Below the pieces are notes generated by a model. It saw nothing but the letters and a program-made list of their open reading frames with translations. It did not search any database and had not been told where the DNA came from. DNA of 64,000 nt from Psilocybe cubensis (Eukaryota). The first letter of the stretch is position 1, and every line of letters starts with the position of its first letter. Where the stretch lies: positions 3,286,001-3,350,000 of the forward strand of contig CM038998.1 of the NCBI GenBank assembly GCA_017499595.2, given 5' to 3'. Below are positions 1-64,000 of this stretch, one piece after another. The position numbers were made by a program, and so were the translations under genes.

Positions 1-75
1 AAGACGACAATGATGAGGATAATTAGTTGATTATGTTTTTGCTCCAATATCTTACATCAATTATATATAATTTTA

Positions 76-1759
76 CTATGCACAGTGACATGTTCGTCCA
101 CACATAAAGCACTTGACTGCAGGTGGTTTATCAGAATTAAAAAAGTCTTCTCGACGCTGTGTTGGGTTATCATTCCAAGATATTAGATATCTCACAATAG
201 TGAGATTAGAAAATTCAGTACTCCATCCACCCCATTCACAAATAGTGCGAATAGACCAACGTCTTTCTGATGAAAGGTATTGGCAACCACCACGACGGAA
301 AGAGTGTGTTCCATATGGTATTGGATCAACGCCAATATCAAGAAGATTGTTTCGGAACAGCTCAAGAAATTGCTCTGATGTCTATTTGAATGAGAAATAA
401 GTAGAAGCATTTGTATAAATAGCATACCATGGGTATGTTATCAGCCGATGGCCTATCCCCAGATGCAATCTTTCGAAAAATGTAGCCATCGGTAATCTCG
501 CTTGCATCAAGCCAATTTGCCATTGCACGAACAGGACAAAGATGAGCCTCATTTTCTGCTAGTAACCGCAGATAAAATGGCTTAATTCCTAAAGAAATAT
601 ATATTAGAATAGACTTCAAATAGTTTAAAAAAGTTTTACCGCCATGCTGATGTGTTTTGCGAAATGGTAGTGTAAGAACCAGTCCAGGTGGATTCATCTG
701 ATAAACAATATGTTCACGTCGGATTTTCAATACCTCATCTGATCGGAGTAGACAGAGAAAAGCAATTGTATAAATTGCCTCAAGAGCGCGTCGGGCTAAT
801 CCTCCTCCCCAATGGTTGCTATCTTGTTCTTTTCTAGACCCTGGAGCATAGGGTTTGATATCATAGTTTTCGGATTTATGATTTTCATCATAAAGAGCTT
901 TTAGAGTAGCTGAGGTGATTGCGCGTGCACTTGTTGGTGTTTCACCATTTCGAATCTAAAAAGGAGATATATAGTCAAAACTACAGCCAATCAAGCAATT
1001 TGAGTGCAACTTGAACATTACCTTCCGAGCACGCAAACTCATCATGTATGTTGCTACGGTGTCGGATACTGATGGATTTCCTATCATTTTACCCGTAAGC
1101 TCATTTCTTCTCCACCTATCTGAGCCTAAACCAAGTTCACGTCCAAAAAGATATGTCATAGACGCTCTCATCTTTTGGCCATGTACATAGGAATCACGGA
1201 CAACATGTGTTGGCTTTAAAGTTCCATCAAGATAAATATCATCGCATCTAGAAAATACGGTAGTTTGAAAAAAATTCCAATAGAGAAAATCAATAAGCTT
1301 ACTTGTCCATAATCCATGCCGCAATGAAAAAAGGTGCATCGTCGGGTGGATTGCAACAAGCAAAATCTTCACGTTTTTTAATCATGTTCTTGCTAATCAG
1401 AAACTTGATACATTGCTTGATAAGACTAGAATAAAAACAAAATAAGCGCACTATTTAGAAATGAAGACAGGATAGTATTACCGCTGATAATCAGCATCAG
1501 TTTTGTCTGTGACTCCTTTAGATGCACCAGTAATTGTATCTCGCCACTTGGAAGCTGTTGGATTGTGGCTATCTAAATCTTCACTAGAAAGATCATGAAG
1601 TGACAGATTGGGCAGAGTCTCTGTTTCACCGTCGAGATCGTTTTCAACGTCTTCTGGTATAAATGGTTCATTTTCAATAGTAGGAGAAGGACTGCCAGAT
1701 ATAATGGAGTTTAGACCGGCATAGATTGAGTTTGAGGGCACCACCATTGAGGAAAGCAT
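76..1759 (-). CDS. Intron-containing tyrosine recombinase (phage-integrase/DNA breaking-rejoining fold) with a C-terminal CxxC-x3-CxC motif
   Basis: Six exons spliced by eye with GT-AG introns and no stops. Motifs: FLCLLRSDEVL (R, ~743), LPFRKTHQ (K, ~657), LCPVRA, YGTHSFRRGGCQY (HxxR, 286-306), EWGGWS, TIVRYL (Y, ~188). Ends CFMCGRTCHCA* at 76. Confidence 0.85.
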
Positions 1760-1974
1760 AGTAGGGATTAGATTTAAGAAATTGTAGCGGAAAGGAGTAC
1801 ACTGATTAGAATATATACTTTTGTAAAGCTTACTGCGGACAAAACAGATAGGAGTAGTAGACTCATTTGAAACACATTGTAAGAAGGCAATTTACAGCAA
1901 GGAGGCGATCTAGTGGCATTATGGTGAAGACACGCTCAAACACGTAAAAAAACAAATATAAGCCATACCTAATT

Positions 1975-3575
1975 CTAAATACCCTCCATCATATTACTTG
2001 GAATCCATGCACGTAGCTTTGGAAGACAATTTTGAATCCAAGAATCGACACTTGATTGATCAAATCGAGGATTTTCTTGAGCCGCTCGAAGCCTATTAAT
2101 GCCATCTTGAATAATGTCTTTTGGAAAATCAATCTTGACACGTAATTCCGGAGAGCGCTTGCTAGATTGTCGCTTCCCAACAATTTGGCCAAAAAACATG
2201 TGGCCATAATAATGAAAGCCAATATCCCGAGCTCGAGCAATTTGCATTGCCGACCTAAGTGCAATTCCAGGAAGAATGCTGTTAGACAGGTGGCGTAACA
2301 TAACCACAGCATCTGTACCCCATACGAAATGATCTTCGGCAAATAGCATCATGGCTGGAAGAGATAGTTGACGAGAAAAAAGAACTGGAATGAGATCATC
2401 GGATACAACAGGATGGAGATAATAGCTTAGTATATCGGAAGAGGGAAAGTCTGCCGGAAGATTGTGGGCCAAAGATGGGCAGCGGCGAGGTAAATGAAAT
2501 GAAGAATTGCTATGAGCTTCACTTATTAGCTGGCTTCGCCATTCATGTAGGAATTGTTGCTGTGCTTCTTGACTGTAGTTGTTTTCCTTAAGGCCACACG
2601 CTAGTGATCGACCAAAACCAGCTTTTGCAAGTCCAAGTGCTGTTTCAATGCCACAGCCTTTGACTCCACCCTTAATAAAAAAAAGTTATAATACAATTAA
2701 TAGAAAGAATAAATTGGAAAATTACAGGATTGTAGTCGCCACCAACCAATAGTGCAATAAGAACCATATCCTCGCTATTCATCTGAAGAGCTTGAAGAAT
2801 ATCAGATGATCGATATACAACCACCTGTTCATCATCGGACACATCTTCATCGCTATTAAAATGCCATATTAAAATTTAGATTGAGTTGAGCTAAAAGTGT
2901 ACTTACATTCGCAAGACAGTTGTGGTACCAAATACAATACTATCAGAGTCTTCTGTAAGAACGGCATCGAGATAGTCCTCCTTTGTAAGTCTGGCAAGCT
3001 CCGCTTCAGCTTCACCAGGTGCCTATTCCCATAATATGTATGAGCCGCCCAAGCCTTAGGCTACTGCAATAACCAATAAAGAACATACCTCACACCAAAT
3101 AAAACCGTAAGCATCTAACAGCGATTTGAAATCAGCTTCAATCCAGTGGCGATTTCCCCTTATGTTCTTTTTGCGCTTTATACTTGGTTTGTTGGGGCCA
3201 TCAAAGACAAAGATGGGCAGAATAGGAAGCGAGTATAGGCGGCTACAGCGAGCATTTAGAGTAGCAAGCTCCATATTCTTTGTAGCACCGTGTCGGTAGC
3301 ATGCACGGTAAATCCACCCCCTATTGTCAATAACACCGAATCAATTTATGTTTTTGAAAAAGAAATCAACAATATATACATACATTGCATCAACACCAAG
3401 CCTATATCCTCGGGTTCCTTGACGGTTTGACATAAATCCATCCTCAACAGCCAGACGTTGAAACGAGGCTCGTGTTGCTACAGGGTCTAGTAGCTACATA
3501 AATCCAATCTGTCAGCAGCTACGTGCAAGAGTCATAGAAAGTCATACGCACCTTCCACAGGCCTTTAACGCCCAT
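1975..3575 (-). CDS. XPG/FEN1-family PIN nuclease, GEN1/Yen1 (Holliday junction resolvase)-like
   Basis: Spliced: MGVKGLWK / RLGVDA / PIFVFDGPNKP / APGEAEAELA..DAVLTEDSD / LIALLVGGDYNP / GVKGCGIETA (H2TH), then the Yen1-like FPSSDILSYYLHPVVS and RAWIP. 3' end uncertain. Confidence 0.85.
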
Positions 3576-3847
3576 CGTATGGAGGCTAAACGAAAGCTAG
3601 ATCAATAGCGGACAAAAGATAGATATAAGATAAACCCACCCGAAATGTTTTGCAAATGTCTAAGCATCAATGTCTGTGAACAGAAACGCATACAGACCAC
3701 GATAATGAGCCAAACTATTACAAAAGGGGTATTATTTGAGCAAAGATTGTGATCTACACAAAAAACTCAAGAGTTCTAGCTGTAATTTAAAATAAATCAT
3801 ATTAATTTTGTAAAAGCGGAGTAGTAGAACAAATGCACGGCAATAAA

Positions 3848-3924
3848 CACCTCATGCTAGCCATACAGAAGCGCCTCGGCCCAGGGATGATCCTTAGTTT
3901 CTTCTGTACGGCTAGCATGTGGTG
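3848..3924. repeat. 24-bp inverted repeat (22/24) with a 29-nt spacer
   Basis: CACCTCATGCTAGCCATACAGAAG (3848-3871) versus CTTCTGTACGGCTAGCATGTGGTG (3901-3924). Confidence 0.9.
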
Positions 3925-4126
3925 CCTAGCAGACACGGCAATATAATAGAATAATATTTTTCAGTACTTGAAAAGCACAACCATAGGCCTGTGTACGTGT
4001 CTGCATGCATGCGAAGAAAGGATTTGAGGTGGCGGCAGTGATGCAAGGAAAGATGATGGATGGTGTGAATGTGTATCTATAGCTTATACTCAGTAATACG
4101 AATAAAATCAAGAATCAAAGAAGAGG

Positions 4127-4181
4127 GCACTGGCAGCCTAGTGTATGCCCAGGCATGAGTATTCCTGGGCTGCCATTGTGC
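4127..4181. repeat. Imperfect inverted repeat / stem-loop
   Basis: GCACTGGCAGCCTAG ... CTGGGCTGCCATTGTGC, with one G-T pair and a 2-nt bulge. Confidence 0.75.
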
Positions 4182-4538
4182 GACGAAAAGGATGGGGGTA
4201 TTCCATAATAAAGTATCAGAACACACCTAGATTCCAATTCTATCCTCTACGTAGCACCCTAAATCAAACAATCTAGCTTGCGCTGCAGGGCAATTTGCAT
4301 GACTAAACGGCTCCGTTGAGCGACAACACTGCAAAAAAAATGCTAAGATACTTACCGGAGTGAGCCTCTTGACCAACCTACGAGACAGACGTATCTCATA
4401 AATTATAGCACCACACAGCTGATGGAGGGAGATGTGCATGGATGGGACGCAAGGAGGAGGTGCATGAACGGGAGAGAGCAGGAATCATCGATTCAACCAA
4501 CACGCGTGCCAGCACTACACGTGATTGGACGTGCTGAT

Positions 4539-4595
4539 TGTAATTCACGCGACTCCTGTAAATTCACGCGACTCCTGTAAGATTCACGCGACTCC
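4539..4595. repeat. Three-copy 18-20 bp tandem repeat
   Basis: TGTAATTCACGCGACTCC / TGTAAATTCACGCGACTCC / TGTAAGATTCACGCGACTCC. Confidence 0.9.
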
Positions 4596-6029
4596 CTGGT
4601 TAAAACACGCGTTACGCACGTTGTATATGGCAGTGTCGTGCCTCGGCAGCAGGCATTAGTGTAGTACGTGAGATAACAAGGTGTGAACGTCATTCTCTCA
4701 CTATGAACTGTCTTTTTTTACAGTAGAACTGTCTTTTATTGGCCCAATTGAGGTAAGCTTGATGCCGTATTTGCCTTCTGATCGTCATTTCTGAGCCTTG
4801 GCTCAATTTCGTAGTTTCCAATCTCGCCAATTAGTCAATACGTTAGTCACACCAATCCACGGCAATCCACCCTACGTAAAAAAGAATGTTTTATTGTTCA
4901 ATTCTACGGTTATGGTGTGTAGTGCGGCATTGAACCTTAAGCTTAGCCAAACTCAAAACCCACTGCCCTCCTGCGAGGAATTTCTCTATGGAACGGGTCC
5001 CTTGAACGTGCTCCAGCAAACTCTAAGTTTTTACAGAAGGTCAGAATCTGAGTCGTAATAATATGTCATATTAGTTAGATCCGGTAAACTACAAATCAGC
5101 ACGAATATGTAGCTTTAAAACAAGCCTTGTTCCCCCTCTCCTTCTTTCCATCTTTCTGCGTCCGTCGTCGGTGTCAAAGCATCTCGAAAAAAATGCCTGT
5201 TGCAATTGATTCATCCGCCCTAGTATGGCAGTGAGTAGGGTTTTATGTACTATCTGGTCGCAAGCTTGCTCCATGCTTTTACTGTTACTTGTGCCCTCAG
5301 AACTTTTCGTTTTTCTTGCTGCTGCCATCCCGAGGCCCTCCACGGCGACGCCGTTTGAACCCGTTTTGAGTGATCGAGGGCACCTCGGCACACCTCTCGT
5401 GCGAGGGTTGTGCGAGGGTTAGGGTCGATCGTAACGCTGTGACCGATGGCGCCGATCGCTTTGTCAGGCTGTGCCAACCGTCTTTCTGCTCGGTCGCAGC
5501 TGTACTTATTTAAAAAGAGGTGTCCATGCCTGATGTCACCGCACCGCATTTGTCTAGCCCCTACATTCATTTTGTCACGTCCCGGCACATTCCGGAGGCC
5601 CCCCGCCGCATCATACTCGGGTCTCTGTCTCTGTTTCTGACCTCCTTTGACCCAGAATACAGAGGAGAATGCCCCAGCAGCGGGCAGAAAAGAGATTCGA
5701 ACGCTACCTCTAGAATCAAGGAATTTGAAAAGACACCTCGGCAGTGCCAGGCACCGTATTCACATACATGCCAATAGATATCTAATTTCAGGCGCCTGTC
5801 AGTACAGCATAACGCGCACCGCAGCCGCCATCGGACGCGCCGACGCGCCACACCGGTGACCGCACAAAATATGCCCGATTCGTACTTTCACGTGCATCAC
5901 CTGTATGCGTCTGTTTGGCATGCTCGTCTCAGTTTGCTCGCCGAGGACGTCAGACAGGACACTTGCAACAGCGAGCACAACTTTTCGGATCTCAAAGCAT
6001 TCTCCTAATATTCGGGTTAAACCCATGTC

Positions 6030-7629
6030 ATGAACCCTCCAAGTTCCCTTCGAGACCTGTATATTGACCCCTCGCAGGCGTGGGCATTTGTCCCCCCAAC
6101 CACACCAGCGGTCGCAAACAGCTCAAGCTCCGCTGCGCCCCTGCCCCCTGCCGACACCGCGAAAGTGCACTCATTTCAATGGTCTACACGCCCTTCTCAC
6201 AACTCGATATTCGATCTCTCTCCTTCTCTGGATCTGTCTGAACCGTCTGGGATCAATGTCGCCCAGCTCTTCAAGGCGTTTCTCGCCTCGGCGGTGCTGC
6301 AGTACACCAGCACGGCCATCGTGATGCCATGGGAGGTGGGCAAGCTGCTGCTGCAGGTGCAGTGGGTGCCCCGAGACGCAGGAGATCCAGAACCTATACC
6401 GCTAGAAATGGGTGAAGACGACAACGACGATGCGGTATGTGTCTACTTTTTTGCAATCCAAAAATACACGTTTTTGACGTTTTAAAAGTTGAGCGACGAT
6501 TCAACAGAAAACGACTCTTATTTTGCTGATCCTCACGCAGCACCGTCAAATCGACCGCCTGCGCCAAGAGCACGGGTGGACGAACAGGGTTACGTCATAC
6601 GACGGTCTGTTTTGGAGGAAGGGACACGGCCAGAGTATATCATACCTGTAGGGAGCGCGGATGGAGTGTGGGGGATGATGAAACGTGTAGGACGATTCCG
6701 TGCAGAGGGCTGGCTTGCGCTATGGAAAGGTACAGGAACTACAAGAATGGCTATTGTATTGAAAGAGCTTATTTTGCAAAACAGGGCTTCTGACTTCATG
6801 TGTGACGGAGGTGGTGTCTGACAGCCTGCAGCCGATGATTCATGGATTCCTGCAGTCGCTATTCTTTCCCTCACTGAGCGCATTCCACCAGCCACCGATC
6901 GTGATCCCAGTGGTGTCGCATCTGATCACCGGATTTATTCTGTCACCTCTTGATCTGATTCGAACGCGATTGATCGTGCAGTCGTTTACGGCTCGCTACC
7001 GAAAGTACACAGGACCGCTGGATGCATTCCGACAAATACTGCGGGATGAGGGAGGACTGTACGGGATGTATTTCCACCCACACCTTTTGATTCCAACACT
7101 GATCGACAACGCGCTGCGGCCGATGGTGTCTGTTGCGCTGCCGGGGATGCTGCTGTCGTACTTTGGATGGGGACACATCACAGAAGACACGCACCCAATT
7201 GGCTGGGGTATGGCAGAGCTGGGAGGGAGCTGCGTAGGGCTGCTGGCGACGCTGCCTGTGGAGACGATCCGGCGGCGGCTGCAGGTGCAGGTGCGGGGGT
7301 CGGCAGAGGCGGTGAAGGGATGTGTTGAGCTGCGGCCAGCGGCATACAATGGGGTGGTGGACGCGTTCTGGCACATTCTGACGGAGGAGCGGTCAGACCT
7401 GCCCATCCGACAGAACGTGCGGCGGCGGCGACCGTCTGTGAAAGGCAAGGAGCGGGAAGAGGCAGAGGAACGAGAGGCAGCAGACGAGTATGAGAGCTGG
7501 TTCCGCAACACAGGGCTGGGACAGCTGTACCGGGGACTGGGGATGCGGCTGAGTGCGAGTGCGGTCGTGTTTGTGCTGGCACTAGTAGGTGGACGGGACG
7601 AGGCGGACTCTGGATGGGCAGAGATATAG
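6030..7629 (+). CDS. UGO1: Mitochondrial fusion protein Ugo1 (mitochondrial carrier-like)
   Basis: Three exons. Carrier-type motifs MPWEVGKLLLQVQ, SPLDLIRTRLIVQ, LPVETIRRRLQVQ, plus EGWLALWKG. Confidence 0.8.
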
Positions 7630-7726
7630 TACAAGTAGATAGTGGATATTAATAAATGAGACATTGACGGGAATTGCCGATGAAGGACGTCAGTAAAATA
7701 GTTTGGGGCATTTGGACAAGACCGCC

Positions 7727-9231
7727 ATGGCCAAAGGTATGTCTGCTGCAGAACCCTCGACTGTCCCTCTGCTCGCACGCGCACTCAACCGCATCCGCTC
7801 TACCCCGCCCAGAGTCATTGCCTCCCCTCCTACTCGTCTGTATATATCTCTCTCTCTCCCCTGTGTCTCTCTGACGCCCTGTTGCAGAACCACGCCGCGC
7901 TGCCGTCGCCCTCATCATCCGCGTCGTCCCTTCGCCCCTCGCTCCAGCGCCCCACAACACAGACAAGCCAGCCTCCCTCTCCGACTTTTTCGATGCAGAC
8001 TGGGTAAACCACCCCGCTGCCCGTCCAGAGATCCTCTTTCTCCACCGCGACGAGGCTGCTCCAGCAACAGACGCCTCTCTCTGGCAGGCAAAGCTTCGCC
8101 ACAACACTACAGAGGCCCATGTCGCCTTCCCCGGAGGAAGGACTGAACCAGACGACGAGGGAGGTCTCTACACCGGTGCGTCAACCTGCATGACTCTACT
8201 CACTCTTGTTCCTCACACAATACAGCCATGAGACAAACTTGGGAGGAAATCGGCATCGACCTCGCCGAGCCATGCTACTCGTACATTGGCCAGCTAGACG
8301 ACCGCGAAATAACAACCTCCCTCGGAAAGCGCCTACTCATGATTCTCTCTCCCTTCGTCTTTCTCCAGCTCACTCCACACGCGCCTCCGCCAGACCCTGT
8401 TCCTTCCACCTCTCTCCACTGGACTCCCCTCGCCTCTCTCGTCTCCATCCATTCCCCTCCAAAATGGAGCTCTGTCACCGTCGACGCTGCCTCTCGCCTC
8501 GCCCCTAAGCATTCCACCATCCTCCGTTTCCTCGTTCGCGTCTTTATTGGCAGCATGCAGTTCCCCGCAATCATCATTCAGCCCTCTACAGACAACTCCT
8601 CTCTACCCTCTGACAAAGAAAAGGCTGCCCTCCAATCCTCTCCCTCTGCAAAACACAAACAGCTCAAGCTGTGGGGTCTCTCCCTCGGCATGACCCTCGA
8701 TCTCATGTCCTACATGATTCTCACCCCCTCCACATCCAACGCCTCCAACGGCTCCCGCCCCAATCCCAACCCGACCTCACCCCTCTCTTCCGTTATGCAG
8801 CTTCCGTACCAGCCCGTCGCCGAGGACTTTAGAATGGAATACATCGCGCCCAGCCTCGCCAGCGTCTTCCCCCGGTTCTCATACCCGGATGTCAATTTCT
8901 GGATCTGGTATTTGCCCCTATTCCCTCCATTCATCATCCCGCCGCGTTATCTCTGACCCTTTTTTTCTTCAGGGTGTTCGGCAAGCGATATCGAGAAGTT
9001 GTAAGGGGCTGGGAAGCCAGCGTACGCGATGGCGGTACAAACGATCGCAGGTACGTGTATACCCTATATCCAATTCATCTTGTTCACTCCCGATATAGAG
9101 TCAACTGGTCGGGATCGGCGCTTAATACGTTTTACGCTGCGATTCGCAAGGCTCTTGTCGTCGTCATTGTCGCGCGGGCTTTAGGCGTGCTATTTGGCGT
9201 ATCGTTCGCGCTCTGGTGGATATTCAGCTGA
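7727..9231 (+). CDS. Nudix hydrolase with a C-terminal membrane anchor
   Basis: RRAAVALII; spliced Nudix box AFPGGRTEPDDEGGLYT/AMRQTWEEIGIDL; hydrophobic C-terminus. Start codon uncertain. Confidence 0.75.
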
Positions 9232-10605
9232 TTTGATTTTTTAACATTTTTCAATTTGACGGAGTATCTGTGTGTTGGGGATATGGAGATGATGTTTTTC
9301 TTTTCTTTTTACCCTTTTTTTACAATTTTTTTTCCTTCTTCTTCGATATGTTGGATGATTCGATTTATATCCGTCGATTCGCTTTTTTTTTCTTCTTTTC
9401 TTTTGGTGGAGTTTACCAATTTACGACTTTGGGATCTGGCAAGTTGTGCAAGAATTAAGATTTGGGTGGACGTACTCTCGAAAAAGGCATTGCTACTCCC
9501 CAAATCCCGAGGCGCCGCGAATGGAGAGGAGAGGAGTAAATCTGCGATTAGCAGATATTAGATGTATGTATATGTATATGTAGTTTATTTTTCATGTATA
9601 TATACATACAACTTCACGCACCGGTTCCGAGATTTTTGTATCTCCCAGGTCAGATATTGGATCTTCGTTGAGTGAGGTAAGGTTGATTGTGGAGGGTTTA
9701 ACGTTTAACGTTTATTGCCGTGGATGGGATTGGGGATGGGTTAAAGGAAGAAGCTACACGTCTCTCCCATCTCCATCTCTTTTCTTATATACGGATACGG
9801 AATGTCAATTCAATATATCAACGTTCATGCACATGTCCATCGACATTCGAACGTCAAGGTGTAACATGATCACAGTGAAAGGAACGAGAATATCACATGG
9901 AATTGGACCTTGCTAGTGTCATTTTTCTGAAGTTTAGCTTGAATTTGTATGGTGTTTTGTGGATGATTGAACCTGAGCTGAACCTGACATATAGATTACT
10001 TGTCTTGACTTCTCTTGTCCCTTTTCTTATCATCACCTACTTAGGATTTGTATCTGTACGTACCGAGACTCTATACATTTGGCCAATGGCCCTTTACATT
10101 ACACAAAAAATGTCATGATTGACTCTGATTCGGAGATGAGTCGGATTACTATCACTATCACTCAATCAGTCGCATCCTTCTTACTTGCTATACTGTGTCA
10201 GTGTCGGAGACGGGACAGATGAACGCGGTCAGTTTACCTTTTGATAAATGGAAACGGTATACTATATAAAATGGACCCTGAGAAGTAGCCCTTGATGTAA
10301 CCAATTCAATTCCAAGTTTACTCGGAGGAGAACCTGTACCTGTAAAAGTCGAGAGAGCGTTCAAAATATGAGTCCAAGCTTCAAACAAACACGGTACACT
10401 CTCAAACTTGAACAAAGTCTCAATATTGATACACATACTACACCCATCGCTTATTTACGTTTCGCTTCTACTCCTCCAGCCAAAAAAAAAAGTCCCAGAT
10501 GTACCTTATCCAAAAAACGACAGCCGGCGACCCCCTCGCACACGACATCGAAAAAGAGATAACATCAACCGAATGTTGGCTGATTCAACAAGTCCAAAGA
10601 ACCAA

Positions 10606-12988
10606 TCACGCTAGAGGCAGTCCACAGACATCACAGTCCCCGCCATGGTCGTTTTCGAACGTGCAATGCGGGCAAATCTGAATATTCGACGACCCGCCTG
10701 CACTTGAGTCGCCGGATGCAGCTGCTGCTGCTGCCGCGCGTGCCGCATCGTCTGCTGCGATCTGGTCGTACACTTCCGGGGGGATATCGTCGTCGTCCAT
10801 TCTGTCGGCACCACTTGCGCTGGGACCAGAACTACTCCGTCGAGCAGCTGAAGTAAATAATTAAAAAAAAAGCATCAGCAAGCCGATTCCATTTCTGCGG
10901 AAATGAAAAATGTGAAACGTACGAGCACTTTCCCGGGTGAACGTCATCAAGGTATGCCATCCTTCAGTCTCCAAAACAGGATCGATATTCTTGGCGTCCT
11001 CCAGGAGTGTAGGTGACGTGATAGTACGCATTAAAACCTTAATATCATCCTATACTCACGTAAGCGCACAGGCGCTTAATCATCAGACACAACATCCGTT
11101 TTCGGGGGTAAACATAGGTAGACAAAAACGTACATTGGAAAACAATTGAGTGGTTTGCAGGAACGCGACAAAGTGCCAGTCGCTCAGCCATTTCGCCAGT
11201 TCGATCTTTTTATAGCTTTCGCTTCCTGGATACAATGATGGCGCTTCCAGTCTGTTAAGCGCCGACATGGCAGTCTCGAGACTTTGGTTTTCCAATCCAG
11301 GTCTGTTTTCAATGGCAAATGCAGTAGACTGGAAGATCGGTGACGGGTTTTGTGGGAAACCATGCGTAACCTTTGAGTCATCAAACATCAGCAAGTTTGT
11401 AAACGGCAAGAGTGCAACAGAAAACATACATTCACCAAAAGATATTCAACCGGGAAACAAGGTTTGGCGCTTTTCTTCACTTCAAGGTTGTACTCGTTCC
11501 GGTACGAGAAGAAAACATCAGGAACGTATCTTGCTGAATCGTTCGTCCTGTCTTCTTCCTTCACACGAACGATGCCTGGGTCTACGCTTGCCTCAATCAT
11601 ATCCGCCTCAACCATAGCCACAGCTTGCTCAGAGACTTGATACGCAGACACGTCGACTTGCCCATCCTCAGTGGCTGTTAGGACAGCCGTAACAAGTCGT
11701 GACGCGTACTGTCCAGTGGGAGACGATTTACTGGCCGTCGGGTTGCTCTTCTGCACAGTCGCCGCAAAAATAGCCTCCAAAGATGACAGGTAGAATGATT
11801 GGGGGTGCCGCTTATACACGTTCTTGGTACGATCCTCGGGAGTTGGATCCAAGTCCGTGAAGATGTATCCGACGACTGAGAGAGGCGTCGACGCCTCACT
11901 TGCTAGTTGACGAATACGTGTTTCTTCCTCCCATGGCCAGCCCAGAGTCAGTCCATCAATTTCTCCTTGCTGAGGTGGTTCGTAGATAGCTTCCACTACG
12001 GCCTTGACGCCCATCGGAACCTTGTCATATGGTTCATAGCGACCTATCAACCATCCAAAGCGCTGAAGACCAGTCTTTCTCCACGCTTGAAGGAACCGAT
12101 CGATGATCTCCAATGACGCTATCTCCAGGTGATCAACCATTCGAAACGGCTGCGACTGCAGGGTTATCGAAGAAGGTTGGCACGCAGTACAGATGCCTGC
12201 GGGCCACGGAGGATGTGTGGCAGTCGGACATGGCACTTTGACTTTGTACGAAAGTGGGTTCAAAGGAGGCAATTGGGATGCAGCGGATGCCGATGGTTTT
12301 GGCGTAATCTTCTGCAAATATGCATGATACGATAGATGCTTAATAGAGTGTTCCTTGTGGTATGCGGCATCGTAAGGTTCCAAGGGCATGCAATAATCAC
12401 ACATCCCGTTCAATGCGTGTTTGCAGAATCGTGAATCTCGCTGCCGGGGAATTTTGCCTGATGTAGATCTCCAGTAGGTATCCACAGGATCCTCTTGCAC
12501 GAGCTCCCAGGGACGTTTCGCACTTTCTTTTGCGGCGCCCGTACTCGACGTCGCAGCTGACGTAGAGGGAGCGGGCGTAGCATCATTGCTTTCCGATTTC
12601 GGTTTGTACGATACAAAGACAAGATCGCCATGGCTATGGTATACTGTAAGTCATTAAGATACACGACCGATATGAGGACCACTCACTTGAGACCCAATTT
12701 TTTCAACGTCTGGCCCTTCAAAGCAGAGATCTTGACTTCATTTCCTCGAGGTTGATTTGATATTGTTATACTGGAAACATCGGGATCGGTTGATGTCTCT
12801 AAAATCTAAAAAAGATATCAGCGTTTCTTAACACTTGGGCACACTCTATTCTACCTTTTCCAACAATTTGGAAATGTCATCATCTGGGGAGAAGTCATAA
12901 CGAAAGTTGCCGTCTTTCGATCTGATCCTGATCAACTATGGATAGTGAGTTGAATAGCTAACAATCCAGAAGATCATTCACATACCAT
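10606..12988 (-). CDS. NPL4: Cdc48 cofactor Npl4 with a C-terminal NZF zinc finger
   Basis: ATG-only first exon, then LIRIRSKDG. CKHALNGMCDYCMPLEPY, HPPWPAGICTACQP, QPFRMVDH, FPVEYLLV; ends CPHCTFEN..CDVCGLP. Confidence 0.93.
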
Positions 12989-13569
12989 ACTGTGCAGTAT
13001 TTGGGGCGATTGTATGTAGAATAAGACAACAAGTTTGAATCGCAAGTGTTGGATGTATGCGTCTTCGGGGACGACGCGTCAGGCCCAAGACGCGTAATGG
13101 CTGACTCAGCACCGTCCCGATCAAACTTTCCTGATTGAGTGGAGCTCCTATTAACCGGCACCGGTGGCTCTACTGAAGCAGGCCTTCATTCTTGCTCATT
13201 GTAGGCGTCCTTGTTCTTACAATGCGTCTGAAAGCTTTGGGCTGCTATCAGGTGGTACAGAAGGCGGCGTTAGAATTTGACTGGAGTAAATTGGCAGGAC
13301 TGCCCGTGTAGTGGGTCCGGTGAAGGATTTTGAATACCGACTAACTTCTTGTGGCGAGATTACAGCAAATAATGTGCCGATCAGGCGTGATAGACTCGTA
13401 CTCGACTAACGCCTCCCACATCGCAGGAAGCGCCGTATTTCCTCGAAAGATTACAAGTTATTTAATGTATAATGTTTATAAGGCCTGCAAGCGACTGTGC
13501 ATCAGATGGATTTGGCTTTTAGAAGCATTGCCGTGCTACTCGTTCGAACTGTCGCAATTTTGTGTACCG

Positions 13570-14836
13570 ATGGCGAATCAAGGCTCTTACCGTATGTTTT
13601 GCCTCGCCTCCAACCCAATACTCAAAGTATTATTACCACATCTCTTTGTTGCGTGTTATGCTATCTCTCAAAAGCGAGGCTCTAGAGGACACAGTTTGCC
13701 TTACGTCCCCAGAACCATCTGGTGCTCAGGAATTACAATTCTGGGAAACATTTGCATTTGACATGGAGCGGGAGCAACACGCAAACTCTCGGAATCCTCG
13801 AGACCCACAAAGATCACGCTCTACTTCTACGTCTAATACGACAGCGCAGCATTCGCGTATACATTCAGGAGCTCCAAGTAAGCCATATATATTTGCATTT
13901 CTGTTCCGCGTTCGAACCGTCGTGTCCGTTAGGCGTACAAGATGCTGCATTACTGGCCCAATTTGCCGCTGCCACAGGGGGCGGCGACCTCAGTCAGGTG
14001 TATTCCAATATAATGGCCCAAAACCCTTATCCATCCATGGGCCCAACGCCTGGCTTTTACGGAAACTTCTTGCACCACGGTTCGATGCCGACGCAACTGC
14101 CTCCGCTATCTTCACTTGACTTTCCATGGAATAACGTCCCCCAGCAACCGCAGGCTAGTTCCAGTCATTACGACCACCGTCAAGAAGATCCAAATACAAG
14201 AATGCATACTTTACCACCATATATGGACGCGCAGTTTACACCGTCTGGGCCCCGCCCTGCTCAGACGACTAAAGAGAGCAAGCGAGGGAAAGCGGCATCA
14301 AGCTCCACGGTGAATGAGAATCGATCAACAAGTTCTCCGGAGGTCGATATGACGGAAGCGGAACGCGCAGCCATCGCAGACGAGAAAAGACGCAGAAATA
14401 CAGCAGCATCCGGTAAGAGAAACTCATCTCAAGAACGATAATTCACTGAGCTATAAACATCGCAGCGCGTTTTCGAATCAAGAAGAAGCACAAAACTCTG
14501 GGACTCGAGCGATCCGTGTCGGACCTGACTGGGAGGGCAGAAGAACTAGAGAGAGAGGCTGCCGACTTGCGTAGAGAGAACGGATGGTTAAAAGAAATCG
14601 TCATGCTCAAAGGCACCAGATTTGCCGCAAATAACGCGGCACATAGGGAAGCATTGAGTCAGGCCGCTGCTCTCGCAACTGGTGGTTATACAGACGCGTC
14701 CAGGGAACCTGCGGGTAGTTCGACTCGGAAGGGAGAGGCATCAGAGTCCGAGCGATCAGAATCAGAGTCATCCGATGTTGAGGAAAAAAAGTCAAAGACC
14801 AAGGGGAAGGGGAAGAAATCGTCAAAAAATGAGTGA
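13570..14836 (+). CDS. bZIP transcription factor, Cys-3/MetR/Zip1-like (sulfur regulator family)
   Basis: DEKRRRNTAAS/ARFRIKKK basic region, leucine zipper ending RENGWLKE, N-terminal ELQFWETFAFD. Confidence 0.8.
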
Positions 14837-15205
14837 TATGGGCCTACTTTTCAACTTTTCTCCTGCGGTCTTCTGTCGTTTTTATCTTCTCTTTCCTGCT
14901 TGTCTTTGTAGGTCTATATATTTTTAAGGAAGGCTCATTTAGTGGTATTTACTTCATATAAACCTATTCTCATACCTTGGACACCCAATTAACGTACAGT
15001 CCGGCTTTGTCGAGATGGAGGGGCACAGAAAAAGAACGGCAGTGAGCTGAATTTATAGCCAGGTTCGGTGCATCAAAGCGGCGGAACCCTTGCCATCGGG
15101 CGAAAATCCGGTTCCCACGCATCTTCTACTGCTCAAGCGGATGGTCAGCCGCGACTGATTTGTGTTCTTTAGTACTTGCACACCACTTGGCATATCTCTC
15201 TCTCA

Positions 15206-15655
15206 ATGTCTTTTGGAAGACCTCCTTCTATTAATGTAGGTTTCAAGGTCACTGCCCCGGATCGCGGATCGTTTCCCCTGGATCATTATGGTGCGTGGAA
15301 ATTTCAAGTAAACATTTTGTTCAGGGCTGATAATAGGTACACCCAACCAGGGGAGTGCAAGGATAAAATGCAGCAATATATGGCATGTTTGAAGCAAAAC
15401 GGGAGCACATCTACTCCTTGCAGGAATCTGAGCAAGGAATATCTTGACTGCCGCATGAACAAGTAAGTCGTGTCGCCAGTTTCAAGTCAATGTAACCCTA
15501 TTGAATGATCCGGCAATTACAGAGGTCTCATGGAGCGGGACGAGTGGAAAAACCTTGGTCTCTCCAATGTAGATAACAAGTCTAAACCTTCTGAATCAAC
15601 CAATGCAGGGGCCTCTGCATCAGACGACAAGTCGTCAACTCAATGCCGCGCGTAG
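15206..15655 (+). CDS. COX19: Cytochrome c oxidase assembly protein Cox19 (twin CX9C)
   Basis: PDRGSFPLDHY/GECKDKMQQYMACL..CRNLSKEYLDCRM/GLMERDEWKNLG. Confidence 0.92.
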
Positions 15656-16561
15656 GGAACCACAAGTGGGAATGGAATGCCCGAGGCTCTATGAATCACA
15701 TTCTCTTTACCACCGCGCAGAAAGCTACCTACGGGGTGTAGGATAAAGTGTTGTTACAAGTCCACTTGTGTGTCCTTTTTCCCGAACACTATCCCGGCCC
15801 CCGTTGGTGTCTCTCCGCTACGCAATATGCCCGACGGCCAGTGCTCGTCGGTCACGCCAAGGCTTTGTTGCCTAGATGTGTTCGGCGATGTTGACAATTA
15901 AATACTAATGAATCATCATTTTTTTAACTGTCCATGGCTTTTGTATTAACCAGTAGCAGTCGATAGCAGGCCATGCTCACTGGCAATAATATGCCAACTT
16001 GGCATCCAAAATCGTTTTGCACGAGCTTTATCAATCACAAGTTAAAATTGGTTGCGTTGCGAATGTCCGGCACGTTCGTGACCAACAATAAATCGATGAG
16101 AACAAGCCCTCAGCAGTATGGGCAGTCCGGTGAAAGTAGTCCAACTCCAGTTGGAAACTTGGCAGAGATTTTTTTTGCGGCTCCGCCTTTTATGGTGCGA
16201 AGGCGGAACGTGGTCACGAAGTATTAAAAATATACAGAGACAACACAGAAGAACGTTGAACGGAGCGATAAGCCTCTCGCCCGCAGCCCCGTTACCCAGC
16301 GTCAGTTTAGCCATTCTGGTCCCCAATCGGAATTTTGCAGCCACCTGAACGTTCGTCTGTTGCCAAACACTGGCCAGATCGTCGCATATGGAGCACTTCA
16401 TTCCGAATGATGCATCCTTCCGCTGATTGCGACAGCCATGCTGCCACTGTATTTGGGTAAATGGTGCGAGTATTTATTTATTTAGCGAGAAAACCCGTGA
16501 AACAGAGGCTGCCTCTTAGTCCTAACAGAACGCGTAAAGATCTCGCACCCGCCTCTTCACC

Positions 16562-18170
16562 ATGCGTTTGGCAGTTGTCTCTGAAAGCCTTTACATTCTC
16601 GCCGGACTTGGTCTGGTGGTGGCAAGCCCTGTAGATCGAAGGGCGCCAAAAGGACAGTACTTTGACGTACAGGTAAAGTAGTTAATTAATGGGTTTCGTA
16701 CGTTTATTTTCTGACGAGGAGCTTTCAGGGACATCGGGGTAGCCGTGGTGAGGCGGTGGAAAGTACTTTGCCATCATTCGCGTGGTTTGTCTGCGAGGAA
16801 ATATATGAACTATCTTTCAAACCTTGATACACCTTTGAACAGGGGATTGATTGACGGTGTGGTAACGCTTGAGCTCGACAATGGTATCACAAAGGTTGAA
16901 TAACTTTTTTTTGTTATTTTAAAGAAGATAATATTGCTAACGCCGATTGTACAGGATGGTGCTGTGATAGTTTGGCATGATGAGGTCATTGAAGCTGACA
17001 AGTGCAACGATACCAAGCCTGCGGTATGTGTAGTTTGAAAACATACACCTTTGCAGGAGATAGTGCTTGACGTACCTGCATGTTGTAGTTTAAGAACGAT
17101 CCTGATTTCCCCTACGTCGGCAAACATGTCGCCAACCTGACTTTAGCGCAGATCAAGACTCTTGATTGTGGTTCGAAGCGTCTGTCTTCTTTCCGTGAGT
17201 TGGATGCTTTTGATTTAAAGGATTACATTAATTGACGTTTCACAGCGCTCCAGTTGACTTATCCAGGAACCAAAATTTCGACGCTTGGAGAGCTCTTCAA
17301 GTTTGCCCAATGCGTTGACCCAGAACGCAGAATCCAATGGAATATTGAATCCAAAATCAATCCTGAACAGACTAATTCTACCCGGGGAGTTGACGACTTT
17401 GTGAAGCTCCAGCTAGCAGAATTCAAGAAGAGCTCGTATAAACTCTCTCAGATCACAGTGAGCCCCCTTCGAGTGGCATGAAATGATGATTACTGAAGCG
17501 TAATTGTAGTACCAAAGTTTCGACTGGAGGACGCTGATGGGTATGAAGGTGTGTTTGTCATGCGATAAGAAAGAAAGACAGCTAAAGCTTGAGATAGGCT
17601 CTTGAACCCCGGGTTCCAACTGCCGCGTTGCTTGACGAGTACGTCGAAATGACCTCAATTCCAATTACTCCACATCTAATACTTTGATAAGTACAACCCT
17701 GTATGGACCCAACAACACCACTTCGGTGTGGCTCGGAGGGCTCCGCCTCGACGACTTCAAGGGGAAAACCACGGGGGAAAAAATTGCATATGCCGCCAAG
17801 TCAATCAAAGCGAGCATTGTGTCGCCAGGAGTTTATTCCAGTGCGAGTAGCGCTGACCCTAGCGAGGAAGGCTATATCCCTTTTGCAACCAAGGACATGA
17901 TTGACAAGGCGCATGAACTCGGAATGCTGGTGAAGCCCTGGACTGTATGCCTTTAACGATTTAACCGTAGAATTTGCCTAACGGTTCATTCGACAGATTA
18001 ACCGGCTCAACATCGCAGAACAAATCCTCGACTGGGGTGTCGATGGAATCATCACAGATTACCCAGCGACGGTTCGCAGGCTAGCTGAACAGCGCGGAAA
18101 GCCAGTTGCGCCGGCTTTTAGCAAAAAGACGGTGCTGGGATGCCTGAACAAGCACTTGCAGAAAGCGTAG
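16562..18170 (+). CDS. Secreted glycerophosphodiester phosphodiesterase (GDPD)
   Basis: Signal peptide; FDVQ/GHRGSRGEAVESTLPSFA, LELDNGITK/DG..VWHD, WNIESK, QSFDW, VKPWT, GVDGIITDYP; many introns. Confidence 0.85.
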
Positions 18171-18352
18171 TATATCTATAAGACGATAAATACCCATACT
18201 TTAGTAGACAGAGGAATAATATCCGCGTGGTTGTGAATAACAGGAGTCAGTGACCAGTCATGCCGGAACGGAACGGAGATTCTCGGCAAGGACCGAGAGG
18301 AAAGTGTAGTCGTCGTTACTTTTATTTCAGTCAACATACTCGCTCTCCTCTA

Positions 18353-19394
18353 ATGGCTACATTTCAGGCCGTCAAAAAGGCGGTCACCCTCACCCCCACC
18401 GTCCGCGCCCTCCCCAGCGGCATTCCCCATGCTCCCCTTCTGAACCTCGCCGCCAGGGCTCCCCATGATCCCCATGCCCATGGTGCCGCAGGTCCTCGCG
18501 CTGACGCTGCCCCACAATGGGCTGGAGGCGTTTCCCGCACTGCTTCGGGTCTGGTGTCCAAGACGTTCACCACAGGTCTCTATTTCTCTATTCATTGTAT
18601 CCAAAATCTCACAAAGATATGCAGTCTCTCCTACCTCCAACTTCCAGCAGCGATACATCCACACCTCTGTTGCCAGGAAAGACGCGCCTGAAGTCCCAGA
18701 TTTCTCTGCTTATCGCACCAACCCCGAGACCAACCGTGCTCTCTCCTACTTCATGGTCGGCTCCCTCGGTGTTATCTCTGCTTCCGCTGCAAAGTCCAGC
18801 GTGTCAGAGTTCCTCCAGAGCATGGCTGCCTCTGCCGACGTTCTCGCCTTGGCCAAGGTCGAGGTTGACCTCACCACCATTCCCGAGGGCAAAAACGTTA
18901 TCATCAAATGGCGAGGAAAGCCAGTGTTCATCAGGCACAGGACTCAGTCCGAAATCGACGAAGCCCGCAGCTCCGACTGGAAGTCTTTCAGGGATCCTCA
19001 AGCCGATGAGGACCGAGTGAAGAAGCCGGAGTGGTTGGTCATGTTGGGCGTTTGCACCCATCTGGGATGTGTCCCCATTGGCGAGGCTGGTGACTATGGA
19101 GGCTGGTGAGTTGGCTTGCTCTTCAAACTTGTTCGCATTTGTCAATAAATGTATTTAGGTTCTGCCCTTGCCACGGCTCTCACTACGATATCTGTGCGTA
19201 ATATTTGTTGAGTTTGATGGCTGTATTCTGACCTTTTATTCTAGCCGGTCGTGCCCGCAAAGGCCCTGCTCCTGTAAGCATCCTCCCAATCATAAACAAA
19301 CATTTGCTTACAATTCTATTTCTTTTCTCAGTTGAACTTGGAGGTTCCCGTATACGAATTCAACGAGACAGAAGATAAACTCGTCATTGGTTAA
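18353..19394 (+). CDS. RIP1: Ubiquinol-cytochrome c reductase Rieske iron-sulfur subunit
   Basis: KWRGKPVFIRHR, CTHLGCVP, FCPCHGSHYDIS, GPAP/LNLEVP. Confidence 0.96.
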
Positions 19395-19694
19395 TTTGTT
19401 TACTTTAGAGACCTGTGGAGTTTTTATATTAGACCCATCAATGAAGTGTGTTTGTTGAAACCTTGGAGAAGTTCTTTTTACTGTACAACGAATTCAACGC
19501 GGTATAGCCTTTTAAGAGAGCGACTAAGACTATGTATCCCGAGGCCGAGCCCGTGTAGTCTCAGTCTGGAAGTTTGGTTCCCGGTAAAGATCTCACCTAC
19601 ATATTAATGCCGTCATACTCGGTGTTTCTCACCTTTCGACTTGACCACCACCTTCAGACTCGATTTCATCCACATCGACAAGGTCTAGAGAGCC

Positions 19695-20562
19695 ATGGCA
19701 AGAGTACAGCTCCTTTCAATTGCTTCTTTATCAGGCCTCTTTAACCTCAATGCTGTCTATCTTACTGGATATGCATGGCTCTTCGGCATGTGTGAGTTTC
19801 TCCCTAGATGGAATTGGTCACTGTTATATCCAGCATGCTTATTTCTATACTCTTGTAGCCGTGTGGGTAACTTTCTTTGGAGGTGAGGCGCAAAGTATTG
19901 GTTTTCAGGGGCAAACAATACTGATGGTTCAATTTGAAAGGCATCATCGCGTACAGGGCTCTTCGTATGTCCACCGTATTTGTTCGTCTCATGTAGTACA
20001 CGTTTGGGCTTAACCGTTGGAATCCAGCACGTCATCAGTTCGGTGCTCTGCAACACAAAACTTTCCCGGTCTATTTTGTGTTGTCCATGCTGCTTTCGTC
20101 GGGCCTTATGGCTATATGGACCTTCAAACACCCAGACATCCTAGTCTATCTAGCTCGTCCTAATGTCGCTGACGTGGCCCAATTCTATGCTCTTGCCACT
20201 GTATTTTCCTCGCAAGCACTGAACTATTTTGTCATTGGGCCTTTGACTAGCAAGTAAGCCACTTTATATTTCTTTGTATTACAAGGAAGTTGCTGATATA
20301 TTCACAGGACCATGTTCCAGAGGCAACGGCTTGAGAAAGAAGAAGGCAAAGTTTACAATGATCCGGGTGTGAGTAGGATTCATTTTGGACGATTCAGCAT
20401 TGTAATACTCAAAGGATGTAACAGGTTTCCGACGAAATGAAGGCCTTAAATCGTCGTTTTGGTTCGTTACATGGCATCAGTTCACTGGCCAACCTCGGGG
20501 CAGTTCTAGCGTTGGGTTTCCATGGCTTATGGATTGGCAACGCTGGCGTAAAAGGATATTGA
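19695..20562 (+). CDS. TMEM205/DUF4149-like membrane protein
   Basis: VWVTFFGG/IIAYRAL/RHQFGALQHKTFPVYF; LNRRFGSLHGISSLANL. Confidence 0.75.
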
Positions 20563-20709
20563 GGATTTTGGAACTGACCTTCTAAAGAATTGGAATAGCA
20601 TGCTTGCTAAAAGATTTACACATGTGCTGATTAGCACCTTTTAAGAATTTATAAGACAAAGATAAACAGAAGTACAGTATTTGACAATGTGAGGTTGACG
20701 CCCATGCGA

Positions 20710-21630
20710 CTATGCCCCCACTGAGTCAAATTCTGGCACATATCCTTCGCGCAAACTTCTTTCTAGCCTTCTGACTTCCTCTATCGATGTCGCCTTTGCG
20801 ATAGCAGCCTTGACCTTCTCCTGATCCTCTTTCGACATCAAACGACCAGCTTTTACTGTTGGTGCTGCCTTTGGCTCGTCGATGGTGAGAGAAGTCTTAG
20901 TTGAGTGTGCAGTGACAGTCGAAGATATGGTGGTCGCCAAAGCGGTAGGCAGACCATCTGCTGTCACAAACAATGATTTTGCATGGGCGCGTTCCTGTAC
21001 GTATCCAACGAAACACTGAGTCGCGTGCTATGAGACCAGTGAAGGTGCAGGTGAGCGCACCTTATCGCGAATTCTCTGAAAATCCAAAACTCTTAGCCCA
21101 GGAATTCTCCAGGCAAGCCACTCTCTATACCATTTTTTTTCCTGGACAGGGTTGCCCAAAAGAGTGATGTACTTGAGGTGTTTGAGCTCTTTGAGAGGCT
21201 CAAGGTCACCGAGCTCGGTGATATTGTTGTTGGTCAGGACTAGAGTCTGTAGGTTGGGCACGGATAGATGGATAGACGCCGAAATGTTATGTATTCGGTT
21301 GTTGGCGAGAAGGAGAGTCTGGAGACGTTTTAGAAGAGGGAGGTTGCCCAGGGTGATTATGGCGTTGTCAGTGAAATCTATGCAGTCATGTTGGTCCTAA
21401 AGGTGAATTCAGCTGGTAGAACGATACCGAGAGCATCCAGGAGATGAACGTACCCGTGTCACACCCAAATTCTCAATGGCAGGTATTTTGTAGCCTGTAG
21501 GAGATATTTAGAGGCTATCAGATGGACATGTTAGTGGATGGATGGACTGACCTCTGAGGTCGAGCTGGCGCTCCTTCAAAGGATTTTGGTGAGAGGAGAC
21601 CTGGGCTAGCAGCTCTGGGGTGAGCTTCAT
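20710..21630 (-). CDS. LEA1: U2 snRNP A' (leucine-rich repeat)
   Basis: MKLTPELL..NPLKERQLDLRG/YKIPAIENLG; LLGNPV..YREWLAWRIPGLRVLDFQRI. Confidence 0.92.
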
Positions 21631-21781
21631 TGAATGGAGGCGTATTGGAGGATGGATGCAACTACGGCTCTGTGCCAAGACAGGGATCAGAATGGGAAAA
21701 GTTCAGACTCAGATCAACGCGCTTTTGGCAATAATCCAACCTCAGCTCAACAAGCATCCATATCATACCCTTCTCTGCACT

Positions 21782-24532
21782 ATGCGCCCTCTCCACCAAC
21801 GCTATACCTTGTATGCTCCATACTACCCGAATGCAGCCAAAATCTAACTAGCATCCTCTGCACAGGTATACCGAGCGCAATGACACGTACATCTTCGTCC
21901 CAGAAGGCGAAGCCCAGTCACTAACAATACACCGCTCTTCGGGGGATATCATACTAAATTGTCAGTCACTTCCTATCACCTCAATTCTCAGCTGCTCAAT
22001 GGTCACTCTCAGCACTGAAATATACCGTACCTCATGCTGCTCAGAGATCGCAGAAAACAATCTATGGCATTGTTGGCCTAATATCCTTGACACTATGTAT
22101 GTCAACCTCCGTCCACTCAACCTACCCTCTCTTCAATATCCCATACAGCGGAATATGTAATTATTATAACTGGGCGCACTTTGCAAGGCCATTTGATGGG
22201 CCACGACATATACCGCGCGACGGAATTCGATATCCTGCCCTTGGCATCCGTCTCTGCTTACGTCCCTCCACATCCAGTGGAAGCACAACTACTTGGACTC
22301 GTTCGGTCTCATTTAAATGGCGGAAACTTCTTGTTTTCGTATACCTGGGATCTGACTCGTCGACTGCAAGTTCAATGGGACTCAAGGGAAGCGGACGCTG
22401 GCAAGGCCTTTTGGGAAGTTGTGCGTGCACACCGTTTCTTAGGTCATAACTCCCACTGACGGTTAACAGGTCGACGATCGGTTCTTCTGGAACAGGTGCT
22501 TTCTTTAACAACCCTGTATATCTGGCAGTAGTTAAACACCGTTCGCACTCAGATTTTTGCAGACGAAACTCATAGATCAGGCCACTACAAACCCTCATGC
22601 TGCAGTGAGATTTGTCTTGTTTCTATTCATAGCACCGTGCTCATTTTCTTCATAGTACGGCTCCTTCATTCTCCCTATCATGTATGGAAGTATGTAACAT
22701 ACCTTTTGTTTTAAACAAGTTCTCATTACGTTCGTTAATTTCAGCCTTCGACGTGCGCCCAACCTTTCTCCATGGACGACACATGTATTTGGCTCTTATT
22801 AGTCGTCGATCACGATTCCGCGCGGGGACGCGTTATTTCCGTCGCGGTATCGACCACAACGGACATGTTGCCAACTTCAACGAGACTGAACAACTTTTAC
22901 TAGTCGAGGGACAGACGTCGCCGGGTTCAGTGCGCATCAGTGACGACAACTTCGCTACTAAATTGAGCTTCGTGCAAATTCGTGGAAGTGTGCCCGTCTT
23001 CTGGTCCGAAATCAATACTCTTCGATACAAGCCTGATTTGCAAATCATGGAGCTCCCACACACCGTGAGTGAAGGGATTTAGTTCTGCATAACGATACCC
23101 ACACTCATTCTTCATGTAGGATCATGCCATGCAAACACATTTCACCGCTCTTACAAACACGTACGGAAAGCAGTATCTTGTCAATCTTGTGAATCAGAAA
23201 GGCCACGAGAAACCTGTCAAAGAAGCTTATGAACGTTTTGTTGCTCAGGTGAGCTACATCGTATGCTAACGAATGTATTCATCGTAATCTTTCACAGTTG
23301 GATTTGCCCGACGTCAAATACCAATACTTCGATTTCCATGCTGAGTGCAAGAATATGCGATGGGATAGAATTAGTGTTCTCATCGACAAACTAAAAGACG
23401 ATATCGATAGAGAGGGGTTAGTCATTTTTTCGTTAAAATGAGACCATTCTTATCATTAAATTGCGTTTCTTCACTCTAGGTACTTCCAGATCAACAATGA
23501 TGATTCTGCCCCCAAAAAGGTGCAAACAGGCACTGTTCGCACCAATTGCATGGACAACCTTGATCGTACAAATGTCGTGCAGGCAGCGGTTGCCAAATAT
23601 GTCTTGAACCAGCAGCTTAGATCATTAGGTATCTTGTCTGCGGATGACGGTGTCGATGACTATGAAGCCTTTAGCAAAGAATTCAGAGAAAGTGCGTTAA
23701 AGTTGCATCTATCCGTGTAGTTTTGTTTAATGAACATTTTTTGTAGTGTGGGCCGATCATGCTGATAATATCGCAAAAGCATACGGTGGCTCTGGAGCCC
23801 TCAAGTCCGATTTTACCAGAACAAATAAGCGTACTAAAATGGGTGCCTTAGAAGACGGATATAAGTCGGTTATGAGATATCTGAAAAACAATTTCTTCGA
23901 TGGCGCAAGACAAGTATGTTTGGGCGCCATTGTTTGTCTGGCCTGTCTCAAATTCTAACAATTACGCTTCAGGATGGTTTTGATTTGGTCACCGGAACAT
24001 GGATTCCCAGAAAGAATCCATCTTCTGCGTTGTTCCTGATTACGGACCCCCGGCCTCTAATTATACGTTCCGTACGTCCTCATCCAAGTAGAGCATTGAA
24101 ACGTGACTAATCCAACTCTCAGATGCCTGCCATTGCATCGTTCTCCCTTTTTATGATATGTGCGGGCTTGACACTTCCACGCACATCAGGTCAATACATT
24201 CTATTCGTATTTCAATGCATCTTATTCACTAGCCTAAAACAGATTATTCTCTCGTTTATTACTTTATGCTTTGGTTCTCGCTCTTCAGCATGGCCATCGT
24301 ATTCATTCTTATTCATGGCATTGACTACGTTTCGTGGCCTCGCCTCAACCCACTCACCGACATCATCTACTATTCCGGTCCTGGACATCGCTCTGGTCAC
24401 CATGGGAAGGGGTTGCAAGGGATATCTGAGCCAAGTTGGAAGAAAACCAAGTGGGTTTCTGGGGTTGGACGGAGGACGAAGTCGCTTGTGGAGGAGGTCG
24501 AGCTTGGCACTGTGAAGAAGAGAGTTGATTAA
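21782..24532 (+). CDS. SAC1: Sac1 phosphoinositide phosphatase
   Basis: [28 protein letters not shown], catalytic [15 protein letters not shown], two C-terminal TM segments. Confidence 0.92.
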
Positions 24533-24904
24533 TCTTAACTAGTAGAAATATATTACTCTTTGTGTGTTAAGAGAGACTGCCTAATTTATGATGTGTTTTA
24601 TTATATACTGCCATCTTGCGCAGACTTCAATAGACCGTTGCTTTTACTACTTTCTCAAGGGTGAATCGCAGTCCAATTAATTATGAAATTGTTGCTGGAA
24701 CAAGCTGTTGACTCCGAGAAATTTCAACAGTGTCCACACGACCCACATAAAACGCGTGTCGCGCACCCACGCGTACGTCCCTTTCACTCCGTCCACGTGA
24801 CAGTCCACAAAACAACAATTTTTTTCGTTCCAGGTCCACCACAATCACTTTTCTTTACTACCACTCACTTCTTGCTTGCATATATACCCTTTCACGAAAC
24901 TAAA

Positions 24905-25941
24905 ATGGCTAAAGGTACCAAAAGAGCTTCCCCTGGTGCTGAAGAAGAGAAAAGCGGCTTGTCCAACGCCGAACTTGGGGAGGAAGACGCCCAAAAATTA
25001 ACAGAGATTCAACGCGATCTTGCGCGCGTTGAGCTCGTCCTTGGTAAGCAACCTAAATACTGAAAAGAGTATTAGGAAATAAACCCAGTTTTTGTAGAAC
25101 GCCAGGCTCAGGCAACATTGCGCCCAGTTTATGAGAAACGCCGTGCTGTTGTCCGCACCATTCCTAATTTCTGGCCAGTGGCTCTCATGAACCACAGCCT
25201 CTTTGCGTACCATGCTCAACACAGTGCTGATCAAACTGCACTCAACTATCTTGAGGATCTCTGGGTCGAAAAGGATCCCAATGAACACAGATGCTTCACC
25301 ATTGAATTCGTAAGTAGCTTACCTTCAGAAGCCAAATCAAGGGGAAATTTTGAAACGTTATTCCAGTATTTCAAAGAAAACCCTTTGTTCTCTGACACCG
25401 TCCTCAAGAAGGAGTACAAATTTGTGAAGCCCCCTGCTGCTGAAAATGAAGTGGCTGATGAAAATGGCATTACCCCCTCCATGCTTGACTTCTCATGGGA
25501 GCGTGATGTCGAGGTTTCGGTATGTGTTCGCTATGATGTCAGTCGAGTCGTTGAATTGACTTTCCTTCATTCATTGCTGTAGACCACAAAAATCAACTGG
25601 AAGGACGCTGACAAGGCCTTGACAAAGGTATACCCTCGTAAGGTTGGTGAAGATGAAGATGATATCGCCGACCCTGGAAGCTTCTTTAACTTCTTCGAGC
25701 ACCGTGCCGATCCATCTGAGGCAAGTCACTTCGAAAAACAACAATTGGGAAAAATTGGCTGAAATTAGTTTAGATTGGTGTTGTCATTGCGAATGAAATA
25801 TTCCCAGAGGCCATTGAATACTTCCTGGGCAACGTTGACGGTGAAATCACCGACTCTGAAGACGAGGATGACGATGATGATGATGACGACGCTGAGGAAA
25901 TCGATCTCGAGAAACCTCGCTCCAAAAAACGCAAAGTGTAA
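24905..25941 (+). CDS. NAP-family histone chaperone (Vps75/SET-like)
   Basis: PVYEKRRAVVRTIPNFW, FKENPLFSDTVLKKEY, SFFNFF, acidic tail with a basic NLS-like end; one GC-AG intron at 25721. Confidence 0.85.
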
Positions 25942-26132
25942 ACGGATTTGGTATGCTGAGTTGCAGTCTGATGTATTTTTTAATTCTTGAATGGATACCT
26001 ATGCTAGTCCGCCACGCGGCAGCTAAATATGACGAGTTATTTCGGAAACCAACGAATCTAATTTTAGAACATGGTATTTCTTTGACTGCACACTTTCCCA
26101 CACTTGGTTTGCTCCATCCCTCTCTCACAACC

Positions 26133-27891
26133 ATGAGGTTCTCCCAGTCCACCGTTTTTGCTATTTTACCTGCTTTGGTTGTGGCACGCAATCAAGGACA
26201 ACAGTTTGCCCGTCAACACGATCTTAACGCCCGACAAAATCCTGCCACTGGCTCGACCACAACAGCCTCTGTGCCTGTCGGAACAAGTGCATCGAGCGTG
26301 TCCGGAACGGCTGCAGCAACGCCAACACTGGCGACCACGTTTACTTTCAAGCTAGACGCGACTAACCCTACTGCAGTTCCTCTCTCCGTGATCAATGCGG
26401 CTCAGCCAAGTTCTGTCACCAAGCCTTTAGACTCTACTGCAGTACCAGGAACAATTCCTACATTCATACCAAACGCACCTCCTCTCCCAAATGGTGAGTT
26501 TTGCAGGCATTCGCTGATCATTGCAAGTCAAAGATTTTGACTCTACTAACATCTGTGTTTTCTTTGTTAGCGGCGCTTTTAAATCCTGCTAATTATCCAG
26601 TTTTGGACAAAGTACCCCCAGTTGATTCCCCTGAAGTCAAGGGATGGATAGACGAGGTGACCGCGACTGGCATTGTTATACCTTCGTTTGATCCTACGCA
26701 ACCTGGTGTGTATCATGTTCAACTTCTATTTTTGAGGCGATTCATTAAAACTTTTTCATCTGTCAGGCGGCTGCCCAAACAACACGGCAGCTGTTGCCGA
26801 TACTTCTAGGTGCTGGTGGACTTGCGGCGGATGTACCCGTAGCACTGATGTCACTCAGTGCCCGGCACCACTTAACTGGGGGTTGACATATGATGATGGC
26901 CCTGCGCCTTATACATCCAACCTTTTATCCTATCTTGACCAAACAAACCTTAAATCGACTTTCTTCGTCGTTGGTTCACGCGTCATTTCTTTCCCTGCTA
27001 CGCTTCAAACACAGTTCCTCGGTCAACACCACATCGCGGTCCACACGTGGAGTCATCCATCTTTGACTACCCTTACCAACGAACAGATTATTGCTGAACT
27101 TGGCTGGTCCAAAAAGGTTATTAAGGATGTTCTAGGAATAACTCCTAATTTGATGCGTCCTCCTTTCGGAGATATCGAGTATGCTGCTTTTGGCGATTTC
27201 TGCCTTTTTGGATCTAATCGTTCTTTTGCAGTGACCGTGTTCGAGCCATTTCCATGGCCATGGGTCTTACCCCCGTTATGTGGACTCGTATCAGTCCATT
27301 GGCTACGTTTGACACCGATGGTAAGCCTTCATTTTTTATATTTTCAGCACTATTTGACCACTTCTTTTCTCTGCCGACAGACTTCAACATTCACGGTGGT
27401 ATTACTTCTGTCCAGCAGGTCTTGCAAAATTGGGAAAACATCCTTGGAAACGCTACGACTATGAGCAACGGGTTTATTGTTCTTGAACATGACCTCTTCG
27501 AACAATCAGTCGAAGTTGCTACTGGTTACATTCTTCCTGATGCACTTGCCCACAATCCTCCTTTCACTATTAAACCCGTCATCGAATGCCTCAATAAAAA
27601 TATGGCTGATGCTTATATTGAAACGAATGACAACAGTACCAACCCGCCTGCGTTGTCTGCGGCTGTGTCTGGTAAGCATTAAAGTATCATCTCTACTTAT
27701 ATCGTCATTAATGAAAAAACTATCAATCTCTTGCAGCTGGTGTTGTAACTGTTACATCGGCGCCAGCGTCTGCGTCGAATACATCTAAATCATCTGCGGT
27801 TTCTGGACAGTTTAATGGCGCTGGATTGGCCTACATGGCTACAGTCATTGCAGGACTTGCTGTTGGTGCCCTGCTCTCTTTGCCATTCTGA
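26133..27891 (+). CDS. Chitin deacetylase (CE4), secreted, likely GPI-anchored; copy 1
   Basis: Signal peptide, CWWTCGGC, TYDDGP, HTWSH, MRPPFGD, LEHD, hydrophobic tail. Confidence 0.92.
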
Positions 27892-28335
27892 AAAAATCTG
27901 TCTTGATCATCATATTACCACGGACATATATCCTCTAACCCTATCTTCCGGTGCTTATATCGCCTGCTTATTTTACAAGGGACGGTGGGACCTCATGGAC
28001 ATTCTGCTATTACTACGAGTCTACGACTGTTGTCTGTGTATTTTGTTATACCCCTTGTTTGTTTATTACCCTGGCAGCAGAGCCTTCTACCCGCCAACCT
28101 GACACACTCTTTCAATAAACGATCCCTAATGTCGCCGCTTTACGGAATGAAGTTCTAGCCTGGAGCAAGCGGCGGTGTATGTGTTATCGAAATCGACGTT
28201 GCGTGCTTCCACTTCCATGTTAGAAGCTGGATAAAAATGTACCATTTTGTTTATGTTTAGCAAACGCACACCTATTTTTGTACGTTTTCTTGCCGAAGAT
28301 AGATCACCTCTCAACTCCATTGATATCCAACGACA

Positions 28336-30123
28336 ATGAAATATTTAATACAAGCCTCTCTTCTCACCGCTCTTCCCGCTCTTGTCGCCGCCCAACAAGA
28401 TTTACATATCCGTGTTGAGAATGAAGATTTTCGTCCTCGCCAAATTTTCAGCTCTGTTACAACGCCTTCTTCAACCAAAGGTTTGACTGGAGTAATCTCC
28501 ACGCCTGCTGCCTTGACTTCAGCTGTCGGTGACGGCAACGCTGTTTCTAGCTTGTCAAGATCTTCATCTCATACAACTCTAACGGCAGAGCCTTTGGCGA
28601 CGACCCCAGTTCCCACCTTCCATTTACAATCCACCAACCCAACAGCAGTTCCACTGGCCAGCATCAATGCCGCCCAACCCAGTTTGGCTACAAAGCCGCT
28701 GGACTCTACGGTAGTTGCAGGAACTGTGCCGACCTTCTTGCCAGGCGCCCCCGCGATACCAAATGGTGAGATCTCATAGATATAATTCAATGGCGCATAT
28801 ATTGTGAATATTATTTAAATCGCTCTTGCCTTGTTAGTGGCCCTTTTAAAACCCTCAAATTATCCCGCCTTGGATAAAATACCTCCAATTGACTCGCCAG
28901 AGGTTCAGCGATGGATCCAAGAGGTTAAAGATACCGGAATCGCCGTCCCGGAATTCACCCCTACTAATCCAGGCTAGTTGGTCATATCATATTTCAGCGC
29001 ATGATTAAAATTAATGAGGTAGTTTAGGAGGATGCCTTAATAATTCGGCCTCTGTTGGCGAAGATTCACGGTGTTGGTGGACGTGCGGTGGTTGTACACG
29101 TCCTACTGATATCTCTGATTGTCCAACCGCTTTGGACTGGGGGCTTACTTATGACGATGGGCCTTCGTTTTATACTTCGAATCTCCTGGCATATTTGGAT
29201 CAGGAAAACCTCAAGTCGACGTTCTTTGTTGTCGGGTCTCGTGTTATCTCGTTTCCTGCGATTCTCCAGACAGAATATATGAGCCAACATCAGATTGGAG
29301 TGCATACTTGGAGCCACCCGCCTCTGACCACTTTGACGAACGAGCAGATTATCGCTGAGTTGGGCTGGACGAAGAAGGTTATCAAAGACGTTCTTGGAGT
29401 TACGCCGAACATGATGCGTCCACCTTTTGGCGATATTGAGTATGTCTGTACGAAATACATCTATTCCACTCTGATGATGATCTTGTAGTGATCGCGTTCG
29501 CGCGATTTCTCTTGCGATGGGACTTATCCCAGTGATGTGGACACGAATCAGTCCGCTGGCCACCTTTGATACCGACGGTAAATTTAATTCTATATCTCGA
29601 TCGAATACCCCACAAGCCTTCAATAGATTTCAACGTTCATAGTGGTGCTACGTCTGTTGAACAAGTCTTGCAAAACTGGGGCAACATACTCTCAAACGTT
29701 GCGTCGAGAAGCAGCGGGTTTATTGTCCTTGAACACGATCTTTTTGAACAAACCGTTGAAGTTGCTACGGGGTACATTCTTCCCGATGCGTTGGCCCACA
29801 AACCACGTTTCACTATCCAGCCTGTCATTAGCTGCTTGAAAAAGAAGATGTCAGACGCATACATTGAAACCAACGACAATTCGACGAATCCGCCTGCATT
29901 GTCGGCGGCTGTGAACGGTAGGTATTTTTTGTTCCCTTTTCGTTACTTGATTTATGACCGCAATGCAGCTGGATTGACTAAAGAGACAAAGGCACCAACC
30001 CCCAAAAAATCTTCGTCAGATTTGCTCTTGCTAGACCAGCGGGCCATCCTGATGTCATTGGGGACTCTTGCGATGGGATTTGGCGTCGGTGGTCTGGCTT
30101 TCCTTCGTTTTTCTCTTGTCTAA
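28336..30123 (+). CDS. Chitin deacetylase (CE4); copy 2
   Basis: Signal peptide, TYDDGP, HTWSH, MRPPFGD, LEHD, hydrophobic tail. Confidence 0.9.
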
Positions 30124-30332
30124 GTTAGCATGTATTCGTAATCACTCCATGAGCGCTTATTTATTGGCGTGTGTCGCTGTTCAACAACCTGTCGCTCACT
30201 GAACGAGAATGGATTCTGCCGAGGACGTGTTGATGAAGAACTATTTTTAGAAGGCTGTTAGTGTGCTGTTATAAAAAGCCAGGACAAGTTCCCGCACTTT
30301 TTTTGCCCTTGTTCCATAACTTTTCTCCCACC

Positions 30333-32149
30333 ATGAGGCTGTCTACTAACACGCTCCTTGCTGTCCTTCCTGTCTTTGTCGCTGCCCACGCTGATCACCA
30401 CCTTCACGCCCGTGCCCAACAACATGCTCGTCAAGTCCCCGCAGCTGCACCTCCCCCTCCCGTCGCGTCCGCTGCAGGCTCTTCTTCTCAGGCAAATGTT
30501 GTAGGGACCACTAGCAGCCAAGTTGCTGCCTCTCAATCCAGCTCACCTGCTGTTGCTGGGACATCCACCTTACCTGCAGGGTCTTCGGCAGCTAGCGTTG
30601 CTGGAACCACTTCTTCAGTGTCGTCTGCAGCCGTTCCCTCTCTGACAGTTCAGTTGCAAGCCACCAACCCAACTGCTGTCCCGTTAGCATCCATCATCCC
30701 CGGCCAAGTTAGCGCAGCAACGCATCCTTTGCCCTCTACGGCTGTTGCAGGGTCTGTGCCGACTTTCTTGTCGAATGCTCCCCCTTTGCCAACCAGTAAG
30801 TGCCCTTGCTGTTGCTTCTTCTCGGGCGATTTTTACCATGTACCCTAGTAACCGGCCTTCTGGCTGCGAATTACCCCCCTCCTGATCGGCCAGCACCAAC
30901 AGATTCTCCAGAGGTCCAGCAATGGATCAAGGAAGTCCAGGATACTGGTGTCGTAATCCCGCAATTTTCACCTACCAATGGAAGTAAGTTCGTTTCGCGT
31001 GCTATTTTTAGAACAAAGCCTGACACCATTTTGCAATTTCTTAGTCGGAGGTTGCGCCAACAACACGGCCGCAGCCAGCGATGCATCACGATGCTGGTGG
31101 ACCTGTGGAGGATGCACGCGATCAACTGATATCACCGAGTGCCCAACCGCTATGGACTGGGGTTTGACTTATGACGATGGTCCTGCGTTTTACACCCCTA
31201 ACTTGCTCGAATATCTCGACCAAGAGCAACTCAAAGCCACCTTCTTTGTTGTCGGTTCCCGTGTTTTCTACAATTGGAACATGCTCCAAAGTCAGTACAT
31301 GGGTCAGCATCAAATCGCTGTTCATACCTGGAGCCATTTCCCCTTGACATCTTTGACAAACGAACAAATTATTGCCGAACTTGGGTGGTCGAGGAAGATC
31401 ATCAAGGATGTTCTTGGCGTCACTCCCAACATGATGCGTCCGCCTTACGGAGATATTGAGTGAGTCGGGGTGCTTTTGTGGGCGTCTAATGTCTGACCGC
31501 CTCCTCAGCGACCGTGTCCGAGCGATTTCTCTCGCGATGGGCCTTACTCCCGTCATGTGGACCCGCATCAGCCCCCTTGCCACGTTTGACACTGATGGTG
31601 AATTCATGTCTTTTTTCTTCATTTTTATTTAAACTTAAGCTATGATATGTAGACTTCAACATCGCCAATGGCCAGACTTCGGTGCAACAGGTTATTCAGA
31701 ACTGGGAAAATATCATCGGAAACGCTACGACCAGAAACTCCGGTTTTATTGTTCTTGAACACGATCTTTTCGAACAGTCAGTTGAGGTTGCTACCGGATA
31801 TATCTTGCCAGACGCCCTGGGCCACAAGAATCCACCTTTCAAGATTCAACCCGTTATTCACTGCCTCAACAAAGACATGACCGACGCTTACATTGAGACT
31901 AACAACAATAAAACTAACCCCCCTGCTTTCCAGGCCGCGGTGTCGGGTCAGTGCTGACAGCTTTATGGTTCTGTAATTTTTCTAACTTCCATTCCGTCTA
32001 CTACTACAGCTGGTATTGTTACTGTGACTGGAACGGCTGCCGGAGCCAAGTCGACAGGCAAGAGTGCTGCAGTCACTTCCAAATCCACTGCTGGCAGTCT
32101 CTGGTCACTCGCCGGCCTCGCTCTCGGCGGACTCATGACATTGCCTTAA
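30333..32149 (+). CDS. Chitin deacetylase (CE4); copy 3
   Basis: Signal peptide, TYDDGP, HTWSH, MRPPYGD, LEHD, hydrophobic tail. Confidence 0.92.
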
Positions 32150-33324
32150 CTGCACAAGGATATACGTACGCGCGTCTAGCTTTTCTCGGACATCTGAAGT
32201 CGGACACGCTTCTTGGTGCTTAATGACGTTGACGGTGGCTTCTAGAATGCACTCTAGAAGAAACGACCGTCGCTCGTTCTTTGGTTCTTTATTGTAATGC
32301 TGTCGTTACGTATGGAAGTCTTGCTGTGATAGACCTACGATACCCCTCAACCCTTATTACCCCTACACCTTAACCCCGTCAGCGTCAACTTTAATGTATC
32401 TACGATCCATCCTTAGTATCACCGCATTCGTTGTCAATCTCATTCCTTTTGGCCCTGTGCCTGACACGCTCTTCTTCGTCTGGCCTCTACTGGATTTCTT
32501 TAGACGAAATACCTAATGCTTAAGTACGTTTCCAATGATCTTATGTAGAGGTAGTAATTTGAGAGATGTGACTTGAAATAAACAATTAGTTTCAATAAAC
32601 AATTTGCATGAATGCGCTTTTATCTCGTAGCAAATTACTCGACGAAGGAATTTTTGTTGTAGCAAGTATATGTAAAATCTATTGATTCTATTGATGAGGT
32701 GTTTACAATTAGACGATCTATATTCAGTGTCTGTTTGAAGACTGTTATTCTCTTTGAAGTATGTACAAGCAGACGGATACCCAGGCCCACATCCGATGTA
32801 TTAATGGAATTGGAGTGCGGAAGCAGAGACCAGAAGAGAAGGAATAGCGTCCGCGCGTAGAAGAAAATATGTAGTGTAACCAAAGACAAAAGGTACCATT
32901 AAAAGTTAAAGTTGGACCGCGAGACGGTCTTGTATGCTAGAGAGGGGGTAAACGCCCGAAAGAAAGAGGAGAAATCTACGGGTATGTGGATAATCAGGAT
33001 GTTTGCAACCAAGAGAGGAATGATACGACAAAAATATAAAGGACCAACGCCAAGAACCCAAATGAAATCATAAAGAGAAGAATAAAGTATGGTTGGAAAG
33101 AGGAAGAGACAGTGAAGAGTAGGCATACGGTGCTGGGTTCAGCGAGACGAGAGGCGACAGTAAGATCTATGATTGTCTAGGTGGATGCGATTCTGGGTCG
33201 GCGATTTCTGTGTTTGAATGTGTGTGACGAAGAGTCAGAACAGACTCGGAATAGAAAACAACAATGATGAACCAGTCAAAAAGAGCCAGTGAATGTGTGA
33301 AGCATGCCCGCTTGTGCTGGTTAT

Positions 33325-36300
33325 CTACCACTCGGTCACAATTCCATCCTCCAGTGTGGGTTCCAACCATTTGTGGTTCTTCATTTCACGTGCAGACTTG
33401 CGTTCTCGCATATCCACAGCCAGCATGGGTTCCAAGAAATCACAGAGGATAGTTGCATCAGCTTCCGAAAACAGATATTTCTCGATCATTACTCGCTTGA
33501 GGGGCCAATGTTTGAGAGTTCGGATATAGCGAAGTGCACCTGTTGATATATATTGTTTGCGTCAGCCTCATATACGCATGAGAATAGAAACAATACAGAC
33601 CTGTGTGATCGAACAATTCACGACTGTACTTACCACCCATTTTGACCTCCAAAGGAAAATCACCCAACAATTCAATGATCTGTGCCATATGGTCGTCATC
33701 CTTTGTAAAAAGTTCTCCTTGACCTTGTGGGTCGAAAAGGAATTCCGCTGTCAGTAACTCGAAGATCTAAACCAGATAAAAAATGAGAAAATTGACAATC
33801 ATAAATTTAGCAAGCCAAGGGAGACTTACCACGCAAGCAACACTCCAAATATCTGCCCTAGCATCCCAATCACGGCGACCAAGTATAGCCTCAGGGGCGC
33901 GATATTGACGTGTTTGAATATCCTCCGTGAAATGCTTTTTGGACGGAGTAGCATTTCCTAGGTCAGCGATCTTGATGGAAATTGGAGGCGGCAATGGTGC
34001 ATCAGCCGGAGTTTGTAAAGGAGGGAGTGTACGATGCTGAGAAGTGCCTTCGGGTATATCATGAGTGCCAGTTGGAGAGGGAATAAAGTTAGATATTGAT
34101 GGAGAATCGACAGGGGTCGGGGGTGGAGCGATAGGGGGAGGCGAAGCCGGAGTAGGAGTTACAGATGTCGAAGTGGATGGTACAGATAAAGGTACAACAG
34201 AACTGATGGGTGGATGTTCACTGAGACGTGACGAACGCGATTTGGTGTTAGTACGAATGCCAGAAGAAGTACGTGAATGTTGATGAGATGGGTCGGAACA
34301 ATTACACTGTGAGTTAGGCTTATGAAGGTGCATGTGAGCAGAGAGTTGTGAAATTTGCTGAGGAGGTGAAACCCGTGTAGTAGAGCGTTTCGAGGGCGAA
34401 GTCGTAGGGGATTGTCGATAAGGGGCAGATTGAGTGAGAAGAGATAAAGGATGATGACTGGAAAGGTCATTACGGATCGTAAAATCTTTAGGAGGTGTCC
34501 CGCTCAAAAGCAGGTTTGATGTGTCGCTAATCAATTTGGTAACACTGCTAGCTAGGGACACTGACTTCTTAGTGATGGGAAGAGGAGTGCCAATCGGAGA
34601 GGGTCGAACGGTGGTAGCTGTGGTTGAGGACTTTCCTGAAGTGGTGTCAGCAGACTCAACGGTAGATTGCTTGGAAAAGTCATCCTGGCGCCCGTCGGCA
34701 GCAACGACTGCGGAAACAAGGATAGCAGGGGCTGGGGCTGCTGTACCTAGGTCTTTCCAAAATGAAGCGCTGGATATACCAGAATGAGAGCGTGTGTGGG
34801 TATGTCCAACACTGCGCTGTTTGTTTATCTGGCTGAAACTTGAAGTTGACTTGGATGATTGTACAGAGGATGAGGCTTGGTCCTTCCATGAGTCCGTAGG
34901 CTTCCAGGATGAAGAGATGGCAGAACTGATTTGAGTTTCCAAATTCGTTTTCTCCGTCAGCTTCTTTGAATCAATGACGAAACCTTCTTTCTCGTCCCCG
35001 GAACCCTTTTTGTCATGAGACGAAACCCTAGGCCTGGTTCTTAATTCCGTCTCAAAGGTACCTGTACCCACAAACTCCATGACGGCGTTTCCCAGGGAGT
35101 GGGAGAGGGAGGTTGGAGGAGTACTGACAAGGCTACTTGAGCCTGCCGTAGTGGAGCCCAAAGCAGATGAAATCGAGGACGAAGAAGATGAAGTCGAAGG
35201 GGAATTGATAACCCGAGATGGCACTGCCGTGATCCCTTTGGCAGCGTATATTTGAGCAGTTTTCTCTTTGAGAGAGGCTTCATTTCTGGGTGCCGACGCC
35301 GACAGGCCGCTTGGAATCTTCGGGGCACTGGAGCTGAAGTTTATCGCAGGACTACTGGAATGGCCTGGATGACCAGACCCATTTCTTGACATGTGAATCT
35401 GAGCAATGTAGCTCCCATTAAGACTAACACTTCCGCTAGTGTTATCCAGGCGCGCATTCATGCTAAGGCTTGCATGCCCATTTGCGCTTCCACTTCGCCC
35501 TGGACTTGCCAAAGGCTGTGAATCGAAAATTTGGACTTGCCTTCGAGTGCGTTGCTGACTATATGGTATTGAGACGCCGGCTCTACTTTTCACAGGAAGA
35601 GGAATCCCGACGCGACGTGATGTTGGAGAAGGCGATTGCGAAAGTTCGTTGTGGATGTGGGCCTCAATGTCTGGAATAGAAATTACTATATGGGGATGAG
35701 TACTCTTCCACATGCAAGTTATGTTGAACAGAGATAAGGATAAGAACAAAAATAACATCAGTCAAAGGAGTCATACGTAGCCGATGTATGCTGAACAACT
35801 AGTGACGAGTGCTATGCTGGTGTCTTGGCGAGGAGTCACAGGGTTGAAAGAAAGAGTGTAGGGGCAAAGAGAAAGAGAATTGTCGGGTGAAAAATAAAGA
35901 AAAACTTACATATATTCTCTGGCTTAATGTCCGTATGGACGAGGTCGCATTCATCGTGAAGATATTCCAGCCCAAGAAGAATTTGCCTTGCAATAACCTT
36001 CACAAGGGCGCGGGGAACACCTTTCTTCTTATTCCTCTCTATCAGTGCGAGCAAGTTTTCGCCCAGCGGTTCAAACACAATGCAGACATGAGAAGCCTCA
36101 GGACCTTGGTGTGAGAAAGAGTCGAGAAAAGAGACGATATGTTGCCTTCCAGGATGAGATGGAGAAAAAGCCGAAACACGAGACAACAGTTTAATCTCGT
36201 CTCGGGCTGTCTCGGCGTACCGACCAGCAGATTTAACGACCTTGAGAGCAGAGTGCCGGGCAGTTCTATAAGTTTATAGTTCGGTAAGCAAATTTTCTCG

Positions 36301-36634
36301 ACCAATTTGTCATCAGGGGGCTCACTGCGAGTCTTTGACAAGCCAGACGGTCGAGAAATGGCCCCACCTGATAAAACATTTGCGAAGACGATGCGTGATG
36401 AGCAACAATACACAAAAAAAATGAAAGAGACTATGCAACACACCCAAGCTTGCGAACTACACGATAGCGATTATTGTTAAAGTAATCGCCGACTTTGACT
36501 GGAAGATAACCGCCGGCGTTATATTCTGCTGGGCTCTCCTCGTCCTTGCAAGACGGTTCGTCGACTGGCAGGATTTTTGGACCACTAGAGGTGACAACAT
36601 ATTGATATTTTGCACATGGTTGTTTCGGGGCCAT
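33325..36634 (-). CDS. SR protein kinase (SRPK/Sky1/Dsk1 family) with a long Ser/Pro-rich spacer
   Basis: GGYLPV..RKLG/WGHFSTVWL, HTDIKPENI, KIADLGNA, DIQTRQYRAPE, AQIIELLG. Confidence 0.9.
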
Positions 36635-38459
36635 CTATCGGATGGAGGGGGAAGGGGAACGGGGAAGAGGGAAGGAGGGCGGAGGAGGGAGGAGGAGAAG
36701 AGCGGGTTGGCACTACAGCGGCCAAGGTGGCGTATCTCGGTTCAATTGCCGGTTCGGGCACTGTCACACTTAGTCACACCCGTTCCTCCATCCGCCGCGG
36801 CCGCTACGCTCTATACTAGTCCAGCCAACTCTTAGCCACCGACTAGACGCTCGTTGTCGCTACAACTTTGTTCACTCGATTTTTCAAACCCAGGCCGTGT
36901 GGCAAGCTCATGCCCTATACTTCGGCCCGCACATTCGTTTCCGACATTCACGATGATAGCGATGCATAATTTAAGGCCATACTACTGACGGTCGTGATCT
37001 GGAGGTCTACTTTGCCGTTCAGCCATGATAATGTTGTACTCGCGAGGGAAGTATCTCCATTGAGCAACGCTCCTTTAGAAACGAAAAGAACATCTGCAGT
37101 TTTAATGAACTATAGCAAGACGTGGTAGACGTGTCTAGACCGCGAATCCATGTCGCCGACGATTTTACTGGATTCCGATCTCTAACTACCGGGTTATACT
37201 AGTTGCATTCTGTGCCATGGAGACAGTTTGGCCGAGGAGCAGTCTGGTTTGTCGAGCGATTCGAAAAGACCCTTTGCGTCTCCGTCTCTAGTTTTCCACT
37301 TCACACATTGTAATGAGGGCTTTCTGCGCCACGACCTCCTTACATACCATTCAGAATGATTTACCAATGTCATGTTCTCCGCGAATTCATTCATCAAAAA
37401 AATGTAAACTTTGTTTGCTTCATCTAATTTCATGAAAAGAGTTGTGCAAGTTGCATAGAAAACATGCCGCGATCGCATATTGATGACCATCGAGTATAAC
37501 AACGCTCACATTGCGACCATGCAGACAGTCAACGATAGCATTAATTTGAAAGAAATGGCAAAAAAAGTTTCGCGGAAGTCTACTTACTCGGCGGAAAGCA
37601 CAACGATTCACACCGCCTTCAATTATATCTTCGGACCATTTATTTTCAAGTTTAACTGATCATATCCTATCTTTAATCCATCACCACGAAGCGAGTTGTC
37701 TCTCATATTGCTCTCACTTGTATCTCTTCCAATTACACCACACTTGGAGTAACGCCTAACATAAACGAGTTAATAAGGGCCCAATATCATCGGCATGCTT
37801 TTACAATTAGAAAGTGGTCGACCCTGTGTTGATTCTGTTTAGTCTTTCGAACAACCTGTGGAGTAGGGACAAGTTTTGTCCCGACATGCTTTTCGGGTTT
37901 ATTTCAGGTGATCCTGACGGCGATGTCATATTGGTTTCTATATTGCTAATAGCGGCAATGAAGGACGCGGAGGCGCAATGAATTGAATGAAGGGAGGTAT
38001 TTACGCCAAGCTATATGTTGCACAATCGGCCCGCAACAAGGGACGCAATCTCAAATACCCCACTCTGTATCCTGATTCCTACAGCCATCTCCCCTAATTC
38101 CCATTGACCAACATTTACCAAGGTCTCAAAGAGTCAAACGAAATCTTGGGCCACAATCAAATAAACTGTTTGACCCACAATAGTCTTTTCGAGTCTCCTG
38201 TACGGCGTCCTTCGGAGGCTGGACCTCTCTCGTTGCATTTCAATTGGAGCCCACACCTCGAGGCTTGAAGATTCGCGTTATCAAGCTCTTTCGAGTTCCG
38301 CTACATACTTTGTTTCTGGGTGGAACGTGACGGTGATTTCATCACAAGGATCCCCATTGATATACTTCAGACTTGGGCACATCATTAACATCAAATACTC
38401 CGGACATACGCCAGCCTACACCAGCCTGTATCAGGACCTATATCATATTCGTAGCAACC

Positions 38460-40735
38460 ATGTCCTTTGCTGACGGACTGCCCTTAAAGAGCACTGCTCA
38501 GGCAGCGAGTGTTCAGGACGCCATGAAGACTGCGGCACAAAAATTCATAGGTGCAGTGGAAGACGAGTGGCAATTGTACAGGTATGTTTCTTCTCTTGCG
38601 TGTCAGTTCTTCAGACTTAAATTCTTCACTAGTGATTGCGCCAAAGACTATACCATTGGTGCCCCAATTGGGTTTGGTGCCTCTTCCATTGTCTACGCTG
38701 CAACCTATCATCCTTCTCCCAAACCATCACCCAACGTTCCAAAAAACAAAGCAGCAAAGGGGATTCCATGCGCTCTGAAGGTATTAGACTTGGATTCTTT
38801 GCCGCCAAGATCATTGCAACTTTTGCAAAGAGAGACCACTCTTATGTCCCTTTCAAAACATCCCAATGTTTTGAGAGTCCGTGGTTCATGGATGGATGGC
38901 CATAAACTTTACATTGCCTTGCGTCTCATGAACAAAGGGAGTGCAGCCGACGTAATGCGTTATGGTTGGCCTGGAGGCATGGAAGAAGACGTCGTGCGAT
39001 GTATCCTGGCACAAGCATTGAAGGGATTAAAGTATGTCATTTCCTTTTACTAAGGTTGCGACTTTCTAACAATTTGACACAGTTATCTTCACATAAACGG
39101 GTTTATTCATAGGGACGTAAAGGCGGCGAACCTTCTGATTGACGATGATGGCACTGTTCTTTTGGGGGACTTGGGTGTGGCGGCAGACCTCTCCGAGGAT
39201 ACTTCACGAAGTAGCAATCCTGCATCAAGACCCTATTCGGTGACCGCAACGGCAGCACTTCCACAAGCGAGATCAGTATCCGCCACTTCCAATGGAAAAC
39301 GCGGTGTCCTGTTTGACGGGACGCCACCTGTGCTCCAAAGGCCCACCATCGGCAAACGAAAGTCATTTGTTGGAACGGTGAGTATCGTAATTTCTTCTGA
39401 CGCCCTATCTCAGTTTTCTTCCTCTTAAGCCGTGTTGGATGGCACCCGAACTTATTCAAGGAAAACAATATGATTCTGCTGCTGACATTTGGAGTTTTGG
39501 TATCACGGCGCTGGAACTTACACAAGGACGCCCACCTCGGTCAAGGGAATCACCACAACGAGTCTTGCTAAAGACGTAAATACGTTAATTGCCATTTTAT
39601 GATAACTTCTGACATATTTTCCTAGTATTCAAGAAGATTCCCCAACTCTGGACCGTGAAGGAGGTGTGTACAAATATTCTCGCGCCTTCAAGGAGGTTGT
39701 GGACAGTTGCCTTGTTAAAGATCCTTCCAAACGGTAAGCTTTCACCCGGTGGAGATTTCTTGTACGTATCTAAAATACTATTAGTCCGACTGCAGAGGAG
39801 CTACTACAGACCCCTTTTTTCAAGGCCGCAAAAAAGCAAACATACCTGATTAATACAATTCTAAGTAAAGGCAACACGCTCCTGATGTCAATAACTGGAC
39901 GCTGACTGGCTTTACAGAAGACTTGCCTCCCCTGGCACAGCGGCAGGAACGTCGTGCCGCGCCACCTGTACTTTCTGCTAGTTCGATCGCTTCCTGGGAT
40001 TTTGCAACGACACTCAATTCTCCGACGACCAGTGTCTACAGGAGGCATGCATTGGAAGACCTTGCTGTAAGCGAAGATGGTGTAATAAATGACGATCGTA
40101 TATCGTCCAGACATCAAAGCAGGCTCGTCTCATGGGGCACGAATAACGAAGTTCCAGTCACAGTCAATCAAAATGAACCCATCGCAGAATCAGCATTTGT
40201 CCCTTCTTCTTCTCCGAGTACCTCCACGTCCAGTGTGCAAAGTTCGGATTTGGAACCGAGTCCCTCTTCAACACCCCCGAGTTCTTCTGCGCCTTCGTCT
40301 TATACAAGTCCGTCCGAGATTGAACACAGATTACAAGCAGCCTCTGCCGCAGAGAACAACAACAGTCCGCTTACCTCCATAAACGAATATAACCGCGAAC
40401 CTACGCTTGTTGGCCTAAATTCTGTGCTACCCAAATCTACATCAACTCCTCAAGACAAGGTTTCCAATAACAAATATTCCGGATCGCCAGGACCGAATCT
40501 CTGGAACAGATGGAAGAATAACACTAAAGGTTCTCCGTCGCGCACCGATCTATCCGATGGTGACCTTACTCCCCGCAAAGAGAAAGAAAAGGGTAAGGGG
40601 ATGTTTTCAAATGCTGGCAGAAGTATACTGTCGCGAGCGTCGAGTCGATCTCTTACGTCTGGTTCGTCTTTCCTTTGTTTCAGTTTAGTTGATAACTTAA
40701 CGTACAGTAATCTAGGGTTGAAGGGAGACAAATAA
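38460..40735 (+). CDS. STE20-family Ser/Thr kinase (Fray/OSR1-SPAK-like)
   Basis: [43 protein letters not shown]. Confidence 0.85.
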
Positions 40736-41163
40736 TAGCCTAATGTCATTCTTCAAAGTGAATTTCCTAACGTAACCTTCTGCCAATTCTGATTCCTATG
40801 CGTACGATATATCATAGTTGTCTATCCTGCCTTTGTATATTAGTGTAACGACTTGCACATCGTAGTTTTGGCTTGTATAAATATGGCTAATTGTTATTTA
40901 CGCTGTATATATTCACCATAGTAATTACACAGAAAATACGACCTTTTTGGGGGCTTTCAAAGACCTTCTGGTTCTACAGGACACTGCAAAAACCTGAGAG
41001 AGACAAGGCCACCCCGCATTCAAATCAAATGACGCGTTTAGAGACTGATTACTAGGTCACGCGTGTACGATAATTGATCACTTTCAACAGGCTTGAAGCT
41101 GCACTTGTTACTTTGACCATTTACAAGCAATTCTTCAATTAAAACACGCCTTCTTTGTCAACC

Positions 41164-42563
41164 ATGAACGCGATGGAAACCGACGAAGTCTCCGTGGTTC
41201 TACCACCCACAACGACTTCTGGCTTGGCTCTTTCATTGTAAGGACGATCAGTAATCAACGTGAACTCAACATGTGCTTAGTCTCTAGATTAGACATCCTC
41301 TACCGATATTGAATATATCAGAACATTTGACGAGGCTGAAGCTCCAACAGAACAGGCCAGATCCGTTTGGTATGTCGAACAACTCGAGAATGAGCAACTA
41401 TTTGACCATCATGTAGTATTAGGCGCCCTGCTTGGCACGCAGAATGGACGTGAGGTTGAAATCGTGAACACTTTCGAACTTGCAGTTGTCGGCGATGATA
41501 TAAGCCTGGTTGACCATGAATTTCTTGTCTCGAGACGCGACCAATGTATGCAATATATGGAGGATCGCTGCAAAACTAACTGATACATTGCGGTTTAGAC
41601 AAACAGGTGTTTCCATCACTCGAGTTTATAGGATGGTACACAGTAACAACGAAGCCAACAATGCAGCATATCGCTCTGCATGACCAGGTGAGTAGATCAA
41701 ACTGAAGTTGATTCGCATTTTTTGATACCAGACCCAGTTCACGACATACTGCTCGACGCCTCTCTTATTGATATTGCAACCCAGCCTTGTATTAACCTCT
41801 AACAGTGGCGACGCGCATGCTCAGACTCTCCCTCTCAAGGCATACGAACCAACTATCGAACTTCGGGATCGTAAATCCCGTTCAGTGTATATCGAAGTAC
41901 CGTATAATGTTGAGACCGGAGAAGCCGAGCGCATCGCAGTGGATTGGACAGCTAGAGGTGGAGGAAGTGGTACAAGTCGTAAGTCAAGTGTGTTTCCACA
42001 TCCGCTGTCTATGGGTCTAAATCTTTCTAGTGGAATCGCATTTGCAGACCCAAAGGTCTGCCGTGAAAATGTTACACGAGCGAATTTTGATTCTCATTAA
42101 ATATCTAACGGATGTCATTGGAGGCGAGTGTCGTGGTAATATCCTGCCTCTGTTTTCTGAATGTTACACTTAGGTCAAGCACGCCCCGATCAGAGTATCT
42201 TGAGGTCTTTGTCTGCCCTTCTTGCTTCATTACCAGCAACGGAAAACAAGCATTTCCGAGAAGAGTTCGACACCGTGAGTATCTTGCTTATTGTGCACTA
42301 CATGATTCGAACACTCAGCTATACATGCAGGAGTATGAAGATGTTCAATTGACTGCTTTCCTTGCCTCTTTGACGAAGTCTACAAATATTCTCAATGATG
42401 TAAGAATTTTCCTTCTGTTGCCTTTATACCTAATTCTTACTTATTTTCAACGTAGCTTGTTGATAAACACCTAGTGCTGACTGCTGGTAAAGATGAAAGA
42501 GGGGGGCCTCGAAGGAGAATAGGAAGACAAGGTGCTCCGGGTGATTGGGATCGCTTCCATTGA
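41164..42563 (+). CDS. CSN6: COP9 signalosome subunit 6
   Basis: HPLPILNISEH, GALLGTQNGREVEIVNTFEL, KQVFPSLEFIGWY, ETGEAERIAVD. Confidence 0.88.
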
Positions 42564-42645
42564 CCAGTCTGTGTAATAATCATTTGGCTCGTGTATTGTC
42601 GTTTTTTATTAAAAACGATTCTTTGACTAGTACCATCATTTAGCT

Positions 42646-44010
42646 CTATGATTTTCTCGTCAAATGCCCCCAATCACCATTATGCAGTTTACTAACAATT
42701 TCTCCCACCGTCAAATGTCTCCAAGTCTGCTGTAAACCCCGCAAAAAATCGATCAAAACGGTAGGCCGGTCGTCCTCGTGGGGCATGAACGGCTGATAAA
42801 TTCGTGCTGTATCAACAGAGAGATGTATTAAAACCTTGGTTTGGGATGCGGCAGCCGCCAGTATGATGGTTTTTACGACTGGGTCGCCTCCAAAGGTTCC
42901 AGCACCCCACAGCGGGGAAATCACATCTTTTACGCCGAGTTGAGAAAGGGCCGAGAGTCCTGTAAAAGCTTTGTGCAAATCTCGGAAGAAATACTTTGGG
43001 TCAATGTCTGGAATCGTATTTGAGGTTACGGCGTCAACTTCAGAAGCATCTAGAAATAGGAAAGTGTGATTTCGCATAGTATGTTTGCCTAGAAACTGGG
43101 CATCTCTTCCTTGTCCTCTCCAATGATATAATGGGACGTGCCCCTGAACCACAATAGCGGCATGGGGCAATACGGGAGGTGCAACAAAAAGAGCTCCCAT
43201 GGGAAGTAGTGGAGGGCAAGCACCCGTTACCAGCTCTTCCTGAGTACAGGAGGCGCCAAACCCAGGTGAAGAGTTGGATGCAATAAGAGTGCATGGAACT
43301 GATTCATGAGGAAAGGCCACTGATTGACTTGAAGTAGGCTCGATGATCAGACAATCAAAAAGTGGGGATGATTGATCTGTCGTCCAAAACGAAAAACTGT
43401 CTGTATGAGGTAAAATTTCATAGTATCGATAGGTTATATGATCATTCGACTCAATTGGATAAGTAAAGTAATCGAAGAGCGCTGCAAGATAGCCATATAC
43501 TGCTTGAGGCATAGGTGGTTGTGCCGTGTACCAAGAGGAAAAGGTACAGCCCCAATCGTTACCTTTGGGTGGGGAAAGGGTGGTGAGAATCTGATGAGAC
43601 AGTAAAGATCGTATATGACGCGTCGACAGGTCAAGGAGTGCATTATGCCGATTGAGATATGCTATTCGGTGTGTTGGAAACAACGATGGAAGTTCCAGCG
43701 CTGCGTCAAGAATGTTGTTCAAAACCTGAGATGCCAGGAAGGAATTTGGATCAGGGTATTGGCGACAGATAAATTGATGCAGAAATTCTGTATCGAGATG
43801 ACCGTTCATATGAAGAGAGTACGAAAGATCTTGTATTAGATCTGGGAGTGCATGTATGCCTCGCGATAGTGATGACTTGATACGAAAAGAATCAATGGCA
43901 GAAAAAATAACACCCCATGTTGAGGGTTCATCGGCATCGCATAGTCCCAAAGGGTCTAGAGAAATATTGGAAGGGTCGGAAGGCAGGACGTAATACAGAC
44001 TCGAGTCCAT
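42646..44010 (-). CDS. Poly(ADP-ribose) glycohydrolase (PARG)-like, intronless
   Basis: Single ORF. PGFGASCTQEE (PARG QEE motif), RDLHKAFTG, LWGAGTFGGDP. First ATG at 44010. Confidence 0.8.
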   Translation of the reverse strand: MDSSLYYVLPSDPSNISLDPLGLCDADEPSTWGVIFSAIDSFRIKSSLSRGIHALPDLIQDLSYSLHMNGHLDTEFLHQFICRQYPDPNSFLASQVLNNILDAALELPSLFPTHRIAYLNRHNALLDLSTRHIRSLLSHQILTTLSPPKGNDWGCTFSSWYTAQPPMPQAVYGYLAALFDYFTYPIESNDHITYRYYEILPHTDSFSFWTTDQSSPLFDCLIIEPTSSQSVAFPHESVPCTLIASNSSPGFGASCTQEELVTGACPPLLPMGALFVAPPVLPHAAIVVQGHVPLYHWRGQGRDAQFLGKHTMRNHTFLFLDASEVDAVTSNTIPDIDPKYFFRDLHKAFTGLSALSQLGVKDVISPLWGAGTFGGDPVVKTIILAAAASQTKVLIHLSVDTARIYQPFMPHEDDRPTVLIDFLRGLQQTWRHLTVGEIVSKLHNGDWGHLTRKS

Positions 44011-44164
44011 GTGAGAACAATAATACTTTACCACGCTATATTCAATTTCAAGTTAATTTCAACGCGAAAGAACCTGCCCTAAATCTCGTTACGCGAGGAG
44101 CGTCAATTTGTGTTGTTCTGTTCTCTTGCACTAACCATCCCTCAATACCCGTCTTTACTAAATC

Positions 44165-46983
<2,819 letters not shown>

Positions 46984-47214
46984 TTAGGGAGGGATCTGTG
47001 TATTTTCCTATTGTCGACGTTATCTTTTTGTGTATTGTATTTAATGTACTGTGTAAAACATAATGGAGTTGTTGGAACGAAATGAATGTTAAAACTTCAT
47101 AACTTGATAAAAGTATCAATACTTGTAATATCATGTTGCTGACCCGAGAGTGTAGCGAGTTTTTTTCATTACCTTCCGACCCAATGCGTAACTTTTAAAA
47201 TACGAACAATCATC

Positions 47215-47315
47215 GCCCGCCTAGCTCAATCGGATAGAGCGTCAGACTTTTAAGAAGTCCGGGTGATCGGTTCCTTGTGATCTGAAGGCTGCGAGTTCGA
47301 CCCTCGCGGTGGGCT
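47215..47315 (+). tRNA. tRNA-Lys(UUU) with intron (~47253-47279)
   Basis: GCCCGCC/GGTGGGC acceptor stem, TAGCTCAATCGG D-arm, TCAGA-CT-TTT-A anticodon arm, GTTCGA T-loop, downstream T runs. Confidence 0.93.
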
Positions 47316-47487
47316 ACTGTTTACTTTTGTCTCCATTTTTCAGACTTTTGCCCAAAGAAAATAGGATTGGATGGATCGTGTTCACTGGTATAAGTTCACT
47401 GGTATAAGATTATACTCACTGATGATGCTAGCTGGCGTCAACTTTGCAACAATTCAAAGTGGGCTGACAAAAGCAAAAATACACAAT

Positions 47488-47586
47488 AGCCCACCGCGAG
47501 GGTCGAACTCGCAGCCTTCAGATAATCCAAGGGATTATGCAACCCGCCTAAGAGTCTGACGCTCTATCCGATTGAGCTAGGCGGGC
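47488..47586 (-). tRNA. tRNA-Lys(CUU) with intron
   Basis: Same body as the tRNA at 47215 but anticodon CTT and a different intron. Confidence 0.93.
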
Positions 47587-48209
47587 CATGACATGGTTTC
47601 CACTGTTAGGCGTTCTAACCACGCGGTACCCTTCGTCAGCGATTTAACGAAGTACGAAGCGCCCGGCTGCGCACTGCCATGCGGCTGGATATGCAAGGCG
47701 ATACATGTGTCATTCATATTTGTCAAGAAACGGTGCCGGGACCGCTGACGTTGTCTAGTTGAGCGCTGGTTGTCCTCCGACGAAGTAGGAATGCAGCGTC
47801 GGCAAGGATGCGCAGCTGATACAGATCCTCAGAGACGAAACAGACGTTCGCTCGGCGTGGTCGGTATGCACAGTCAGTGGGACGCAGCAGAGTGAATTAT
47901 GCAAAGACATATGTTGTGTCGACGTCCAAGTTCATGTTTTCAGCAACGCCAGCGCTGTTTCGTTTCAGCAAAGATCAAAAGCCAGTGGACAAGTCCTGGA
48001 GGACATGCAGTGGCAGCATGGGTGATGATCTATAAGTATTTGGCAGGACGGCGTATCACGGCCGTGTGATTGTGACAAGAGGTCGGCTGGATGGGGCTAT
48101 TACGTAACTGCTGCGCAGTTGTATATGGAGGACGACTATAGGTCATTCAGCCTTTTCTTCCCAACCACCATCTTCACTCAGTTCTCCCCTGCGCAGCAAG
48201 CCGTCAACA

Positions 48210-49313
48210 ATGTCTGAAGCACAGTCGTATGCGCAAGCCTTTGACGCATACAACAATGAGTTCGTCAAACAGCAAGGCCTCGAGTTTCTCTCGTTCCTCT
48301 CGCCTTCAGACGTCGTTGCTCCTCATCCGGATCTCTTCGAGTCTGATATCGACTCAAACTTGGCTGCTTTTCCCGATCAGCTCCAGCTTTTGACTGTAGA
48401 CTCAAACGACGCCTTTAGTTTCTTCAGGTCTGAAAAGCCGCAGTGGCAGGGACCCCTTTCTACTATTACTGTCTCTTCCTACGACTCTTTGTCCTCCCAC
48501 TCCGAGTCTTTCTACAACGAGCCAATCCAATCTTTCGCTCCTACAGTGGCGAATAGTCAGCTTTTCGACTTTGACTTGGACATGGATTTCAACAGAGTTC
48601 GTGTCGGTGGCTCCGAATATTCTGCTGCGTCTTTGAATATCATGGAAGATGACAACGACCCCACATCGTTTGGCGCCCTGCCTCCCACACCCCCCCGCAG
48701 CCCCCCAGTTTCAATGAATACTTCCAAGGCTTTCGACAAGTCTTACCCACCCCGCACAAGCTTCTCGGACTACGGTCCTCCCAGGCGCGGTTCCACCACT
48801 TCATCAGACTACTACTCTCACTCCGGGTACAGCCCTTCCCACGGACATCCTACCGTTTCTCCTTTACATATCTCCACCCAACTTCCCACTATGGCAACGG
48901 TTACACCTCAACCGGTTGATGAGTACAAGGGTGACCCACGCAAGAAATATCGTTGTCCATCATGTCCCAGAGGTAAGTACTGATCATTCCAATTCCTTTC
49001 ATCAATGCTCATGCCATCTGTAGCTTTTGCAAGGGCATACAATTTAAAGACTCACATGGCAACCCATGATCCAAACAGGTTGAAACCCCACGTCTGCCCT
49101 CAGCGCTCATGCGGGCGCTCCTTCAGCCGGAAACATGATCTCGGTCGCCACCTCATCAGTATCCACCGCGATGAGTCTGTCAGTGCCTCTCTCCTTCCTG
49201 CTGGGTCTAAGAAGGCCATTGGCGTTGAAAGTGGCACTCGCAGCTGGTGCGAATCTTGCGGCAAGAGTTGGGTTGGCAGGTCTGCTGAGTGCGACTGCGC
49301 CGATATCAAGTAA
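48210..49313 (+). CDS. C2H2 zinc-finger transcription factor
   Basis: YRCPSCPR/AFARAYNLKTHMATH and HVCPQRSCGRSFSRKHDLGRHLISIH; one intron. Confidence 0.9.
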
Positions 49314-49930
49314 ATGAATCCCAGCTTTATTTAGATTATTCTTCCCTTGTGTACGTGTCACGACATTCTTCCACCTTGGACATTCACTCACTTCTAAACG
49401 ATAGGCACTCGCTTGCAGCCCTCCGTTACGCTCGTCGGTGGATTTATTGTATGACTTTTTGCGTATGTCGCATCAAGTCGGCCGTCCCGTCCTGCGTCAT
49501 TCGTTGTGTCATGTTTCGTACCGTCCAGTAAAAGTTACTCGACCCAGCGACGAACATGATCTCGATATGAATTTTCTTTTATATTTGCATTTTGACCAAT
49601 CTATCTGCAAACGTTCATTTACTTGACTTGTTGACTGGTTTTTTTTGCTCCTCATTTCTTTCCTTTCCTCTTCACCTCTTTGTTACATAATATAGTGTGG
49701 ACATTGCTTCGTATACGCCTTGCCTCCTTTTTGTCTCTATCTTTCTCACAAATCTCTTTACATCTTTCATATATACAACCTAGTGTCCTCTCGTTCTTCT
49801 AACGTCAAATCGAAATACAAAATGTTTAACTTGTCGTGTCTAAATCATCGGGAAGAATTTTGAATTAAATGCGAATCAAAGAAATAGATATATCTAATTG
49901 GTTATAATACATGGAGGTCCATTAATACTC

Positions 49931-52154
49931 TTAACTGCGCACTATGAGCATTACTATGGCGTAAACGTTAGCGACCAACACGATACACCAGATAACGTAT
50001 GCGAGGGCAGTCATAAAGCGCCCGTTACTAAAGTCCAGATACTCAATGGGAACCACCTGCTCGACTGTTGCTGGCTCTATCTTGATAGATTCAATCGCTT
50101 CTATTTCAATTTTAGAAACGGTTTCGTTGTGTTCGTCGTCCTGCGCTGGCTCATCTTGCCCCTGGTACAGGCACACATCTGATCTGACCAGTTCTGGTGG
50201 GGTCGTGCGTACTTGCATAACCACCTTGCTTGAGGTCAAATAGATCAACGGGAATGCTACGAATGGCAGGACCACAGAGAGCACGACTTGCGAGGCGACT
50301 AGAAGAGTACTTAGCCCATCGCGCCCAACTGAAATCGCGACGATTACAGATGGCACCAAGCTAATGCACCGTGTGATAAATCTGCGGAAAAAGGGCTACG
50401 AAAAAATAAAGAAAGAAAAGGTCAACAAACCGGGTAAATACGAGTTTCCTATAACCCGATGGGAGAATGACGACCGGTGTAACACTTACCGAGACTTTCC
50501 ATTCGATAAACCCTTCGGAGACTATTTGGCCGGCTAAAGTGACTGTAATACTCGATGTCTGACCCGCGCATACCAAGGCAAGAGCGAATACGACCGCGCC
50601 ACCTATATACCTCTATTATAAATACACTGCAACTTTTGCACAAAAAAGGATTTGGGACTGACCGTCTCCAATACGCTCTTGAATCAACTGGTACGCTTCA
50701 AATAGTCCTGCTGGGGTGTTGTGATTTTGGCCGTTACCTTTGTAAAAAACGGCGGCGGCTAAAATCAAGATACTAGTGGAGTATGTTGATGGTGAACTGG
50801 CGTGAAATGTGTTAGAAAGAGATAAAAAACTGACGCAGAGTTTATAGGGACAGCCAGTGTGAGCAGACTAGTGACAACATCCGCGATCCCGTGCCCAAGG
50901 TGTTGCCTAATAAATAGAAGTGGATTATTTTCTCGCTCCCCGTATTTGCTGCGATAGTCTATATTTGAAGCTACTCTCTCCGCGCGGGTAATCCGGAACA
51001 ACGACGATACGAATTGTCGGATATTCGACCTCCTCGACATCTGGTGGCCGGAATTGGAGGGTAGTTGCCCATCTACTGGTGCATCGGATACACGGTCCTG
51101 CGTGGCCAAAGAAGATCCTAGAAATAGAGCATGAGGCATGACGGTTGCGCCAAGTATCCCAACAGCTGGATTGACAATCCATGGTCAGAGTAGTTGCGAT
51201 AAGGGTAAAGGATACACATACCAGCATATACCGCGTCAGGTTCCGATTGAAATAGACCCTTGTTGGGAATGTAGCCCATAAATACATCTGACCAGTCAGG
51301 ACTTGCTTTCACAAGGAGTACTACGAAGCACGCAAAGACAGCTAGTACCTGTGTATACAGCGCTGAGGATCAATTAGAAAACTCCGAGTTTTTATGATTG
51401 CTCACCAGACCGATTATAGTGTATTCAAACAAACGAACTGGGCGACCTTGACTTCGCGAAGGGTCGGCGAAAAACAGAAATATCAGCACGTCGGCCGCTG
51501 TAATGACCACTCCGCCCCAAAGAGGGAGCTTGGGGAACAGTAAACACAATCCAATTGCAGAGCCCAGCAATTCCGCGAGGTCGGTCGATATAATGGCGAT
51601 CTCTGACAGAACATAAAGCGGGTAGAGAACCAATCTCCGAACCAGTCGCGGATGCCGGGAATTATTGTGAAGTAGGAGCCTACAATGGCTAGCAAGATCT
51701 GCACACGGATAAGGTTATCGTTATGAAGTATGAGAATCGGCAATTGATGATTACCTAGTCCTGTTACACAACCTAATTTGCACGCCAGTGTCTGCAATAT
51801 GAACCAGTATTAACGATCTTACAGATAGAATACGGACTAAATGATGTCACCCACCTGCAGAACTATAGCACCTAGACCAGCAACCAGGATGACAAAAAGC
51901 ATCGGTCTATAGCCAAAGTTGGATCCAGCTTGAAGGTCAACACTCCAGTTTCCTCTGTCAAGCACTTAGCGATGCACGCACTGCACGACTGTTACAACGG
52001 CTTACGGGTCAAAATAAGCAACGGAACATATAATGCCAACGCCGACATGGCGTTTAATGTGATGCCCTAGTGTGCGAGCGCCTTGGACAAGCCTGCTCCT
52101 CGCGGTGGAGGACTGGGAGCGGGGAGGGCTGACTTGGCACTGCAACGGTGACAT
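49931..52154 (-). CDS. NRAMP divalent metal transporter (Smf-like)
   Basis: VAYFDP/GNW, DLAELLGSAIG, GATVMPHALFLGS, GQIVSEGF, SQVVLS. Start uncertain. Confidence 0.92.
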
Positions 52155-52386
52155 ACCATCGAGGGGGGGAAGATTGGAGCGATGAGGAGGTAACGAGGGC
52201 TCATAATGAAGCGCGTCAAACCAGTACAGCGGATAGAAAGGCAGGTGTGAACAGAAATATTGCTTCCCGTGCGAAATTGTGTTTGGCGCATCTGTTTTAA
52301 ATTATACCACTGTTGTGGTCGAGACAGAAAAGGATTAGACACGCATTTTTGATCGCAACCTCTCCTTTGGCTACTACTTTCATCTA

Positions 52387-53540
52387 ATGGATATAAATGA
52401 CCTCCACCCTCCAGATGACTACAGCCATCGTTTTTTTATATGGCACGAGTGGATACAGGTTGGCTTTACTGGCCTCTTTCCCTGCCAATAATAACATGTA
52501 TTGTAGGCTCAAGGCCCTCTGACCACAGAGAATGTTCTGGTGTACTTTGCTACGTCTATGTTCTATGACAAACAGAGCAATAATCAGGTTCTGCGCATGC
52601 AGACCCAGCATTCCAATGCTACGCCAATGACGGCAGCAGAAGAAGCAAATGAACTCAAGTAGGTTGATTTGTGCACTCATGGCACACCGCGTTTATAGGC
52701 TGCCCAGGCGGTTTGTCGGTATCGAATTTGCCGTCGTTCATGCAGAGGCTCCCACTTTTTTCATCATTCAAAAGCGTGAACGATTGTCTCCTGATGAAGG
52801 TATCCTTTACACCCCTTTGCAAGGATTTGGCGATCTCATGGGAACATCCACAGTGCGGCCCTTGGCAGCTTACTTTATTATGAACAATCGTATCTACCAG
52901 TCCCCGGACATCTACACCGTTCTTTCAAACCGTCTGGTGAGCTTTTTCCCATATATGTCCACCACCTGCACGTTGCTGATTGGACCTTTGAGCTTACATC
53001 TTTATCTGCTCTCCAATCTTCTCTCGATGTATTGCGTAGACACCGGCCCGACTACACTCCCCGCACAGGTTTTGTTTGGCCTATCAGCGTCTCGGATTCC
53101 TCTGCCTTGGACGCAAGTAAGAAACGAGATATCGAAGCAAACCCTACAGAAGGCCAAGGTGAAACCGATGTGGAACATGAAAGACGATCAAACACTCCCA
53201 AAAGGCAGCAAAACAACATGCTGTTGAGGCATGCAATGGCCACCACAGCATCACACTCCAAGTTGTCGTTCGTGGCGTCCAAATTTGCTGAAAACATTGA
53301 AAGCATGAGCGCTGAAACGCCAGTTACAACTACAATGCGGTCTTCCGCTACACCTGCGCCTTCTACTCAGGAAACAGCACAAAAAACGTCTGGTAGCCAG
53401 CCGTCAGACGTTGCCAGAGTAGGGGTGGTTAAGAAAAAGAAGAAACGTTTGTCGCACCCAAGACCGATTACACACTATTACTTTACTGACATTTCATGAA
53501 CTTAGGAATATCATTGGCGCCGCCACCTGCCCCGAGCTAA
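52387..53540 (+). CDS. MED6: Mediator subunit Med6
   Basis: FYDKQSNNQVLRMQ, GIEFAVVH, FIIQKRER, YFIMNNRIYQSPDIYTVLSNRL. Confidence 0.88.
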
Positions 53541-53880
53541 TGCATTCCCACTTTGATACAGAGATCTCGACAAAAAAGGTTGGACTGAATGCCCGCCCAC
53601 ATGTTCGTCTAAAATGCGGGCCCGGGGTGCGACTTCGTCTGTTGAACTATACGCGTGTTTGCTTAATATTTTCGTCGCGGGTGGTTATTCTGTAATTCAT
53701 GTGGGTGACGTTAACCGTCTATGGGAATGGATGGTGATAGGCTATTCAAAGTGGATAGTCCGGGCTTAGGCAGCATCGGTTACATTTTATGGCATATCTG
53801 AATGCCCAGATGAGTGGTACCAGTAGAGTGTTCCCAATAAATATACCCTACCTACAATATCAAAAGAAAGATAGTTATGG

Positions 53881-54754
53881 TTATCTCGCCCCAGCACCAG
53901 TGAGTTTCCCTGTCAGCCAACCTAACGGTGTTTTTATATTGCCTCCTCGTGGTCCCAGGCCCCCTCCACCCAGAGACAAAGGGTTGGAAGACGCGAAAGA
54001 GTCCTTCCTTGCTCGAGCTGCTTCTTGAACTGGAAATTAACGTCAGCGGAAAGTGTCTGGTGAGCTTACCCTTGGCTGGGCAGGGGAATACCTTCCCGCC
54101 AGGGTGAGAAGGTAGCACAGTATGTACGTACCAGCCTGATCAATCTCCTCTACATTTGTCTCCAAGACAAGGCCTCCTTGTATAATTTCCGCTAAAATGT
54201 GATGAACCTTTTTTTGTTCTTGTGATCAACTCTCCTTGTATGTGAAGGTTCTAACATCAATGACATACCTCGTCAAAGTGAAAGACCAAGTCCAGTTCGC
54301 ATACATTTTCGAATGCTCGGTCAAGAGATTCCACAAATACCTTTGCAATAAATTTCGTTCGACTGTCCAAAATGCGTTTATGTTCATACTTACCTGTATC
54401 AAATCCAAGATGCCCAGTTCGCTCTCTGCACCATCAACTACAAAGACAAAGTAGAGTGTTGCATAGCTGCGGTATACGACTCTCCACCGCTCATCAGCGT
54501 CGCCCTTGAACCCCAAGAAATCTTCGAGTTCTGGTGCATCAAGAAAGTTACAGAGCCCTGCAGGTCTTGTGCTAACCAACGAGAATATCTTCTGTACGAC
54601 AGATTGCGTAGTTTGGTGGAGTGGTGTATAGAATTTGGCAAGTCGTGAAACTCCAGATGTGTTAACTACGATTCAAAACCGATACGTGGATAAGTATCTC
54701 GGGAGTGTCAAGGAAGAAGTAGCCCACTCAACATATCAAGACTGCGTGAATCAT
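53881..54754 (-). CDS. APS3: AP-3 complex sigma subunit
   Basis: MIHAVLI, RLAKFY, YRSYATLYF..ESELGILDLIQ/VFVESLDRAFENVCELDLVF. Confidence 0.9.
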
Positions 54755-55097
54755 CGTAAGCAGGAATTGGATGCAACCAAATTCTGAAGGTTTATAATAT
54801 AAGATTGCGGAAGAGGGCACAGTGGCGTTTCGTGATAAAGATTGTAAGAGATTGCTGAATGGTCGACTTGTATTGACAGGTGAGACTATGCAACTCTCAG
54901 GACATATTAGACCTTAACGAGTGGAAAATTATAGACAAAAAATTAGCTTCATGGCGGGCATTGGCGGCATCATTGAACATCATTGACATCTATTTGGCAA
55001 GTATGATGATGATGGATGTAGCTATAGTCGACCAATGCTAAGTACGCTATTCGGACATAAATTACAATGTAAAAACTGAAATGCAGAGCAAACAATT

Positions 55098-58113
<3,016 letters not shown>

Positions 58114-58271
58114 GGCGAAAGAACACCAAGTGCACACTGAAGAGGTTGAAAGATGAAGTTGTTTGATCCCGCGCCCTCATTGGGTTTGCGGAGGATCTAC
58201 CAAATATGGCGACACATTAGGCTGGCTCTCGGACTCGAACGTCACTGCTCTTTGAGTCCATCACCTCGACG

Positions 58272-58830
58272 ATGGCTACCTCTTTCAAAGACCGCAATCT
58301 TATTGCAGTTATTGGGGATGAGGTATCCACACATTTTGTTTGATAACGCTTTTACCCATACGGATTGAAATAGGACTCCATTACTGGTCTACTCCTAGCT
58401 GGCATTGGCCATGTTAACGAGCAGCAGAAGAAGAATTTCCTTGTTGTTGACAGCAGTGCGTTTCCTTCCTTTGAATCTGTCACTCTCCACTCAAATTTCT
58501 GGTTAGAAACCCAGATTGCCACGATTGAAAGCGCGTTCCAGGAATTCACTGAACGCAATGATATTGCAATTCTACTCATCAACCAACATGTACGGATGCC
58601 AGACATTTCTTGCTCAACTATTTCAAACAAGGAATTTAGATTGCTGAGAAGATCCGACCCAGTGTAGACAAATATCAGCAAGCTTTCCCGGCTTTGCTTG
58701 AGATTCCTTCCAAAGACCACCCATACGGTTTGTTTCCTGTTACCCCATGTTATCATCAAATTGACACCGTACAATAGACCCGTCAAAAGATTCTATATTG
58801 AAGCGCGTGCAGAAACTTTTTGGGGAGTAA
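58272..58830 (+). CDS. VMA7: V-ATPase subunit F
   Basis: [51 protein letters not shown]. Confidence 0.95.
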
Positions 58831-58910
58831 GCACTATAGAACTTGGGTTGTATATAATGCAGTACTTTTCAGTAATTAAATTCATATAAATTTACTATTG
58901 TACAAGAGAA

Positions 58911-60265
58911 TCATGAGGAAACCCATCGCATTACAGGTTCATTTTCTCGGACACCATCCTGACGTTCTATGAAGACCCGTATGGGATTGTAGTCTCTCGA
59001 ATCTGTTCTAAGAATGAGCTTTGGACCGAAGAGACATAGATGAGATTGAAAAGCGTACTGGGGATGTCAACCAAAAGGTATCGGAAGACGAAGTAGCCAT
59101 TGGCATTCTGAATATTTTTTCATTGGGCTTTGTTCCACAGACAATGACTGATTACACAGTACCTTTACAAGATCAGCATGTACTTCTCCTTCTGTATACT
59201 GCCTCCCTGCCGGTCTCGAGTTGGACTGTCCAGTCTCCTTTTTACCTTTGAGTGATGAGAATATTCCTGCGAAACTCCAAGCTGTAATTTCTTCCTTCTT
59301 GCCATTTTCTCGAACTTCTGTGGGAGGAAGAGCTGGCAAAGCGGGCGGTGGAAGGGGTGATCCAGACAGGTATTTGAATGCCCGCACCGACTTCTCCCAA
59401 ACATTTTGGCCAGTCTCTTTTGACCACTCGACAGCGTCGTCCAAAGACAGTTCTGGCAAAGCAGTAGCTGTGTCCTTGAACCAATTTGAGATCGCTTCGA
59501 GGTAAGATTCGTCGGAGGATATGTGTTCTCCTTCCGGACGACCTTGAACATAGAAAGTCATGATCATATGTTCTTGCCCATACTGATCAACCATTACTCG
59601 GGAAGTGACATGTCGATTCCGATGCCGCGGTCGGACAGCAGATGGGGGGTTGTTATGGAAAGTCAAGGGGCCGTTTAGGTATTTTGCAAGCTGAGAGCAA
59701 GCGTCAGCTTAAAACAATGACCACTGAGACCAAGACGAACGCGGGCAGATTTTTCTATCTTTTCGCAGGCATCCCCATATAATACGGTAGGAGAATTCTT
59801 CGAAAACAGTTCGGTTGTTAAAGAGTAAACAAGGAGAACAGAAAGTCCTGCTCCAAGAAGGATGACTCCAAGATTTGACGTACGTGCCGTTGTACGCAAT
59901 ACTAGTAAAAAAGTTAAAAACCAAGGAACAAGTATCCAATTGAGAAGATTCTCAAGCACAAATGAACATCACGGACCTTTCCCTCCTGTGCTTAACTCTG
60001 ACCACTTGGGAATCTTTTCACCTTTTCGGAGAGCTTGCTGCGATAGTCCTAGCTGGAATGGCCCGACAGTGTCATGTTTCGGTTCTGAACGTTGCCGAGT
60101 ATCCAAAGACTCGCCAAGGAGTTTGGATTTCTCTCCAAAGTCCATACTATTGTGGGTAGCATATTTTCGTCTCAAGTTAGTTCCAGCATTGCAGACATAT
60201 GGTGTTCTGTGTATTTGGGTAGAGCATCGAGTCTGTGTCCAGAGACGCAGAGTTTTCAAACTCAT
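58911..60265 (-). CDS. TIM21: Mitochondrial import protein Tim21
   Basis: Presequence-like N-terminus, TM VILLGAGLSVLLVY, ELFSKNSPT, HMIMTFYVQG, GEVHADL. Confidence 0.75.
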
Positions 60266-60606
60266 AACTGCGAGTCGTAGTAGTGGAACTGTGAACTGTG
60301 AAATAAGAAACAGAGCTACTTGAGGTCATCGTGACTTTGATGTCAAAATATGTACAAATAACGCGTCAATTATAACCGTGAAGCTAGGCTGATCTACGAA
60401 CGTTTAAACCTCCTTTAAGAATGTTCAGCACTTATATCTGACGAGGATTAATGTGAAACACCGTGGCTTAGGTCGTGATAAAGCAAGAGTTAGACGAGGT
60501 TATTATTAAATCCATATTCATACGGGTACAGCACTAAAAGTACAACCTCTAAACCAATCATACATAGCAACAAAGATAGAAAATCGACATCAAACACCCC
60601 ACCATA

Positions 60607-61186
60607 TTATGAGCGCTCTCCACGCAGTCTCCTGGCAAGAGCCAAATCTTTTGGTTGAATGGTAACACGTTTAGCGTGGATAGCAGCCAAGTTAGTATCT
60701 TCGAAGAGAGAGACGAGGTAAGCCTCGGCAGCCTCCTGAAGAGCCATAACGGCTGAGGATTGGAAGCGAAGATCAGTCTGGGAAATGAGGTGTGAGGACC
60801 GAAGTGTGAGGTAGACACAAAGAGTGGACACACCTTGAAATCTTGGGCTATTTCACGAACAAGTCGTTGGAAGGGAAGTTTGCGGATGAGGAGCTCGGTA
60901 GACTTTTGGTAACGTCTGATTTCACGGAGAGCGACGGTTCCGGGCCTGAAACGATGGGGCTTCTTGACACCACCTGCCGCGTTCTAGAATAAACTGTAAG
61001 CCAGTGATCATGGGTAGTTGCAACAGAGGGCGTACTGTGGCGGTCTTGCGAGCAGCCGACTTGGAAGCAAGTTGCTTACGGGGAGCCTTGCCTAGAGAGA
61101 TATAAGACATATGCCACCAGTGCATGGGGATGACAGGCCGACTTACCACCAGTGGACTTGCGAGCTGTTTGTTTAGTGCGAGCCAT
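60607..61186 (-). CDS. H3: Histone H3 (three introns, divergent tail)
   Basis: [60 protein letters not shown]...RGERS*. Confidence 0.96.
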
Positions 61187-61515
61187 GTTAGATACTGCTG
61201 GGCTGTCTTGAGGTGGTGAAGTGGTGGTTGGTGGGGAGAATGAAAGGGTCGGAGTCTTAACAGTACATGTCCTTTTATAAACTTTCGAGACGCGACATTG
61301 TTACATACATCCCAATCTGTAAACTGATCAACAAACCTCGAACGCGTCGTGCACGTGATGCGTGGCGCGCGATGGGCCATGTCATAGCCCCTAAGTGTGC
61401 TCAACAATCTGGTGGCCCTACCTGGCCCTTCCGTTTGGGCCACTAATCTTCAATAGTATTCACAGAACAGCTATGGCATATTTATGACTCGCTCGTGGCC
61501 TATACTAATCATCGT

Positions 61516-62695
61516 TTACTTTACCAGAATACTGTTTTTACTCTGCAACTCATTTGCGGCTTCGGAGGCCTCCTTCAACGCGGCCAATCTCCTCTTTTCA
61601 TCCTCCATCATCTTTTGCTGTCTCAGCACCCGGGCAGGGACAATCCTTCTTCTCTCCGTAGTGATTTTAAAGGGGTACCGCTCGACACCAAGGGCTTTTA
61701 GTGTCTTCCTCTCAACAAGGCTGTATTCGGAGGGATCGTCTCTGTTAAAGTTGAACGGCTCCTTGAGAGAGACAGGAGGGTTGGTGATGATTCTCGGAAT
61801 ACGCAAGTAATTCTTGGAAGCAGAATGCAACATAAGGGGGTGCATCAGGACAACATCTCCGATCTCGCCTGTCATTTCAACGAATTGGTTGCATCTTTTG
61901 ATTTCCTTCAGATGCGACCAGTACCCAGGGTGGTCTTGGTGGTTCTCAAACGTGCTAGTGGACGGCGTAAACGACAAACCAGTAGGGAGAACGCCTTCAG
62001 GATGTTCCGCCAGGTAGTTGGCAATGAGGTTGATTCCATCGGGGCAAATCATCGTTCCACCTCCCAGAGGTTTAATATCTGAATAAATTGGAATAACAAG
62101 CAAAGCTTGTTCCGGCGAATCGAGAAAATGGACCTGCATGTGATTTCAGAATGGCCAATAGCTTCCAAGACGGTATGCCTACAAAAAAGTCTCCATCAAC
62201 ATGCCAATTATCTAAATCCTTTGGCGCAATGGTCTCTGTGGCCTTCTCCCATTGTTCTGTACCTAGATTGACAATGAAGGAGTCACCCCAACTGGAAGCT
62301 TCTTCTTCGATTCTCTCTTCACCCCCGAGTAGGTCCTTCATTGCAGCCCATGCCTATAAAAATTATGATTGTTTCAATTAGAATCGTTGTCGTTTGAGGG
62401 AATCTTTTCACCTTTGGAGCGAAGCGAGCGACCTTCTCCCGAGAGTTGAATGGGAGGTGGATACGCTCCTGATTCCAAGTCGATTTATCGTTGGGATCCA
62501 AATTTAGTCGAAACCACAAGTCTTTTGTCCACTCTGCTGCTTGCTCTTTCGTAAACGCATTCTTGATGATGACATATCCAAATTCCAGGAAAAATTCCAC
62601 TTGCTCCGCTGTTATTCTACAGGGTTAAGCCTTTAAATCGCTGTGAGCTTCTTGGTCTACGTACGTGTCAAGTACTCGTAGGACTTGGAATCCAT
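61516..62695 (-). CDS. PhyH-like Fe(II)/2-oxoglutarate dioxygenase-fold protein
   Basis: LTPEQVEFFLEFGYVII, WHVDGD (HxD), GGGTM, GDVVLMHPLMLHSAS. Confidence 0.7.
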
Positions 62696-63068
62696 TTCAA
62701 GATCGAGATATTGGAGGACACAATTCGAATCCCTGTAGTTTCACGCACCGGCCTAATGCATGTCGTCGTCCCCTTTATACATGTATTTCGTACCCACCCC
62801 ACGGTGAAGGAAGGCGGGAGTTCCGATACCCCATGCCAATTACAGATACAGTTTTGGAAAGTGGTATATTTATCAGACAGGGCAGATGACTTGTCAAGCT
62901 GCAAACAAATCTTGAATTTCGACAAATCTGGGTACATGAATGTCAGTTTGTAACTGTGCTAAATGAATACAAGGTTGGCGGGCCGCCCTCCATGGATGAA
63001 CGTATTGGCTCATTTCTTGCTCCATGGGTGTTATAGGTGCATGATAGTCTATTCTCAATATTGCCATT

Positions 63069-64000
63069 CTATCTTTGGAACGATTTCAGGTTCTCAAACA
63101 CGGAGTTTTTCAGCTGGTAACCAACTGTTAATGACTGAAGATGGAATGAGGCATTATAACTCACGGGAGGACTGGGGCCTTCTTTGTCAAAATAGTTTAG
63201 AACAAACTCAGTGGCAACCCAGTCATTTTCAATGGAACCAAGGTCTCGGAAGATTAGTGCTCTTGGTCGGTTAGGGTCTGGTGCAGGAAGATAAATATCC
63301 AGAGGTACATGCTTCGCCAGAGGTGAGTTTGGGAACAGGCCTTTGAGTACCCTCATAGGTGATGACGCGCCCATAGCAGTATCTTCGGTGATGGTACCCT
63401 CCTTTATTCCTCGAGATAGACGTGCTTGTAATGCACGCATGAATGCATCTCTCAGATGGGTGTAAGACGTGCTTCGGGTTGGCACTGTTGTAATTTGACT
63501 ATATTCAGGTTGGATTATCTCAAAGTACCTCAAGGTCACATACCGATTCGGACAACGCAAGCGGTGTTCTGAACAATACATTTGACCTTTTCCTCAGGTT
63601 CAATGTCCAATGGCACCTGGGAGACAGACTAAACTAAAATCCCGTAAAATTCAGCAGCACTTACTTTAAGATGTGGATTATTAAGGTCTGCGTAGAACGC
63701 AATAGAGTAAACTTTGACGCCTAGGAAAGACACGGTCCTGACACCAACTCCTACCAGTGTTAACGGAGGAGTTTTTGTATTGGAAGGGATTCGCATTATC
63801 TTTGGGAAAGCAATTGACGTTGCTGGGTCAACTGTAGGCAGAGAATTCAGAATTTCAAGAAATGGATACAAATTGGTGTGAGATTCCAACCGACTGTATC
63901 TTCTACTGCATCCTTCGAGACCACCACAGGTGGGCTGTCAAGGTGGACTGTATTGGTGTAGGCACCAGCAGCTACAAGTGCACCAGCGATGAATAACGTA
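63069..64000 (-). CDS. Chalcone-isomerase-fold mitochondrial protein (Aim18/Aim46-like); 5' part lies beyond the window
   Basis: DPATSIAFP, LVGVGVRTVSFLGVKVYSIAFY, PTRSTSYTHLRDAF. Confidence 0.75.

Follow-up and report, generated by a model that had tools for sequence, protein, structure and literature searches.

The window, a 64-kb stretch of the Psilocybe cubensis genome, contains near its left edge two intact, spliced genes that both lie on the minus strand. The gene at positions 76 to 1759 encodes a tyrosine recombinase (YR) of 469 amino acids in six exons (1759-1482, 1425-1303, 1247-1022, 955-640, 588-428, and 381-76). Upstream of it, at positions 1975 to 3575, is a gene for a GEN1/Yen1-type nuclease of the XPG family, with 434 amino acids and six exons (3575-3552, 3493-3384, 3320-3089, 3022-2907, 2852-2726, and 2670-1975). 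All 10 introns are of the GT..AG type and 46 to 66 bp long, and an intergenic spacer of 215 bp (1760 to 1974, minus strand) separates the YR ATG from the stop codon of the nuclease gene, so the two co-oriented, spliced genes that a preliminary description of this locus had placed about 215 bp apart are there as described. We found no second copy of either gene inside the window.

The YR contains its catalytic residues in order, R (LLRSDE), K (FRKT), HxxR (THSFRRGG), W (GGWS), and Y (IVRYL), as previously noted, and across 24 aligned relatives the matching positions are either invariant or conserved to at least 90%. The spliced product aligns end to end with one relative (P0004) at 55% identity across residues 13 to 469, and its C terminus is a CxxCGRxCxC knuckle. 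The last exon alone has 251 relatives, and paralogues within a species are numerous. A profile of the family matches Cre (E 5.3e-4), and the AlphaFold model of a relative that is 57% identical to the window YR (P0235; pLDDT 84.8) matches Cre over about 350 to 380 columns (E 4.2e-9, probability 1.00), as well as XerH, lambda integrase, and Ndc10 (E 8e-4 for the last). The Pfam Phage_integrase match of the family lies under the cut-off and is seen in 12 of the 24 relatives, while the nearest Atlas clusters include one NDC10_II cluster and oomycete hypothetical proteins. Pfam gave no GCR1_C match at E <=1 in the 24 relatives or in the window exons, and neither DUF3504 nor DUF3435 in the 24 relatives; Atlas clusters with DUF3504 appear as lower-ranked feature neighbours only. 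From its catalytic residues and the modelled fold, we conclude that the window YR is a Cre-like, two-domain tyrosine recombinase.

The nuclease model is 100% identical to an annotated 434-amino-acid P. cubensis protein (P0121) and has the Pfam domains XPG_I (E 1.4e-19) and XPG_N (E 1.6e-8). Seven acidic residues (D43, D85, E126, E128, D147, D149, and D200) are kept, in line with the earlier report of intact catalytic motifs, and they are retained in 10 of the 12 tabulated members of the nuclease clade, in which three rows have a gap at D43; the nuclease of one metagenome locus (L002) keeps them bar one E-to-D change. The closest solved relatives are 6grb and 5cnq (E 4e-47), which we take to be Chaetomium thermophilum GEN1, with Rad2 and FEN1 reaching only 1e-17. 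Pfam did not find the GEN1_C chromodomain (PF18380) in P0121; the C-terminal exon nevertheless has 34% identity, across 62% of its length, to two ascomycete proteins in which PF18380 is present. The nearest relative outside P. cubensis is 52% identical. These features place the nuclease in the Holliday-junction-resolvase type, with a predicted cutting activity.

The preliminary description had also remarked on the composition of this block, and the first and second kilobases are indeed the two lowest in GC (0.381 and 0.383) among the 64 one-kb bins of the window. GC3 is 0.29 for the YR gene and 0.34 for the nuclease gene (0.274 and 0.301 for their long exons); among the 24 other open reading frames (ORFs) of at least 180 amino acids, all beyond position 5600, the lowest value is 0.387 and the median 0.453. 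Upstream of the nuclease gene, positions 3576 to 5502 (minus strand) form a noncoding part that contains neither a family ORF nor a Pfam match and has no blastn similarity to any locus. Its repeats comprise a hairpin with 24-nt arms (3848-3924), a dispersed element of roughly 50 nt at 4121-4178, and two tandem arrays, one of three 19-bp units that have ACGCG cores (4542-4599) and the other of an 11-bp unit (5399-5420).

Boundary, extent, and strain distribution of the element

One end of the element is position 5502, where a conserved terminal sequence is found. Positions 5440 to 5502, which read CAGCTGCGACCGAGCAGAAAGACGGT... on the minus strand, align, from the boundary itself onwards, with the ends of two metagenomic elements (L055 and L012), with local scores of 30 and 35, respectively, compared to maxima of 26 and 25 after shuffling, and the terminal score was reached by 0 of 2086 other window stretches. 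The 9-mer TGCGACCGA is found three times in 436 kb, and every occurrence is at one of the three boundaries (window, L055, and L012); the flanks of L055 and L012 differ from each other. In the upstream parts of eight other loci, L002 and L011 included, the terminal motif gave no alignment with z >4. Directly beyond the end, the sequence AAGTA (5503 to 5507, minus strand) is a candidate for the crossover core, and occupied alleles share it with unoccupied ones; L055 and L012 have GAAGTA at the matching position. L055 is a complete relative of about 7.5 kb, whose left end begins with GAAG and whose right end closes with GAAG.

At the other side, the element extends beyond the left edge of the window, into a gene for a SAP-domain protein. 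The last seven codons and stop of this gene (DDNDEDN*) are found at positions 3 to 26 in frame 3 of the plus strand, and the remainder lies left of the window; a 450-amino-acid P. cubensis protein with a SAP domain (P0249, KAH9482202) has the same ending, ...NEDDNDEDN. Thus, the two genes do sit near one end of a larger element, as had been proposed. Pfam detected no reverse transcriptase, RNase H, or DDE transposase in 10 translated exons of the window, in 10 ORFs of the complete relative L055, or in eight recurrent flank ORFs, so the earlier statement that GCR1_C and reverse transcriptase are missing holds as far as Pfam sees.

The element is present in several copies in the reference assembly and absent from some strains. 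In the raw reads of strain X12 and the contigs of strain X9, nothing at least 90% alike was found on positions 1 to 5502, except for the repeat of about 50 nt at 4121-4178; read depth on the X12 flank is about 25 to 35, and the block itself has no reads anywhere in the X12 genome. In 23 reads of X12, as in contigs of X9 and of a third strain, X7, the match to the window begins at 5503 and runs rightwards, with other sequence to its left. This foreign sequence is identical in X9 and X12, and the X7 flank contig has the same foreign junction; because it can be traced for only 179 to 234 nt, a clean empty site is what we infer at this position. X7 also has positions 1 to 5447 on a separate contig of 7484 bp, in which the unit counts of both the 19-bp and the 11-bp tandem arrays differ from those in the window. 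Between the window and X7 copies, there are 4 nonsynonymous and 6 synonymous changes in the YR gene and 7 nonsynonymous and 2 synonymous changes in the nuclease gene, a ratio that, on these small numbers, is as might be expected under little or no constraint. The window, which covers one element end only, showed neither a target-site repeat nor a circle junction. Separately, sequencing run X10, guessed to be RNA, covers the window from position 5985 on only and may come from an element-free strain.

Copy numbers, drawn from protein accessions and strain reads only, show the identical nuclease protein under at least four P. cubensis accessions (KAH9481588, KAH9482201, KAH9482204, and KAH9487062) on three contigs, and its UniRef entry has n=6. 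Single-copy genes, a lack of empty sites, and a lack of recurrent linkage had been named beforehand as findings that would speak against a mobile element; what we found instead are these multiple accessions, strains that are free of the block with a sharp break at 5502/5503, and, as described below, nuclease-YR adjacency in other Agaricomycetes.

The YR-SAP family and its occasional nuclease

A metagenome scan for the YR family confirmed 341 stretches. Of 80 loci, 48 have the SAP-domain partner gene next to the YR; where downstream sequence reaches at least 800 bp (53 loci), the partner follows the YR directly and tail to tail in 33. Its orientation to the YR is tail to tail in the main clade and head to head in a divergent clade. 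SAP was detected in 6 of 10 long members of the partner family and in the P. cubensis protein, and acidic C-terminal tails are usual in this family. A model for the domain of the partner gene has a pLDDT of 88.4, and this model had no match in the Protein Data Bank at E <=0.001 by Foldseek; VIA-align gave a best Z of 5.1, for helical hairpins only. The Atlas gave no usable match, and there was no Pfam match for the C-terminal domain. The first 60 residues of P0249 are unconserved in nine relatives, and we regard them as a gene-prediction artefact and not as a sign that a gene spans the element junction. The core of the family, which is spread across the Agaricomycetes, is the YR together with the SAP-domain gene.

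The nuclease gene lies upstream of the YR in 2 of the 21 metagenome loci with at least 2 kb of upstream sequence (L002 and L011), in both with the order and strand seen in the window. Its presence in only 2 of the 21 informative loci makes the nuclease accessory to the family and not part of its core, and its absence from the other 19 indicates that the family moves without it. The mobile-element reading that had been proposed for the two genes is supported; a working recombinase-resolvase module would be a feature of only a minority of family members. Linkage is also found in sequenced species. In Cyclocybe aegerita, a single 942-amino-acid gene model (P0389) joins a nuclease (residues 1 to 426) to a YR (498 to 906); among 237 other proteins compared, none matched both genes. 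GenBank accession numbers run along contigs, and adjacency and tandem arrangement were read from their order: at one Mycena sp. locus the two proteins are neighbouring (KAJ6595985 and KAJ6595984), and at another they are two apart on one contig (KAJ6631659 and KAJ6631661).

YRs with a linked nuclease do not group together in the YR tree: their common ancestor spans 138 of 176 tips. Among six linked pairs, identities are star-like (52 to 61% for the YRs and 31 to 50% for the nucleases), and their rank correlation (Spearman rho 0.18) is uninformative on codescent. In the unrooted nuclease tree, the window, L002, and Mycena sp. sequences are in one clade with those of Gymnopilus, Lyophyllum, and Mycena, and the L011 nuclease clusters with Boletales sequences, apart from the other YR-linked nucleases.

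Proposed mode of transposition and alternative explanations

We consider it probable, at roughly three chances in four, that positions 1 to 5502 are the larger part of a Crypton-like P. cubensis transposon of about 7 kb with an element-borne accessory nuclease. The YR would excise and integrate the element by site-specific recombination at a short AAGTA-like core beside the conserved end, transposition would probably pass through a circle, and two element copies are probably arranged head to tail at the window locus. We infer a role for the nuclease in this process, as an accessory enzyme: by cutting the branched intermediate that remains after YR action, be it a Holliday junction or another structure, it would allow a single pair of strand exchanges to be completed. 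A stronger version, in which a lineage of eukaryotic YR transposons relies on a resolvase of its own, with the YR making the junction by one exchange pair and the GEN1-like nuclease resolving it, is a tentative proposal with the odds against it.

A mobile element could also carry the nuclease as passive cargo, a host GEN1/Yen1 paralogue captured by one or more lineages, that would have no part in transposition and might be neutral or otherwise useful to the host or the element. We judge this unlikely. It would explain why only 2 of the 21 informative loci have the gene, why linked YRs are scattered in their tree, and why the two P. cubensis nuclease copies differ by a 7:2 ratio of nonsynonymous to synonymous changes, and the placement of the L011 nuclease with Boletales fits more than one capture. 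In addition, the YR of locus L009 is 96.8% identical to that of L002, and the two loci share no sequence upstream of mid-YR. However, the nuclease-then-YR order and orientation are repeated in the window, at the metagenome loci L002 and L011, and in the fused gene model of Cyclocybe, and since the linked nucleases are just 31 to 50% identical while this order is kept, the arrangement argues for long retention inside elements. The acidic residues kept in 10 of 12 clade members, and the single clade shared by the window, L002, and Mycena sp. nucleases (in an unrooted tree), also weigh against mere carriage.

Two other explanations were weighed. In one, the block is a strain-specific divergent haplotype or introgression, or a fragment of a DIRS/Ngaro-type retroelement, for which the GC and GC3 values below those of the rest of the window, the other sequence that replaces the block in other strains, and the position of the element's left part outside the window could be cited. 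This is very improbable given the several identical-nuclease copies on three contigs, the terminal sequence common to elements in unrelated flanks, the lack of any X12 read of the block genome-wide, and the absence by Pfam of reverse transcriptase and RNase H from the window exons, L055, and the recurrent flank ORFs. In the other, an ordinary host Yen1-type gene has come to lie by chance beside a domesticated recombinase or an element that bears one. Because both gene families have expanded in Agaricomycetes, some pairs should be neighbours by chance, and in Trametes coccinea and Gymnopilus junonius the particular nuclease and YR proteins compared do not have neighbouring accessions. This account has a minimal probability in our view: in X9 and X12 the two genes are missing jointly, and so is the 1.9 kb beyond the nuclease; the conserved element end is on the far side of the nuclease, the nuclease is itself multicopy and identical, its linkage to a YR is seen again in at least four further lineages, and a closest cross-species identity of 52% is low for a housekeeping orthologue within one mushroom family.

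Relation to known elements and enzymes

The comparison with Cryptons was made by features and description. The mushroom family resembles them as a DNA element with a Cre-like YR, without a reverse transcriptase by Pfam, and of modest size (about 7.5 kb in the complete relative); the YR model also matches Ndc10, and the nearest Atlas clusters include an NDC10_II cluster. At the ends that were readable, no long terminal repeats were seen. Cryptons are described as having terminal direct repeats of 4 to 6 bp (PMC3212892), and the relative L055 has the short identical word GAAG at both ends. In contrast to CryptonF of fungi, such as Crypton-Cn1 of Cryptococcus, the mushroom YR gave no GCR1_C match in Pfam and has the cysteine knuckle as its C terminus instead; in contrast to CryptonA, it gave no DUF3504 match in the 24 relatives; and it differs from Cryptons generally in the separate SAP-domain gene beside it and, in some lineages, the GEN1-type nuclease. 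The Basidiomycota entries in Table 1 of the same article (PMC3212892) are from Cryptococcus neoformans only.

Starships are likewise fungal DNA elements mobilised by a YR, with extra genes and presence/absence among strains. However, Pfam gave no DUF3435 match in 24 relatives of the present YR, its elements measure a few kilobases compared to tens to hundreds of kilobases, and the host here is a basidiomycete. According to one article, Starship YRs are generally lacking in Basidiomycota (PMC11162782), and a preprint calls Starship-like elements uncharacterised in this phylum (10.64898/2025.12.30.697041). The lack of reverse transcriptase and RNase H in the window exons, flank ORFs, and L055 ORFs separates the family from DIRS/Ngaro elements.

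The window nuclease is like GEN1/Yen1 in its XPG_N and XPG_I domains, acidic catalytic residues, and closest structures (6grb/5cnq), and unlike them in its length of only 434 amino acids, in that Pfam did not find the GEN1_C domain (PF18380) that many fungal relatives carry, and in being multicopy, strain variable, and borne by a mobile element. The YR family is Cre-like over both domains and has the full catalytic set, as in the Cre/loxP and Xer systems. The proposed sharing of work between two enzymes has a precedent in bacteria: when CTX phage integrates by XerC alone, one pair of strands is exchanged by the recombinase, and a different activity completes the junction. The mushroom system differs from Cre/loxP and Xer in its eukaryotic host, its intron-bearing genes, and the proposal that the finishing enzyme is encoded by the element.

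We found no description of the mushroom YR-SAP family in the papers searched; Repbase, Dfam, and the supplements of papers may contain related consensus sequences. Recognizing it would bring into one transposon family hundreds of Agaricomycete genes that are currently labeled "DNA breaking-rejoining enzyme," "PIN domain-like protein," or "SAP domain-containing protein." Basidiomycetes, for which the literature searched gave only the Crypton of Cryptococcus as another YR DNA transposon, would gain a YR DNA transposon that seems to be active, given its copies with identical nucleases and its presence or absence among strains. A resolvase-type nuclease borne by such an element raises the question of whether a eukaryotic tyrosine recombinase must always finish its own Holliday junction. 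If the two-enzyme reading were true, this would be the first transposon-encoded resolvase of the XPG family, in a large, active, and unnamed transposon family of mushroom-forming fungi. The identity of such recombinase genes also bears on the movement of psilocybin gene clusters, one of which is reported to include a hypothetical tyrosine recombinase (PMC11812301).

The recombinase and nuclease genes

From the minus strand of window 1-3700, we obtained models for two six-exon genes, one for a Cre-like tyrosine recombinase (YR; exons 1759-1482, 1425-1303, 1247-1022, 955-640, 588-428, and 381-76; 469 aa product) and one for a GEN1/Yen1-type XPG nuclease (exons 3575-3552, 3493-3384, 3320-3089, 3022-2907, 2852-2726, and 2670-1975; 434 aa product), with an intergenic gap of 215 bp. 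All 10 introns are GT..AG and 46 to 66 bp long. The nuclease model is identical throughout to the annotated "Flap endonuclease GEN-like protein 1 [Psilocybe cubensis]" (P0121), and the spliced YR aligns over nearly its full length with annotated relatives, such as P0004 of Psilocybe cf. subviscida (55%, residues 13-469). GC content in the first and second kilobases (0.381 and 0.383) is the lowest among 64 one-kb bins, and GC3 in the long exons of the YR and nuclease is 0.274 and 0.301, whereas the 24 other open reading frames (ORFs) past position 5600 that are 180 aa or longer have a median of 0.453, and none falls below 0.387. Thus, both models bear out the preliminary description of two intact spliced genes, and the GC and GC3 values bear out its remark on their atypical composition. 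The CpG observed/expected ratio is 0.77 in window 1-3600 and 0.88 to 0.97 elsewhere in the window.

Single YR exons had no Pfam match. Among 24 full-length YR relatives, 12 matched Phage_integrase below the cut-off, one matched NDC10_II, and none matched GCR1_C, DUF3504, or DUF3435. In the alignment of these relatives, R (LLR), K (RKT), HxxR (THSFRRGG), W (GGWS), and Y (VKY) are invariant or nearly so, and a CxxCGRxCxC motif is found at the C terminus; the window YR has all of these, and the catalytic set is complete in the family. The family profile found Cre (E 5.3e-4), and the AlphaFold model of the YR relative P0235 (pLDDT 84.8) matched Cre across both domains (E 4.2e-9), followed by XerH, Ndc10, and lambda integrase. 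The nearest ESM Atlas feature clusters include oomycete hypothetical proteins, an NDC10_II cluster, and DUF3504 clusters, which is a Crypton neighborhood. Two relatives have over-long gene models, with a SAP domain joined to the YR in P0045 (Suillus paluster, 1076 aa) and a long stretch of C-terminal repeats with a period of ~12 residues in P0237 (Trametes sanguinea, 798 aa).

P0121 matched XPG_I (E 1.4e-19) and XPG_N (E 1.6e-8) in Pfam, and the GEN1_C chromodomain was not found by this search. The closest solved structures are 6grb and 5cnq ("Nuclease-like protein"; E 4e-47), which we take to be GEN1 of Chaetomium thermophilum, while Rad2 and FEN1 structures match at about 1e-17 only. Seven acidic residues (D43, D85, E126, E128, D147, D149, and D200) are kept in the nuclease and in its relatives, and by sequence the active site is intact.

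Element limits, partner gene, and strain variation

When metagenome contigs were scanned with the YR alignment, 341 stretches could be confirmed; of the 80 loci returned, 48 have a second gene adjoining the YR. This partner lies tail-to-tail, 100 to 200 bp past the YR stop, in 33 of the 53 loci whose downstream sequence covers 800 bp or more, and head-to-head upstream of the YR in eight more loci, all from one divergent clade. A search for its relatives gave 692 representatives with E 0.001 or better; the gene family has an N-terminal SAP domain in 6 of 10 long members and a conserved C-terminal domain with a confident fold prediction (pLDDT 88.4) that matched no solved fold in a structure comparison. 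The P. cubensis partner is P0249 (KAH9482202, 450 aa), which has a SAP domain and ends in ...NEDDNDEDN; since window 3-26 in frame 3 reads DDNDEDN-stop, the window begins in the last codons of the SAP gene.

At the other side, the element ends at 5502, where the minus strand breaks between AAGTA and CAGCTGCGACCGAGCAGAAAGACGGT. Five metagenome loci (L055, L012, L039, L050, and L037) have in common a unit of ~7.5 kb with the same limits, and the left limits of L055 and L012 read GAAGTATGG(T/C)TGCGACCGACCAAAAGAA(T/C)GGT beside unrelated flanks. Local alignment of the window end with L055 and L012 gave scores of 30 and 35, whereas shuffled sequences averaged 15 and never exceeded 26, and none of 2086 other 123-nt window stretches attained the end-alignment score. 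In the 436 kb of window plus loci, there are three occurrences of the 9-mer TGCGACCGA, one each at the window, L055, and L012 limits. By sequence comparison, 5502 is thus a conserved element end, and, together with the SAP-gene end at 3-26, it upholds the earlier claim of a larger element extending beyond the gene pair. GAAG starts the left end of L055 and finishes its right end, and this pair would look like a candidate Crypton-style short direct repeat. Candidate limits of the L055 unit are 6480 and 14040 (about 7.5 kb), and the position equivalent to the nuclease holds 3.4 kb of ORFs, none with a Pfam match.

Accession numbers are taken here to follow contig order, and KAH9482202 is numbered between the nuclease accessions KAH9482201 and KAH9482204. 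Window 5193-5231, within the non-coding spacer and close to 5502, codes for MPVAIDSSALVWQ, after which the sequence reads GTGAGT, and is identical to the annotated first exon (13 residues) of KAH9482202, the body of which lies left of the window. Since this stretch lies to the right of the SAP gene in the window, a second copy would lie to that gene's left. Accession order and one gene model (P0249) therefore suggest that this locus carries two copies of the element, arranged head to tail. We rejected a P0249 gene split across the element junction; its first 60 residues are not conserved in nine relatives and were taken as a prediction artifact.

At least four P. cubensis accessions (KAH9481588, KAH9482201, KAH9482204, and KAH9487062), on three contigs, represent exactly this nuclease protein, and UniRef lists six members, so the copy count proposed as a check shows it to be multi-copy. 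We also aligned four public sequencing runs to window 1-9000. In X12 raw reads, flank depth is about 25- to 35-fold from 5503 onwards, and no read with at least 90% likeness was found across 1-5502, except for a piece of ~50 nt at 4121-4178; X9 contigs gave the same result. In both, matching ends at exactly 5503 and identical foreign sequence follows leftwards (23 junction reads in X12; 179 foreign letters on a 41,888-bp contig in X9). In X7, 1-5447 lies on a separate 7484-bp contig extending 2068 bp past the window start, and the flank contig bears the same foreign junction at 5503. The block is thus absent from two strains and present in a third on a separate contig. The proposed search for an empty site found the block missing to the left of 5503 in X9 and X12, with foreign sequence left of the break. 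The element is mobile or recently mobile, with signs of current activity in P. cubensis.

Flank divergence from the window is about 1.3% in X7 and in X9, but the X7 block differs at only 37 of 5447 letters. Of 36 listed differences, 29 are C>T or G>A (window to X7), 18 of them at CpG, a pattern suggestive of methylcytosine deamination in the copy of X7. The 4121-4178 piece (palindromic; GGCAGCC...CCCAGG...CCTGGGCTGCC), the sole block part kept in element-free strains, recurs on four separate X9 contigs, and X12 reads place it next to two or more distinct left flanks. The 64-kb window contains it just once, and it resembles a small dispersed repeat that either inserted into the element or was acquired by it. 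In the flank at 5985-8972, which reaches a GC content of 0.60, a mitochondrial-carrier gene (Mito_carr, E 2e-16) fits the UGO1 previously named beside the block but does not prove it, and X10 contigs, which we guess to be RNA, are spliced across 6433/6488, 7835/7888, and 8906/8972.

Comparison with known elements

The element works like a Crypton and is a DNA transposon of the tyrosine-recombinase type, with an unusual set of genes. Unlike CryptonF and CryptonA, its YR family lacks the defining GCR1_C and DUF3504, respectively; it has neither the DUF3435 nor the giant size of Starships; and the reverse transcriptase of DIRS/Ngaro was not found with its family. As far as Pfam shows, the absence of GCR1_C and reverse transcriptase recorded in the preliminary description holds. 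The Crypton listing for Basidiomycota gives Cryptococcus neoformans only (Kojima and Jurka 2011, PMC3212892), and the second genes known from Cryptons, as named in the Glomhopper paper, are a DDE transposase, a C48 peptidase, and an HTH protein (PMC13465315). The starfish paper mentions few Starship YRs among Basidiomycota (PMC11162782), a 2026 preprint describes Starship-like elements there as so far uncharacterized (10.64898/2025.12.30.697041), and a hypothetical tyrosine recombinase is noted within a psilocybin cluster (PMC11812301). Our literature search, with Repbase, Dfam, and supplements outside its scope, found no publication joining a tyrosine recombinase to an XPG nuclease or describing this YR family.

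Nuclease linkage and proposed mechanism

In a tblastn search of the 80 loci with 114 XPG proteins, a nuclease lies upstream of the YR on the same strand in L002 (nuclease 3960-5444, YR 6233-7789) and L011 (nuclease 2763-3844, YR 4305-6033), or 2 of the 21 loci with at least 2 kb upstream of the YR. The L011 YR (4305-6033) reads GTYSFCCGG versus GTHSFRRGG in the family, and this copy is probably dead, as C-to-T decay would account for both the H-to-Y and the R-to-C changes. Mycena sp. CBHHK59/15 has neighboring nuclease and YR accessions (KAJ6595985 and KAJ6595984) on one contig and a pair two accessions apart (KAJ6631659 and KAJ6631661) on another, and a single 942-aa model of Cyclocybe aegerita (P0389) joins a nuclease (residues 1-426, 41% identical to the window) to a YR (498-906, 60%). 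The nuclease and YR proteins looked up in Trametes coccinea and Gymnopilus junonius are not neighbors. Linkage is thus recurrent, in a minority of family members, and the predicted co-occurrence is seen in L002, L011, Mycena sp., and Cyclocybe aegerita.

In an unrooted tree of 109 nucleases, the window, L002, and Mycena sp. sequences fall in a clade with Gymnopilus, Lyophyllum, and other Mycena, and that of L011 groups with Boletales. Nuclease-linked YRs are scattered in a tree of 176 sequences (their common ancestor spans 138 tips), and pairwise identities of the linked pairs are star-like and uninformative on joint descent. L009 and L002 are 96.8% identical from mid-YR to L002:8919, 160 bp beyond the SAP gene, and have nothing in common further upstream; L002:8919 is a candidate element limit.

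We propose, with a probability of about 0.9, that the YR, probably helped by the SAP protein, would excise the element as a circle and insert it at a short core, similar to AAGTA, that adjoins the conserved end; insertion into a resident copy would yield a head-to-tail pair. More tentatively, and at somewhat less than even odds, the nuclease may act on the four-way junction or another branched intermediate formed by the YR. It could instead have no role in transposition, as the lack of a nuclease gene in most family relatives would suggest, along with seven non-synonymous and two synonymous changes between the window and X7 nucleases (four and six in the YR). Against this, long retention is indicated by gene order and strand that are unchanged at 31 to 50% protein identity and by the kept catalytic residues. 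The mobile-element reading of the preliminary description was largely right, in that a transposon is supported, one whose nuclease may take part in transposition.

The spacer upstream of the nuclease contains three 19-bp tandem units at 4542-4599, whose ACGCG cores are similar to MluI cell-cycle boxes, along with a tandem pair of 11-bp units at 5399-5420; X7 is one unit short in both. These tandems may serve the element as promoter elements or as sites where proteins bind. The nuclease start codon is preceded, at a distance of ~270 bp, by a hairpin (3848-3924) whose 24-nt arms are 92% complementary and enclose a loop of 29 nt.

Follow-up and report, generated by a model that had tools for sequence, protein, structure and literature searches.

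The two hairpins upstream of the XPG-like nuclease gene in the window (the whole 64,000-nucleotide stretch that was analysed) each represent one type of a genome-wide family of stem-loops, in which variable, covarying stems carry a conserved tip. Both are read on the minus strand and belong to a tyrosine-recombinase transposon of 7,547 bp in the genome of an agaric fungus. The family, whose counts rest on pattern searches of one genome, is real, selected and, as far as our searches reach, undescribed. Judged from sequence, its members probably function as RNA hairpins in the leader or in intron 1. The coordinates of the features are listed in Table 1.

Table 1. Features of the transposon part of the window that concern the two hairpins.
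Feature	Position	Strand	Basis and remarks
SAP-domain gene, last codons	1..26	+	SAP E 1.6e-8 on sister copy, copy identity; gene mostly left of window, same element
Tyrosine recombinase gene	76..1759	-	Family wide in Agaricomycetes; 30 relatives; HSFRRGG block
XPG/GEN1-like nuclease gene, several introns	1975..3575	-	Start MGVKGLWK; XPG_I E 1.4e-13, XPG_N E 2.9e-4
Predicted branch-like word and 3' splice-site AG	3586..3600	-	AG ends at 3586, 10 nt before nuclease ATG
Hairpin 1, type 1 tip on stem of at least 24 bp	3844..3928	-	Inverted repeat and fold
Type 1 conserved tip	3876..3895	-	Tetraloop 3884-3887; U-G and A-G pairs beneath
Hairpin 2, type 2 tip on 11-14-bp stem	4127..4181	-	Fold and stem score
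Type 2 conserved 25-nt tip	4141..4165	-	Tetraloop 4152-4155
Predicted 5' splice-site word GTGTGT after AG	4221..4226	-	73 nt upstream of hairpin 2 loop, the usual distance in the family
Predicted strong 5' splice-site word GTAAGT after CCG	4350..4355	-	Sequence
Putative promoter	4500..4620		ACGCG(T/A) at 4502, 4547, 4566, 4586, 4607; three of them belong to a 19-20-nt tandem repeat
ACTT direct repeat: crossover core, forming the right end of the 7,547-bp element	5504..5507		Copy comparison

The original prediction placed two stem-loops here, and both proved to be real. The arms of hairpin 1 (3848-3871 and 3901-3924; 24 nt each, 29 nt apart) are 92% complementary, and its fold was strong on both strands, with z values of -5.3 (plus) and -7.2 (minus) and 0/200 shuffles equally good. 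One A.C mismatch of this stem becomes a G-U pair on the minus strand, as predicted. Hairpin 1 matches the type 1 RNA model R1 at 3850-3921, being itself part of the training set of that model. Hairpin 2 folds moderately, and better on the plus strand (z -3.3; 1/200 shuffles as good) than on the minus strand (z -2.3; 5/200). On the minus strand, 270-600 nt separate the two hairpins from the nuclease ATG downstream of them. The 12-mer predicted to be shared by their loops was confirmed at 3879-3890 and 4147-4158. In the window alone this motif pair is not beyond chance, as 12/100 shuffles gave at least two matches at 1 mismatch; it is beyond chance genome-wide, where 31 exact matches were found vs 0 for the reversed control. 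The 11/12 match in a fixed register has a p of ~2e-6. The motif is thus present in both hairpins, but on the minus strand it does not form an open loop; it forms an apical mini-stem with a tetraloop. The match between the two results from features common to both tip types, namely a U-G pair, a C-G pair, the closing pair and an invariant C at the third loop position.

The 7,547-bp unit is present in five copies with 99.97-100% identity and unrelated flanks: two tandem pairs and one single copy (C1:3276410-3291507, C4:577866-592970, C5:2048724-2056275), with window positions 1-5507 forming part of one of them. In the five copies, ACTT was found at the right end and 7,547 bp leftward, and the two ends share only this ACTT. 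The tandem pairs are joined by one ACTT. The near-identity of the five copies and the single ACTT joining the tandem pairs indicate that the element was recently mobile. The hairpins lie 1.3-1.7 kb from the element end and are therefore not crossover sites. The earlier suggestion that they are recombination sites for the adjacent enzymes was not borne out: the crossovers are the ACTT repeats, at least 1.3 kb away, and elements whose transposases are unrelated have these tips too. Along with its recombinase, XPG-like and SAP-domain genes, the element has one hairpin of each type and no TET. Several relatives of the recombinase are named DNA breaking-rejoining enzyme, and the relatives match Phage_integrase below the cutoff. 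Two other genera have gene models in which the recombinase is fused to XPG or SAP (P0004, P0016), which makes the linkage an old one.

Cryptons are defined in Kojima and Jurka 2011 (PMC3212892) by a tyrosine recombinase, the lack of terminal inverted repeats and direct repeats of 4-6 bp at the termini. The host element fits this definition, with a tyrosine recombinase gene that contains introns, no terminal inverted repeats and a 4-bp direct repeat at its ends. Its tandem copies also fit a circular intermediate, as described there for Cryptons. It does not fit CryptonF, as its recombinase (P0001) gave no match to the GCR1_C Pfam domain at E 0.1. Compared with the Cryptons of that account, it showed no GCR1_C domain, has separate XPG-like and SAP-domain genes, and uses another recombinase family. 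A literature search returned no paper on elements that combine recombinase, XPG-like and SAP genes. In a second XPG/recombinase element family (L271, L272), both tips are absent, and a different long hairpin occupies the equivalent leader position, ~100-190 nt upstream of the nuclease start. Beyond the insertion, the window contains host genes at 6030-7629 (+), 11388-12500 (-) and 13722-14441 (-), which we take to be of the mitochondrial carrier, NPL4 and bZIP types, respectively, and an intergenic AT-rich 21-nt inverted repeat with a 12-nt spacer at 9560-9613.

Type 1 pattern searches of the genome gave 49 matches vs 1 control match, and 41 vs 0 for the reversed control; on the strand with the reading GGAUCA-YCCC-UGGGC, most matches cap long stems of unrelated sequence. 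The tip-anchored stem score was 6-21 in 17 of 29 distinct genome contexts, and the other 12 comprised a truncated copy, chance 12-mers and type 2 copies seen in a different register. L056, L031, L038, L057 and L216-L220 have the 12-mer but no stem and were set aside as chance (at L056 it lies inside a reading frame that presumably resembles an oligopeptide transporter). In metagenome contigs, 95 matches to the same type 1 18-mer had stem scores of at most 4.5, that is, the tip without a stem. The type 1 pattern gave 8 matches in prokaryote genomes and 0, 3 and 0 in viral contigs, and protein-based searches of the viral contigs found no such locus.

Seven type 1 hairpins with different stems, stacked without gaps, paired in 91.8% of the cells, and 18 of 26 pairs were changed on both sides (0/500 shuffles); double changes of this kind arise by construction from unrelated stems and show retained pairing, not step-wise change. 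The five alignable type 1 hairpins showed 96.6% pairing and true double changes at 6 of 29 pairs (0/500 shuffles). Type 1 stems reach 25-45 bp, with mismatches, and their loops are YCCC or CCCG (UCCC, CCCC or CCCG), with an A-G at the fourth position below the loop. RNAalifold proposed another fold of the tip; most copies give it a low pairing probability, and the CCCG variant disrupts it. Type 1 hairpins are carried by TET/JBP, KDZ, Plavaka and CACTA-type elements. A variant of the type 1 tip is also present 240 bp inside the left end of a 1,335-bp non-coding element (L258:2760-4096), which has four copies, 47-bp inverted ends and an 8-bp duplication. In the relic L278 the stem is retained and the tip has decayed. 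Two origins were considered and rejected: in MITEs the arms are conserved, not the centre, and for an HUH origin no homology breakpoints were found at the tips.

The type 2 tip emerged from a scan of regions upstream of TET genes without type 1. Covariation was not significant in the first four copies alone. A degenerate 25-mer built from eight type 2 tips matched 62 genomic sites vs 0 for the reversed control, and the stem score was at least 5 in 24/35 distinct contexts vs 0/300 random places. In the alignment of 29 of these 35 contexts (six near-duplicates were omitted), 84.7% of the cells pair, and 90 cells are changed on both sides vs 31.7 after shuffling. The pair closing the loop is A-U in 16, G-C in 12 and U-A in 1 of the 29 sequences, and the fourth pair is U-A in 19, C-G in 7 and A-U in 1. 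The loops read NGCM in 28/29, the U-G pair is found in 28/29, and C-G and U-G are exchanged (16/9) on one strand. Type 2 stems are often only 10-15 bp long.

Both tip types are linked to TET/JBP genes. The TET query gave 51 genome matches that correspond to 27 loci, a lower bound, as distant TET types are outside the query. At 26 of these 27 loci, a tip is present upstream on the sense strand (type 1 at 15, type 2 at 11). At the remaining locus, L302, whose TET match contains a stop, neither tip occurs within 3 kb. A tree built from 14 TET domains of this genome plus 9 from other species places the two tip types on opposite sides of one branch with a support of 94/96 (not starred). That the tip type tracks the TET tree is expected from plain co-inheritance. 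The comparison does show that the tips have outlasted complete turnover of the stem and 40-55% divergence of the TET protein. The tips have also spread to TET-less elements of at least four superfamilies. These TET-less carriers, which include Crypton-like, Plavaka, KDZ and non-autonomous elements, share no common gene. Like the window element, one KDZ element (C3:3641868 and 3643848) has one tip of each type. No ordinary host gene with a tip plus stem was found in the genome contexts examined.

Kojima 2025 (PMC12730594) described TET+ DNA transposons of Agaricomycotina, in which an anti-silencing role was proposed for TET, its function not being validated. The elements treated there are of the same kinds as the hairpin carriers (TET/JBP, KDZ, Plavaka, CACTA-type); in contrast to our results, the words stem-loop and hairpin occur 0 times in the searched text of that paper, no leader element is described there, and the window element has no TET.

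With either of two word lists, 18 of 34 representative hairpins have a 5' splice-site word that starts 50-100 nt upstream of their loop, vs 7-8/34 on the antisense strand and 12-14% in random background; because the loose list and the range of distances were set with the sequences in view and some of the loci are kin, the p-values of this comparison overstate its significance. In the donor-bearing cases, the hairpin follows the donor word by 58-91 nt. The TET leaders contain such a word in 13/14 or 11/14 cases, depending on the list. The strict donor test includes the hairpin 2 locus; hairpin 1 has no donor word nearby. The predicted donor at 4355 may begin either an intron of 53 nt (to 4303) or a longer leader intron; for the window, a single long leader intron and short introns at 4355-4303 and near 3640-3586 are equally plausible. 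Promoter-like words are found 48 times upstream and 12 times downstream across the hairpin loci; in the window, the ACGCG(T/A) words are presumably MCB-like. Four type 1 TET leaders have a branch word and an AG no more than 30-45 nt behind the (last) stem, immediately ahead of the start codon; the joint background of this combination is 1.5%. Only the type 1 TET leaders regularly have acceptors soon after the hairpin; for type 2 this is irregular. The annotated TET starts of P0031 and P0033 follow predicted acceptors. The hairpins of several TET-less elements, among them Crypton-like NDC10_II elements that have XPG-like genes, point inward to the 3' end of a gene and would therefore head antisense or non-coding transcripts.

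Two further observations concern the donor words. CCG directly precedes the donor word in four leaders (window 4353-4358, L049, L088 and L106); in the window background it precedes only 2/351 donor-like words. A different hairpin family, with GACTCGAC-type repeats, follows a donor word in the leaders of a KDZ-type element (L221-L222, C1:631400-635150). The GACTCGAC-type family contains neither tip.

The idea that the hairpins form a structured RNA or 5' leader was strengthened by the stem covariation across type 1 and type 2 members of this genome, by the strand polarity relative to TET genes and by the placement behind a 5' splice-site word. In 15 stems, G-U pairs (23) outnumber A-C pairs (13), which also favours RNA. 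On a TET family I stretch, two presumed RNA runs gave 0 contigs and two DNA runs covered it, a result that weighs neither for nor against transcription. The folding energy favours the sense strand in 7/15 cases (mostly type 1) and in 25/35 type 2 cases, and the type 2 tips hold A.C pairs on the sense strand; these mixed strand energies and the A-C pairs speak against a clean assignment to RNA. The mixed energies would fit a single-stranded or cruciform DNA fold of the tips near promoters, bound by a transposon protein such as TET, an HMG-type partner or the XPG/GEN1-like nuclease. Such a fold, which ranks second among the alternatives and which we consider improbable, would also account for the many TET-less copies that point inward from element ends to gene 3' ends with no gene to lead, for the XPG-like genes that adjoin tips in two element families and for the tip kept by the non-coding element. 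However, the near-invariant U-G pair and the C-G/U-G exchange on one strand of type 2, the constant distance to a splice-site word on the same strand and the absence of sequence breakpoints at the tips argue against it. Cruciform extrusion is disfavoured by mismatched tips.

We propose that the hairpins are cis-acting stem-loops in the nascent RNA of fungal DNA transposons, behind the promoter and the first 5' splice site. The stem would be a pedestal with free sequence, and the tip, with its tetraloop containing the invariant C, the U-G pair and a purine-rich internal loop, would be a docking site for a protein. This proposal draws on the analogy that a free stem with a fixed tip is the build of HIV TAR, the iron-responsive element (IRE) and Rnt1p substrates. 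TAR, bound by Tat, and the IRE, bound by IRP, are promoter-proximal hairpins with a conserved tip on an exchangeable stem. The hairpin family, too, has a conserved tip on a covarying stem in the 5' region, and docking would be the shared role. Unlike TAR and the IRE, the family has no sequence identity to their defining loops or bulges, is carried by fungal DNA transposons and lies behind a splice donor.

The simplest reader would be the TET/JBP dioxygenase that the transposons encode, or a partner that accompanies it, because no ordinary host gene was found with a tip plus stem, nearly every TET locus has one and the TET-less carriers have no gene in common. The TET proteins examined have long basic N-terminal stretches, which could bind RNA or be only nuclear signals. 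Binding would tether an anti-silencing activity to the transcribing element, feed back on the splicing of intron 1, or both. The TET module would serve its own leader in cis and the borrowers in trans; TET-less elements would carry the tags to borrow this activity, and the window element would hold one tag per TET clade. This complete chain, a docking hairpin in nascent transposon RNA read by the TET module, is offered as a tentative possibility deduced from sequence patterns. A more specific version seems unlikely: an RNA address code, in which each TET clade recognises its own tip and demethylates the transcribing locus in a Tat/TAR-like manner, and TET-less elements copy both tips for protection. 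Against the chain count the tipless L271/L272 and L302, the decayed tip of L278, the lack of a donor word at hairpin 1, and the speculation in section 4.2 of PMC12730594 that Agaricomycete TETs act without target specificity.

The main rival is a signal read by a host factor, either an enzyme of the RNase III/Dicer type that cuts intron-retaining or leader RNA, or a splicing regulator that times the cargo genes to a developmental stage. A long variable stem under a conserved tetraloop and the position behind a donor word suit this explanation, and the spread across unrelated transposon superfamilies would need no shared transposon gene. The relevant comparison is with the G2-loop substrates of the Saccharomyces cerevisiae RNase III Rnt1p, which, in the account of PMC4334505, have an NGNN tetraloop with the first 5-7 bp below it paired. 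The hairpins resemble them in having a conserved tetraloop on a stem of free sequence, and some Rnt1p substrates lie in introns. The NGCM loops of type 2 comply with NGNN in 28/29 cases, whereas the type 1 loops (YCCC, CCCG) do not. Below the loop, four pairs including the U-G are regular and the fifth pairs in 17/29 type 2 sequences, and type 1 has an A-G at the fourth. In contrast to Rnt1p substrates as described there, ~20-25 nt are conserved around the loop, mismatches are fixed and the hairpins, which would be candidate cleavage sites, are confined to transposons. A single host reader would not need two tip types tied to two TET clades, nor does it explain why no ordinary host gene was found with a tip plus stem, and we regard this explanation as rather unlikely. 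Two others are less probable still. If the hairpins were microRNA-like precursors, the tip would be a processing mark and the stems guides; the length of the mismatched type 1 stems and weak, sub-threshold matches to miRNA models (best E 0.035) agree with this. However, the arm of hairpin 1 has no other genomic site within 3 mismatches, a group-1 arm matches only family members (up to 3 mismatches) and type 2 stems often measure only 10-15 bp, which makes precursors very improbable and leaves the earlier mention of small-RNA precursors without support. Least probable are passive relics of a once-mobile palindrome that was copied with transposons, its pairing kept by template-switch repair and a DNA-binding word lying mid-way. 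Every carrier is indeed a transposon or relic and one copy has lost its tip, but the tip itself contains compensatory changes, its conserved mismatches would have been erased by repair, the polarity and the distance to donor words are fixed, and tips are present at 26/27 TET loci.

Searches for known RNA families gave no counterpart. With Rfam 15, the best match in window 3200-5200 had an E of 0.035, far below the gathering score; no match was obtained for 8 type 1 loci and none to E 0.5 for 11 type 2 loci. Hammerhead, HDV, SECIS, K-turn, H/ACA and Smaug/Vts1 sites were rejected, since the hairpins have neither the core words nor the geometry of these. No paper was found that contains the type 1 tip sequences and nothing was found on such leaders, although consensus sequences in supplements may hold the hairpins unremarked. 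Surveys of structured RNAs found by covariation in fungal UTRs and introns (PMC5640933, PMC8216456) contain no transposon or agaric motif in the portions retrieved, and PMC8216456 covered Ascomycota only and avoided transposons. For the control or aiming of fungal transposon TET enzymes, the tips provide a specific site for mutation and binding tests. If they tether TET, they would offer a natural and portable RNA tag with which to demethylate DNA locally; if they are a splicing or cleavage signal read by the host, they would still be a new basidiomycete RNA family.

Several carriers showed additional features. Crypton-like NDC10_II elements at L326, L327 and L328 (C13:2119000-2128500, C10:494500-510000) form tandem units of ~6.4 and 16.4 kb; some have XPG-like genes, and each has type 2 hairpins aimed at gene 3' ends. 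At each of L329:1578-2087, C10:651945-652550 and C10:1131938-1132537, three type 2 hairpins that differ in their stems lie together within 600 bp, and no gene was identified downstream of them. On contigs C11 (1647001-1752000) and C12 (1795001-1906000), a segment of >8 kb with host genes is present twice on both, inverted, with a breakpoint ~17 bp beyond a type 2 hairpin. Captured fragments of host genes lie within ~1.5 kb of type 1 hairpins in four different transposons (L261:7297-7593, L266:7081-7308, L269:6285-6536 and L089:1968-2657). They comprise pyruvate dehydrogenase E1, SHMT and PTR2 fragments, recognised by Pfam, and an FAD monooxygenase-like piece, recognised by eye.
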